DNA from: Candidatus Elulimicrobium sp.
GTDB taxonomy: Bacteria; Patescibacteriota; Minisyncoccia; Moranbacterales; UBA9337
Reading direction: 5' to 3'
DNA: 41,128 nucleotides
Assembly (NCBI GenBank): GCA_020722485.1
Contig: DYKS01000002.1
Span: forward strand, 1-41,128
Part shown: positions 1-41,128 of the stretch, in pieces
Layout: each line of letters opens with the position of its first letter
Numbering within the stretch: position 1 is the first letter of the stretch
Translations under genes and position numbers: made by a program
The notes under the pieces: generated by a model
Told to the model about the DNA's origin: nothing
What the model saw: the letters and a program-made list of their open reading frames with translations, nothing else
Database searches by the model: none

Positions 1-158
1 ATGAAAACATTCCGCGAAATAATTATTTTAAAATTTTAAGAAATGATCTTTGATTTCTTAAATTAACGTATCTACAAATATAAATTAGGCTAAACATTGG
101 AAAAAAATTTCAATACAAAACACTTCCTGTAAGATGAATATTATTTTATACTAAAACT

Positions 159-2315
159 ATGCTTGATCTAAGAACTCCAATTGAAAAATTCGCTCGCCTG
201 AAAACCAGCCAACAGAAAGCATTGGAAAAACTAGGCTTAAAAACAATACGCGATTTACTTTTTCATTTTCCGTTTCGTTATGAAAATTATTCTTTGATTT
301 CCCCCATCGCCGACATTTCCGCCGGAGAAGTTTTTACCGTAACGGGAAAAATAATAGACTTCTCCGTCCAAAGAACTTGGAAAAAAAGAATGTTGATAAC
401 GGAAGCGTTATTACAAGATGAAAGCGGCGCCGTGCGCGCTCTTTGGTTTGGACAAAAATTTTTGCAAACATCTTTAAAAATTGGAAAAGAAATTCGCCTT
501 TCGGGTAAATTATCCGCAGATGAAAAAGGTCTTTATTTTTCCAATCCCGCTTGGGAATTTTCCATGCGTCAATTCACTCATACCGGCCGTTTGGTTCCTG
601 TTTATCCAGAATCGGAAGGCATTACTTCCCGCTGGCTTCGCTGGCAATTAGAATTAATTTTTAAAAAAGGTTTTAGCATCCCCGATCCTTTGCCGGAAAA
701 AACTCGCGCGAAATTACATTTGCCAGAAATAAACTCCGCCTTGCGTCGAATTCATTTTCCTCAAACCGAATCTGATTACATAGTAGCACGCAAAAGATTT
801 GCTTTTGAAGAAATGTTAATTTTACAAATTAAATTTCTGCGCGTAAGAGCAAAATTAAAAAAAGAAAATTCCGCCACAATAAAATTTAATTCGCGATTAA
901 TTAAAAAATTTATTGGCGAACTTCCCTTTACGCCGACAAACGCTCAAAAAAAAGCCGCTTTTCAAATTTTGAAAGATTTAGAAAAACCACAACCAATGAA
1001 TCGTTTGCTAAACGGAGATGTCGGCTCCGGTAAAACTTTAGTAGCCGCTATTGCCGCTTTGCAAACTTCCGTCTCCGGTTTTCAAACAGTCATTTTAGCG
1101 CCAACCGAAGTTTTAGCGCGACAACACTTTGAAAGTTTTTGCGAGATTTTTAAAAATTACAATCTTAATATTGGATTGCTGACGAATTCATATAAGTTAA
1201 CCTGTCATTCTGAATTTACTTCAGAATCTCATAAAAAATCTTGGAAAATTCCCAAACAAGTTCAAAATGACAATAAAAAAAATACCAATATTATCAAAAC
1301 AACTCGTCCCAAATTATTAGAAGAAATAAAAAATGGAGATATTGACATCCTCATCGGCACGCACGCTATTATTCAAAAAGACGTTAAGTTTGAAAAATTA
1401 GCGTTAGTCGTTATTGACGAACAACATCGTTTCGGCGTTGCGCAACGCGCTTATCTTCAGCAAGAAACAGCGAAAATAAATGATGGCCTACCTAAAAAAA
1501 TCCCCCACTTATTAAGTATGACCGCCACTCCCATTCCTCGCACGTTGACAATGGCTTTCTTTGGCAACTTAGATGTTTCTTTTTTAGATGAAATGCCCAA
1601 AAATAGAAAACCAATCATCACTCGCCTAATTGCGCCAACAGAAAAAGAAAAAATTTATGCTTTTGTTCGCGATCAAATTAGAAAAGGTCGTCAAATATTT
1701 ATTATTCTCCCGCTAGTAGAAGAATCCAAATCGTTAGCGGAAGTAAAAGCGGCTATTTCCGAGCATAAAAGATTATCTGAAGAAATTTTTCCCGATTTAA
1801 AATTAGGACTTCTCCATGGAAAAATGAAACCGGCAGAAAAAGAAAAAGCGATGCAGGCTTTCTTGGAACACAAAACCGACATTTTGGTTTCTACCGCGGT
1901 AGTGGAAGTTGGTGTAGATGTTCCCAACGCGTCCGTAATGATTATTGAAGACGCTAATCGTTTTGGTCTTTCTCAGTTGCATCAATTTCGCGGACGCGTC
2001 GGACGAGGATTATTTCAATCTTATTGTTTTCTTTTCTCTTCTCAAATTACCGCGCGGCTAAAAATACTGGAAAAAAGCAATGATGGTTTTCAAATTGCCG
2101 AAAAAGATTTAGAATTGCGCGGTCCAGGAGAATTTTTAGGCACTCGTCAAAGCGGTTTACCTGACATAACGATGGAAAACATCGCCAACATTAAATTAAT
2201 TCAACTTTCCCGCCAAGAAGCACTAGAAATTTTGCGTGAAGATTTTTCCCTTACTAAATATCCTGTTCTCCGCGCGGTTTTAGAAAAAATAGAAATTAAA
2301 ATTCACTTAGAATAA
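159..2315 (+). CDS. recG: ATP-dependent DNA helicase RecG
   Basis: 718-aa ORF with an ATG start. Helicase motifs are GDVGSGKT (Walker A), LAPTEVLARQH, VIDEQHRFG (DEQH box), MTATPIPRT and QLHQFRGRVGRG. The N-terminal wedge/OB-like region is typical of RecG. It carries an extra ~30-aa segment between motifs Ia and II (see findings). Confidence 0.9.
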   Translation: MLDLRTPIEKFARLKTSQQKALEKLGLKTIRDLLFHFPFRYENYSLISPIADISAGEVFTVTGKIIDFSVQRTWKKRMLITEALLQDESGAVRALWFGQKFLQTSLKIGKEIRLSGKLSADEKGLYFSNPAWEFSMRQFTHTGRLVPVYPESEGITSRWLRWQLELIFKKGFSIPDPLPEKTRAKLHLPEINSALRRIHFPQTESDYIVARKRFAFEEMLILQIKFLRVRAKLKKENSATIKFNSRLIKKFIGELPFTPTNAQKKAAFQILKDLEKPQPMNRLLNGDVGSGKTLVAAIAALQTSVSGFQTVILAPTEVLARQHFESFCEIFKNYNLNIGLLTNSYKLTCHSEFTSESHKKSWKIPKQVQNDNKKNTNIIKTTRPKLLEEIKNGDIDILIGTHAIIQKDVKFEKLALVVIDEQHRFGVAQRAYLQQETAKINDGLPKKIPHLLSMTATPIPRTLTMAFFGNLDVSFLDEMPKNRKPIITRLIAPTEKEKIYAFVRDQIRKGRQIFIILPLVEESKSLAEVKAAISEHKRLSEEIFPDLKLGLLHGKMKPAEKEKAMQAFLEHKTDILVSTAVVEVGVDVPNASVMIIEDANRFGLSQLHQFRGRVGRGLFQSYCFLFSSQITARLKILEKSNDGFQIAEKDLELRGPGEFLGTRQSGLPDITMENIANIKLIQLSRQEALEILREDFSLTKYPVLRAVLEKIEIKIHLE
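1203..1272. repeat. In-frame copy of the MITE core (TGTCATTC-hairpin-GAATC ... TTCAAAATGACAATA) inside recG
   Basis: tgtcattc-tgaa-tttac-ttca-gaatc ... ttcaaaatgacaata has the same order and spacing of blocks as intergenic copy A (tgtcattc-ccgcg-aag-gcggg-gaatc ... ttcaaaat..aaaatgacaata). It coincides with the extra peptide CHSEFTSESHKKSWKIPKQVQNDNKK. Confidence 0.45.
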
Positions 2316-2320
2316 AAAGG

Positions 2321-2875
2321 TTAATCAACCCAAGAAAAACGCCACAAATAATGCTGACAATGTTTGGCATAATCAATACCGACTCGTTCAAGTTTTTTTA
2401 TCTGGGATTTTTCAATTTTAATTCCTTTTTCAATCCATAACTTTTCTTTTCTGGTTAAATTCCAATCGTTCAAACTCCGATCAATTTTTAATTCTCTACA
2501 AATTTTTCCCGGTCCGTCTAAAATAATCCCTTCTTCTTTTTCAGTATTTTTGTTTTTAATTTTCACGTCAACAAGTTTTCTAATCAAAACCGCGGCTGGA
2601 AAATTTTTTCTTTCTGTAACCACATTCAAGCAGTGATACATTCCATAAATCATATACACATAAGCGCGACCGGCTTCACCATACATTATTTCCGTTCGTG
2701 GCGTTCGGCCTCGGCTGGCATGACTGGCTAAATCATCCTCGCCCATATAAGCTTCAGTTTCCGCAATTATCCCGCGGATAATTTTTCCCCGATATTTTCT
2801 CACCAAAAAACAACCCAAAAGATCTTGAGCAACCTTTAAAGTATTTTTTTGATAAAAACTTTTATTCAAAACCAT
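2321..2875 (-). CDS. mpg: DNA-3-methyladenine glycosylase (Mpg/AAG family)
   Basis: Motifs AQDLLGCFLV, ETEAY..DDLASHA and GRAYVYMIYGMYHCLNVV are typical of the AAG/Mpg family. The track ORF extends to 2959, but the family-like N-terminus begins at the internal ATG at 2875 (MVLNKSFYQ...). Confidence 0.85.
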   Translation of the reverse strand: MVLNKSFYQKNTLKVAQDLLGCFLVRKYRGKIIRGIIAETEAYMGEDDLASHASRGRTPRTEIMYGEAGRAYVYMIYGMYHCLNVVTERKNFPAAVLIRKLVDVKIKNKNTEKEEGIILDGPGKICRELKIDRSLNDWNLTRKEKLWIEKGIKIEKSQIKKLERVGIDYAKHCQHYLWRFSWVD

Positions 2876-2965
2876 AAACAATGCGATATCGCAAATACCT
2901 GAAAAAAGATATAAAGAAAAATTTAAAAACAAAATTGAATATCTCTTAAAAATTCTCAATACTCT

Positions 2966-4126
2966 TTACATCCGCAACTTTCTTAATTTTACATTTTCAT
3001 ACAGCGAAAGCATTTTTTCCGCGTAAACCGAAGCGGTATATTTTTCTCTAGCAACTTTAGCCGCTTCTTTACTCATTCTTATTCTTAAGTTCTCATCTTT
3101 AATCAGACGCTCAATCGCCAGTGAAAATTCTTCCGGGTTTTCTTGAACCAAAAATCCGTTCTTTTTATTTTCTATCAAATCAACCGCTCCCGGAGCGGAA
3201 ACCGCCACAATCGGAAGACCAATGTACATCGCTTCAGTTATAACCATTCCCTGAGTTTCTGACAAAGAGCTGTAAACAAAAATATCTCCGGCGGCATAAT
3301 AATTTTTTAATTCCTCTCGAGAAACTAGTCCGGCAAAAATTATTCTGTCTTTCAAATTATTTTTTTCAACTATTTCTTCCAATTTTTCTTTAAAGTTTCC
3401 CTCTCCCGCTACTAAAAATTTTGTTCGGGAATTTTTTTTAAGCGCTAAAACAACACAACGAAACAAAAATTCTAGATTCTTTTCTTCTGTAAGACGCGAA
3501 ACCAAAAGAAGTAAAACCTCATCATCTTTTACAGAATATTTTTTTCTAATTTTTCCGCCATCGGCGTTTTTATAAATTTCTTCTTCAATACCAGTCAATA
3601 CCGCTTCAATATTCGTGTTATCCACTCCCCAGCCACGGATTATTTTTTCCACTGATGGAGTGGGAACAATAATCTGATCAGACTTATTAGCATAATTTAC
3701 CGCCTTCTTTATCATCCAACCGGCGGCAATTTTATCCGGAATCAGCGGAACAAAATGCGTGTAATGATCGTAAAGCGTATGCCAAGTAAAAACCAATGGG
3801 ATTTTCTTTCGACGCGCCCATTTGGCCGCCACCGTTCCTAAAAGATTAGGATGTTGAGAATGAATAATATCTAAATCTAAATTTTCCAAAATTTTATCCA
3901 TCTTTGAAGAATAAGGAATGGGCAAAGGAAATCTGATTTTGTATTGGATGTCCAGAGACGGATAACGAAAAACTTGAGGATTTTTATCTTGATAATCGGC
4001 ATAGTGGGGAGCAAAAATAAAAACGCGATTGCCTCGTTTTTCAAATTCTCGGCGGAAGCTTTCAATGGATCCCGTCACACCGTAAGGGTTAGGAAGATAA
4101 TTATTGGTAAAAACAGCAATGTTCAT
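2966..4126 (-). CDS. Glycosyltransferase, family 4 (GT-B fold)
   Basis: 386 aa. N-terminal MNIAVFTNNYLPNPYGVTGS, and a C-terminal GT1/GT4 signature (FVYSSLSETQGMVITEAMYIGLPIVA...G.LV), i.e. the E-x7-E type motif. Confidence 0.8.
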   Translation of the reverse strand: MNIAVFTNNYLPNPYGVTGSIESFRREFEKRGNRVFIFAPHYADYQDKNPQVFRYPSLDIQYKIRFPLPIPYSSKMDKILENLDLDIIHSQHPNLLGTVAAKWARRKKIPLVFTWHTLYDHYTHFVPLIPDKIAAGWMIKKAVNYANKSDQIIVPTPSVEKIIRGWGVDNTNIEAVLTGIEEEIYKNADGGKIRKKYSVKDDEVLLLLVSRLTEEKNLEFLFRCVVLALKKNSRTKFLVAGEGNFKEKLEEIVEKNNLKDRIIFAGLVSREELKNYYAAGDIFVYSSLSETQGMVITEAMYIGLPIVAVSAPGAVDLIENKKNGFLVQENPEEFSLAIERLIKDENLRIRMSKEAAKVAREKYTASVYAEKMLSLYENVKLRKLRM

Positions 4127-4188
4127 ATTTGATCTGATAGGTTTAGCATTAGGAATTTAAAATTTTGATTGAATTTTTATTTTTTAAC

Positions 4189-4372
4189 TGTTAGATTTCA
4201 CAGTGTTGTTTACATTTTCGGCTAATTATTTCCATTGTCATTCCCGCGAAGGCGGGAATCCAGTCTTTCTAACGCTTCAAAATTTTCTAAAATGACAATA
4301 TTTTTCACTAGTGTTTAAAAAAATTCCGAAATGATGTAAAGAGAAATGTAAATAACGCTAATTAAATTAACA
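4189..4372 (-). mobile_element. MITE-like intergenic repeat, copy A (short form)
   Basis: Imperfect terminal inverted repeats: left tgttagatttcacagtgttgtttacattttcgg, and the reverse complement of the right end tgttaatttaattagcgttatttacatttc..tcgg. The core is attgtcatt-cccgcgaaggcggg-aatcc ... aaaatgacaat. It is homologous to copies B, C and D. Ends are approximate. Confidence 0.6.
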
Positions 4373-4426
4373 TTTTAACATTCTAAGTTTTACTTATTCA
4401 CAACTCAAAAATTCAAAATTCACTTT

Positions 4427-5248
4427 TTAAATTTTATTTAAAAAGTTCAATATGTCTTCAAAAATATGCTCGTTGCGGACATCGGAAATAAAAGTGTGGT
4501 AAGCGCGCCGTAAATATCTCTTCTTCTTAATTTTTGATCCGATTTCAGAATAAATGCGTTCCATACTTTTTCTGCAAATGATGTGATCGCTGGAAGATTG
4601 GACCAAGAAACAAGGATTGAAAACCAACGCCAGATTTTCCCTGGATTTTTTGACGACTTCAAAGGCCTCCAAAGCGCTTCGGATGGGATAAGACTGATAA
4701 GAAATCAAACGAGTAATTAATGTCTTAGAACCAAAGGATGGCGGATAAAATTTGCGATTATATTTTTTAAATTTAACCAACGTTTTCGCGAAGAAAGTGA
4801 TAATTTTTTCCCAGCGAATTTTATAAGGAGTAGCCAAAAGAACCAGTCCGTCAATATCTTTTTTTTCTTGGGCCAGAAGCAAGGCAATATTAGAACCAAT
4901 AGAAGTTCCGCAAATAAAAACTTGCTGATGATTCTTTTTAAGTTTGTCATAAGCTTCACTGGCATCCTTCATCCATTTTTGCCAAGCAATATTTTCCAAA
5001 TCATTGGGCACAGTGCCGTGTCCGGAAAGCATCGGACCATAGGCCGTGTAGCCATTTTCATTAAGATATTTTCCCAACCGCCTTACTTCGTAAGGAACAG
5101 ATGACCAACCATGTAAAAGCAAAACCGCTTTTCCATTTTTACCATCAAAATAGAAAGGTTTGTTAAAAAGATGCTTCTCTTTGTAATAAAGTTTACGCGG
5201 ATCAGCAAACAAAATACTTTTGGTTTTTTGAAGTAATTTTCTAATCAC
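4427..5248 (-). CDS. Alpha/beta-fold hydrolase (carboxylesterase / lysophospholipase-like)
   Basis: 273 aa. Has LLLHGW..P..V..LG..L...GY....P.LSGHG and the nucleophile elbow GTSIGS (GxSxG), with a late D/H region. The apparent start is GTG. Confidence 0.7.
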   Translation of the reverse strand: MIRKLLQKTKSILFADPRKLYYKEKHLFNKPFYFDGKNGKAVLLLHGWSSVPYEVRRLGKYLNENGYTAYGPMLSGHGTVPNDLENIAWQKWMKDASEAYDKLKKNHQQVFICGTSIGSNIALLLAQEKKDIDGLVLLATPYKIRWEKIITFFAKTLVKFKKYNRKFYPPSFGSKTLITRLISYQSYPIRSALEAFEVVKKSRENLALVFNPCFLVQSSSDHIICRKSMERIYSEIGSKIKKKRYLRRAYHTFISDVRNEHIFEDILNFLNKI

Positions 5249-5375
5249 AATAAGATTCTAGCTTCTTTAAAACTTTTGAGCAAATAAAAAAGGATCTTCT
5301 ATTATTTTTCTTCATTTTTTATTTTTTGTAAAAGATCAATAAATTAAAAATAAACTAAATTAATTATTTTTTTAG

Positions 5376-5993
5376 TTATTTTGTGTAAGTAAAAGAATTA
5401 CTATTATTAAAAAGTTTTTTAGTTTCGTAAGATTTAAAAAGATTAATAATTATGAAAGTAATTATTACTAAACCGAAAACTATCCAACCGATCCAGTCGA
5501 TAAACTGACTAATTTCTCGCCAAAGGTAGCCATAAAAATAACCGACCGAAACCAAAGAACCGCTCCAAACAATTCCACCCAAAAAAGAAAAAAGGAGAAA
5601 TTTTTTTATGTTCATCCGCACTATTCCAGCTACCACGAAAGTCACTAAACATAATCCGGTAGTAGATTTCACTAAAAAAATAGTTTTGCCACCGTGATTA
5701 TTAAAATATCTTTCCATTTTCAAAATCCGCTTTTCCGTAATTCCAATATATTTCCCGATACCACGCGCGAAAGTCAGCCCCCATTTTCTGCCAATGGTAT
5801 AAAAACCGATATCGCCAATAATATCCCCCGCCATTGAAAGCATAAAAACAATAAAAACATTGAAAGCGCCCAATGATGCCAGCATTGCCGCTATCAATGT
5901 CATCACCGGTCCTTCAATAATCATCAAAGGAAACATTATCCAATATCCGTATTGGGAAAGAAATTCAAAAATTTGTTGTCCTGATATTTCCAT
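5376..5993 (-). CDS. DedA/SNARE-associated family membrane protein
   Basis: 205 aa, multi-TM, with the DedA-like pattern YGYW..F.....E.P......AG..A..G. Confidence 0.75.
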   Translation of the reverse strand: MEISGQQIFEFLSQYGYWIMFPLMIIEGPVMTLIAAMLASLGAFNVFIVFMLSMAGDIIGDIGFYTIGRKWGLTFARGIGKYIGITEKRILKMERYFNNHGGKTIFLVKSTTGLCLVTFVVAGIVRMNIKKFLLFSFLGGIVWSGSLVSVGYFYGYLWREISQFIDWIGWIVFGLVIITFIIINLFKSYETKKLFNNSNSFTYTK

Positions 5994-6109
5994 AAAATTA
6001 ATTCTAACCTAAAATTAAAAAACCCGCTAGGTTTTGGCAAGTTTTTCTTAATATTTTTATATTCTAAAGCTCGAATTTTTTAAAAAAATTTTCAAAGAAA
6101 GTTTTTTCT

Positions 6110-6184
6110 TGGTAGCCCGTAGGGGAATCGGACCCCTGTTGCCAGGATGAAAACCTGGTGTCCTAACCATTAGACGAACGGGCC
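6110..6184 (-). tRNA. tRNA-Glu (anticodon UUC), CCA encoded
   Basis: Hand-folded cloverleaf: acceptor GGCCCGT/ACGGGCT, anticodon stem CCAGG/CCTGG, loop TTTTCAT, T stem AGGGG/CCCCT, 3' ACCA. 75 nt. Confidence 0.9.
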
Positions 6185-6266
6185 AATGGTAAATCAATCA
6201 CGATGAAACAAAAATAATAATACCATAAACTTAATTTTTAATCAAGACGCGATAAAATTATTTGTT

Positions 6267-6470
6267 TTAATTCTTTTTGACTCGGCGCGCCAAAGTTCCC
6301 ACCGTTTCTTTATTTTTAGTCAAAGAATACAAGTAAAAATAGAGTTTCTTTTGATAACGTTGCGCCAATTTTCTAAAAAAATCCTTGTCGCGAGTCAAAA
6401 TTATCCTCGTGATTTCTTCATCCGTTTTAATATTTGGTTTTTCCCCCGTCAAGCGGTTTAATAATTTCAT
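6267..6470 (-). CDS. Small ORF resembling only the N-terminal region 2 of a sigma-70/ECF-type sigma factor (possible gene remnant)
   Basis: 67 aa. DEEITRIILTRDKDFFRKLAQRYQKKLYFYLYSLTKNKE looks like sigma region 2.1-2.2 (..RYQKKLY.Y...L..N.E). It stops about 80 nt before tRNA-Glu, and no regions 3/4 are present. Confidence 0.4.
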   Translation of the reverse strand: MKLLNRLTGEKPNIKTDEEITRIILTRDKDFFRKLAQRYQKKLYFYLYSLTKNKETVGTLARRVKKN

Positions 6471-6554
6471 AATTGAAATTGGATGAATAAATATTGACTT
6501 TATTCAGAGTTCAATATTACTATTAAAAACAAATACTAACAAGTGGAAAATACG

Positions 6555-7715
6555 ATGATTATTTTAGCCATAGAAACTTCTTGCGATGAAACGGCGACTG
6601 CTCTGCTGAAAGCTGAAAATAAAAAAATGGCGTTGCTTTCTAATATCGTTTCTTCTCAAATAAAATTACATGCCCGTTGGGGCGGTGTAGTTCCCAACTT
6701 GGCGGCGCGGGAACATTTAAAAAATATTCAACCAGTAATTACTCGGGCTTTTCGCAACGCCAAAATAAATCCTGATCAAATTGATCTCATCGCCGTTACC
6801 AATGGTCCGGGACTAATTCCATCGCTTCTCATCGGAACCGCCGCCGCTCAAACCCTTTCTTTCCTTTGGAAAAAACCGCTTATTGGCATTCACCATATTG
6901 AAGGACACATTTACGCCAATTTTATTAAAGATGAAACTGGCGTAAATCTCAAATCTCAATTTTCAATTTCTAAAAAAATTTATAACTCCGACATAAAATT
7001 TCCGATTCTATGCCTCGTTGTTTCCGGCGGACACACGCAATTGGTTTTAATGAAAAAACATTTGCGCTATGAAATAATCGGGCAAACTTTGGATGATGCC
7101 GCCGGAGAAGCTTTTGACAAAGTGGCGCGTATCTTGGGATTAAGTTATCCGGGAGGACCAGCTATCGCGGCTAAAGCGGCAAAATTTAAAAAATTAAATT
7201 TTATTAAAAATTCAAAATTAAAAATCCAAAATTATATTTCTCTCCCCCGCCCAATGATAAATTCCGGCGATTTTAATTTTTCTTTTTCCGGATTAAAAAC
7301 CGCTGTCTTGTATAAAGTCAAAGAATTTCAGAAACTTCTTTCCGAAAAAAAATTGTCATCCGATGACTACGATTTTCTAATTACCGGCATTGCCTCCGAA
7401 TTTCAACAAGCAGTTATTGATGTTTTAGTTTCTAAAACAATAAAATCCGCCACTAAATATCAAGTTAAAACAATTATGTTGGCTGGCGGCGTTAGCGCCA
7501 ATCAAGAACTGCGAAAGCAAATGAATTTAAAGATAAAAAATAATCTTTCTGATTCAAAATTTATAACTCCAAATCCTAAATTTTGTATTGATAACGCCGC
7601 GATGATCGCTTCCGCCGCTTATTTTCGTTGGAAAAATATGAGTTCGGCGCAAAGAAAGAAAACATTTCAAAATTGGAAACATCTTTCAACCGACGCCAAT
7701 TTGAAACTTTCCTAA
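6555..7715 (+). CDS. tsaD: tRNA N6-adenosine threonylcarbamoyltransferase TsaD
   Basis: Motifs ILAIETSCDETA, GVVPNLAAREH, HHIEGH, VSGGHTQL, DDAAGEAFDKVAR and GGPAI. The ATG at 6555 is preferred over the GTG at 6543. Confidence 0.9.
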   Translation: MIILAIETSCDETATALLKAENKKMALLSNIVSSQIKLHARWGGVVPNLAAREHLKNIQPVITRAFRNAKINPDQIDLIAVTNGPGLIPSLLIGTAAAQTLSFLWKKPLIGIHHIEGHIYANFIKDETGVNLKSQFSISKKIYNSDIKFPILCLVVSGGHTQLVLMKKHLRYEIIGQTLDDAAGEAFDKVARILGLSYPGGPAIAAKAAKFKKLNFIKNSKLKIQNYISLPRPMINSGDFNFSFSGLKTAVLYKVKEFQKLLSEKKLSSDDYDFLITGIASEFQQAVIDVLVSKTIKSATKYQVKTIMLAGGVSANQELRKQMNLKIKNNLSDSKFITPNPKFCIDNAAMIASAAYFRWKNMSSAQRKKTFQNWKHLSTDANLKLS

Positions 7716-7846
7716 TTTATTCTTAACCAAAAGCTATTCAAAAACAATTTCGTTTTTTTATTGAAAAATCTCTCCTTTGTTGTTAAACTGTTGTTATAAA
7801 ACAAATATTGATTTATTAATTACAATTGGCAATCGCTAAAATAGTT

Positions 7847-10612
7847 ATGAAAGAATTGCCTAAAATTTACGAGCCGCAAAAACACGAAGACGAAATTTAC
7901 CAAAATTGGGAAAAATCGGGCTTTTTTAATCCCGATAATTTAAAAGGGGAACCTTATTCCATTATGATGCCTCCACCCAATGTGACGGGAGTTTTACATT
8001 TGGGGCACGCGATGGAAAATTCTTTGATGGATATTATGGCGCGCTACCAACGAATGCAAGGCAGAAAAGTTTTACTTCTTCCCGGAACCGACCACGCGGC
8101 GGTAGCCACGCAAGCCAAAGTAGAAAAACTGCTAATGGAAAAAGAGGGCTATCGCAATCCACGTCAAGAATTAGGACGGGAAAAATTATTGGAAAAAATC
8201 AAAGACTTTGCCGAAAATTCCAAATCCACTATTTTGAATCAAATAAAAAAAATGGGAACTAGCTGTGATTGGTCGCGACTAGCTTACACTTTTGACGAAA
8301 CAAGAAGTAAAGCGGTAAATAAAGTTTTTGAAAAAATGTACACGGACGGTTTAATTTATCGCGGCTATCGCGTGGTTAACTGGTCAATTAAAGGACAATC
8401 TACCGTTTCCGACGATGAGTTGGTCTATATTGAAAGACCGGGAAAATTGTATACTTTTAAATATTCAAAAGATTTTCCCTTTGCCATTGCTACCACCCGC
8501 CCGGAAACAAAATTCGGAGACACTGCTGTTGCGGTTCATCCGCGAGATAAAAGATACCAAAAATACATCGGAAAAATTTTTGAGATTAAAAATTTTGGCG
8601 AAGAAAAAGGAACGGAACTTAAAATAAAAATCATCGCCGATGAAGCGGTTGATCCCCAATTTGGCACCGGCGCTGTTGGCGTAACTCCCGCTCATTCTTT
8701 CACCGATTTTGAAATGTATGAAAAACAAAAAGCCGCCAATAATCCTATTGAAATAATTCCGGTTATCGGTCCGGATGGAAAAATGAACGAAAAAGCGAAA
8801 TCGTTTCAGGGAATTTCCGTTCAAGAAGCGCGAGAAAAACTAATTCAATGGCTGAAAGAAAAAAAATTGCTAGAAAAAGAAGAGGACTTACTTCAGAATG
8901 TCGCCACTTCCGATCGCTTCGGCGACGTCGTAGAAATTTTGCCAATGACACAATGGTTTGTGGCGGTTAATAAGGAAATTCCCGGCCGGGGAAAAACTTT
9001 GAAACAATTAATGCGCGAAGCGATAGCCGGCGGATTAAATGGAAACCCGGCGCAAAAAATCACCGTCACTCCGGCGCGTTTTGAAAAAATATATTTTAAT
9101 TGGATTGATAATCTGCGCGACTGGTGTATCAGCCGACAAATTTGGTGGGGACATCGAATTCCTGTTTATTATTGCGAACGAGGAATTTCCAATATTCAAT
9201 CTTCCATTTCACCAAAAGAAGAAAAGTGTTCCAAACCGATAGTTTCTTCTAAAATTATCAATAAATGCCCGCATTGCGGAGGAAAAATAATTCAAGATCC
9301 CGATACTCTGGACACCTGGTTTTCGTCGGGATTGTGGACTTTTTCTACTTTAGCCAACACGCCAGAGCAAATTAAATTAGAAAATGGAAAATTTATAATT
9401 GACAATAAAGACTTTGCTAATTTTTATCCCACTGATTGGATGCAAATGGGATCGGAATTGCTTTTTTTCTGGATGGCGCGAATGATTCTGATGAGCGCTT
9501 ACGTTTTAGATGAAATTCCTTTTCGAGATGTATATATTCATGGCATTCTTCGCAATGAAAAAGGACAAAAATTTTCCAAATCTCTTGGCAATAACATAGA
9601 CCCGCTAGATATTTCTCATCAATATGGAACGGATGCCTTGCGTCTAAGTCTCGTTTCCGGCATCGCTCCGGGACAAGACAGCCACTTCTACGAAGATAAA
9701 GTCAAAAACGCCGGAAATTTCGTCAATAAACTTTGGAATATTAGTCGCTATATAATTCAAAAAACGAAAGAGCAAAAAGAAATAGAAAAAATAAAAAAAG
9801 AAAATCTAAATTCATCCGACCGCTGGATTGCCAAAAAAATGAACACACTAATTGGGGAAGTTTCTACCAATATCGAAAAATTCAACTTTTCTTTGGCAAG
9901 TGAAAAAATTCAAACTTTTATCCGAAATGATTTTGCCGATTGGTATTTAGAAGCCAGTAAATTTGAAGAAAATAAAAATGAAAAATCTTTCTTGCTAAAA
10001 ACAATTCTGGAAGACGGATTAAAACTTCTGCATCCTTTTATCCCCTTTGTCACTGAATATATTTGGAAATTATTGGGAAAAGAAAAACTTCTGCTGATAG
10101 AAAAATGGCCGGACAAATCAATTTATAAGTCGCTGTCAAAAATAAATGACGCCGATGATTTTGAGCTTATAAAAGAAATTATCATAGCCATCAGAAACAT
10201 CCGCCAAGAAAATAAGATAGAACCCGGAAAAAAAATTAACGCGATCATTTATGGAGGAAATTTTACGAAATTTATTCAAGAGAATGAAACCTTAATTAAA
10301 AAATTAAGAACAGGCGTTGAAAATCTAAAACTTTCGAAAGAAGGAAAAGAAATCAAAAAGGCCGCGAAAAAAATTATCGCGGGCAAAATTCAAATTTATG
10401 TTCCGCTGGAAGAAATTATTGATATTGAAAAACAAAAGAAAAATACCCGCGCGGAAATTGAAAATCTGCAAAAATATATATCCAATCTTAAAATAAGATT
10501 AAAAAACAAAGATTTTCTAAAAAAAGCACCAACGGAAATTGTCCAAAAAGAAAAAGAAAATTTAATTCGCGCCCAAGAAAAGTTAAAGAAACTGGAAAAA
10601 TATTCAGTATAA
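7847..10612 (+). CDS. valS: Valine--tRNA ligase
   Basis: Class I HIGH motif (PPPNVTGVLHLGHA), KMSKS variant (KFSKSLGN), editing domain TTRPET, and a C-terminal coiled coil. The ATG at 7847 is preferred over the TTG at 7826. Confidence 0.95.
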   Translation: MKELPKIYEPQKHEDEIYQNWEKSGFFNPDNLKGEPYSIMMPPPNVTGVLHLGHAMENSLMDIMARYQRMQGRKVLLLPGTDHAAVATQAKVEKLLMEKEGYRNPRQELGREKLLEKIKDFAENSKSTILNQIKKMGTSCDWSRLAYTFDETRSKAVNKVFEKMYTDGLIYRGYRVVNWSIKGQSTVSDDELVYIERPGKLYTFKYSKDFPFAIATTRPETKFGDTAVAVHPRDKRYQKYIGKIFEIKNFGEEKGTELKIKIIADEAVDPQFGTGAVGVTPAHSFTDFEMYEKQKAANNPIEIIPVIGPDGKMNEKAKSFQGISVQEAREKLIQWLKEKKLLEKEEDLLQNVATSDRFGDVVEILPMTQWFVAVNKEIPGRGKTLKQLMREAIAGGLNGNPAQKITVTPARFEKIYFNWIDNLRDWCISRQIWWGHRIPVYYCERGISNIQSSISPKEEKCSKPIVSSKIINKCPHCGGKIIQDPDTLDTWFSSGLWTFSTLANTPEQIKLENGKFIIDNKDFANFYPTDWMQMGSELLFFWMARMILMSAYVLDEIPFRDVYIHGILRNEKGQKFSKSLGNNIDPLDISHQYGTDALRLSLVSGIAPGQDSHFYEDKVKNAGNFVNKLWNISRYIIQKTKEQKEIEKIKKENLNSSDRWIAKKMNTLIGEVSTNIEKFNFSLASEKIQTFIRNDFADWYLEASKFEENKNEKSFLLKTILEDGLKLLHPFIPFVTEYIWKLLGKEKLLLIEKWPDKSIYKSLSKINDADDFELIKEIIIAIRNIRQENKIEPGKKINAIIYGGNFTKFIQENETLIKKLRTGVENLKLSKEGKEIKKAAKKIIAGKIQIYVPLEEIIDIEKQKKNTRAEIENLQKYISNLKIRLKNKDFLKKAPTEIVQKEKENLIRAQEKLKKLEKYSV

Positions 10613-10665
10613 TAATTATAATTATTTATACTTTTTCGTTATTATTTATTATTTTTAACATAATT

Positions 10666-10873
10666 TGTTGTAAGAATTGCTAGACTTTCTTCATCTGTTA
10701 TTCCAGAATTTTTGAAACGTTAGCGGAGAAAATTATTGTCATTTTAGAAAATTTCGAAACATTAACAGAACTGGATTCCCGCCCGCGCGGGAATGAGGAA
10801 TGATATGGAAAAAGCGGGAATGACAAATAGAAATAATTAGCCAAAAATATAAACAATGCGATAAAATCTAACA
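10666..10873 (+). mobile_element. MITE-like intergenic repeat, copy B (long form)
   Basis: attattgtcattttagaaaatttcgaaac..ctggattcccgcccgcgcgggaatgagg..gcgggaatgacaaatagaaataattagccaaaaatataaacaatgcgataaaatctaaca aligns block for block with the reverse complement of copy A. Ends are approximate. Confidence 0.6.
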
Positions 10874-10911
10874 TCGCTAATTAAGTTAAAAAACATTTAA
10901 TAATAAAAAAA

Positions 10912-11502
10912 ATGAAAAACAAATCAAAATCATTTTTCTGGGGATTGGTAGCCGGAAGCGGAGCGCTAGTAACAGAAGTTTTTTTGTTGGTTATTTTTTC
11001 AATTTTTAATTTTCCAGAAGAAAAAATTTCCTTCTCTGTTTCTCAACCAAAAATTAACTGGCTTATTATCAGCGCTCTAATAGAAGAATTTTTCAAGCTT
11101 ATTATTATCTTTAAAGCCGCGCGCCTATTTTCGCGCGGAAAAGAATTAATTGCCAATTCTTTTTTGGTAGGCGTTGGCTTTGCCACACTGGAAATTATTT
11201 CTGTCGCCAAAAATTATTTTTCAGAAATAGCGGTCGCTCCGGAAGAAGTGGCGGGATTGTTTATCATTCATGGAGCTACCGCCATTTTAATGGGATGTTT
11301 TTTCCTTTGGAGCAAAGAAAAAGTAAAAGTAAAATATATTTTTCTTTCTTTTTTAACAGCGACTTATTTTCATTTGATTTATAATCTAACTGTTTGGGCG
11401 AAAGGCGAAATATTGGGTAATTTTCTTTTCTTTTTGTTTTTAGTATTTTTAACAATTATAAGCGTTGGAAATTTTCTTTTTACTCAAAAACTTGCATCCT
11501 AA
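10912..11502 (+). CDS. PrsW-family intramembrane protease-like membrane protein
   Basis: 196 aa, about 6 TM. Motifs EEFFK (E-E-x-x-K), GFATLE, IHGATA and FHLIYN (H-x-x-x-N) fit the PrsW pattern. Confidence 0.5.
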   Translation: MKNKSKSFFWGLVAGSGALVTEVFLLVIFSIFNFPEEKISFSVSQPKINWLIISALIEEFFKLIIIFKAARLFSRGKELIANSFLVGVGFATLEIISVAKNYFSEIAVAPEEVAGLFIIHGATAILMGCFFLWSKEKVKVKYIFLSFLTATYFHLIYNLTVWAKGEILGNFLFFLFLVFLTIISVGNFLFTQKLAS

Positions 11503-11634
11503 AAAATTATACTTTATAATTAAACTTGTAAAACAATTAATTAAAAAATAATTCGTTTTATTATGTAATAAAAAATTTTTTCGTTCGTCTTTTGTTTTCA
11601 AAAAGCAAACGGAAAAATCCATAAAAACAAAAAT

Positions 11635-12159
11635 ATGACAAAACAAAAAAGATCATTTTTTGAACGTTTAACTGGATCACGTCAAATAGAAAATGATGAA
11701 GAAGATAAAGTTCTTAATGTTTCATCTGAAGATGATCAAGAAGAAACAATTATCAATGCTCCTTCCGATTTCACTATGCCGGAAGAAAGTAAAATAGACG
11801 AACACCCAATGAAACAAAACGATGACGATGACGGCCAACTCACTATTGATGTTTATCAAACTGAAAACGATATCATCATTAAATCCACCATTGCCGGGGT
11901 AAAGCCGGAAGACTTGGATGTTTCTATTAATAACGATATGATTACTATTCGCGGCGAAAGAAAAATGGATGAAGAAGTCTCACAAGAAAATTATTACTAT
12001 CAAGAATGTTACTGGGGTTCTTTCTCTCGCTCGGTTATTATTCCAGTAGATGTTTTAACGGATAAAGCGGAAGCTTCTTTAAAAAATGGAATTCTCACTA
12101 TCCGCCTTCCTAAGGCCGTCAAAGATAAAGTCAAAAAAATTCAAGTGCGCGGATTTTAG
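11635..12159 (+). CDS. Hsp20/alpha-crystallin family small heat-shock protein
   Basis: The alpha-crystallin domain runs from DVYQTENDIIIKSTIAGVKPEDLDVSI..DMITIRGERK to SFSRSV.IP..V..DKAEASLKNGILTIRLPK. The N-terminal arm is acidic. Confidence 0.85.
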   Translation: MTKQKRSFFERLTGSRQIENDEEDKVLNVSSEDDQEETIINAPSDFTMPEESKIDEHPMKQNDDDDGQLTIDVYQTENDIIIKSTIAGVKPEDLDVSINNDMITIRGERKMDEEVSQENYYYQECYWGSFSRSVIIPVDVLTDKAEASLKNGILTIRLPKAVKDKVKKIQVRGF

Positions 12160-12230
12160 TTTTGCTTGTTTATTATTTGTAAAAAACCGCTTTTTTCGTT
12201 ATCATCAAATTACCAAACTAGATAATAAAT

Positions 12231-13526
12231 ATGAAAAATAACGATAAAAAAAGCGGTTTTTTCTTCTGGTTTATTTTTATTCTATTTTTAACAGCAAGAG
12301 CTGATTTTGTTTTTGCGTCTGAAACAGAAACAAAAAATGAAAATACTTTAATTTTTAAAATCAATGAAACACGCCAAATTATTTCCCAAAAAGACTTTGC
12401 TTCTTTATTGGAAATAAATACTGAATTAAAATTTGAACAATCAGAATACGCGCGCGCGGAAAATATTTATTTTTGCCCAACCGATTATTTTACCTGCGCT
12501 CTTTATCTAACCGAAAGAAAAAAATACCATATCCGAAAAACATCTTCTTTAACCGTTAATGAAGAAAAAACGAAAAAATTTTTAGAAACAGTGGCTGCTC
12601 AAACTGATAAAGAACCGACGGACGCCAAATTCAAAATAGAAGAAGGAAAAATCATCAATTTTGCGATGGAACAAAACGGAATCAAATTAGATATCGCGGA
12701 AAGTTTAGAAAAAATTAAAAAAGCGATCGCTGATAATAATTTTTTTTCCAAAAAAGAAATTGAGTTAGTATGGAAGATCATCGAACCGAAAGTCAAGTCC
12801 GAAGACATTAACAAATTAGAAATCAATACTATTTTAGGAGAAGGAATATCCAATTTTCGCGGCTCGCCCCAAAACCGAATTCATAACATCAAAACCGCCA
12901 GCCAAGTTTTCAACGGAATTCTTATCAAACCAGAAGAAGAATTTTCTTTTATAAAAACACTGGGACCAGTAGATGAAGAACACGGCTACCTTCCGGAACT
13001 GGTGATTAAAAATAACGAAACCGTTCCGGAATTTGGCGGTGGCATTTGCCAAGTTTCCACTAGCGCCTTTCGCGCCGCTATTTACAGCGGCTTGAAAATA
13101 ACCGAACGACACAGTCACGCTTATCCGGTCCCATATTATAATCCTCAAGGAATAGACGCCACTGTCTATATCCCTCGCCCTGATTTGAAATTTATAAATA
13201 ACACACCGGGATATATTTTAATTCAAACAGAAATCAAAGGAACAAAGCTCATTTTTCGTTTTTATGGAACCAGTGATAACAGAAAAATTGAAGTGGATGG
13301 ACCTTTCGTCACTGAAAAAGGAACTGACGGATCAATGAAAACTTATTTCATTCAAAAAGTTTACGATTCAAATCAAAATCTAATTATCGAAGAAAATTTT
13401 AAAAGTTATTATGAATCTCCTAATAAATATCCTCACCCAGGACAAGAGCCGATTTTAACCAAAAAACCTAAAGATTGGTCTAAAAAACAATGGAAAGAAT
13501 ACCAGAAAACACATAATTTGAATTGA
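12231..13526 (+). CDS. VanW-domain protein with N-terminal membrane anchor/signal
   Basis: 431 aa with an N-terminal hydrophobic segment. VanW core: GGGICQVSTSAFRAAIYSGLKITERHSHAYPVPYY..GIDATV. Confidence 0.8.
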   Translation: MKNNDKKSGFFFWFIFILFLTARADFVFASETETKNENTLIFKINETRQIISQKDFASLLEINTELKFEQSEYARAENIYFCPTDYFTCALYLTERKKYHIRKTSSLTVNEEKTKKFLETVAAQTDKEPTDAKFKIEEGKIINFAMEQNGIKLDIAESLEKIKKAIADNNFFSKKEIELVWKIIEPKVKSEDINKLEINTILGEGISNFRGSPQNRIHNIKTASQVFNGILIKPEEEFSFIKTLGPVDEEHGYLPELVIKNNETVPEFGGGICQVSTSAFRAAIYSGLKITERHSHAYPVPYYNPQGIDATVYIPRPDLKFINNTPGYILIQTEIKGTKLIFRFYGTSDNRKIEVDGPFVTEKGTDGSMKTYFIQKVYDSNQNLIIEENFKSYYESPNKYPHPGQEPILTKKPKDWSKKQWKEYQKTHNLN

Positions 13527-13585
13527 CGATAACAATTTTTTTTGTTAACCTTTGACTTATGCTTTTGTTTTATTGACTTTTTTAC

Positions 13586-13661
13586 GCGCCCATAGCTCAG
13601 TTGGTAGAGCAGATCCCTCTTAAGGATATGGTCGGGGGTTCGAATCCCTCTGGGCGCACCA
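13586..13661 (+). tRNA. tRNA-Lys (anticodon CUU), CCA encoded
   Basis: Hand-folded: acceptor GCGCCCA/TGGGCGC, D arm GCTC-AGTTGGTA-GAGC, anticodon loop CTCTTAA, T arm GGGGG-TTCGAAT-CCCTC, 3' ACCA. 76 nt. Confidence 0.9.
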
Positions 13662-13664
13662 GTT

Positions 13665-13736
13665 GCCCCCGTAGTTCAATGGATAGAACACCAGCCTTCT
13701 AAGCTGGATATCTAGGTTCGATTCCTAGCGGGGGCA
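13665..13736 (+). tRNA. tRNA-Arg (anticodon UCU), CCA not encoded
   Basis: Hand-folded: acceptor GCCCCCG/CGGGGGC, anticodon stem CCAGC/GCTGG, loop CTTCTAA, T arm CTAGG-TTCGATT-CCTAG, discriminator A. It lies 3 nt after tRNA-Lys. Confidence 0.9.
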
Positions 13737-13939
13737 CTAAGAATTTTACTTTTTAATCTTTTTGAAATTATTTAGCAAACGCATCTATACGTCACCCATT
13801 AACAACTTTACAACTTGTCGCGTAAACGCAAATACTAAAAAAATCAAAATTCCTTAAAGTTTTTATACAATAAAAAATTATTTCGCTTTTTTGTTTTTGG
13901 CTTTCTTTTATCGTTAATTTAAAAAACCAAAAAATATTA

Positions 13940-14278
13940 TTATCTCCACGCTTTCTGAAGCGCAAAAACCAAAGCCGAAACCAAAAGACTAAACAACATC
14001 GCCCACCAAAAACCAGTTACTACAAAACCAATTACTAAATAATCTACCAACTTTACCAACAATGCGTTTAAAATCAAAGTAAAAAATCCCAATGTCATTA
14101 TATTGAGCGGCAAAGTAAGTATCAATAAAATCGGCTTTAAAAAAGTATTAACCACACCTAAAATCATTGCCACTATGAAAGCAATCCAAAAACTAGATAC
14201 ATATACTCCCGGCAAAATATACGCGCTCACAAAAACCGCCAAAGTTATAACTACCCAATTAAAAATATGTTTGCTCAT
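13940..14278 (-). CDS. Small 4-TM membrane protein, phage-holin-4-2 / DUF360-like
   Basis: 112 aa. The pattern YILPG..V..FW.A...A..LG.VN...KP.L..LTLP....TLG.F..ILNA..... is typical of that family. Confidence 0.6.
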   Translation of the reverse strand: MSKHIFNWVVITLAVFVSAYILPGVYVSSFWIAFIVAMILGVVNTFLKPILLILTLPLNIMTLGFFTLILNALLVKLVDYLVIGFVVTGFWWAMLFSLLVSALVFALQKAWR

Positions 14279-14370
14279 ATCTTTTGAAATTAAAAAAACA
14301 AATTAATTTAGTTTATTATAACATAAAAATAAAATTAATCATTTCAAAATCCAAATAAATAAAATTAATG

Positions 14371-14379
14371 TGATATAAT
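14371..14379 (+). promoter_or_regulatory. Extended -10 promoter candidate (TGaTATAAT) for the GH1 gene
   Basis: tgatataat lies 54 nt upstream of the ATG at 14433. There is no convincing -35. Confidence 0.3.
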
Positions 14380-14432
14380 TAAAAACAAAAAACAAATAAA
14401 AAAATTTAAAAATTTCAAAGTAGCTAAAAACT

Positions 14433-15695
14433 ATGTCACAAATAAAACTAAAATTTCCAGAAAATTTTCTTTGGGGTGCGGCCACCAGCGCTTATCAAGT
14501 GGAAGGCGGAAATAAAAATAATTGGAGCGAATGGGAAAAAGCCAACGCTAAACGGCTGACTAGCGAGACGAAAAAGAAATGGCAAAAATGGCAACAAGAA
14601 AAATTCCCGGAAATGTTTGAAGAAAAAAATTATATTTCCGGACGCGCTTGCGATCACTATAATCGCTATGAAGAAGATTTTGATATCGCGAAACAACTGG
14701 GACACAACGCTCACCGTTTTTCCATTGAATGGAGCAGAATTGAACCAGAAGAAGGAAAATTTGATGAAAAAGAAATTGAGCATTATCGGAAAGTTTTGAA
14801 AGCGCTTCGCGCGCGTAAAATAGAACCTTTCGTAACATTGTGGCATTGGACCAATCCCCTTTGGTTAAAAAACGGAGAATTGAACAAAAAATTTCCAAAA
14901 TATTTTTCTCGTTATGTAAAATTTGTGATAGAAAAATTAGGAGATTTGAATAATTTTTGGATAACTTTAAACGAACCCACTTCTGTAATTTTCTCTTCTT
15001 ACATACAAGGAGCTTGGCCACCACAAAAAAGAAATCCTTTTAAAGCGCTATGTGTTTATAAAAATTTAGCCGCGGCTCATAATCTAACTTACTCAGAAAT
15101 TCATAGAATTGCCCCCCAAGCGAAAGTGGGATTTTCCAATATTATGATTTATATTGAACCGACTCATAAATGGCACTTATTGGAAAAACTAATTGTCAAA
15201 ATCTCCGATTATTTCAGTAACAGAAAATTTTTAAAAATGACTAATGGCAATAATGATTTTTTAGCTATTCAATATTATTTTCACAAAAAAATTTCTTTTT
15301 TCGGAATGAACGCAGAAAAAAACAAAAATGTTTCCGATTTAGACTGGGATATTTCTCCGGAAGGAATTTATCCTCTTTTAAAAAGTTTAAAAAAATATAA
15401 TTTGCCAATTTACATTACAGAAAATGGCTTGGCAGATAAAGAGGATAAATTAAGAAGTGCTTTTATTAAAGAACATTTAAAATGGATTCACCGAGCTATT
15501 GCGGAAAAAGTGGATGTCCGCGGTTATTTTTACTGGTCGCTTTTAGATAATTTTGAATGGGATAAAGGTTTTTGGCCTAGATTCGGATTGGTAGAAATAA
15601 ATTACGAAACGCTGGAACGAAAAATTCGCCCGAGCGCGTGGGAATACAAGAAAATTATTGAAGCCAACGGAATTATTGATGAAAGCAAAAGTTAA
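14433..15695 (+). CDS. Glycoside hydrolase family 1 beta-glucosidase (cytoplasmic, no signal peptide)
   Basis: GH1 N-terminal signature FPENFLWGAATSAYQVEGG, acid/base TLNEP, nucleophile ITENG, and C-terminal YFYWSLLDNFEW. Confidence 0.9.
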   Translation: MSQIKLKFPENFLWGAATSAYQVEGGNKNNWSEWEKANAKRLTSETKKKWQKWQQEKFPEMFEEKNYISGRACDHYNRYEEDFDIAKQLGHNAHRFSIEWSRIEPEEGKFDEKEIEHYRKVLKALRARKIEPFVTLWHWTNPLWLKNGELNKKFPKYFSRYVKFVIEKLGDLNNFWITLNEPTSVIFSSYIQGAWPPQKRNPFKALCVYKNLAAAHNLTYSEIHRIAPQAKVGFSNIMIYIEPTHKWHLLEKLIVKISDYFSNRKFLKMTNGNNDFLAIQYYFHKKISFFGMNAEKNKNVSDLDWDISPEGIYPLLKSLKKYNLPIYITENGLADKEDKLRSAFIKEHLKWIHRAIAEKVDVRGYFYWSLLDNFEWDKGFWPRFGLVEINYETLERKIRPSAWEYKKIIEANGIIDESKS

Positions 15696-15719
15696 AATTT
15701 TAAAAAATTAAAAAGTAAA

Positions 15720-16640
15720 ATGTCAAATTGGATTTTAATCGCTATTGTTGGTTATTTTTTTCTCTCTCTGGAAGCTGTCTTAAGTAAATTTTTGATAACT
15801 GGCAAAATCAAAAGCTGGAAAACTTATTCTTTTTATGTAGGAATTTTTTCTTCCTTTGCCTTGGTTTTAATCCCTTGGCGCACTACTTGGACAAATTCTT
15901 CTTTTATGGGAATTTCTTTAATAGCGGGCGCGCTTCAATTCATCTCACTGGCTTTTCTTTTCAAAGCGCTGGAAACTTCAGCCGCTTCCCGTGTTTATCT
16001 TCTTTATGGCGCCGCCAGTACTATCACCACTTTCGTTTTAGCTAATTTTTTAGTAAAAGAAAATCTTACTTTTGCCGATCTTTTTGGAATTTCTTTGCTC
16101 ATAATCGGCGGATTTTTCATTTCCTTTAAGTTTTACAAAATGAAATTTTTTCACAATTACCGCGCCACCCTTTGGGCGGGATTTTTGGCAGGATTTTCCT
16201 TAGTTTTTCTTAAATACATTTATGAACACCACAATTTTATTAACGGCTATATCTGTAGTCGCATTGGCTTGGCTGGAATGGCGTTCAGCTTTCTGCTCCA
16301 TCCGAAATTTCGTCGCGCCGCTTTGGGAAAAATCATCATCGCAAAAAAATACCAAAAACAAAGAAAAGAAAAATTTTTTCACCTGTTATGGACTATTTTC
16401 GCCAAAAGCATAGCGGGAATCGGAACTATTCTTACCGGTTACGCGGTTTCCTTAGGTAGTGTCACTATAGTCAATGCTCTTTCTTCCGCTCAATATCTTT
16501 TCACTTTTATTCTGATCACTTTATTGGCGTTTCATTTTAAAAAATTCTTCCAAGAAGAAATCACCTTTTCTAATCTTCTGACTAAATCGATCGGTGCCTT
16601 ACTGATAATCGGCGGAATAATTTTCATCAGTTTCAGATAA
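15720..16640 (+). CDS. Polytopic membrane protein, DMT/EamA-like transporter
   Basis: 306 aa, about 10 TM segments arranged as two similar halves. No catalytic motifs were recognised. Confidence 0.45.
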   Translation: MSNWILIAIVGYFFLSLEAVLSKFLITGKIKSWKTYSFYVGIFSSFALVLIPWRTTWTNSSFMGISLIAGALQFISLAFLFKALETSAASRVYLLYGAASTITTFVLANFLVKENLTFADLFGISLLIIGGFFISFKFYKMKFFHNYRATLWAGFLAGFSLVFLKYIYEHHNFINGYICSRIGLAGMAFSFLLHPKFRRAALGKIIIAKKYQKQRKEKFFHLLWTIFAKSIAGIGTILTGYAVSLGSVTIVNALSSAQYLFTFILITLLAFHFKKFFQEEITFSNLLTKSIGALLIIGGIIFISFR

Positions 16641-16666
16641 TAATAAACGGTTAAAATAACAAAAAA

Positions 16667-17719
16667 ATGAATATACAAATCGCAAAAAAATTTTTAAAAA
16701 TTATCGGCCAAATTATTAGTAGCATTTTTATTTTTCTTTTATTTATTTTTTTAGTTTTTAATTGGCCAATTATAAACCGCAACGAACAAATGAAAATTGG
16801 AGTCGCTTTCTCTCCTGTCTTTTCCCGTAGTTTGGGTTTGAATTGGCGAGAAAATTATTTAGCAATTCTTGAAGATTTAAGAGTAAACAAAATTCGCTTA
16901 GTCGCTTATTGGACTGAAATTGAAAAAGAAAAAGGAGTTTACGATTTCTCTGACTTAGATTGGCAATTAAATGAAGCGCGAAAGCGCGGCGTAGAAGTAA
17001 TTCTCGCTTTTGGGATAAAAGTCCCCCGCTGGCCAGAATGTTTCATTCCGGAATTTTATAAGCAAAACAAACAAGAAAGAGAAATTGCTATTTTGAAAAT
17101 GGAAAAAGAACTTATTGCTAGATATCGCGACTACAAAAATATTAAAATTTGGCAAGTAGAAAATGAACCATTTCTTCCCTTTGGCGATTGCGTTGAAGGC
17201 GCTGTAGATGGAAAATTAGTAGATAAAGAAATAACGCAAACTAAATCATTAGATCCCACTCGTCCAATAATGGTTACTGATAGCGGAGAATTAAGTTTAT
17301 GGATTGCCGCCGCTAAAAGAAGTGATATCTTTGGCACTACTCTTTACCGCGTTATTCACAAAAAACCTTTGGGTTATTTCACTTATCCTTTAGGACCAGC
17401 TTTTTTCAAAATTAAAGCCTCATTGGTTCATTTATTAGCTGGAGAAAAAAAGATTATCATTTCTGAACTTCAAGCCGAACCTTGGGGACCGACTTGGATT
17501 ACAGAAATGCCAATTGAGGAACAATATAAATCAATGAATCCGCAAAAATTAGAAGACATCATTATTTATGCTCAAAAAACTGGATTCTCTGAAGCTTATC
17601 TCTGGGGCGCAGAATGGTGGTATTGGTTGAAAATTAAACAAAACCGCCCGGAAATGTGGGACACTGCCCAAAAAATATTTTCCCAAGATAAAATAGCTCC
17701 GATCACATCCAGTCCCTAA
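16667..17719 (+). CDS. Membrane-anchored clan GH-A (TIM-barrel, GH42/GH5-like) glycoside hydrolase
   Basis: 350 aa with an N-terminal TM. W.EIE.E.G.YDFS.LD resembles GH42/GH35 N-termini. WQVENEP is a candidate acid/base and ISELQAEPWG a candidate nucleophile strand. Confidence 0.5.
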   Translation: MNIQIAKKFLKIIGQIISSIFIFLLFIFLVFNWPIINRNEQMKIGVAFSPVFSRSLGLNWRENYLAILEDLRVNKIRLVAYWTEIEKEKGVYDFSDLDWQLNEARKRGVEVILAFGIKVPRWPECFIPEFYKQNKQEREIAILKMEKELIARYRDYKNIKIWQVENEPFLPFGDCVEGAVDGKLVDKEITQTKSLDPTRPIMVTDSGELSLWIAAAKRSDIFGTTLYRVIHKKPLGYFTYPLGPAFFKIKASLVHLLAGEKKIIISELQAEPWGPTWITEMPIEEQYKSMNPQKLEDIIIYAQKTGFSEAYLWGAEWWYWLKIKQNRPEMWDTAQKIFSQDKIAPITSSP

Positions 17720-17754
17720 CCGTAAAAAATTTCTCTGCCTCTTGCCTATGCCTA

Positions 17755-17782
17755 TTGCCTAATTTGTTTTTTTTGTTATAAT
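17755..17782 (+). promoter_or_regulatory. Sigma-70-type promoter for tRNA-Asn (TTGCCT-N16-TATAAT with TGn extended -10)
   Basis: ttgcct aatttgttttttttgt tataat. The -10 ends 36 nt upstream of the mature tRNA 5' end. Confidence 0.45.
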
Positions 17783-17818
17783 AAATTAGTGTTTTTTGAA
17801 AAAAATTAGAGAAAATAT

Positions 17819-17890
17819 TCCGGCGTGGCGCAGCGGTAGCGCAGGTGGCTGTTAACCACTTGGTCGTAGGTTCGAATCCTACCGCCGGAG
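17819..17890 (+). tRNA. tRNA-Asn (anticodon GUU), CCA not encoded
   Basis: Hand-folded: acceptor TCCGGCG/CGCCGGA, D arm GCGC-AGCGGTA-GCGC, anticodon stem GGTGG/CCACT, loop CTGTTAA, T arm GTAGG-TTCGAAT-CCTAC, discriminator G. Confidence 0.9.
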
Positions 17891-18211
17891 CAAAGCATGA
17901 CAGTTACTGGAAACAGTAGCTGTTTTTGTTTGTGCGCAAGCAATATTAAACACTAATTGCATCGCCATAATCTGGCAAAGATTGCTCCGTTGCAAAACCT
18001 GAGGACAATTTACATAGACATTACTATGCTTACCATTTGTCAGAATTGCATGAAGAGCAGTTGGATTTTTCTGGCCGGGATGATGCCAAAAGGCATTACA
18101 GGCTTTGAAAATCATTTTCACTTCGTCCTTAACTAAAATTCTTTTACAGTCTTGAAGTTCAAGCTGTAAAAGATTTGCCTGATTCAATCCTTTAAACATT
18201 GTCGATACCAT
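17879..18211 (-). CDS. Orphan ORF resembling an N-terminal fragment of a phosphoribosyltransferase (OPRT-type), probably a truncated or foreign gene remnant
   Basis: 110-aa ORF. HAILTNGKHSNVYVNCPQVL resembles the N-terminal H-F-x-L-x-S-G-x-H-S motif of OPRT-like PRTases. It has a strong AGGAGG 6 nt before the ATG, which other genes here lack. It is visibly richer in G+C and poorer in Lys than its neighbours. Its 3' end runs through the tRNA-Asn terminator into the tRNA, so that part is unlikely to be coding. Confidence 0.35.
   Translation of the reverse strand: MVSTMFKGLNQANLLQLELQDCKRILVKDEVKMIFKACNAFWHHPGQKNPTALHAILTNGKHSNVYVNCPQVLQRSNLCQIMAMQLVFNIACAQTKTATVSSNCHALLRR
17900..17930 (+). terminator. 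Rho-independent terminator after tRNA-Asn
   Basis: 10-bp stem acagttactg / cagtagctgt (one G-U pair) with a gaaa loop, followed by ttttgtttg. Confidence 0.65.
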
Positions 18212-18351
18212 AATCGCCTCCTGTTGTTTCTAATTTGATTGTATAATGCGCAAAAAGTTAGATTTTATACGCCTAACTTCCTCCTTTCAAACTATTAAGA
18301 TAATAATTGAATTATGTATAAAATAAAAATCAAACTTGCGCATAAGTCCTG

Positions 18352-19200
18352 TCAACTATTTTTTCGCGATAACAACCAAATATTTTCCAAGAGACAAGCG
18401 ACCGTCACCGGACCGACTCCGCCAGGCACGGAAGAAACAAATCCCTTTTGAGAACTGGCATAAATTTTTCTATCTATGTCCCCGTAAACTTTTTTACCTA
18501 TTTTCTTTATTCCTCCGTCCGCAATAATTGCTCCCGTTTGAAACATTTCTTTTTTAAGTAAATTCGGCATTCCGCAAGCAGAAATTACAATATTTGCTTG
18601 CTTGATTTTTATTATTTTTTCTTTATTATTCTCTAAAATTTCCCGACAAAAAACTATTTCCCCTTCTACTTTTTCCCTTTTTAATATTTCCAACATCGTT
18701 CGGCCAAAATTTTCCGATTTAGCAATTATGACTGCCTTTTTGCCTGCTAGATTTTTAATAACGCTTTTAATTATTTTTAAAATGGAAAGCGAAAAAACTG
18801 GTTTAATTTTTCCGTCACCAGCAAAAAATTTTTTCAAATTTTCGGGATGAAAACCGTCCACATCTTTGGCGGGATCAATAGCGCCAATTATTTTTTCGGT
18901 GTTTAATCCTTTTGGCAAAGGTAACTGAACAATAATCCCGTTTATTCGTTTATCCGCGTTCAATTCTTTTATTTTTTTTATTATTTCTTCTTCTTTCGTT
19001 TTTCGTGAAAATTGAAAAAGCAAAAATCTAATGCCGACTTTTTTCGCCGCTTTTTCTTTCAAATTAACATAAATTTTTGACGCTTTGTTTTCTCCAATCA
19101 AAACTACCGCCAAACCGGGAGTTAATCCGCTTTCTATAATTTCTTTTTTAATTCGCGTTAAAATTTTATCCGCGATTTTTTTTCCTTGAATAATTTTCAT
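18352..19200 (-). CDS. folD: Bifunctional 5,10-methylenetetrahydrofolate dehydrogenase / methenyl-THF cyclohydrolase FolD
   Basis: LAVVLIGEN.AS..YV..K.K.A...GI, GIIVQLPLP, DP.KDVDGFHP.N and VPGGVGPVTVA.LLEN. Confidence 0.95.
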   Translation of the reverse strand: MKIIQGKKIADKILTRIKKEIIESGLTPGLAVVLIGENKASKIYVNLKEKAAKKVGIRFLLFQFSRKTKEEEIIKKIKELNADKRINGIIVQLPLPKGLNTEKIIGAIDPAKDVDGFHPENLKKFFAGDGKIKPVFSLSILKIIKSVIKNLAGKKAVIIAKSENFGRTMLEILKREKVEGEIVFCREILENNKEKIIKIKQANIVISACGMPNLLKKEMFQTGAIIADGGIKKIGKKVYGDIDRKIYASSQKGFVSSVPGGVGPVTVACLLENIWLLSRKNS

Positions 19201-19275
19201 ATTTGTTACCGCGCGCGATTTTTTTCAACTCGCGTGTTTATTTTTCATCCACGATAAATGCTTAGCATTGAAAAA

Positions 19276-20115
19276 TCAAAAAAAGTATACCCCAACAATT
19301 ACCGCCGCCAATAAAAATCGATACCAAAAAAATATTTTATAACCAACTTTTTCCACAAATTTAAGCAAATATTTTATCGCCAAATATCCGCTCAATCCCG
19401 AGAAAAAAATTCCCGCCAGCATCGGCACGTTAAAATTAAAAACTAAATCTTTTATTTTCAAAATACTAGCGCCTAAAACAATCGGCGTCAAAAGCAAAAA
19501 AGAAAAACGCGCCGCGCTTACTCTATCTAATTGGCGAAAAAGCCCAGCGGTAATAGTAATTCCCGATCGAGATGTGCCCGGCACAATCGCCAGCGCTTGC
19601 GCCAAGCCAATAAAAATTCCGTCTCTAAATTTAATATCTTTTAAATGGCGACCGTTTGATTTTTCTGTTACATTTTTTTGACTATTTGTTTTTTGATCTG
19701 CCCAATAAAGAACAGCTCCCCAAAAAAACAAATTAAACGCCACCAATAATGGATGACGAAAAATAGTTGCCGCTAAATCTTCCAAAAACAATCCAGCTAA
19801 AACTCCCGGAATAGTCGCCGCCGCCAAAATCCATAAAGTATTATTCATATAGCGCGAATCACTAAATATTTCTTTATTTTCTTTATGCTTCAAATTGAGC
19901 GCCGACAATTTCATGATTATTATCCAATCGCGATAAAAGTATGTTACTACCGCCAACAATGTTCCAAAATGAAGCGCCACATCAAAAGAAAGTCCCGGAT
20001 CTTTGAAATTAAACAGCCACGGGAAAATAACCAAATGCCCTGATGAAGAAATCGGAAGAAATTCGCTTATTCCTTGAATGACTCCTAAAATTATTGCCTG
20101 AAAAATATCCGCCAT
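19276..20115 (-). CDS. uppP: Undecaprenyl-diphosphate phosphatase UppP (BacA)
   Basis: GVIQGISEFLPISSSGH and PGTSRSGITI motifs, polytopic. The ATG at 20115 is preferred; the track ORF begins at a TTG at 20130. Confidence 0.9.
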   Translation of the reverse strand: MADIFQAIILGVIQGISEFLPISSSGHLVIFPWLFNFKDPGLSFDVALHFGTLLAVVTYFYRDWIIIMKLSALNLKHKENKEIFSDSRYMNNTLWILAAATIPGVLAGLFLEDLAATIFRHPLLVAFNLFFWGAVLYWADQKTNSQKNVTEKSNGRHLKDIKFRDGIFIGLAQALAIVPGTSRSGITITAGLFRQLDRVSAARFSFLLLTPIVLGASILKIKDLVFNFNVPMLAGIFFSGLSGYLAIKYLLKFVEKVGYKIFFWYRFLLAAVIVGVYFF

Positions 20116-20116
20116 A

Positions 20117-20815
20117 TTATTTTTTCCCAATAAAAATTATGTTTCTGCCGTTGATTATAGCACATTTTTCCGTTTTAAAACCCGCTTTATGAAATAATTT
20201 TTCTAATCCCTTCCGAGTAAAAGCATGATGATAACGAACAAATTTTCTTTTTTCATTATCGGTAAACCCGATATAACAATCGTTCCAATCCAAATCGCTT
20301 TTTCTGATAATTTTATTTTTCCAATTTTCCAAAATATTTTTCCAATATTTTTTTTGAAATAAATTCCAAACAGACACAATGATATAACCATCGGGTTTGA
20401 CGACGTGAAATAATTCCCGCGCCATTTTTCTTCTCAAATCTTCGCTTGGTAAATGATGAAAAACCGCCAGAGCATACACTACATTGAAATAATCTTCCGA
20501 AAATGGTAAACTGGCTTGACCCGAGTTGATTTTTAAAAATTTAAAATTATCGGCGGTATACCTCCTTTTGGCTAAATCAATAAGTTTCGCCGAAAAATCC
20601 ACTCCTATATAATTTATGTTTTTTTCAAGAAAAAGCTCCGCCAATCGGCCGTTACCGCAACCATAATCTAAAATCCGATCGTTTTCTCGCGCGTAATTTT
20701 TTATAAATTCTAAATCAGACCAAAAATTTTTCCGAGTTTGAGAAAATTTTTCCGCGATTAAATCATAACCCCTTTCAGTCTCTTTTAAAATTTTTTTCAC
20801 CGTTTCTTTTTTCAT
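20117..20815 (-). CDS. Class I SAM-dependent methyltransferase with Trm9/ALKBH8-MTase-like motifs
   Basis: 232 aa. Y..IA.KFSQTRKNFW (compare yeast Trm9 Y..IA.HFSQTRYKPW, recalled from memory), motif I ILDYGCGNG, AVFHHL..EDLRR, SVWN and RYHHAF.RKGLEKL (compare Trm9 RYYHLYREGEL). Divergent from the Elp3 homologue across 30 bp. Confidence 0.65.
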   Translation of the reverse strand: MKKETVKKILKETERGYDLIAEKFSQTRKNFWSDLEFIKNYARENDRILDYGCGNGRLAELFLEKNINYIGVDFSAKLIDLAKRRYTADNFKFLKINSGQASLPFSEDYFNVVYALAVFHHLPSEDLRRKMARELFHVVKPDGYIIVSVWNLFQKKYWKNILENWKNKIIRKSDLDWNDCYIGFTDNEKRKFVRYHHAFTRKGLEKLFHKAGFKTEKCAIINGRNIIFIGKK

Positions 20816-20845
20816 AAAACAAGTTTAGGATGACATTATAATATT

Positions 20846-22501
20846 ATGAATCAAAATTTACACGAAAATTTAATCAAATCAGCCACCCAAACCGCTTTTT
20901 CTCATCCTAGCAAATTTTTGAAATTTAAGAAACAATTTTGTTCTCGAGCAAAAATCCCCCAGCCCACCAATGCCAACCTGCGCCAGCTTTACGAAAAAAT
21001 GGTGCGAGAGAAAAAAATTAAAAGAAACTTTAATTTAGAAAAAGCGATGCTCGCACATAGCGCGCGCACCCAATCTGGCGTGGCAATCATAGCCGTTCTC
21101 ACTAAACCTTATGCTTGTCCCGGCCAGTGCGTTTTCTGTCCAACAGAAAAAAATATACCCAAAAGTTATCTTCCTAATGAACCAGCGGTGATGCGCGCTG
21201 TAATGAACAAATTTAATCCTTATCATCAAGTTCAATCTCGCATCAAAGCGTTAGAACTTAATGGACATAATACTGATAAAATTGAATTGATTGTAATGGG
21301 GGGAACTTTCTCTTATTTTCCGAAACATTATCAAAAATGGTTCATCGCTGAATGTTTCCGCGCGTGCAATGAATACAAAAAATCAAAAAATACCAACGCT
21401 AAAACAACATTGGAAAAAGAACAAAAAAGAAATGAGAATTCCAAACATAGAATTGTGGGATTAACGCTGGAAACTCGTCCCGATTACATTGACGAAAAGG
21501 AAATTTTAAATTTCAGAAAATTAGGTTGCACACGAGTAGAATTAGGAGTACAAACAATTTTTGACGATATTTTAAAGTTAAATAAACGTGGTCATAAAGT
21601 TTCAGCAACCATTCGCGCAACTCGTCTGCTCAAAGACGCCGGTTTTAAAATTAATTATCACTTGATGCCCGGCCTTTACGGCAGCAACCGTCAAAAAGAT
21701 TATGAAATGTTCGCGCGTCTTTTTTCGGATTCTAACTTCCAACCGGATATGCTAAAAATTTACCCGACGCTGGTAATTAAAAATTCTCAACTTTACCGCT
21801 TATGGAAAAAAGGCGCTTATCAACCACTTACCGACCGCGATTTTGAAAATTTAATCATCAAGGTAAAAAACGAAATCATCCCCCCTTATATTCGCATTCA
21901 AAGATTAGTGCGGGACGTGCCTTTACCTTCTATCGAAGCCGGACCAAAAATCTCCAACTTGCGACAAATTATTGCCGCCAAAACTCATTGTCAATGCATT
22001 CGTTGTCGAGAAGTAAAAGAAACATATAAATCTGACAATAAAATTATTTTAGATAGAATAGACTACAACGGATCAGGCGGAAAAGAAATTTTTTTACAAT
22101 TTATAGATTCCCCGTCTGCTTCCAAAAAAGAAACTGATAATAAAAGAAATAAATTATACGCGCTTTTGCGATTGAGAATTCCCTCTAGTTTAATTTCTTC
22201 CTCTTCTCAAAAAAAAGAACAAAAAAATACTTTGTATGAAAAAATTCCTGTGTTAAAAAATGCCGCCCTTATTCGTGAAGTCCATACTTTCGGAAAACTA
22301 ATTCCAATCGGAAAAAAAGAAAAAAAATCCCCGCAACACATTGGATTAGGAAAGAAACTTATTCAAGAAGCGGAAAAAATTGCTCGTGAAGAATTTGGCA
22401 TTTCCAAAATCGCCGTTATTTCCGGAGTAGGTGTTCGAAATTATTATCGTAAACTGGGATATAGACTAAAAGATAATTATATGGTAAAAAAGATACGATA
22501 A
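20846..22501 (+). CDS. elp3: Elp3-family radical-SAM / GNAT acetyltransferase (tRNA U34 carboxymethylation enzyme homologue)
   Basis: 551 aa. Radical-SAM cluster CPGQCVFCP, Elp3-specific SYLPNEPAVMRA...NPY.Q...R...L...GH..DKIELIVMGGTF, and C-terminal GNAT QHIGLGKKL..EAE.IA......KIAVISGVGVRNYYRKLGY. Confidence 0.9.
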   Translation: MNQNLHENLIKSATQTAFSHPSKFLKFKKQFCSRAKIPQPTNANLRQLYEKMVREKKIKRNFNLEKAMLAHSARTQSGVAIIAVLTKPYACPGQCVFCPTEKNIPKSYLPNEPAVMRAVMNKFNPYHQVQSRIKALELNGHNTDKIELIVMGGTFSYFPKHYQKWFIAECFRACNEYKKSKNTNAKTTLEKEQKRNENSKHRIVGLTLETRPDYIDEKEILNFRKLGCTRVELGVQTIFDDILKLNKRGHKVSATIRATRLLKDAGFKINYHLMPGLYGSNRQKDYEMFARLFSDSNFQPDMLKIYPTLVIKNSQLYRLWKKGAYQPLTDRDFENLIIKVKNEIIPPYIRIQRLVRDVPLPSIEAGPKISNLRQIIAAKTHCQCIRCREVKETYKSDNKIILDRIDYNGSGGKEIFLQFIDSPSASKKETDNKRNKLYALLRLRIPSSLISSSSQKKEQKNTLYEKIPVLKNAALIREVHTFGKLIPIGKKEKKSPQHIGLGKKLIQEAEKIAREEFGISKIAVISGVGVRNYYRKLGYRLKDNYMVKKIR

Positions 22502-22503
22502 TT

Positions 22504-22774
22504 TATTAAATTTTACAGCGCTATTTACATCTTTGGCAATTATTTCTATTTGTTTTTTATGTCATTCCCGCGTTTTTTATATCATTCCTGCGAAAGCGAG
22601 AATCCAGTTTTTCTTTTTTATCACATATAAATTTCAAATAAATTTTCTGCTAGCGCTCTAAAATTTTCCGCAATGATAAATATGAAAATTCAAAAATTTA
22701 GAGCCTCTTTTTTGATTAAGATAATTTCCCGAATTTCTTTTATTTCTCTTTAATATTGAATAATCTCAATTAAG
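22504..22774 (-). mobile_element. MITE-like intergenic repeat, copy C (long form, right arm degenerate)
   Basis: ttacagcgctatttacatctttggcaattatttc..tgtcattcccgcg..atcattcctgcgaaagcgagaatccag...gcgctctaaaattttccgcaatgataaata is collinear with copy A. The right boundary is uncertain. Confidence 0.5.
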
Positions 22775-22861
22775 TTTTCTGGCATCCATATTTTTTTCTT
22801 TCCCATTCTTAACCAAGTTTTAATTTGTTCCCTTCCATAAAGAGTCAATGATTTTTCTTTT

Positions 22862-22930
22862 AGCATACTTTGCGTTGTTTAAAAGTTAACACTTCAGCAT
22901 ATCAAAAAAGGGGCTTTTATGTTTGAATAG
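22862..22930 (+). repeat. Promoter-proximal repeat R1 (core AAAAAGGGGCTTTtATGTTTGAATAG)
   Basis: Near-identical to the reverse complement of 36211-36238, with collinear flanking blocks (GCATACT, GCGTT, TTAAC.CT). The core ends 37 nt upstream of a TGcTATAAT box that precedes yjbQ. Confidence 0.55.
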
Positions 22931-23009
22931 AGTTTTTGCCAAATCTATTTTTCTTTTTCAAAAAACTGCTATAATAAAAATTGTTTTCAAATTAAATTTT
23001 TAATTGTCA

Positions 23010-23033
23010 CGAATTTTTAAATTTAAAAATTCG
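23010..23033. promoter_or_regulatory. Perfect 24-bp palindrome cgaatttttaaa|tttaaaaattcg between the candidate -10 and the yjbQ start codon (operator or 5'-UTR hairpin candidate)
   Basis: Verified base by base: the reverse complement of the first 12 nt equals the second 12 nt. It ends 15 nt before the ATG at 23049. Function is unknown. Confidence 0.35.
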
Positions 23034-23048
23034 GCGCGCATAAATACT

Positions 23049-23492
23049 ATGAAAATCATCAATAAAATTATTGAACTAAAAACCGCCACCACTTTAGATT
23101 TCATTGACATTACAAAAAAAATTCAAGAAAAAATAAAAGAAACCGGAATAAAAAACGGAGTTATTAACATTCAATCCCTACACACTACTATGTCAGTTAT
23201 CGTCAATGAAGCAGAACCGCTTTTGATTGAAGATATGAAAAAACTATTAGAAAAATTAGCTCCTCGCACTTATAAATATATGCATGACAATTTTGAAATT
23301 CGCACCGTTAATATGTGCGATGGAGAATGCGATAACGGACATTCTCACAACAAAGCCTTGCATCTGCCCACTTCCGTTATGATAAATATCGTTAAAAATA
23401 ACTTACAAATGGGAACTTGGCAAAGAATTTTCGCGGTGGAATTAGACCGCGCGCGTTCACGTAAAATCGCTTTGCAAATTATAGGTAATTAA
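23049..23492 (+). CDS. YjbQ/UPF0047 family protein (secondary thiamine-phosphate synthase-type)
   Basis: G...I...HTT.S....E.EP....D........AP.....H.......N..SH.K......S....V....L.LGTWQ.I...E.D..R.R is typical of the YjbQ family. The ATG at 23049 is preferred over the TTG at 23004. Confidence 0.8.
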   Translation: MKIINKIIELKTATTLDFIDITKKIQEKIKETGIKNGVINIQSLHTTMSVIVNEAEPLLIEDMKKLLEKLAPRTYKYMHDNFEIRTVNMCDGECDNGHSHNKALHLPTSVMINIVKNNLQMGTWQRIFAVELDRARSRKIALQIIGN

Positions 23493-23518
23493 ATTTATCA
23501 AAAAAGTCAGAACTTATC

Positions 23519-24172
23519 TCAAAATTTTAAATTCAAAATAATTTTTTCCACTTCTTTTAAATTTTTTGCCGCGTAATCGCAACACTCACTAGAACAATTT
23601 TTAAAGCGTCCTTCTAATCGATAAATAAAAATTGTCTCCACTTTGGGGACAATTTTTTTCACATTTTCTATCTGTTCCGCTCGATCGTCCAAAAAATAAA
23701 TTTTTTCTGTTTTGTTTTTTGTTTTCGTCTTTTGTAAATAATTTTTTATTACTTCTCCTTTCATTTTTTTCGTAACGTAAATTTTTTGAAAATAATCTAC
23801 AATACCAGAATTTTTTATTTTTTCTTTCTGAAATTTTCCTATTCCATAAGAAACAAGAATTAAATTTTTTTTACTTAATTTTTCCAAAAAATTTTTCACA
23901 TCCGGAAAAATATAATCGCTAGCAGAATGCAAAAAATTAAATAAATCTTTTTTTAATTTTTCTTTATCAATGTCGGTTTCTTTCGCGATTCTTTCAATTT
24001 GTCGCCAAGGATCATAACAGCGTAAAGCGCTCGATTTTTCTTTCGCAAAATCCGCGTAATAAGTTTTTTCAAAAATTTCTCGAGAAACGTTATGTCTTAA
24101 AAAAACTTTTAGATAGTCTCGTTTGAATTTTCGAGTGTTGAATAAAACATCGTCAAAATCCACGAAAATCAT
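23519..24172 (-). CDS. HAD-superfamily hydrolase
   Basis: N-terminal motif I IFVDFDDVLF (DxD), a later S/T and K, and FLDDR (motif IV). 4-nt overlap with the upstream gene. Confidence 0.7.
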   Translation of the reverse strand: MIFVDFDDVLFNTRKFKRDYLKVFLRHNVSREIFEKTYYADFAKEKSSALRCYDPWRQIERIAKETDIDKEKLKKDLFNFLHSASDYIFPDVKNFLEKLSKKNLILVSYGIGKFQKEKIKNSGIVDYFQKIYVTKKMKGEVIKNYLQKTKTKNKTEKIYFLDDRAEQIENVKKIVPKVETIFIYRLEGRFKNCSSECCDYAAKNLKEVEKIILNLKF

Positions 24173-25197
24173 ATTATCTCTTGAATTAAATTGTTATATT
24201 CATCCATTTCTAAAATCATCATCAAAACTTTTGCCAGTTTATCGCTATCATGGCGAATAAAAGAACGCGAATTCGCTATAATATCATTTTTATTTTTTTT
24301 CGGCTGAGTTCGTTTTAAAACATCAGCTTTAATTACTTTATAATTTCTTTTTTTTAAAATATCCTTTTTAAATTCCACAATTGATCCTTTGCCTTCTCTT
24401 TTTTCATATTTTTTTATCAATTTCTTTTCCGGTTTGGTTCCGGAAAAAACCACAAAGTCAATCCTTTCATCGCCAATATAATCATTTATAGAAGCGACAT
24501 AATCGTCCACAGAAAAATTCTCCGTTTGTCCTTTTTTATTAGTCAAATTACAATTATAAACCACTTTGGCGCGACAATTACGAAGCGCTTCAGAAACTCC
24601 CGTTACTAAAAAATTAGGCAGTATTGATCCGTAATGATCACCCGGACCAATAATAATCATATCGGCTTTTTTTATGGCTTCTAATACTTTTAAATTAGCT
24701 TTTACTTTCGGTTTTAAATAAATTTTTTCCACTCCGTATTTCCTAACATCTTTATTATGATCAAGTTGTTTTTCTCCAATAATACTTTTGCCATTTTTAA
24801 GTTTAATCTGTAAATTCATTTTTTTATCAGAAACAGGAATCACTTTTCCTTTGACACTTAAAATCGTAGCCGCTTCTTCCACTCCTTTAGCCAATCTTCC
24901 TTTAATCTTTTCCAAAGCTGATAAAAAGAGATTGCCAAAATTATGTCCTTTGAGTTCTCCTTTTTCAAAACGATAATTCATCAACTCGCGCAAAGTTTCT
25001 GAAGAATTAGAAAGCGCCGTCAAACATTGACGAATATCTCCCGGCGGCAACACGCCTAATTCATCGCGCAAACGACCGGTAGATCCTCCATCATCCGCCA
25101 TAGAAACAACCGCTGTAATATTTACCGGATATTTCTTTAATCCTAAAAGCAAAGTAAAATGTCCTGTTCCACCTCCGATTGTTACTATATTTTTCAT
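24169..25197 (-). CDS. YvcK / CofD-like (UPF0052) gluconeogenesis-factor family protein
   Basis: VTIGGGTGHFTLLLGLK and AVVSMADDGGSTGRLRDELGVLPPGDIRQCL. The ATG at 25197 is preferred; the track ORF starts at a TTG at 25218. Confidence 0.85.
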   Translation of the reverse strand: MKNIVTIGGGTGHFTLLLGLKKYPVNITAVVSMADDGGSTGRLRDELGVLPPGDIRQCLTALSNSSETLRELMNYRFEKGELKGHNFGNLFLSALEKIKGRLAKGVEEAATILSVKGKVIPVSDKKMNLQIKLKNGKSIIGEKQLDHNKDVRKYGVEKIYLKPKVKANLKVLEAIKKADMIIIGPGDHYGSILPNFLVTGVSEALRNCRAKVVYNCNLTNKKGQTENFSVDDYVASINDYIGDERIDFVVFSGTKPEKKLIKKYEKREGKGSIVEFKKDILKKRNYKVIKADVLKRTQPKKNKNDIIANSRSFIRHDSDKLAKVLMMILEMDEYNNLIQEII

Positions 25198-25237
25198 AAT
25201 TCCGTAAATAAAACACAAACAATCAGTTTAAAAATTT

Positions 25238-27676
25238 TTATTCAATAACTATATTTACCAATCGCCCCGCCACGAATATCACTTTCTTAATTTTTTTTCC
25301 ACTAATATATTTCTGCGTTTTTTCGCTTGAGATCGCCAATTTTTTAGCTTCTTCATCGGAAATATTCACCGACGCTTCAATCCTGTCGCGAACTTTGCCA
25401 TTAATTTGAACCACCATTTCAATTGTTTCTTCTTTGATCAGTTCCGGATCATATGTTGGCCATTTCTCTAAAAATATGAGTTTTTTATTTCTCATTCTCT
25501 CCCATAATTCTTCGGAAATATGCGGCGCAAAAGGAGCAAGAAGTATCAAAAATTTTTCTATCACCGTTTTTGAAAGTTTCTTGTTTTTGATATTATTTAT
25601 AAATATCATCAACTTGCTGATCGCCGTGTTAAATTTCAATTCTTCAATATCTTCCGTTACTCCTTTAATAGTTTTATTCAACAAAAAAGACAACTCTTTG
25701 GAAATTTGTTCTTCACTATTTAAAACCAATTTGTAATTTTGAAAAAGATTCCATACTTTTTCCAAAAACCGATATACCCCTTTCACTCCCTCTTCGTTCC
25801 ACATTACATCATCTTCCAACGGTCCAGCAAACATCATATACATTCGCGTCGCATCCGCGCCAAATTTAGACACCATTTCATCAGGATTAACCACATTACC
25901 TTTGGATTTACTCATCTTTACTCCGTTTTTATCCAACACCATTCCTTGATGACGTAATTTCAAAAACGGCTCGTCAAAATCAATTAGTCCAATTTTTTTC
26001 AACGCTTTAATAAAAAATCGCGCGTAAAGAAGATGTAAATAAGTATGTTCCGCCCCGCCAATATAGAGATCCACTGGCAACCACCTTTTTAATTTTTCTG
26101 GCGCGCAAAATTCTTTTTCATTTTTTGTATCCGGATAACGCAAAAAATACCAAGAAGAATCCACAAAAGTATCCAAAGTGTCCACCTCCGGTATCCAGTT
26201 TTGTCCGAATAATTTTTCCGTTCGTTCTTTGAGTTCTTTTGATTTTTTAAGCGGTGATTCGCCTGTTGGCGTAAAATCTACATCTTTCGGTAAAAGCCAC
26301 GGCAAATTTTCTTCACCTACGAATTTCGCCTCTCCCTCTGGCGAATAAACAATCGGTATGGGACAACCCCAATACCTTTGTCGCGAAACTGACCAATCGC
26401 GTAAACGATAATTTGAGGTTATTTCCCCGCCTACAAATTCTGTAATTTTCTTCTTCGCCTTCTCGCTTTCCATTCCGTCAAACTTTCCTGAATTAATTAA
26501 TTTTCCTTCTCCCGTGTAAATCTCTTCGGAAATATTTTTTCCAGAAATAACTTTTTTTATCTTAAGTTTGAACTTCTTTGCAAACTCATAATCCCGATTA
26601 TCATGCGCTGGCACAGCCATAATTGCACCCGTACCATATTCACCAAGAACATAATCCGCCACAAAAATTGGCACTTCTTCCCCATTAGCGGGATTGATCG
26701 CTTTAATCCCTTTTAATTCAACTCCTGTTTTTTCTTTATTCTCAATTCGCTCCCTTTCTGTCTTATTTTTCGCTTGTCTTACATATTTCTCAACCTCATC
26801 ATAATTTTTAATTCTTATTTTTTCATTTTCAATTAATGAATGTTCCGGCGCCACTACTAAATAAGTTACCCCAAACAAAGTATCTGGCCGAGTGGTAAAA
26901 ACTGTAATTTCTCCAATTTTATTTTTTTTACCAGCGTAAATTTTTTCATCGTTTGAAAATTGAAAATTAAAAATTGGAAATTTTAAAAGCGATCCTTCTG
27001 ATCTCCCAATCCAATTTTTTTGATTCTTTTTGGTGGATTCTGGCCAATCTAATTTATCCAAATCATTGATTAAATCCTCAGCAAAATCAGTAATTTTAAA
27101 AAACCATCCCAATACTTCTTTTTGCTCAATCTTGGTTTTACAGCGTTCACATCTTCCATCCACTACTTGCTCATTGGCAATACTGGTTTGACAAGATGGA
27201 CACCAATTAATTTTATCCATTTTTCTTTCCACTAATCCATTTTGAAAAAATTTTCCAAAAATATATTGTGTCCATTTGTAATAAGAAGGATCGGAAGTAT
27301 AAATTAAATTTTTCAAATCGTGTCCTAAACCTAACATTTTCATTTGACGCAAATAATTGTCCGTATTTTTCTTGGTTGTTTTTTCGGGATGAATTCCGGT
27401 TTTTACGGCATAATTTTCCGCTGGCAAACCAAAAGAATCAAAACCCTGCGGATGCAAAACATCATATCCTTGCATTTTTTTGAAACGATAAATTATATCC
27501 GAAGCAGTATAAGATTCCGTGTGTCCCATATGCAATCCGTCTCCCGATGGATAAGGAAACATATCTAAAACATAATATTTTTTCTTTTCGGGTTCGTCTT
27601 TATGTTCATATAATTTCTCTTTTGTCCATCTTTCTTGCCATTTTTCTTCAATTTTTTGATGATTATATTTTTCCAT
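25238..27676 (-). CDS. leuS: Leucine--tRNA ligase
   Basis: HIGH variant (PYPSGDGLHMGH), KMSKS (VKMSKSKGN), CP1 editing domain TTRPDT, and zinc-type C..C...C..C. Confidence 0.95.
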   Translation of the reverse strand: MEKYNHQKIEEKWQERWTKEKLYEHKDEPEKKKYYVLDMFPYPSGDGLHMGHTESYTASDIIYRFKKMQGYDVLHPQGFDSFGLPAENYAVKTGIHPEKTTKKNTDNYLRQMKMLGLGHDLKNLIYTSDPSYYKWTQYIFGKFFQNGLVERKMDKINWCPSCQTSIANEQVVDGRCERCKTKIEQKEVLGWFFKITDFAEDLINDLDKLDWPESTKKNQKNWIGRSEGSLLKFPIFNFQFSNDEKIYAGKKNKIGEITVFTTRPDTLFGVTYLVVAPEHSLIENEKIRIKNYDEVEKYVRQAKNKTERERIENKEKTGVELKGIKAINPANGEEVPIFVADYVLGEYGTGAIMAVPAHDNRDYEFAKKFKLKIKKVISGKNISEEIYTGEGKLINSGKFDGMESEKAKKKITEFVGGEITSNYRLRDWSVSRQRYWGCPIPIVYSPEGEAKFVGEENLPWLLPKDVDFTPTGESPLKKSKELKERTEKLFGQNWIPEVDTLDTFVDSSWYFLRYPDTKNEKEFCAPEKLKRWLPVDLYIGGAEHTYLHLLYARFFIKALKKIGLIDFDEPFLKLRHQGMVLDKNGVKMSKSKGNVVNPDEMVSKFGADATRMYMMFAGPLEDDVMWNEEGVKGVYRFLEKVWNLFQNYKLVLNSEEQISKELSFLLNKTIKGVTEDIEELKFNTAISKLMIFINNIKNKKLSKTVIEKFLILLAPFAPHISEELWERMRNKKLIFLEKWPTYDPELIKEETIEMVVQINGKVRDRIEASVNISDEEAKKLAISSEKTQKYISGKKIKKVIFVAGRLVNIVIE

Positions 27677-27777
27677 AATTTTTTTTAATATCTTAATATT
27701 ATCTTATTTTTCAGCTTTTTTCAACTAAAAAAACGAGACGTTTCCCCTTGAAAAAATAAAAAAAAAGAGTAAACTTA

Positions 27778-29208
27778 ATGGAACTTATGCTCCCGAAATA
27801 TCTTATCAAAACTTTTGGTTGCCAAATGAATTATAGCGATTCAGAAAGAATTGCCGCTTTTTTAGATTTCTTTGGTTTAAAAGAAGTAAAAGAGAAAAAA
27901 ACTGTTCAATTTTCTACTTCCAATTATTTAAAATCTTCAAAAGCGAAAAATTTAATAATTATTTTCAATACTTGCGGCGTGCGTCAAATGGCGGAAGATC
28001 GCGTGTATGGCCAAGTTCATAATTTGCGCAAAAACAATCCGCAAATCAAAATAATTTTAACCGGCTGTTTAGCACTCCGAGCGGACGTTCAAAAAAGATT
28101 AAAAGAGAAGGTAGATTTATTTTTTCCAATAAATCAACTACAACAACTGGAAAAGTGGCTTATTAAAAATTATCCCGAAATTGAAAATTTAAATTTAAAA
28201 AATTCTGTTTTTAAAAACCAAACTTTATCTCAAGAAAATATCTCTTATCTTTCTATTAAACCCAAATATTTTAATAAATTTTCAGCTTATGTTCCCATTA
28301 TGACCGGCTGTAATAATTTTTGTTCTTATTGTGTCGTTCCTTACGCGCGCGGAAGAGAAATTTCCCGTCCAGCAACGGAAATTTTGAAAGAAATTAAAGA
28401 TTTAATTAGAAAAAAATATCAACATATCATTTTATTGGGACAAAACGTCAATTCTTATACTGATGGAAAAAATAATTTCTCCGCTTTGTTAAAAAAAATA
28501 AACGCATTGCCGGGAAATTTTTGGTTAAGTTTTTTAAGCAATCATCCTAAAAATGTAACTGATGAAATGATTGAGACTGTCGCTAAAAGCGAAAAAGTTT
28601 GCGAATTTTTCCATTTGCCGATTCAGTCCGGCAATGACGAAATTTTAAGAAAAATGAATCGCCACTATACCGCCCAACAATATTTAAACTTAATAAATAA
28701 AATAAAAAAAGCTTATAAAAAATATAAACCGGACAAACTTTTTTCTTTAACCGGCGACATTATTGTCGGTTTTCCCGGAGAAACAAAAAAACAATTTTTA
28801 GATTCGGCGAAAATTATGCGTCAAGTAAAATATGATATGGTTTATTTTGGACAATTTTCTCCTCGCCCCGGCACCGTCGCTTGGAAAATGAAAGACAATG
28901 TCTCTAAAAAAGAAAAAAAACAACGAGAAAAATTTCTCAATGAAATTCTCAAAGAAACCTCTTTAAAAAATAACCAAAAGTACGTCGGAAAAATACTGGA
29001 AGTTTTACTAGAAAAAAAAGAAGGAAATTTTTATTTTGGAAAAACCCGCACAATGAAAAATGTAAAAGTTATAGCAACAAACAAAAAGAATTTAATCGGA
29101 AAAATAATTCTAGTAAAAATAACGCGCGCGCATATTTGGAATTTAGAAGGAAAAATCGTTTCAAAAACTAATAACATTCACCGACAACCAAATGAAAAAA
29201 AAGAATAA
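27778..29208 (+). CDS. miaB: tRNA (i6A37) methylthiotransferase MiaB-type radical-SAM enzyme
   Basis: UPF0004 domain TFGCQMNYSDSE, radical-SAM CNNFCSYCVVP and a C-terminal TRAM domain. Confidence 0.85.
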   Translation: MELMLPKYLIKTFGCQMNYSDSERIAAFLDFFGLKEVKEKKTVQFSTSNYLKSSKAKNLIIIFNTCGVRQMAEDRVYGQVHNLRKNNPQIKIILTGCLALRADVQKRLKEKVDLFFPINQLQQLEKWLIKNYPEIENLNLKNSVFKNQTLSQENISYLSIKPKYFNKFSAYVPIMTGCNNFCSYCVVPYARGREISRPATEILKEIKDLIRKKYQHIILLGQNVNSYTDGKNNFSALLKKINALPGNFWLSFLSNHPKNVTDEMIETVAKSEKVCEFFHLPIQSGNDEILRKMNRHYTAQQYLNLINKIKKAYKKYKPDKLFSLTGDIIVGFPGETKKQFLDSAKIMRQVKYDMVYFGQFSPRPGTVAWKMKDNVSKKEKKQREKFLNEILKETSLKNNQKYVGKILEVLLEKKEGNFYFGKTRTMKNVKVIATNKKNLIGKIILVKITRAHIWNLEGKIVSKTNNIHRQPNEKKE

Positions 29209-30187
29209 ACTCAAAGAGCAACCTACTAATAAAATCCTCGTTATTCTAGGACCCACTGCTTCTGGAAAATCGGATTTAGCAATTCAATTAGCGCGCGAAT
29301 TCGAAGGAGAAATCATTTCCGCCGATTCCCGACAAGTATATCGAGGAATGGATATTGGCTCGGGAAAAGTAACGCGCGATTCTTTTTCTCCGCGAATAAA
29401 TTCAGAAACAAAACCGCTTCCCAAAAACAAAAAAATAATTCCTTATTGGAGCGAAGGCATCCCTCATTATCTCATTGACATCGTTAATCCTAAAACAAAA
29501 TATAACGCCGCTAAATTTAAAAAAGACGCCGAAAAAATTATAAAGTATATTCTTTCACGCGGGAAAATTCCCATTATCTGCGGCGGTACTGGTTTCTGGA
29601 TTAAAACCATTGTGGATAATATTTCTTTTCCGAATGTTAAACCAGATTGGAAATTACGCAATCAATTGCGCGACAAAAGCGCCGCTGAATTATTCAAAAA
29701 ATTAAAAGAACTTGATCGCGAACGCGCTAAAACTATTGATCCTAAAAATAAAGTTCGTTTAATTCGCGCTATTGAAATCTGCCAATCAATCGGCAAAGTT
29801 CCTCCTGTTTATCATATTTCAGGCGGCGCGTGTTATCAATTTATTCAAATCGGGATTGATCGACCAAAAGAAGAATTAAATTTAAAAATTAAAAAAAGAT
29901 TAGAAGAAAGATTTAAGCAAGGAATGATTGAAGAAGTAAAAAAATTACACAAAGAAAAGAAAGCGAGTTGGAAAAGGTTGGAAGAGTTTGGATTGGAATA
30001 TCGTTGGATCGCTCGTTTCTTGCAAGAAAAAATATCAGAAAAAGAAATGAAAGAAAATCTTTATCAAGCTATTTGCGCTTACGCTAAACGGCAGAGAACT
30101 TGGTTTAAAAAAGACCAAAGAATAATATGGTTAAAAGATTATTCAGAGATTAAAAAAACGATAAAAAATTTTTTAAAAGAAAAATAA
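29192..30187 (+). CDS. miaA: tRNA dimethylallyltransferase MiaA
   Basis: GPTASGKSDLAI.LA...GEIISADSRQVYRGMDIGSGK, YA.RQ.TWF. 17-nt overlap with miaB. Confidence 0.9.
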   Translation: MKKKNKLKEQPTNKILVILGPTASGKSDLAIQLAREFEGEIISADSRQVYRGMDIGSGKVTRDSFSPRINSETKPLPKNKKIIPYWSEGIPHYLIDIVNPKTKYNAAKFKKDAEKIIKYILSRGKIPIICGGTGFWIKTIVDNISFPNVKPDWKLRNQLRDKSAAELFKKLKELDRERAKTIDPKNKVRLIRAIEICQSIGKVPPVYHISGGACYQFIQIGIDRPKEELNLKIKKRLEERFKQGMIEEVKKLHKEKKASWKRLEEFGLEYRWIARFLQEKISEKEMKENLYQAICAYAKRQRTWFKKDQRIIWLKDYSEIKKTIKNFLKEK

Positions 30188-30279
30188 TATGTGCCGCGCG
30201 TTATACAGCAACATTACTATTTTAAAATTTAAGAAATGAATGAGATTAATTATTAATTATTAAAGGTTTAATATTTAAA

Positions 30280-30417
30280 AATTGAATCTTTGTCATTAAA
30301 GTAGATTCCCGCCAGAGTTTGACCTCGTGAAAACGGGGGCGGAAATGATAGGGAAAACGCAAGAATGACAAATAAAAATAACTAGCCGAAAAGCAAATAA
30401 CGCAATGAAATCTAGCA
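30280..30417 (+). mobile_element. MITE-like intergenic repeat, copy D (long form, left arm degenerate)
   Basis: tgtcatt..gattcccgcc..gggcggaaatgata..gcaagaatgacaaataaaaataactagccgaaaagcaaataacgcaatgaaatctagca is collinear with copy B. It abuts the gatB stop codon. Confidence 0.5.
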
Positions 30418-30419
30418 AA

Positions 30420-31910
30420 TTATTGAAGCAATTTTTTGAGCATTTTCATCGCTAACTGGGGATTGGCTTTTCCTTGCGTTTCTTTCATAATTTGCCCCAT
30501 CAAAAATTTCAGAGCATTTTCTTTGCCTGCTCGGTAATCCGTCACGGAAGCGGAATTTTTTTCAATAACTTTTTTAGCAATATTCTCCAATTCTCCCTCA
30601 TCGCTTACCTGAATTAAATTTTTGTTTGTGATAATTTGACTGGGATCGCCTCCTTTTTTATACATTTCCGCCAGCACTTGTTGAGCGGCGCTGGAATTGA
30701 TTTTTCCGTCCGCCACAAAACCGATCAGTTCGGCGTAATTTTCTGGAGTAATTTTTATTTCTGTTATTTTCTGTCCATGTTCTACTAAATGTTTTCTCAA
30801 TTCCGTGTTAATGTAATTAGCCGCTAATTTAATTATTTTTTCTTCATCCGCGATAATTTCTCTCGCTTCTTTTTTTTCTTTTAATTCGCTAATCGTTTTT
30901 TCAAAATAATCAGCCAGATCGCGTTCGGAAACCAAAATTTCCACCGCCTCCGGAGTTAGTTTGTATTGTTTTAAAAATCGTTCTTTTTTCGCGTCAGGAA
31001 GTTCAGGAAGTCGCATTTTTAGATCTTCAAAATACGCGTCGGAAAATTCCATAGGAGGAATATCCGGCTCGGGAAAATAACGGTAATCAGCGGCTGTCTC
31101 TTTAACACGTTGAGAAACAGTAATACCGCGATTTAAATCCCAACCGCGAGTTTCTTGAATGACATCCTGACCATTTTCTAAAATTTCTTTTTGCCTTTCA
31201 ATTTCATAATTAATCGCCTTTTCCACAAATTTAAATGAGTTAATATTTTTTATTTCCACTTTAGTTCCGCTTAATCTGTCTTGTCCTTCTTTGTATAAAG
31301 AAACATTGGCTTCGCAGCGCATATTTCCCTTTTCCATATCCGCGTCTGAAATTCCTAGATATCGACAAATTTGCTGTAATTTCTGAGAAAAAATTCGCGC
31401 TTCTTCTCCCGACTCAAAATCAGGTTCGGTAACCAGTTCCATTAGTGGTAAACCGGCACGATTAAAATCCAATAAAGAATAACCCGCTCCTTTGAGATGA
31501 AGAGATTTTCCTGTGTCTTCTTCTAAATGAATTCGAGTAATTCCTATTCGTTTGTTAGCGCGCGCTTCTTTACCTACAGAAATATCTAAATAACCCTTTT
31601 CACATAAAGGTTCATCGTATTGGGAAATTTGATAACCTTTGGGAATGTCGGGATAAAAATAATTTTTGCGATCAAATTTTGATTTTTTACGTAACTGACA
31701 ATTTAAAGCCAATCCTGCCAACTGAACAAATTCCACCGCTTTTCGATTAGGAACCGGTAAAGTGCCGGGATGCCCCATACAAACAGGACAAATATTAACA
31801 TTCGGTTCTTTTTCTAATCCCATTCCGTTCTTGCAATCGCAAAACATCTTGGACTGAGTTTTCAATTCCACATGAATTTCCATTCCAATTGTCGCTTTAT
31901 ATTTGTTCAT
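30420..31910 (-). CDS. gatB: Asp/Glu-tRNA(Asn/Gln) amidotransferase subunit B
   Basis: IGMEIHVEL.T.SKMFC.C, PGTLPV.N, DFNRAG.PLMELVTEP and a C-terminal YqeY-like tail. Confidence 0.95.
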   Translation of the reverse strand: MNKYKATIGMEIHVELKTQSKMFCDCKNGMGLEKEPNVNICPVCMGHPGTLPVPNRKAVEFVQLAGLALNCQLRKKSKFDRKNYFYPDIPKGYQISQYDEPLCEKGYLDISVGKEARANKRIGITRIHLEEDTGKSLHLKGAGYSLLDFNRAGLPLMELVTEPDFESGEEARIFSQKLQQICRYLGISDADMEKGNMRCEANVSLYKEGQDRLSGTKVEIKNINSFKFVEKAINYEIERQKEILENGQDVIQETRGWDLNRGITVSQRVKETAADYRYFPEPDIPPMEFSDAYFEDLKMRLPELPDAKKERFLKQYKLTPEAVEILVSERDLADYFEKTISELKEKKEAREIIADEEKIIKLAANYINTELRKHLVEHGQKITEIKITPENYAELIGFVADGKINSSAAQQVLAEMYKKGGDPSQIITNKNLIQVSDEGELENIAKKVIEKNSASVTDYRAGKENALKFLMGQIMKETQGKANPQLAMKMLKKLLQ

Positions 31911-31952
31911 AATTTAATGCAACGTAAATACAAAATTATAAATCATTAATAC

Positions 31953-32282
31953 TTATCTTTCGTCTCCACTGCCTCCAATTTTTCCCCGCTCCATTCGACT
32001 GGATAATTTTTCAATATTTTTTTCCGCCACTTTATTTAAATCTAAACCTAGCTCCGTCACTATTTGCGACACATACCATAAAACATCGCCTAATTCTTTT
32101 TCTATTTTTTCTTTTGTTTCTTCATCAATTTTTCCTCCTTTATCTCTAATAACTTTTTTAATTTTTTCCGCCACTTCTCCCGATTCTCCCGCCAATCCCA
32201 AAGTAGGATAAATAAAATTACTTCCGGCATCAGGATAAATAGCCGTCTTTCTTGATTTTTTTTGATATTCGTTAAAATCCAT
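31953..32282 (-). CDS. MazG-like all-alpha nucleoside triphosphate pyrophosphohydrolase
   Basis: 109 aa. GLAGESGEVAEKIKK..RD and ELGDVLWYV (EExxE/D-type metal motifs). Confidence 0.8.
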   Translation of the reverse strand: MDFNEYQKKSRKTAIYPDAGSNFIYPTLGLAGESGEVAEKIKKVIRDKGGKIDEETKEKIEKELGDVLWYVSQIVTELGLDLNKVAEKNIEKLSSRMERGKIGGSGDER

Positions 32283-32301
32283 AAATTTGATAAAACTTTA
32301 A

Positions 32302-32922
32302 TTATTTTATTTTAAAATGAGATTTAATTATCTTTTTCAAATCACTTTGCACTTTTTTAATATTATCTTCTTTCTTCTTTTTTTGGTTAGCGGACACATT
32401 CACCCAATTATATTTTTCCGCCAATAGCTGATTAAAACTGCGACAAATTTGAATTCTTTCCGGATCAATTTCATTGCGGTGATTTTTTTCTATCGCGGTT
32501 AAAAACCTTTCACCGTCCATCAAGATTTCTAGATCGGGTTTAAGTAAATTTTCGTTTATTTTTTCCAAATAATCAAGTTCGCCTCCCCAAACTAGCCCCC
32601 AAGCAATACCAGTGCCAATATAATCTTCCGCCACAATCCATTCTCCTTTCTTCAATCTCTGCAATAAAGTTTTCTCATAACGTTTTCTGTTTTGAGCGTA
32701 TTTTTCTTGAAATTTATGAGTGGATAATTTATTTTTTTTCCTAAATTCAGGATTGCGTAAATATTGATAAATAAACGGACCTTCCGGCGCCAAATCGTAA
32801 ATAGGATATTTCAATTTATGCGCGTCTTTTCCTTGCGATTTTAAATATTTAACTAACAATTCAACCTGAGTTGTTTTTCCTATTCCGTTAATACCGTATA
32901 TAGCAATAAATTTTCCCATCAT
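32302..32922 (-). CDS. tmk: Thymidylate kinase-like P-loop kinase
   Basis: FIAIYGINGIGKTTQ..LL..L...G, then P......G..I..YL, DYIGTGIAWG and KPDLEILMD. These match the Tmk architecture (P-loop, DRY-like region, lid). Confidence 0.65.
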   Translation of the reverse strand: MMGKFIAIYGINGIGKTTQVELLVKYLKSQGKDAHKLKYPIYDLAPEGPFIYQYLRNPEFRKKNKLSTHKFQEKYAQNRKRYEKTLLQRLKKGEWIVAEDYIGTGIAWGLVWGGELDYLEKINENLLKPDLEILMDGERFLTAIEKNHRNEIDPERIQICRSFNQLLAEKYNWVNVSANQKKKKEDNIKKVQSDLKKIIKSHFKIK

Positions 32923-32964
32923 AATATTTCTTTATTCAAAATACTTATATACATTATCCAATTG

Positions 32965-34317
32965 TTACTTTTTAATAATAATATCTTGTTCTCCTCTCTG
33001 AACATCAAACCGATTCGGTTCTTCATCTAAATGAAAAATTAGCCCATCTTTAGCAAATAATTTTTTCAAACTCGCGATCATTTTCAAAATCTGTTCAACC
33101 AATGTTGGATGCACGAAACGAGTAGAACGCAATTCCGCCAAATAAACCAACGCTTTCAAATCACCGGCGAAACGGCACGGCACCCGATAACCCATCGCGA
33201 TAAAATATTGTCTCTCTTCTTTAGAAATTTTCATTTTTTTAATTTTTTTCTCTTGCGCTTTGATAAATTCCTCCGCTTCTTTTTTCAACTCGGAAGGAAG
33301 CGCGTTTAGATACCATGGATTAAATCCATGATCCAAAACTAAAAGAGGCATTCTTTGGACAATCGCCCGATGTCTTTGTAAATCGCGAAATGATCCGAAA
33401 TCCAAAAGAAATTCATAAGCAAGTGTTCCACATTCGCCAATCATAGTCGGCAATTCAGTTTTCTTTGGTCGTTTTTCTAATATATCTCTATAATTTACCA
33501 ATAACTTTCTGTTTATATTATCATACAAAAGCTTAAAATTTTTGACTTTTTTATTTTCATAATAATATTTTTTCCGCATCCAATATTCATTGTATTTTTC
33601 CGTTTGAGGAAATCTTTCCTGCCCAAAAGAACTGGAATACATATTTTTAAGCGCCATTTCCGTTTTTTCAGCTATATCGCGAACTTCTTCTAGCGGATGA
33701 TGACGCAAAAGCATCAGCTCATCCGCGAATTGGCGAAAATTCATTCGCCATGCCACATTAGTAGTCGCTCCCGCGGGCAAAAAAGCGCGAGCAATATCAA
33801 ACGCGCGAGCGTTAATCGCTTTTTCGTAAATTTCTTCTTTTTCTTTTTTTTGGCGAGGAAATTGTTTTTTTAAATATTCCCGCAATGGCTTCTGTAAACG
33901 CAAATAAAATTTCCGCCAATTTTCCAAAATTTCTTTACCTTCTTTTGTTCCAGTGGAATCTAAAAATTTTTGCCGAGAAAAATCCACATATCTTGTTGAG
34001 GCTTCTTGTCCGGAATAAAGCCGCCAGTCTTGAATGGCTTTCGCCGCCAACATAGAAATCCCTTCCACAAAAACAGTCGCACTACCGCAATCGCCAATAG
34101 ACTTATGCCCATAACCGACATAAAATCGCTCCATAAAATTTTCGGCGCCTTTTTCTTTTAAAATTTTCAAATGATGTTTAATCCCGCCGGTAGATCGCGA
34201 ATGTAATGCTTGTAGCATTGCTTCCGCTTGCCCGTCAATTTTGGCTTGAGTGTTCAAAACTAAAATAAAACCGCCATTGGATAATTTTTTGATCACGTGA
34301 TTTTTTAGAATATTCAT
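32965..34317 (-). CDS. thyX: Internally duplicated ThyX-like (FAD-dependent thymidylate synthase family) protein
   Basis: 450 aa, about twice the usual ThyX length. The N-half has GHKSIGDCG..VFVEGIS..AAKAIQDWRLYSGQEASTRYV and ARAFLPAG.TT......N.R.F...L.LR. The C-half has F..DLQRHRAIVQR and ..GY......G.LKALVYLAELRS. Confidence 0.6.
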   Translation of the reverse strand: MNILKNHVIKKLSNGGFILVLNTQAKIDGQAEAMLQALHSRSTGGIKHHLKILKEKGAENFMERFYVGYGHKSIGDCGSATVFVEGISMLAAKAIQDWRLYSGQEASTRYVDFSRQKFLDSTGTKEGKEILENWRKFYLRLQKPLREYLKKQFPRQKKEKEEIYEKAINARAFDIARAFLPAGATTNVAWRMNFRQFADELMLLRHHPLEEVRDIAEKTEMALKNMYSSSFGQERFPQTEKYNEYWMRKKYYYENKKVKNFKLLYDNINRKLLVNYRDILEKRPKKTELPTMIGECGTLAYEFLLDFGSFRDLQRHRAIVQRMPLLVLDHGFNPWYLNALPSELKKEAEEFIKAQEKKIKKMKISKEERQYFIAMGYRVPCRFAGDLKALVYLAELRSTRFVHPTLVEQILKMIASLKKLFAKDGLIFHLDEEPNRFDVQRGEQDIIIKK

Positions 34318-34397
34318 AATGCTATAAAAACAAAAAAGACTAAACTTCTTTTATTTTAACACACCAAAAGCAAAACAAAAAACGCGAGAAATCGCGT

Positions 34398-34940
34398 TTA
34401 ATTGATAATTTTATCCACTTGAGCATATAAATCATCCCAATCGCCATTATTATCAATCACTACATCGGCGTGATTTTTCAAATCTTTAATCTGCAGTTCC
34501 GACTCACTTTGATGCTCTCTCTCAAATTCTTCAAAAGTTTTGTTTTTATCATCAGGATTTTCTCTTCGTTTCAAAATCCTCTCATAACGTTTTTTTATAT
34601 CAGCGTCAATATAAATCAGTTTAAACTCCGGAATCTCTCGTAGATATTTAATATCATCCAGTCGGCGCACTCCGTCTATGATAATCAGATTGTTTTGCTC
34701 TTCTTTCACATCTTCCGCCATCACCTTGGCCAGCGCGTCCTCTCCGAAGCTCTCACGCAAAGAAGTGGAAAGATTCTGCATATTTTTCCGACTCTGTTCT
34801 AAGTGCAAGCGATCCAAAATATCACGGAGTATAGTGGAAAACCGGTAAGATGAAGCATTATGTTTCTTTTTTAAATATTCCGCCACCGTTCCTTTTCCGC
34901 TAGCAATTTCTCCAGCGATCCCTAAAATTATTTTCTGCAT
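34398..34940 (-). CDS. P-loop nucleotide kinase, dNMP-kinase/dephospho-CoA-kinase-like (paralogue 1)
   Basis: 180 aa. ILGIAGEIASGKGTVAEYLK, IIDGVRRLDD and a lid-like RYERILKRRE. Collinear with the ORF at 35528-36085. Confidence 0.5.
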   Translation of the reverse strand: MQKIILGIAGEIASGKGTVAEYLKKKHNASSYRFSTILRDILDRLHLEQSRKNMQNLSTSLRESFGEDALAKVMAEDVKEEQNNLIIIDGVRRLDDIKYLREIPEFKLIYIDADIKKRYERILKRRENPDDKNKTFEEFEREHQSESELQIKDLKNHADVVIDNNGDWDDLYAQVDKIIN

Positions 34941-34949
34941 ATATAAAAA

Positions 34950-35483
34950 CTATTTTTTAACCGTTTTAACTCCATATTGTTCCATATCATCAATCAAATC
35001 ATTTTCTCGCCAATCATTTATCCATTCAGAAACATCATATTCCTTAAGCGAACCATCAGCTTGATTGGCAATAACTTTTTCAATTCCGGAATTAATTATC
35101 ATTTTTTTGCAAATAAAACATGGCAACGCGTTGATTATTTGAGATTTTCCGGAATCATCCAGTTTTTCTGAATAAAGATACATAGTGCCTCCCAATATGC
35201 TTACCCCTGCTCGCGCCGCGTTAATAATAGCGTTTTGCTCGGAATGAACGCTTCTGCAAAGTTCATATCTTTGTCCTGATGGAATACCCATCTCTCTTCG
35301 CAGACAACTATTTCGTTCAAAACAATCTTTGGTTTTTCTAGGCGCTCCAACATATCCGGTAGAAATTATTTGATCGTCTTTCACTATAATCGCTCCGTGT
35401 CGAGCCCTAAAACAAGCGCTTCTCATAGAAACCTCCCGAGCAATATTCATATAGTGTTTCTGTTTGGAAACTCTCTCTCGCAT
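34950..35483 (-). CDS. dCMP deaminase (cytidine/deoxycytidylate deaminase zinc-binding family)
   Basis: VHSEQNAI (H-x-E) and PCFICKKMI (PCxxC), with a size and layout typical of ComEB/dCMP deaminases. Confidence 0.85.
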   Translation of the reverse strand: MRERVSKQKHYMNIAREVSMRSACFRARHGAIIVKDDQIISTGYVGAPRKTKDCFERNSCLRREMGIPSGQRYELCRSVHSEQNAIINAARAGVSILGGTMYLYSEKLDDSGKSQIINALPCFICKKMIINSGIEKVIANQADGSLKEYDVSEWINDWRENDLIDDMEQYGVKTVKK

Positions 35484-35527
35484 AAAATTTTTGTCTTAAT
35501 GTTGAAATGTTAACAAATTAAAAATTT

Positions 35528-36085
35528 CTATGTTTTAGTAATTTCTCCCACCACCCGATCCACTTCTGAAAGCAGATAATTCAAATCCTTGTCGTTTTTA
35601 ATTATAAAATCGGCTTTTTGTCCGATTTCTGGCACATATTTTTCCGTTTCCACTTGTTCGGTTTCTTGAAATTTTTCAAAACTCATTTCATCGTCGGTTT
35701 TTTCTCCGCGATTTCGCACTCGTTCCCAACGAAGTTTTTGTGGAACATCCACAAAAATTATATAACTGTCGGTATAAGATTTGATAAAATGAAAATCTTC
35801 CCAAAAACGGATTCCGTTAACCAGCAAGATTCCATTACCATTGTCAATTCTTTTGCGGAGCGCGCGGGAAAGAATATCATCTCCGAAACGATTGCGAAAT
35901 TGTACCGCCAACCATTGCTGATCTTCTTTAGAAAATTTGTCAAAATAAATGGAAAGCGTTTCTTTTAAGGGATCGGCAAAACGCATCAGTTGCGCTTTGT
36001 ATTTTTCTTTAAGATAATTAGCCACCGTATCTTTTCCCGATCCGGTCGCCCCCACCAAACCGATTATTATCCTGTTTTTGGTCAT
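35528..36085 (-). CDS. P-loop nucleotide kinase resembling phage T4 gp1-type dNMP kinase (paralogue 2)
   Basis: IIGLVGATGSGKDTVANYL.......RFADPLKETL resembles the T4 gp1 N-terminus (SGKDT.A.......AGPIKDAL, recalled from memory). VNGIRFWEDF resembles DTRQDHE. The start is set at the ATG at 36085 because a promoter occupies the track ORF's first codons. Confidence 0.5.
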   Translation of the reverse strand: MTKNRIIIGLVGATGSGKDTVANYLKEKYKAQLMRFADPLKETLSIYFDKFSKEDQQWLAVQFRNRFGDDILSRALRKRIDNGNGILLVNGIRFWEDFHFIKSYTDSYIIFVDVPQKLRWERVRNRGEKTDDEMSFEKFQETEQVETEKYVPEIGQKADFIIKNDKDLNYLLSEVDRVVGEITKT

Positions 36086-36165
36086 TGTTTTGGTTTTTTC
36101 AGCGCGAATTTTACACGGCCGATTTTTTAAAATTTTAAAATTAGCGATAAGAAACAACAACCCTG

Positions 36166-36194
36166 ATTGTATGTTAAAACAAAAACAAAGTCAA
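36166..36194 (-). promoter_or_regulatory. Sigma-70 promoter of the deoxynucleotide operon (TTGACT-N17-TACAAT)
   Basis: The minus strand reads ttgact ttgtttttgttttaaca tacaat, about 80 nt upstream of the ATG at 36085. Confidence 0.5.
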
Positions 36195-36210
36195 TGTATT
36201 GTCTAAGTCA

Positions 36211-36281
36211 CTACATTCAAACATGAAAGCCCCTTTTTCCGCTAAACTAGAGCGTTAATCAATTAACGCTTATGAGTATGC
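36211..36281 (-). repeat. Promoter-proximal repeat R2 (minus strand core AAAAAGGGGCTTTcATGTTTGAATGTAG)
   Basis: Second copy of R1, in the same orientation and at similar spacing (39 nt) relative to the downstream -10. Includes an 8-bp-stem palindrome agcgttaa-tcaa-ttaacgct. Confidence 0.55.
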
Positions 36282-36337
36282 CGAAAATAAAAAAATTACC
36301 TTTCGTGAAAAAGAAAAATTAAAAACTGATTAAGATA

Positions 36338-37375
36338 TCATGCCGCCAAGACTAATTTTATCTCCGCGTCCATAAGCGCGCGACCGCGTTTTTCTTCTTC
36401 TCTTTTCAATAATTTCGCTTGAACCAAAATAAAAATATCGGGAAGTTTTTCCATTTTCTTTTCTTTGGGCGTTCCCTTTTTTCTAGCAATAAGCATCGCT
36501 GAATAATTTAAGTTAGATTTAATTCTTTCTCTTTTCAAAACGGCTTTAATATTTTTTAGTCTTTGTAGGTACGCGGAAACTTTTCGGCAATAATCTTTGG
36601 TTTCCGCCGGCCATTCTTTCCATGGTTTTTGCCAAATACCGTGTCCGGCATTGTAGGCGGCAATCAATTTTTCTTGCGCCGCCTCAAATTTTCCTTTTTT
36701 ATATTCTTTTTTGCCAATGCCGTAATTATCAAAAAGGTTAATGAAAAAAAGTTTTCCTAGCGCCCGACTGTAATTGGCGTTTTCTTTGGCAAGTTGTTTT
36801 ATTTTTTTAAGCAATTCGTCCGCTATTTCTCCTTTCGCGCCATATTCAATAATTCCCTCTCTTCCCAATTTCTCTAAATACCTATTCACGTCGCGAAACG
36901 CAATGTCCATCGTTTGCATAATTCCGAAAGCGCCCTTCCTTGATTCGGCTTGCGCGTCAAATCCGGATTCCTGAAGTTGAATAGCGATAAAAAAATCATC
37001 CATAAAAATTTTTTTTGGCCAAAAACGCTCTCCTTTAGTTTTTAAAATTTCATATTGAACAAGAAAGTTTTCTAATAAATTTCGAGCATTCTTTTCCAAA
37101 CGCTCATCTTCTTTCCGTTTTTCTTTTTCCGATAATTCTCCTTCCTTGCCTGAAAAAGACAATTTCTTTCCTGTTTCCGAACGATCGTTTCCTTTGTTTG
37201 ATTCCTTTCCATTTTCTTCGCTGGTTAATTTTTCTATGGTCTTTATCGCTCCCGCAACACCTAAAAGCGCGGTGGTGGACAATGATCCCGTTAAAAATTT
37301 TCTTCGGCTTTCATCGATTTCCTCTCTTTTTTTGTTTTCGCTTGCGCGCGGTTGAAACTCAAAATTCATTTTCAT
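36338..37375 (-). CDS. Secreted lytic transglycosylase (SLT domain) with twin-arginine-like signal peptide
   Basis: N-terminal SRRKFLTGSLSTTALLGVAGA. SLT motifs QESGFDAQAESRKGAFGIMQ (catalytic E-S, G-x-MQ) and AAYNAG. Confidence 0.7.
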   Translation of the reverse strand: MKMNFEFQPRASENKKREEIDESRRKFLTGSLSTTALLGVAGAIKTIEKLTSEENGKESNKGNDRSETGKKLSFSGKEGELSEKEKRKEDERLEKNARNLLENFLVQYEILKTKGERFWPKKIFMDDFFIAIQLQESGFDAQAESRKGAFGIMQTMDIAFRDVNRYLEKLGREGIIEYGAKGEIADELLKKIKQLAKENANYSRALGKLFFINLFDNYGIGKKEYKKGKFEAAQEKLIAAYNAGHGIWQKPWKEWPAETKDYCRKVSAYLQRLKNIKAVLKRERIKSNLNYSAMLIARKKGTPKEKKMEKLPDIFILVQAKLLKREEEKRGRALMDAEIKLVLAA

Positions 37376-37455
37376 ACCCGACTGACATTTTCAAAAGATT
37401 ATACTTATGTTATAATTAATTATAACATAGAATTTAAAAAAACTATCTTAAAAAA

Positions 37456-37911
37456 ATGAAAAATTGGCTTGTTTTCATTCAACCTTATCTTATTTTTTCA
37501 ATTCCTATTTTCATAGGAATCAGTACTCAGGTTATTAAATATATCCTTTATTCTTTCAAACACGGTTGGGATTTAAATTACGCGTTTACTCATGGGCATA
37601 TGCCTAGCGCCCACACCAGCTTTATCGTTTCTCTTTCCACTTGTGTCGGATATTATGAAGGAGTTAATAGCGGCGCTTTCGCAATTGCTATAGCGTTGTC
37701 AATTATCATCATTGATGACGCTGTTAGATTGCGAGTATATATGGGCGACCAAGGAAGATTTCTTAATATGCTTATCCGCCAACTTCCTATCGATAAGAAA
37801 AAGTTTCCCCGTTTCAAAGAAAGAGTGGGACATCGCGTTAGTGAAGTCATTATTGGAGGTATTTACGGATTTTCCGCGACTATGCTTATAATAAAGTTAT
37901 TAAGCATTTAA
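37456..37911 (+). CDS. Divergent PAP2 family membrane protein (DUF212 / acid phosphatase-vanadium haloperoxidase-related)
   Basis: 151 aa. GHMPSAHTSF and IIDDAVRLR..MG motifs, 4-5 TM. Confidence 0.75.
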   Translation: MKNWLVFIQPYLIFSIPIFIGISTQVIKYILYSFKHGWDLNYAFTHGHMPSAHTSFIVSLSTCVGYYEGVNSGAFAIAIALSIIIIDDAVRLRVYMGDQGRFLNMLIRQLPIDKKKFPRFKERVGHRVSEVIIGGIYGFSATMLIIKLLSI

Positions 37912-37991
37912 TCTTTTAAATTTTTAAATAAAGCATTAAATAAAGCAACCGCTTTTTTATATTTAATCTTTAATTATTTTTAAATTTCAAA

Positions 37992-39320
37992 TTAATAATT
38001 AGGTTCCAAAAAATTAAGCTCTTCCAAAATTACCTTTTTATCGTTCCAAGCAATCCTTTTGTTGCCAATCGCCATTGTTTCTTCGGCTCCTTTGCCAGTA
38101 ACAACGACAAAATCTCCTTCTTTAGCGATTTTTAAAGCTTTTTTTATTGCTTCGCGACGATCAAAAATTTTCCAAAAATTATCTCCTTCTTTTTTATTTT
38201 TAATGCCGCTAGCTACTTCCTCAATAATTTGCCACGGATCTTCGTGATAAGGATCCTCATTGGTTACAATTAAATAATCGGCATAACGAGAAACAATTTC
38301 TCCCATCAATGGTCTTTTCCCTCTGTCTCTTTCCCCGCAAGCGCCAAAAACGGCGATAATATTTTTGTTTTCACAATTTATTTTTTTTAACAAAGAATAT
38401 AATTTTTCCAGCGAATCCGGAGTAACCGCGTAATCAATGATAATATTCAATCCCTTGTCATTGAGAACATATTCTATTCGTCCCGAAACACCTTTAATTT
38501 TTTCCAACGCGCGCGCGGCAATGTCTAGATCGATTCCTTCCGCTTGAGCCACGCTGATCGCCGCTAAAGCGTTTTCCACATTAAATTCACCAAGCAAATT
38601 TAATTTAAATTTCGTCCATTCGCCACGGCGAGTAGATTGAATTTTGAATTCAGATTTTTTAATCCCTAAATTAATTTCTTCGGCAACTATTGTTTTGACA
38701 TTTGTTGTTTGATATTTGTTATCGTCTGAGATTTTAAATTTCAAATTTTGAGTTCTTACGCTGTATCCCCATTTTTCTTTCGCTCTCGCTTTCAAAAACT
38801 CTTCCGGTTTTTCCATATTCAAATTAACTACGATTTTCTTGGCTTCTTTGAACAATTTCAATTTTGCCCAACGATAATCATTCATTGTTCGATGATAATC
38901 CAAGTGCTCGCGCGTCACATTAGTGATCACGGCAATTTCCCAATTTATTCCCCAGACTCTGTTTTGATCCAAAGAATGAGATGAGACTTCCAAAATCAAA
39001 TAATCGCAACCTTCTTCTATCGCTTGTCGGATAAATTTCTGAACCGCGAAAGCGGATAAAGTGGTAAATTTAGTTTTGTTCACCCATTCTTTATCACCGA
39101 TTTTGAAATTGATAGTAGAAGCCAAAGCCGTTTTGTATCCCGCTTCTTCAAAAATTTTCGCAATCATTTGAACGGTAGTGGTTTTGCCATTGGTTCCCGT
39201 TACAGCAATTACTTTAATTTTTTTACCAGGAAATCCATAATAAAAATTAGCCACTAACGCTTGCGCTAAATGATAAATATTTTTTATTTTTTGAGGAAAA
39301 ATTTTTTTAATTAAGTTCAT
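37992..39320 (-). CDS. murE: Mur ligase family, MurE-type UDP-MurNAc-L-Ala-D-Glu:diamino-acid ligase
   Basis: IAVTGTNGKTTT, LILEVSSHSL, ITNVTREHLDYH, DYAVTPDSL and VFGACGERD.GKRP.MG. Confidence 0.8.
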   Translation of the reverse strand: MNLIKKIFPQKIKNIYHLAQALVANFYYGFPGKKIKVIAVTGTNGKTTTVQMIAKIFEEAGYKTALASTINFKIGDKEWVNKTKFTTLSAFAVQKFIRQAIEEGCDYLILEVSSHSLDQNRVWGINWEIAVITNVTREHLDYHRTMNDYRWAKLKLFKEAKKIVVNLNMEKPEEFLKARAKEKWGYSVRTQNLKFKISDDNKYQTTNVKTIVAEEINLGIKKSEFKIQSTRRGEWTKFKLNLLGEFNVENALAAISVAQAEGIDLDIAARALEKIKGVSGRIEYVLNDKGLNIIIDYAVTPDSLEKLYSLLKKINCENKNIIAVFGACGERDRGKRPLMGEIVSRYADYLIVTNEDPYHEDPWQIIEEVASGIKNKKEGDNFWKIFDRREAIKKALKIAKEGDFVVVTGKGAEETMAIGNKRIAWNDKKVILEELNFLEPNY

Positions 39321-39323
39321 AAG

Positions 39324-40385
39324 TCAAAACAAAATACTTTTTATTTTTCTCAGCGTTTGATAAATAAAATATTTTCGGCGATCAATAATCAAATCATAAC
39401 TACCCAAAAATTTAAGGGGTATAGCAAAACGAGAAAAACCCAATTTAAATCTTGTGATACCTTGCCAATCATTACTGATAGATTGAAGTTTAGAATTTAT
39501 TTTCACTCCTCCAAAATCATAAAAATCGCATCCGGCTTTCTTTGCGTCTTTTATCGCCTGCCATTGCAATAAATAAGTCGCCATCAAATTTTTGTATTTA
39601 TCGTCCGATGCCCCGTGCAAATAAATAGCTGTATCTATGTAAAAAATCATAATGTTGGCCGCAACTACTTTGCCTTGATATTCCGCCACATATAACTTAA
39701 TAATTTCTGGAGGAATAATTTCAAACATTTTTTGATAATAATTTTTCGGATGCGATTTAATCCCGTTTCTTTTCGAAGTGATTTTTACTAAACGCCAAAA
39801 TTCATTAAAATAAAATTCCTCTTCTTGAATATTCTTATCTTCTTTTATTTTATTTTTATCATTAGGATTTTTAGAATTTGAAAATTGTTTGGAAGCAGAA
39901 AACTGAAAATAGGAAATTACTTTTACTGAAACTCCTCGCCTTTGTGAAAGTTTGATATTGTATCTCGTTTTCGGTTTCATCTCTGCCAAAATTTCTTCCT
40001 CCGACCGAGAAATATCCAGGACAAAAATTTCCTTTGGCTGCATATCGTGCGGCGCTTTGACAATTTTATATCCAATATTTTTTTTTATAAAATTTAAAGT
40101 TTTTTCGTCTTCCGCGTCAAAACGAATCCATCCACTATTATTCTTCCGAGTCAAAACAAAAATTTCCGAAAAAATTTTTTTGACTTTATCATAATCATCG
40201 GAATTCAAAAAATTAAAATCCGGCCGCGGAATATAAAAATATTTTCCCGCTCCCAAAAGCTTATGTTCAATTATATTTAAACAAAAATTTTTATCTCTGA
40301 GAGAAAAAGTCTGTCGGCCAAAACTTTCTTGAAATTTTCGCCATTCTTCGGATTGTAAAAAATTTTTTCGAAAATAACTTTTCAT
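39324..40385 (-). CDS. FemAB/FemX-family peptidoglycan peptide-bridge aminoacyltransferase
   Basis: FLQSEEWRKFQ..FGR, KPKTRYNI and YLHGASDD...NLMATYLLQW.AI..AK..G...YDF.G. Confidence 0.8.
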   Translation of the reverse strand: MKSYFRKNFLQSEEWRKFQESFGRQTFSLRDKNFCLNIIEHKLLGAGKYFYIPRPDFNFLNSDDYDKVKKIFSEIFVLTRKNNSGWIRFDAEDEKTLNFIKKNIGYKIVKAPHDMQPKEIFVLDISRSEEEILAEMKPKTRYNIKLSQRRGVSVKVISYFQFSASKQFSNSKNPNDKNKIKEDKNIQEEEFYFNEFWRLVKITSKRNGIKSHPKNYYQKMFEIIPPEIIKLYVAEYQGKVVAANIMIFYIDTAIYLHGASDDKYKNLMATYLLQWQAIKDAKKAGCDFYDFGGVKINSKLQSISNDWQGITRFKLGFSRFAIPLKFLGSYDLIIDRRKYFIYQTLRKIKSILF

Positions 40386-40418
40386 ATTTCATATTTTCGC
40401 GCGCCGATTGTCTTGTTT

Positions 40419-40988
40419 TTATTTTCCGATATTTTTTAGCGCCATTTTTATTCGTTCGCTTACATCTTTTATATTTTTAGGAACGGATTTCAACGCTTCG
40501 CGCGCCTCAGAAACCGAATAACCCATACTTTGCAAAGCTTCAATCGCTTCACTGTCGGCTACCGCTTTTTCTTTGTCCGCGCTTGGCATTTCGGCAATTT
40601 TGTTTTTTAATTCCAAAATCACTCGGCTGGCGGTTTTTTTACCCACACCGGAAACGCGAGTCAAAACAGACGCGTCTTCATTAAGCACAGCCGTTTGAAT
40701 CGTTTTTGGTTCCGCGATAGATAAAATTCCCAATGCCGCTTTTGGTCCGATACCGGAAACAGAAATTAAAAGTTCAAACATTTCTTTTTCTTCCAAATCC
40801 AAAAATCCATACAAAGCCAATATATCTTCGCGAACATAAGTGTAAATATGTAAATTTATATCCTTTTTGCTAGCCAACTTGCCGAAAGTATAATCGGTAA
40901 CGAAAATTTTATATCCTACTCCATTTACATCCACTACCGCATAATTATCGCGCAAATATTCAATTTTCCCTTTTATTTTGGCAATCAT
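40419..40988 (-). CDS. ruvA: Holliday junction branch-migration complex subunit RuvA
   Basis: MIAKIKGKI.........VDVNGVGY.I, two HhH motifs (GIGPK.A..IL; VSGVGKKTA.R...EL) and a C-terminal domain III. Confidence 0.95.
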   Translation of the reverse strand: MIAKIKGKIEYLRDNYAVVDVNGVGYKIFVTDYTFGKLASKKDINLHIYTYVREDILALYGFLDLEEKEMFELLISVSGIGPKAALGILSIAEPKTIQTAVLNEDASVLTRVSGVGKKTASRVILELKNKIAEMPSADKEKAVADSEAIEALQSMGYSVSEAREALKSVPKNIKDVSERIKMALKNIGK

Positions 40989-41078
40989 TTTGATAATTTT
41001 AATTGATTTTAAACTTTAAATATTATACTTTAAATAATAAAACTTCTGTAACATTTCAGTATTTAATAATTTACCCTT

Positions 41079-41108
41079 ATTGTATTTTAGTATGCGTATG
41101 ATTGTCAA
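41079..41108 (-). promoter_or_regulatory. Candidate sigma-70 promoter upstream of ruvA (TTGACA-N18-TACAAT)
   Basis: The minus strand reads ttgaca atcatacgcatactaaaa tacaat, about 90 nt upstream of the ruvA ATG. Confidence 0.3.
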
Positions 41109-41128
41109 AAAATAAAAGCAATAATTTT

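Follow-up and report, generated by a model that had tools for sequence, protein, structure and literature searches.

The recG coding sequence at positions 159–2315 (plus strand) of the analysed stretch of DNA (41,128 nucleotides, in the following called the window) specifies a protein of 718 residues, which is unusually long between helicase motif Ia and the GTHA motif. This raises the question of where the additional segment comes from. An initial annotation of the window, made from the letters and the open reading frames, had proposed that a palindromic repeat entered recG in frame, as is known for Rickettsia palindromic elements. Our analysis confirms that the in-frame hairpin repeat in recG is a real event of an already described class. 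Positions 1203–1272 very probably represent a small mobile hairpin element in a miniature, non-coding form, which was inserted in frame and has been tolerated; the subfamily is, however, not the one that had been assumed.

The identity of the host gene was given by its Pfam domains (RecG_wedge, DEAD, Helicase_C, and RecG_dom3_C) and by the AF2 model of its product, for which RecG 1GM5 was the best structural match (E 2.7e-47). Between the blocks aligned to 1GM5, the protein has 39 residues, compared to 6 in this RecG of T. maritima, and the insert falls at a gap position relative to 1GM5. Motif Ia and GTHA are separated by 83 aa, compared to 54–55 aa in the shortest RecGs of Moranbacteria, so that the estimate of about 30 extra residues was correct. 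Most of these residues are encoded by the element at 1203–1272, the DNA of which is present exactly as it had been quoted. Read in frame, it comprises C349–D371 and the first base of N372 (CHSEFTSESHKKSWKIPKQVQND). The A-rich rest of the extra loop (NKKNTNIIK; 1273–1301, plus strand) lies outside the element according to the orthologue alignment, and pLDDT values below 50 extend to residue 374.

As had been stated, the reading frame is uninterrupted, and every invariant RecG column is retained. The element has one stop-free reading frame only, and recG stays open because the element sits in this frame. Since 70 nt is not a multiple of three, two more bases must have been gained, which weighs against a simple insertion. 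The insert is presumably translated as part of RecG. It separates the beta-strand LLTNS, located downstream of motif Ia, from the subsequent helix, and residues 353–374, flanked by this well-modelled strand and helix, are the sole long segment of the AF2 model with pLDDT <50. Together with the gap relative to 1GM5, this supports the predicted position in a disordered surface loop; a surface position had also been anticipated.

The element itself (1203–1272, plus strand) is a head-to-head pair of hairpins with the ends TGTCAT and ATGACA. Its layout is that of two inverted GTCAT-stem-loop-stem-ATC hairpins with the tags at the outer ends. The left arm TGTCATTCTGAATTTACTTCAGAATC (1203–1228, plus strand) forms an intact hairpin with a perfect 8-bp stem (ATTCTGAA/TTCAGAAT) and the 5-nt loop TTTAC, followed by CTC. 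It is identical to TGTCATTCTGAACTTGTTTCAGAATC at 23 of 26 positions and to an intergenic module found elsewhere in this genome (C33:8934, minus strand) at 25 of 28. A spacer of 18 nt (1229–1246, plus strand), which falls on the variable central part of the profile described below, connects it to the right arm AATTCCCAAACAAGTTCAAAATGACA (1247–1272, plus strand). This inverted module is identical to GATTCTGAAACAAGTTCAGAATGACA at 22 of 26 positions, as counted by eye, and has largely lost its own stem, so that the combination of 8-bp stem, 5-nt loop, and short 3′ tail is present in the left arm only. The left arm starts with TGTC-ATTCTGAA, that is, the GTC tag is present with T instead of C as the first base, and T at this position was found to be the rule of an AT-rich subfamily in 41 genomes.

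For assignment of the element, an nhmmer profile was built from 22 intergenic elements of three relatives (G003, G026, and G034), none of them taken from the present genome. This profile matched 1203–1272 end to end (profile positions 1–84) with genome-wide E values of 1.4e-6 and 2.4e-5 in the two orientations. The matched bounds are exactly the coordinates given in the initial annotation, and the insertion is bounded exactly by the repeat. G003 contains 92 modules and G026 contains 26 modules of the corresponding AT-rich subfamily (TGTCATYCTGAACTTGWTTCAGRATC), which is present in many phyla. Its module TGTCATYCYGAANNNNNTTCRGRATC was detected in 20 of 41 relatives with up to 92 modules per genome, and the reversed-pattern control gave no match in any of the 41 genomes. 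Complete AT-rich pairs have sharp ends and lengths of 72 or 84–87 nt. The present genome (596 kb) contains three AT-rich copies, namely the full one in recG and two half copies.

To see how this segment is distributed, 104 RecG sequences were arranged in a tree with the loop masked. Therein, the present protein is the sole insert-bearing row in a clade of 19, and the insert is missing from all 18 other members. The insert in recG is lineage-specific, in agreement with the insertion originally proposed. In other Moranbacteria, the same loop holds at least ten other hairpin subfamilies. These inserts are mutually unrelated in sequence and length, adding between 0 and about 45 residues, and many lineages are empty. 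Among the occupants are both GC-rich and AT-rich hairpins as well as nested copies and remnants left by deletions, and hairpins were found at this loop and nowhere else along the 700 residues of RecG. Also, the loop is hypervariable, relatives often have simple 7-nt tandem repeats there, and nearly identical sisters differ as to whether it is filled or empty.

Such a pattern might also result from homologous recombination, by which the loop or the whole allele would have been replaced from another element-bearing Moranbacterium. In the filled/empty pair P0036 and P0031, the element is clear at the DNA level (76 nt), but both flanks differ too, so that the pair fits allele replacement as well as de novo insertion. 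The same insert and flanks are present in P0013 and P0036, although each has close relatives with an empty site. The presence of at least ten element types in one loop, the lack of a recognizable target consensus across 242 unique flanks, and the link of Ssn hairpins to transformation and recombination in Neisseria (PMC11893778) point in the same direction. On the other hand, no donor allele resembling the insert was found. The other CCTGAA-type RecG insert occurs in G031 (P0007) only, which belongs to the opposite half of the tree, and has a different centre. Moreover, the closest RecG is merely 63% identical, and a recent exchange would thus be untraceable. We consider arrival by recombination unlikely and favour the insertion of a miniature hairpin element. 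With a similar degree of doubt, the loop after LLTNSYK may be regarded as a dedicated landing site, beyond mere tolerance. If so, the elements would be aimed at a structural feature or an existing hairpin or, alternatively, loop alleles would be swapped by recombination, with selection favouring a variable surface of RecG. In any case, the repeated use of one RecG loop offers a tractable case for studying site choice by such elements.

In the favoured reading, one hairpin pair entered the loop between the LLTNS strand and the subsequent helix and is presumably read as about 23 extra residues in a predicted disordered surface loop, which exceeds the empty form by about 30 residues. The helicase would tolerate the longer loop, and the insert is probably neutral. 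Alternatively, it could have been co-opted, either at the nucleic acid level as a structured site in the mRNA or DNA, for example for a nuclease or for regulation, or at the protein level as a variable RecG surface loop with a function. Consistent with such a role, the left hairpin is still perfect despite three changed bases nearby, the two arms pair together in the RNA fold (−13.3 kcal/mol, z = −2.4), the loop is repeatedly occupied across Moranbacteria, and intragenic CGTC-tagged REPs are reported to favour repair genes (PMC3733652). However, the unrelated sequences and lengths of the inserts at this site, the many empty lineages, the decayed right arm, the predicted disorder of the region, and a genome without a cognate nuclease gene all argue against a function, and we consider co-option quite improbable.

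The origin from another subfamily concerns the GC-rich mosaic repeats in the intergenic regions of the window, from which the initial annotation had derived the recG element. These are copy A (4189–4306, plus strand), copy B (10728–10873, minus strand), copy C (22504–22680, plus strand), and the degenerate copy D (30280–30417, minus strand). According to this proposal, a GC-rich copy would have changed its stem from CCGC/GCGG to TGAA/TTCA by compensatory exchanges after entry into recG. The insert indeed has TGTCATTC (six occurrences in the window vs. 1.15 expected), GAATC, and the 12-mer AAAATGACAATA in common with copies A and B. Furthermore, the two types of hairpin are separated by 20 nt at C33, and both bracket GIY-YIG genes in relatives. 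While the shared letters, termini, and layout are thus confirmed, the recG site did not fit a profile of eight full GC-rich copies from this genome, which was the comparison named in the annotation as decisive. Therein it ranked 467th of 622 with E = 600 and 12 nt aligned, which is background, and in the nhmmer search with a single GC-rich copy recG was not detected at E values up to 10. The AT-rich stem is native to an independent subfamily, abundant and widespread, and corresponds to the consensus of that subfamily, and the right arm fits the AT-rich inverted module, not the tail of the GC-rich family. Conversion of a GC-rich copy is therefore very improbable. AT-rich and GC-rich hairpins are sister subfamilies of one superfamily, as indicated by the shared termini and layout and by the GIY-YIG genes of one kind that both bracket in sister genomes. 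A chance resemblance of an ancestral, fast-evolving, low-complexity loop to the repeat, for which the hypervariability of the loop, the 7-nt tandem repeats common there in relatives, and the unexceptional single-stranded DNA fold of the element (z = −0.8) might speak, is effectively refuted by the end-to-end match over exactly 70 nt with a genome-wide E of about 1e-6, by the empty reversed-pattern control, and by the absence of the insert from the other clade members.

With respect to mobility, genes for GIY-YIG proteins (Pfam PF01541, 60–70 bits) were found to be bracketed by AT-rich hairpins in relatives, namely at G003:C60 (1426/1833, L213), G003:C3 (43591–44002), G010:C27 (L207), and G026:C4 (15083–15446). 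GC-rich hairpins of the NTS type bracket such genes in G004 and G013 (L212, L219). The proteins have about 95 residues and a single domain, are encoded between two inverted hairpins, and gave sub-threshold matches only in NCBIfam and no match in the PDB. In sister Moranbacteria, the hairpin–GIY-YIG–hairpin unit comprises 355–410 bp and the gene-less pairs 58–87 nt. At G003:C60, the unit has 408 bp and its GIY-YIG protein 94 aa. The gene-less pairs are probably miniature derivatives of the unit, which resembles an insertion sequence, and TGTCATCCTGAACTTGTTTCAGGATC is a candidate single-stranded hairpin target of the G003-type GIY-YIG protein. Mobilisation of the elements by the GIY-YIG nuclease appears plausible; to our knowledge, transposition of these hairpin elements has never been demonstrated. 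A search of the present genome gave no match for a GIY-YIG gene. For this reason, and because the right arm has no stem any more, the copy in recG is most likely an immobile fossil.

Among known systems, the CGTC-tagged REPs are closely comparable (Di Nocera, De Gregorio and Rocco 2013, BMC Genomics 14:522, PMC3733652). Neisseria dRS3 (CGTC-1) and the Rickettsia repeats RPE-6 and RPE-4 belong to these REPs, which are characterized by a GTC tag, an 8–9-bp stem, a 4–5-nt loop, and a short tail, with head-to-head dimers predominating. Dimers also occur in frame inside genes, often DNA repair genes, and encode 20–30 residues; four families from five listed phyla were described, for which no associated enzyme gene was found (PMC3733652). 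The recG element shares the 8-bp stem, the 5-nt loop, the head-to-head dimer, the size of about 23 encoded residues, and a repair helicase as host, and its family is dispersed as well (three copies here, up to 92 modules in relatives). Compared by description, it differs by the T-first tag and by its host from the Patescibacteria (CPR), a phylum outside the listed five.

The second related system is Ssn (Chenal et al. 2025, Nat Commun 16:2388, PMC11893778). Its GIY-YIG enzyme SsnA cuts single-stranded DNA at NTS hairpins, between which the ssnA gene is located. The study dealt with nuclease activity and the effect on transformation only, and it makes no mention of in-gene copies, translated copies, or Patescibacteria (PMC11893778). 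The GTCAT-stem-loop-stem-ATC layout is common to both systems, and the hairpin of GC-rich copy A at 4236–4263 (TGTCATTCCCGCGAAGGCGGGAATCCAG) matches the 28-nt Neisseria NTS consensus (PMC11893778) at 27 positions. Also, the gene for the single-domain GIY-YIG protein of about 95 aa between inverted hairpins in sister genomes corresponds to the arrangement NTS-ssnA-NTS. In contrast, the present genome has no ssn-like gene, and the AT-rich stem TCTGAA/CCTGAA, as judged by eye, has T or A where V, S, or B is needed in the published SRM pattern HGTCWYN(0-2)YYVSBRHN(0-5)WNVSBRGN(0-2)RNCYNB (PMC11893778).

Rickettsia palindromic elements (Ogata et al. 2000, 2002) are summarised in PMC10969869 as in-frame additions of a peptide segment to unrelated housekeeping genes, which are regarded as compatible with protein fold and function. 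The recG insert resembles them by its in-frame position, the intact conserved motifs, and the predicted surface location. However, RPE-1 has about 150 bp and a conserved peptide, whereas the recG element consists of two short hairpins in 70 nt, and only RPE-4 and RPE-6 have been equated with CGTC REPs (PMC3733652). Similarities also exist to MITEs such as Correia/NEMIS, ERIC, and RUP, which are likewise short, non-coding, and present in many copies, with inverted ends that recur in a larger, coding relative. Unlike classical MITEs, the 20 complete elements inspected had no consistent target-site duplication, the ends themselves are hairpins, and it is a GIY-YIG nuclease, instead of a known transposase, that the coding relative encodes. 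By our results, the phenomenon of the protein-coding palindrome, described for Rickettsia and a few other groups, is extended to the candidate phyla radiation, and in one and the same clade the in-frame copies are tied to Ssn-type GIY-YIG nuclease units with flanking hairpins. This clade link supports the unproven idea of mobile hairpin-GIY-YIG units.

In-frame AT-rich modules are not confined to recG. In relatives, they were detected in genes for LeuRS (twice), a MiaB-like protein, two ELP3-like proteins, PEP synthase, and a Wzy-type protein, and the frame used always encodes CHPELVSGS or ILKQVQDD. The gene recG is non-essential. The initial annotation had suggested that the repeat family can colonise essential genes; this does not follow from recG, but relatives have the element in frame in the LeuRS and MiaB-like genes. 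Inserts of 20–30 residues in CPR proteins with CHPELVSGS, ILKQVQDD, DSRFRGND, or LRFARND should be taken as repeat-derived and not as lineage-specific functional motifs, and should be masked in alignments and trees. A literature search gave no papers on the encoded peptides CHPELVSGS and MLKQVQHD or on CCTGAA hairpin DNA; for the GC-rich hairpin, it pointed to the Ssn study (PMC11893778). In an Rfam search with five complete elements, no known RNA family was found; the sub-threshold matches were microRNA-precursor look-alikes and a weak match to COG2827 RNA (E 0.23). A generic scan of the whole genome for GTCAT hairpins was noisy (15 matches vs. 9 in the reversed control) and gave no further convincing in-gene copy. 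A candidate at C10:12727 was rejected as an in-gene copy, since the site lies upstream of the likely start codon. Apart from recG, the window contains a weak intergenic half-module of the AT-rich subfamily (AAAACAAGTTTAGGATGACA) at 20816–20835 (plus strand; nhmmer E 0.34), which is not covered by an ORF of at least 80 aa.

The first gene of the window, recG (159-2315, plus strand), encodes a protein of 718 aa with the wedge, DEAD, Helicase_C and RecG domain-3 regions. About 30 extra residues had been recognized in it from the sequence alone, and this holds because the blocks ...LLT(N) and R(P)KLLEEIKNG are 39 residues apart here and 6 in T. maritima RecG (1GM5), and because the spacing between motif Ia and GTHA, which ranges from 52 to 99 residues across 104 close homologues, is 83 here compared with 54-55 in the shortest common form. 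The DNA quoted for the insert in the initial annotation was found at 1203-1272 letter for letter, and the reading frame is uninterrupted across it, as had been stated. All invariant RecG columns are retained in the insert-bearing protein, and we infer that the insert is translated. An AlphaFold2 model (60 homologues as input; mean pLDDT 80.9) had RecG 1GM5 as its best structural match. The insert comprises residues 349-372, and the only long stretch with pLDDT < 50 is 353-374, flanked in helicase domain 1 by a modelled strand on one side and a modelled helix on the other.

The source genome (596 kb, 34.6% GC, 39 contigs, with the window as contig C37) contains about 30 copies of a mosaic GC-rich intergenic repeat, four of them in the window, composed of TGTCATTCCCGC half-sites, the hairpin TGTCATTCCCGCGAAGGCGGGAATCCAG and a tail with the end AAAATGACAATA. 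The insert had been assigned to this family, its GC-rich stem supposedly exchanged for an AT-rich one that still pairs. A search with a single copy (copy A) recovered about 30 copies, with the recG insert absent at E values up to 10, and a profile of eight full-length copies placed the recG site at rank 467 of 622 (E = 600, 12 nt aligned). Therefore, membership in the GC-rich family is not supported.

A 28-mer search revealed instead that the start of the insert is identical in 25 of 28 positions to an intergenic module of the source genome, TGTCATCCTGAACTTATTTCAGAATCTC (C33:8934), which lies 20 nt away from GC-rich modules; a third module of this AT type is located at C30:3320. Using the degenerate motif TGTCATYCYGAANNNNNTTCRGRATC with up to one mismatch, we surveyed 41 genomes, 40 of them relatives from the same family and order. 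Modules were present in 20 of the 41, among these G003 (92), G026 (26), G017 (19), G010 (14) and G031 (12), while the reversed motif gave no match in any genome. The modules are frequently paired in inverted orientation with sharp TGTCAT...ATGACA ends (pair length: G026, 72 nt; G003, 84-87 nt). An nhmmer profile of 22 such pairs, none of them from the source genome, aligned end to end with 1203-1272 (E 1.4e-6 or 2.4e-5, depending on orientation), so that the insert is bounded exactly by the repeat. It is the sole full-length match in the source genome. The left arm (1203-1228; 23/26 to consensus) forms a perfect 8-bp stem with a 5-nt loop, and the right arm (1247-1272; 22/26), beyond a spacer of 18 nt, has mostly lost its stem. 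Accordingly, the AT-rich stem belongs natively to a sister subfamily and did not arise from a GC stem by compensatory change. Elsewhere in the window, a weak half-module AAAACAAGTTTAGGATGACA (20816-20835) directly adjoins the apparent start of a minus-strand gene (...TTTTTTCAT).

In relatives, up to 15 small GIY-YIG genes per genome were found (frames of 80-140 aa, 50-70 bits). AT-type hairpins bracket such genes in G003:C60 (408 bp) and G010:C27 (355 bp), further bracketed genes lie at G003:C3:43591-44002 and G026:C4:15083-15446, and in G004 and G013 the GC-rich NTS-type hairpin has the same role. Both hairpin types therefore delimit one kind of unit, and hairpin pairs without a gene are miniature derivatives of hairpin-GIY-YIG-hairpin units. 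No GIY-YIG gene was found in the source genome by tblastn with three of the relatives' genes (best E = 0.02). The GIY-YIG domain PF01541, with matches in 37 of the 41 genomes searched, had none anywhere in this 93%-complete assembly, which consequently has no recognizable UvrC N-terminal domain either.

The small GIY-YIG nuclease SsnA binds and cleaves the Neisseria NTS (CGTCATTCCCGCGMAVGCGGGAATCYRG), which includes dRS3, in its single-stranded hairpin form, and the SsnA gene has one NTS copy on either side, "like an insertion sequence" (Chenal et al. 2025, PMC11893778). The hairpin of copy A (4236-4263) matches the N. meningitidis NTS consensus in 27 of 28 positions, the two hosts belonging to very distant phyla. 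CGTC-tagged REPs, with an 8-9-bp stem, a 4-5-nt loop and a short tail, occur predominantly as head-to-head dimers and were equated with dRS3 and with Rickettsia RPE-4 and RPE-6; dimers in frame within genes, often of replication or repair, encode 20-30 residues, and no enzyme was known for these repeats in 2013 (Di Nocera et al. 2013, PMC3733652). The recG element agrees with this description except for the first base of the tag, which is T. The likeness to in-frame Rickettsia palindromic elements drawn in the initial annotation was right in kind, a palindromic repeat lying in frame in recG, and this class of event is already described in the literature. Exact copies of the AT-type 26-mer are present in at least 120 contigs of many phyla, among them Bacteroidota, Alpha- and Gammaproteobacteria, Chloroflexota, spirochaetes, Elusimicrobia, Melainabacteria, Dependentiae, Rickettsiaceae and several CPR groups.

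Modules were located within long frames at 10 of 30 sampled loci of relatives, and six hosts were confirmed by Pfam: LeuRS (one single module and one 70-nt pair), a MiaB-like enzyme, two ELP3-like radical SAM enzymes, a PEP-synthase-type enzyme and a Wzy-type protein. They always read CHPELVSGS (forward) or ILKQVQDD (reverse), the remaining frames having TGA. Both arms are open only if the pair length equals 1 mod 3, which applies to the 70-nt copies (recG, LeuRS) and the 76-nt copy in the RecG homologue P0036, but not to the intergenic pairs of 72, 84 and 87 nt. The pattern suggests a selective filter that decides which copies are retained within genes. In the LeuRS gene (L053; G026:C1, ~174158-177183), a NUDIX domain (PF00293, residues 446-546) lies within the synthetase in addition to the module and the pair. 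The ELP3-like genes L038 (G029) and L048 (G011) carry one module each at a shared position, directly ahead of ...HTYGKLT, but in opposite orientation (KILNQVQDDK vs CHPELVLGSQ), a second case, besides RecG, of one site used repeatedly.

The best RecG homologues carry the name Candidatus Moranbacteria (Patescibacteria, CPR), the closest being only 63% identical. In a tree of 104 RecG sequences calculated with the loop removed, the source RecG is the only insert-bearing row of a well-supported 19-row clade, in line with a lineage-specific insertion, and the other CCTGAA-type insert (G031, P0007; CHPELVSGS...VQHD) is placed in the other half of the tree. Inserts running from CH.. (TGTCAT) to ..ND or ..DD (AATGACA) occur at the same position in about 17-20 of the 104 homologues and comprise at least 10 different stem types; one of the peptides, DSRFRGND, is the translation of the source genome's own GC-rich hairpin. 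Signature peptides fell within this loop in 32 of 32 cases and nowhere else in RecG, and presence and absence require at least 11 state changes on the tree. P0036 is filled and its near-identical sisters are empty. At the DNA level its 76-nt element stands out clearly, but the sequence on either side differs too, which makes replacement of the allele by recombination no less likely than a new insertion. Neither a target-site duplication nor a target consensus was found in 242 flanks. This recurrent hot spot is the one aspect that might reward more study.

Other sequences also occupy the RecG loop. In the P0007 gene (L003, G031:C22), a GC-rich imperfect palindrome (CCTGCCCGCATCGC...GCAGGCGGGA), read as LPASLCEALQAG, is apparently nested between the arms of the CCTGAA-type element. 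Many relatives (L002, L004, L010-L012, L016-L018, L021) have tandem 7-nt units instead of hairpin elements, namely AAATTCA (read KFKIQNSKL), GTCATCA, TTTCGAG or ATTTCCG, with lengths varying between sister genomes, and L015 (G039:C6) has a near-perfect 40-nt palindrome, AAATCGGAGCTCAACTCCGATTCGGAGTTGAGCTCCGATTT, translated in frame. Six Moranbacteria RecGs of 845-880 aa (P0004, P0005, P0006, P0050, P0073, P0119) contain a PD-(D/E)XK domain (PF13366) of about 170 residues, which in P0004 is inserted, with the frame kept, between motifs II and III of the helicase (the equivalent of query residues 427-448) and marks a second, distinct RecG insertion site.

Follow-up and report, generated by a model that had tools for sequence, protein, structure and literature searches.

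Does a bacterium of the Patescibacteria carry a pathway of archaeal or eukaryotic type for the modification of U34 in tRNA? The question is raised by two genes lying head to head in the 41,128-nucleotide stretch of Candidatus Elulimicrobium sp. DNA that we analysed (here called the window), and by the short spacer between them:

20117..20815, minus strand: SAM-dependent methyltransferase gene of the Trm9 family, 232 aa, predicted tRNA cm5U34 carboxyl O-methyltransferase
20816..20845, no strand: divergent intergenic spacer of 30 bp between both start codons, from the ORF coordinates
20846..22501, plus strand: Elp3 gene, radical-SAM and GNAT/KAT domains, 551 aa, predicted tRNA U34 carboxymethylase by TIGR01211, Pfam and PDB matches

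The first-pass annotation had described this pair, and on re-check its ORF coordinates, strands, sizes and 30-bp divergent gap were all exact, and every peptide block that it quoted from the methyltransferase and Elp3 was found in the translations. A promoter-pattern scan of the 30-bp spacer gave hits at chance level, and no promoter was assigned there.

The plus-strand protein scored 550.8 bits against the NCBIfam model TIGR01211 ELP3, whose cutoff is 350, and residues 23-550 covered model positions 16-522 of 522. The Pfam domains Radical_SAM, Radical_SAM_C and GNAT were detected, the last as Acetyltransf_1 with 21.2 bits (cutoff 20.7). Among PDB chains the archaeal MinElp3 gave the top score (402.6 bits), followed by DmcElp3 of Dehalococcoides mccartyi (387.7 bits) and the eukaryotic Elp3 proteins (about 330 bits). 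The quoted blocks CPGQCVFCP, SYLPNEPAVMRA and IVMGGTF are located at residues 91-99, 107-118 and 149-155, and the features of this protein are as follows:

20846..21061, plus strand: basic N-terminal extension, residues 1-72, 15 K/R against 4 D/E by composition
21116..21139, plus strand: [4Fe-4S] radical-SAM cysteines C91-x3-C95-x2-C98, CPGQCVFC, aligned to MinElp3 CPHGKCIFCP
21989..22006, plus strand: prokaryote-type Cys cluster CQCIRC, residues 382-387, aligned to MinElp3 CRCIRC
22334..22351, plus strand: KAT-domain motif QHIGLG, residues 497-502, aligned to MinElp3 QHMGYG

We take QHIGLG to be the acetyl-CoA-binding GNAT motif of the Q/RxxGxG type. Residues 1-72 fall outside the alignments to solved Elp3 chains. 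Archaeal and eukaryotic Elp3 need a basic N-terminus for tRNA binding, and the Dehalococcoides enzyme is without it (Lin 2019). From position and charge, we infer that the extension of the window Elp3 is equivalent to that tRNA-binding N-terminus. DmcElp3 (5L7J/5L7L), the reference bacterial Elp3, shares with the window protein the stand-alone layout of rSAM and KAT domains and the prokaryote-type Cys cluster; however, its N-terminus lacks the long basic part, and both its activity and its tRNA binding are weak, whereas the window Elp3 carries 72 residues of basic extension. Strong orthology thus indicates a full-length Elp3 orthologue, for which cm5U34 formation is predicted.

For the methyltransferase, the first-pass claim was that it is not merely generic but Trm9-like. 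This was borne out by hhalign, which aligned it to fungal Trm9 over 201 columns (probability 99.8%, E 1.7e-27), and by a Trm9 HMM, with which the protein reached 78.8 bits and no PDB methyltransferase outside Trm9 more than 41, a margin of about 38. With HMM scores in both directions, the Trm9 pairing reached 62-95 bits and the best non-Trm9 PDB methyltransferases 41-54. The top PDB match of the family profile was YlTrm9 (5cm2_Z), only about 1 bit ahead of 3sm3, and with single-sequence phmmer Trm9 ranked only fifth among the PDB matches. The AF2 model had a pLDDT of 92.5; in Foldseek the uncharacterised 3sm3 came first and 5cm2_Z second, and no other top match equalled the TMt (0.82) and rmsd (3.0 Å) of 5cm2_Z, in a range where many class I methyltransferases score similarly. 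Sequence identity to Trm9 is only about 23-25%, and Pfam and NCBIfam contain no curated Trm9 model, so there is no Trm9 cutoff to pass. Profile comparison places the protein with Trm9 and not with other Methyltransf_11/25 families, and judged by its sequence it is specifically Trm9-like.

The residues in question could be located one by one:

20720..20767, minus strand: substrate-binding N-terminal helix motif YDLIAEKFSQTRKNFW, residues 17-32; Y17 and R28 correspond to ScTrm9 Y18 and R29 (hhalign)
20648..20668, minus strand: SAM-binding motif I DYGCGNG, residues 50-56; D50 corresponds to ScTrm9 D72 (hhalign, orthologue alignment)
20447..20467, minus strand: AVFHHLP motif; H120 and H121 correspond to ScTrm9 H115 and H116 (family profile, hhalign)
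20363..20374, minus strand: SVWN, residues 148-151; W150 corresponds to ScTrm9 W145 (family profile, hhalign)
20225..20236, minus strand: RYHH; R194 corresponds to ScTrm9 R241, and H196 replaces Y243 (family profile, hhalign)
20141..20143, minus strand: N225, corresponding to ScTrm9 N271 and Yl N222 (hhalign register)

The further quoted blocks ALAVFHHLPSEDLRR and RYHHAFTRKGLEKL are also present, the latter at residues 194-207. The yeast Trm9 blocks with which they had been compared match the consensus of 28 fungal sequences (VYEQIASHFSSTRYKPW, SIAVIHH, YVWALEQ and RYYHLY) and the numbering of Létoquart 2015. Eukaryotic Trm9-Trm112 (yeast Trm9, Yarrowia 5CM2 and the human ALKBH8 domain) converts cm5U34 to mcm5U34. 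The window enzyme has the same class I fold at about 230 aa, and common to both are the N-terminal Y..F(S)xTR..W helix, AVxHH, VW, RYxH and a C-terminal Asn. In ScTrm9, mutagenesis showed R29, D72, H116, W145, W168, R241, Y243 and N271 to be necessary for activity; R29A cut the activity about 20-fold and H116A was inactive, and it was proposed that R29 places the cm5U carboxylate, W145 stacks on U34 and N271 reads uracil O2/N3 (Létoquart 2015). Eight of the ten ScTrm9 residues implicated in activity by mutagenesis or modelling are kept in the window protein (Y18, R29, D72, H115, H116, W145, R241 and N271). The other two are Y243, conservatively replaced by His196, and W168, whose counterpart is ambiguous between W165 and W177.

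Conservation was counted in 42 orthologues and in a wider family of 148 sequences (147 representatives and the window protein). H120 and H121 do not vary in the orthologues and N225 is invariant there; in the wider family N225 is kept in 141/148, R28 in 146/148 and W150 in all 148. Position 196 is His in Moranbacteria; in the wider family the commonest residue there is Tyr (55/148). The Trm9-like blocks, which are invariant or nearly so in the 42 orthologues and the 147 more distant representatives, are therefore not due to chance.

The adjacency of the two genes was then followed across Patescibacteria, and it extends to more distant bacteria. Elp3 lies directly upstream of the methyltransferase, in divergent orientation, in 73 of 80 Moranbacteria loci, or 73 of the 77 informative ones, as three of the seven exceptions have too little upstream sequence to judge. 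Where both flanks were complete (38 loci), Elp3 was adjacent in 36 and any other neighbour in at most 17; the fully flanked Moranbacteria loci L002, L009 and L034 contain the methyltransferase without adjacent Elp3. Staskawicz- and Portnoybacteria show the same arrangement among bacterial neighbours, and so do about 50 of the 80 divergent metagenomic loci, in which the identity of Elp3 drops to 34-40% and the methyltransferases retain the Y-R-D-H-H-W-R-x-H signature. Metagenomic proteins with the highest Trm9-HMM scores (120-132 bits) are not beside Elp3. Measured from start to start, the median gap is 35 bp (74 loci of Moranbacteria) or about 0 bp (53 divergent loci). That a head-to-head, near-zero spacer has been kept over such deep divergence implies joint inheritance of the two genes and, probably, joint regulation.

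The neighbourhood holds other genes as well. A NUDIX-like gene follows Elp3 in 42/80 Moranbacteria loci, RlmN-like genes are frequent in the vicinity, and in distant high-GC loci TrmB follows the methyltransferase. No third gene conserved beside the pair in all lineages was found. The linkage suggests that the methyltransferase is functionally connected to Elp3. Of the checks suggested in the first-pass annotation, those on profile similarity, on block conservation in orthologues and on adjacency all spoke for its reading. By gene content, the whole two-step pathway appears to be conserved in hundreds of Patescibacteria species, and this "non-bacterial" mcm5U pathway is probably common in the Patescibacteria/Moranbacteria-type lineage.

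We consider it likely that the pair forms a self-contained xcm5U34 module of archaeal/eukaryotic type, leading from cm5U to mcm5U34, in Moranbacteria-like Patescibacteria. The stand-alone Elp3 would bind a U34-containing tRNA, probably aided by its basic N-terminal extension; its KAT domain would hydrolyse acetyl-CoA, and the 5'-deoxyadenosyl radical from its radical-SAM domain would place an acetate-derived unit on C5 of U34 to give cm5U34. This step is predicted from the strong orthology to biochemically characterised Elp3. The Trm9-family enzyme would then use SAM to form the methyl ester of the cm5 carboxylate, giving mcm5U34, as predicted from homology and the conserved active-site residues. 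The carboxylate would be placed by R28 and H121, the uracil would be read by H120 and N225, and W150 would stack on the uracil. The window itself encodes two candidate substrates:

6110..6184, minus strand: tRNA-Glu(UUC), putative substrate (ARAGORN, Rfam)
13665..13737, plus strand: tRNA-Arg(UCU), putative substrate (ARAGORN, Rfam)

Yeast tRNA-Arg(UCU) carries mcm5U. For tRNA-Glu(UUC), a passage of PMC5400242 describes an xm5(s2)U modification of U34 in all domains.

It might be argued that the methyltransferase acts on the Elp3 product or the wobble base but that something other than plain mcm5U results: the substrate would be another Elp3 intermediate, or the pathway would be longer (ncm5U, mchm5U-like or thiolated), or the enzyme would need a partner encoded elsewhere, either Trm112-like or Elp3 itself. 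We regard this as unlikely, though worth weighing. The functionally important Y243 of ScTrm9 is His196 throughout the Moranbacteria clade, the cm5U intermediate of Haloferax volcanii is quickly turned into other products, and the NUDIX-like, RlmN-like and TrmB genes nearby could be read as further steps. However, R28, H120, H121, R194 and N225, proposed to contact the carboxylate and the uracil, are all conserved, no gene beyond the pair is common to all lineages, and the wider family most often has Tyr at position 196, as Trm9 does.

The question of a partner bears most on Trm112. Eukaryotic and haloarchaeal Trm9 require Trm112 and are insoluble without it (Létoquart 2015 for the eukaryotic enzyme). 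In agreement with the first-pass remark that no Trm112 was visible near the pair, a weak, pattern-based scan of the window and of 1.9 Mb from related loci found no Trm112-like ORF, and no fusion of Trm112 to the pair was found. At the positions where YlTrm9 contacts Trm112, V59 and F78 are replaced in the methyltransferase family by K/R/N and D/E/N/K, respectively; E100 and R115, both polar hot spots, have not been retained, D117 is Asn in Moranbacteria but mostly Asp in the wider family, and F116 and V102 are kept. Since no candidate gene lies nearby and two hydrophobic contact positions have become charged or polar, the methyltransferase is probably a variant that works without the Trm112 activator. 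A Trm112 partner encoded elsewhere in the genome is possible.

That the methyltransferase is a generic class I enzyme for small molecules or other substrates (UbiE/MenG-like), beside Elp3 without functional meaning, seems very improbable. Pfam found only generic domains in it, the best NCBIfam matches (CpaM, DVU_1556 and UbiE) are all far below cutoff, and many source annotations of the family read "UbiE"; pipelines of the IMG/KEGG type give some CPR proteins the labels TRM9/ALKBH8. Against this reading, the Elp3 adjacency is far above background synteny and persists over very deep divergence, the family keeps the Trm9-specific residues that lie outside the SAM fold, and with the Trm9 HMM the protein outscores every non-Trm9 PDB methyltransferase by the margin given above. 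To our knowledge, Patescibacteria are generally without quinone biosynthesis, which also does not fit a UbiE/MenG-like role.

The known bacterial routes were compared in the same way. MnmL (YtqA/YhcC) and MnmM of Bacillota likewise join an enzyme related to the Elp3 rSAM part, beside or fused to a SAM methyltransferase, in building the U34 C5 side chain. They act after MnmEG, on cmnm5U, which would become mnm5U, and MnmM methylates the amine, whereas the window methyltransferase is predicted to methylate a carboxylate. We find it hard to credit that the window pair is such a module: the MnmL model TIGR01212 (cutoff 180) gave 81.5 bits, over residues 177-363 only, whereas the window protein passes the Elp3 model at full length with its GNAT domain included; no chain named MnmM occurred among the PDB matches of the methyltransferase, which has the carboxylate-directed residues of Trm9. 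We know of no GNAT domain in MnmL. The alignment of the MnmL preprint retained only MnmL proteins of 225-400 aa. A CmoM-like enzyme would form mcmo5U34 from cmo5U34, which in bacteria is the other known carboxyl methylation at U34. It shares the chemistry on a U34 side chain and gave weak matches (NF008264, 25.4 bits; PDB 8joz, E 7.5e-5), but it is the least probable reading, as 25.4 bits lies far below the cutoff of 366, Trm9 is matched more strongly, the gene next door encodes Elp3, and neither CmoA nor CmoB turned up among the ORFs annotated in the window.

MnmE/MnmG, the canonical bacterial xm5U34 route, has the same U34 C5 target and a similar tRNA set and is functionally analogous to the proposed Elp3/Trm9 module; its chemistry and enzymes are unrelated, with a GTPase, FAD/folate and a glycine-derived cmnm5 group. 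Closer systems are archaeal. H. volcanii (HVO_2888 and HVO_1032-Trm112) likewise has Elp3 without Elp1/2/4-6 and a Trm9 homologue; in this archaeon with only Elp3, HvoTrm9 makes mcm5U in vivo and depends on Trm112 to be soluble and active. In Sulfolobus solfataricus, an Elp3-Trm9 gene cluster was reported in 2008. Unlike these archaeal systems the window pair has a bacterial host and no Trm112 was seen, and unlike eukaryotic Trm9 its methyltransferase gene is bacterial and divergently joined to Elp3. The first-pass statement that the pairing has not been described for bacteria holds in that our literature search found no description of a bacterial Elp3-Trm9 pair; it needs qualifying, as the archaeal cluster was known and some CPR proteins already bear the TRM9/ALKBH8 labels. 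Bacterial Elp3 itself is known. A review published in 2020 by structural workers on Elp3 confines it to Dehalococcoides and regards xcm5U as unproven for bacteria.

More tentatively, we may speculate that in Patescibacteria and some further bacteria, high-GC lineages among them, a stand-alone Elp3 and a Trm112-independent Trm9 form a self-sufficient module that installs mcm5U34 and might replace MnmE/MnmG, and that the nearly gapless head-to-head layout reflects obligate co-regulation or even physical coupling.

If the favoured reading of an Elp3/Trm9 module for mcm5U34 is true, it would be the first evidence of bacteria making Elongator-type (m)cm5U34; records of mcm5U34 have so far come from eukaryotes and archaea alone. 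The pair would offer a minimal two-enzyme system for biochemistry and structural work, with a basic extension on Elp3 that contrasts with the poorly active Dehalococcoides enzyme and a Trm9 that may not need Trm112. Many "UbiE" annotations of the methyltransferase family would be corrected. For evolution, it would raise the questions of whether the xcm5U pathway is an ancestral trait or one that archaea and CPR bacteria exchanged, and of how ultra-small genomes decode split codon boxes.

We found the two open reading frames of the pair exactly where the first-pass annotation had put them, with the 30-bp gap between their start codons and every peptide block that it had cited in both proteins. 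The pair and the window features discussed with it are the following.

6543-7715, TsaD (t6A37)
19276-20130, UppP/BacA, co-directional with and downstream of the methyltransferase, listed with a TTG start
20117-20815, reverse strand, 232-aa methyltransferase
20816-20845, 30-bp gap between the diverging start codons
20846-22501, forward strand, 551-aa Elp3
22502-23003, 502-bp AT-rich stretch 3' of Elp3, in which no ORF reaches 60 aa
27778-29208, MiaB (UPF0004, Radical_SAM and TRAM)
29192-30187, MiaA (IPPT)

The window, which spans the entire 41,128-bp contig recorded for these proteins, is AT-rich (~34% GC) and its housekeeping genes are bacterial, including RecG, TsaD, ValRS, LeuRS, FolD, UppP, MiaB, MiaA, GatB, ThyX, Mur ligase, FemAB and RuvA. 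The nearest relatives of both Elp3 and the methyltransferase are proteins from metagenome-assembled genomes of Moranbacteria/Parcubacteria. Rfam revealed four tRNAs and no other match in the window. A pattern scan for promoters and terminators around the pair gave hits at chance level, so no promoter or other regulatory element was assigned there. The MiaB and MiaA ORFs, ~5 kb from the Elp3 pair, share 17 bp and form an apparent ms2i6A37 operon; with MiaB, MiaA and TsaD on the same 41-kb contig, the window is rich in anticodon-loop modification genes. The ORFs of the methyltransferase and of UppP/BacA, the latter with its listed TTG start, have 14 bp in common (20117-20130), and the arrangement suggests that methyltransferase-uppP(-folD) is one transcription unit.

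By its sequence, the 551-aa protein is a genuine Elp3: over its whole length it matched NCBIfam TIGR01211 with 550.8 bits (cutoff 350), and it contained the Pfam domains Radical_SAM, Radical_SAM_C and GNAT. The best solved relatives were the archaeal MinElp3 (402.6 bits) and the Dehalococcoides Elp3 (387.7 bits), followed by eukaryotic Elp3 at ~330 bits; aligned to them were the radical-SAM cysteines C91/C95/C98, a prokaryote-type CxCxxC at 382-387 and the GNAT motif QHxGxG at 497-502. Residues 1-72 fall outside these alignments and are strongly basic, with 15 K/R against 4 D/E. Archaeal and eukaryotic Elp3 need a basic N-terminal extension for tRNA binding, and the poorly active Dehalococcoides enzyme is without one (Lin et al. 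2019); the window Elp3 thus differs from the latter in carrying its basic 72-residue N-terminus. The second NCBIfam match, MnmL/YtqA, was below cutoff (81.5 bits, cutoff 180) and confined to residues 177-363, so the protein is not an MnmL.

Whether the 232-aa protein is Trm9-like (the METHYLTRANSFERASE question) was left unsettled by the curated libraries: Pfam gave generic class I domains only, no NCBIfam model passed its cutoff, and both libraries are without a Trm9 model. Therefore, a methyltransferase family alignment was built. Hundreds of orthologues were found at 47-63% identity (alignment A1, 42 Moranbacteria sequences), and an exhaustive HMM search collected 636 cluster representatives at E <= 1e-30, a wider family of ~230-aa proteins. 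In a single-sequence phmmer search against PDB, the Yarrowia Trm9 structure (5cm2_Z) ranked fifth; with the family profile Trm9 came first at 54.7 bits, from the TR..W block to RYxH, only ~1 bit above 3sm3. Genuine fungal Trm9 sequences were gathered using the Yarrowia fragment as bait (alignment A2), and the comparison of the A1 and A2 profiles gave a probability of 99.8% and an E of 1.7e-27 over 201 columns, covering residues 15-231 of the window methyltransferase and 27-228 of Trm9. The profile check of Trm9 against other methyltransferase families, proposed in the first-pass annotation, thus favours Trm9. Calibrated on PDB (334.8 bits for its own structure, 41 bits for the next-best methyltransferase), the fungal Trm9 HMM gave 78.8 bits for the window protein, 63-95 for the 42 Moranbacteria orthologues and at most 116 in the wider family.

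The AlphaFold2 model of the methyltransferase was confident (pLDDT 92.5). Foldseek ranked Trm9 second, and none of the top matches had a better target TM-score (0.82) or rmsd (3.0 Å). First place went to a Methanosarcina methyltransferase that is uncharacterised, and scores were similar for many class I enzymes, so the structure alone is consistent with Trm9 and not decisive. That top match, PDB 3sm3 (Methanosarcina mazei Q8PUK2, from structural genomics), was also the second profile match; the Trm9 HMM gave it no more than 29.9 bits, so it probably shares the fold without being a Trm9 orthologue. UbiE-like, MnmL/MnmM and CmoM readings were dismissed on model scores and domain content.

Active-site conservation is the most discriminating evidence for the predicted Trm9 identity. 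Mutagenesis of Trm9 found D72A, H116A, W145A and W168A inactive and activity cut at least 10-fold in R29A, R241A, Y243A and N271A, and in the accompanying model H115 and Y18 contact O4 of U34 and the cm5 carboxylate (Létoquart et al. 2015). Through the family-profile and A1-A2 alignments, D72/H116/W145 correspond to window D50/H121/W150, R29/R241/Y243/N271 to R28/R194/H196/N225, and H115/Y18 to H120/Y17; for W168 the two alignments disagree between W177 and W165. Apart from H196, and with the W168 equivalent ambiguous, the mapped residues match Trm9, and the mapped positions are invariant or nearly so across the 42 orthologues. In 148 sequences (147 distant representatives and the window protein), we found Y17 kept in 140, R28 in 146, D50 in 146, H120 in 136, H121 in 143, W150 in all 148, R194 in 138 and N225 in 141, and at position 196 the Trm9 state, Tyr, has the largest share (55/148). 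The Trm9-like blocks noticed at first reading are therefore kept in the orthologues. Nearly all of 80 divergent metagenomic homologues carry the Y-R-D-H-H-W-R-x-H signature, even those with a background-level Trm9 HMM score. Since these conserved residues lie outside the generic SAM motifs and are proposed in Trm9 to hold the carboxylate or uracil, the protein would be a carboxyl methyltransferase acting on C5-carboxymethyl uridine. The top Trm9 HMM scores (120-132 bits), higher than those of the candidate phyla radiation (CPR) family, belonged to metagenomic proteins of ~207-231 aa from seven loci (L124, L125, L128, L130, L131, L137 and L139); none adjoins Elp3, and in five of them the signature ends in RYY, not RYH.

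The head-to-head pair is conserved across Patescibacteria and some other bacteria. With the family alignment as query, a search of GTDB at one genome per species returned 204 relatives, and 80 loci were examined, nearly all with record titles of Moraniibacteriota, Parcubacteria or Patescibacteria or with uninformative labels. In 73 of these 80 loci, Elp3 was directly upstream in divergent orientation. Among the other seven, three have less than 1 kb upstream and L041 has only 37 bp, and L002, L009 and L034 are real exceptions to the adjacency. These three Moranbacteria-type loci have the methyltransferase, full 10-kb flanks and no adjacent Elp3; upstream of the methyltransferase in L009 and L034 there is instead a co-directional ORF of ~420-480 aa. 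About 20 of the 80 representative assemblies are titled 'uncultured Bdellovibrionales bacterium' (e.g. L002, L006, L017, L019), a title that looks mislabelled given the 55-61% identity to Moranbacteria proteins and the shared synteny. Where at least 5 kb was available on both sides (38 loci), Elp3 was adjacent in 36 and the other window neighbours were present in at most 17 (UppP 16, FolD 9), so the pair is conserved much more strongly than background synteny would predict.

A second scan took an alignment of divergent representatives (A3) to metagenome contigs and yielded 80 loci in which the methyltransferase shares 26-49% identity with the bait. Elp3 was upstream and divergent in ~50 of them, with constant orientation and with identity to the window Elp3 down to 34-40%. 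In Candidatus Staskawiczbacteria and Portnoybacteria, independent gene calls also show this arrangement; the gaps there are 3-17 bp and the neighbours (UvrB, RuvA, Mur ligase, GreA) plainly bacterial. The test of adjacency across Patescibacteria that the first-pass annotation had proposed thus comes out in its favour. Judging by YfhO close by and TrmB after the methyltransferase, some high-GC loci that are very distant also seem to be bacterial. Two of them (60-68% GC) have a TrmB-type gene (Methyltransf_4, tRNA m7G46) after the Elp3-linked methyltransferase, at 5184-6260 in L149 and 7316-8368 in L157, which suggests a three-gene tRNA-modification cluster (Elp3, methyltransferase, TrmB) in a high-GC lineage. 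From start codon to start codon, the Moranbacteria loci have a median of 35 bp and the divergent loci one of ~0 bp, too little for each gene to have its own promoter in the spacer.

When ORFs around the pair from 160 loci were clustered all-against-all, a comparison made noisy by shadow ORFs, neither a universally conserved third gene nor Trm112 as a conserved neighbour emerged. A ~131-aa protein, which looks NUDIX-like by inspection, is directly downstream of Elp3 in 42 of the 80 Moranbacteria loci (e.g. L003 7883-8278, reverse strand); no remnant of its gene was found in the window. In 37 Moranbacteria loci, a radical-SAM gene resembling RlmN is nearby.

Haloarchaeal and eukaryotic Trm9 require Trm112 to be soluble and active (van Tran et al. 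2018; Létoquart et al. 2015). Weak pattern searches of small ORFs (two CxxC pairs; YcaR-like CPxC...GIP) found no Trm112-like ORF in the window, nor did a check by eye of its small unannotated ORFs; a similarly weak pattern-based search of 1.9 Mb of related loci found none, and no Trm112 fusion was seen among unusually long family members. We placed the published Trm9-Trm112 interface on the family via the hhalign register. Of six hydrophobic residues in the core of this interface, buried by Trm112, two are polar or charged in the whole CPR family: V59 (Yarrowia numbering; I/V in fungi) is K/R/N, and F78 (F/Y in fungi) is D/E/N/K. Of the polar hot spots, neither E100 nor R115 is conserved, D117 is Asn in Moranbacteria and Asp in most wider-family members, and F116 and the β3 hydrophobic residue are kept. 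From these interface changes, and with no Trm112-like gene, neighbour or fusion seen in the window or the related loci, we infer that the methyltransferase probably works without Trm112.

In most bacteria xm5U34 is made by MnmE/MnmG. E. coli MnmE and MnmG, with neighbouring universal genes as controls, were compared by tblastn with 1.9 Mb of sequence, made up of the window and 164 related loci. MnmG had no match and MnmE one weak match (52 bits, 27% identity over 158 residues); the controls GyrB, DnaA, DnaN, RecF and RsmG had none either, so these counts carry no weight for or against MnmE/MnmG.

Among bacteria, Dehalococcoides is a known carrier of Elp3; a 2020 review restricted bacterial Elp3 to 'one specific anaerobic bacterial clade' and stated that direct evidence for xcm5U in bacteria is absent, and a 2026 paper has Elp3 alone encoded by 'numerous bacteria'. 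In archaea, Elp3 and Trm9 genes are clustered in Sulfolobus solfataricus (Grosjean et al. 2008), and in vivo mcm5U formation by HvoTrm9-Trm112 was proved (van Tran et al. 2018). Some CPR family members carry the pipeline labels 'TRM9' or 'ALKBH8' and others 'UbiE'. Our literature searches found nothing relevant on Elp3, Elongator, Trm9 or MnmG in Patescibacteria, Parcubacteria or the candidate phyla radiation, and no description of such a gene pair in work on bacterial Elp3 and (m)cm5U methylation. The earlier remark that the pairing is undescribed for bacteria therefore holds within this limited search. The kind of system is not new, being known from archaea and eukaryotes; compared with their pathway, the pair is a bacterial and apparently partner-less variant.

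The match to the Elp3 model, the Trm9 profile match, the active-site residues and the conserved adjacency support the mcm5U module proposed in the first-pass annotation. The prediction is well supported and experimentally tractable. It is likely that a stand-alone Elp3 and a Trm9-family enzyme together make up a module for tRNA position 34, in which Elp3 would form cm5U34 and the methyltransferase would then convert it to mcm5U34.
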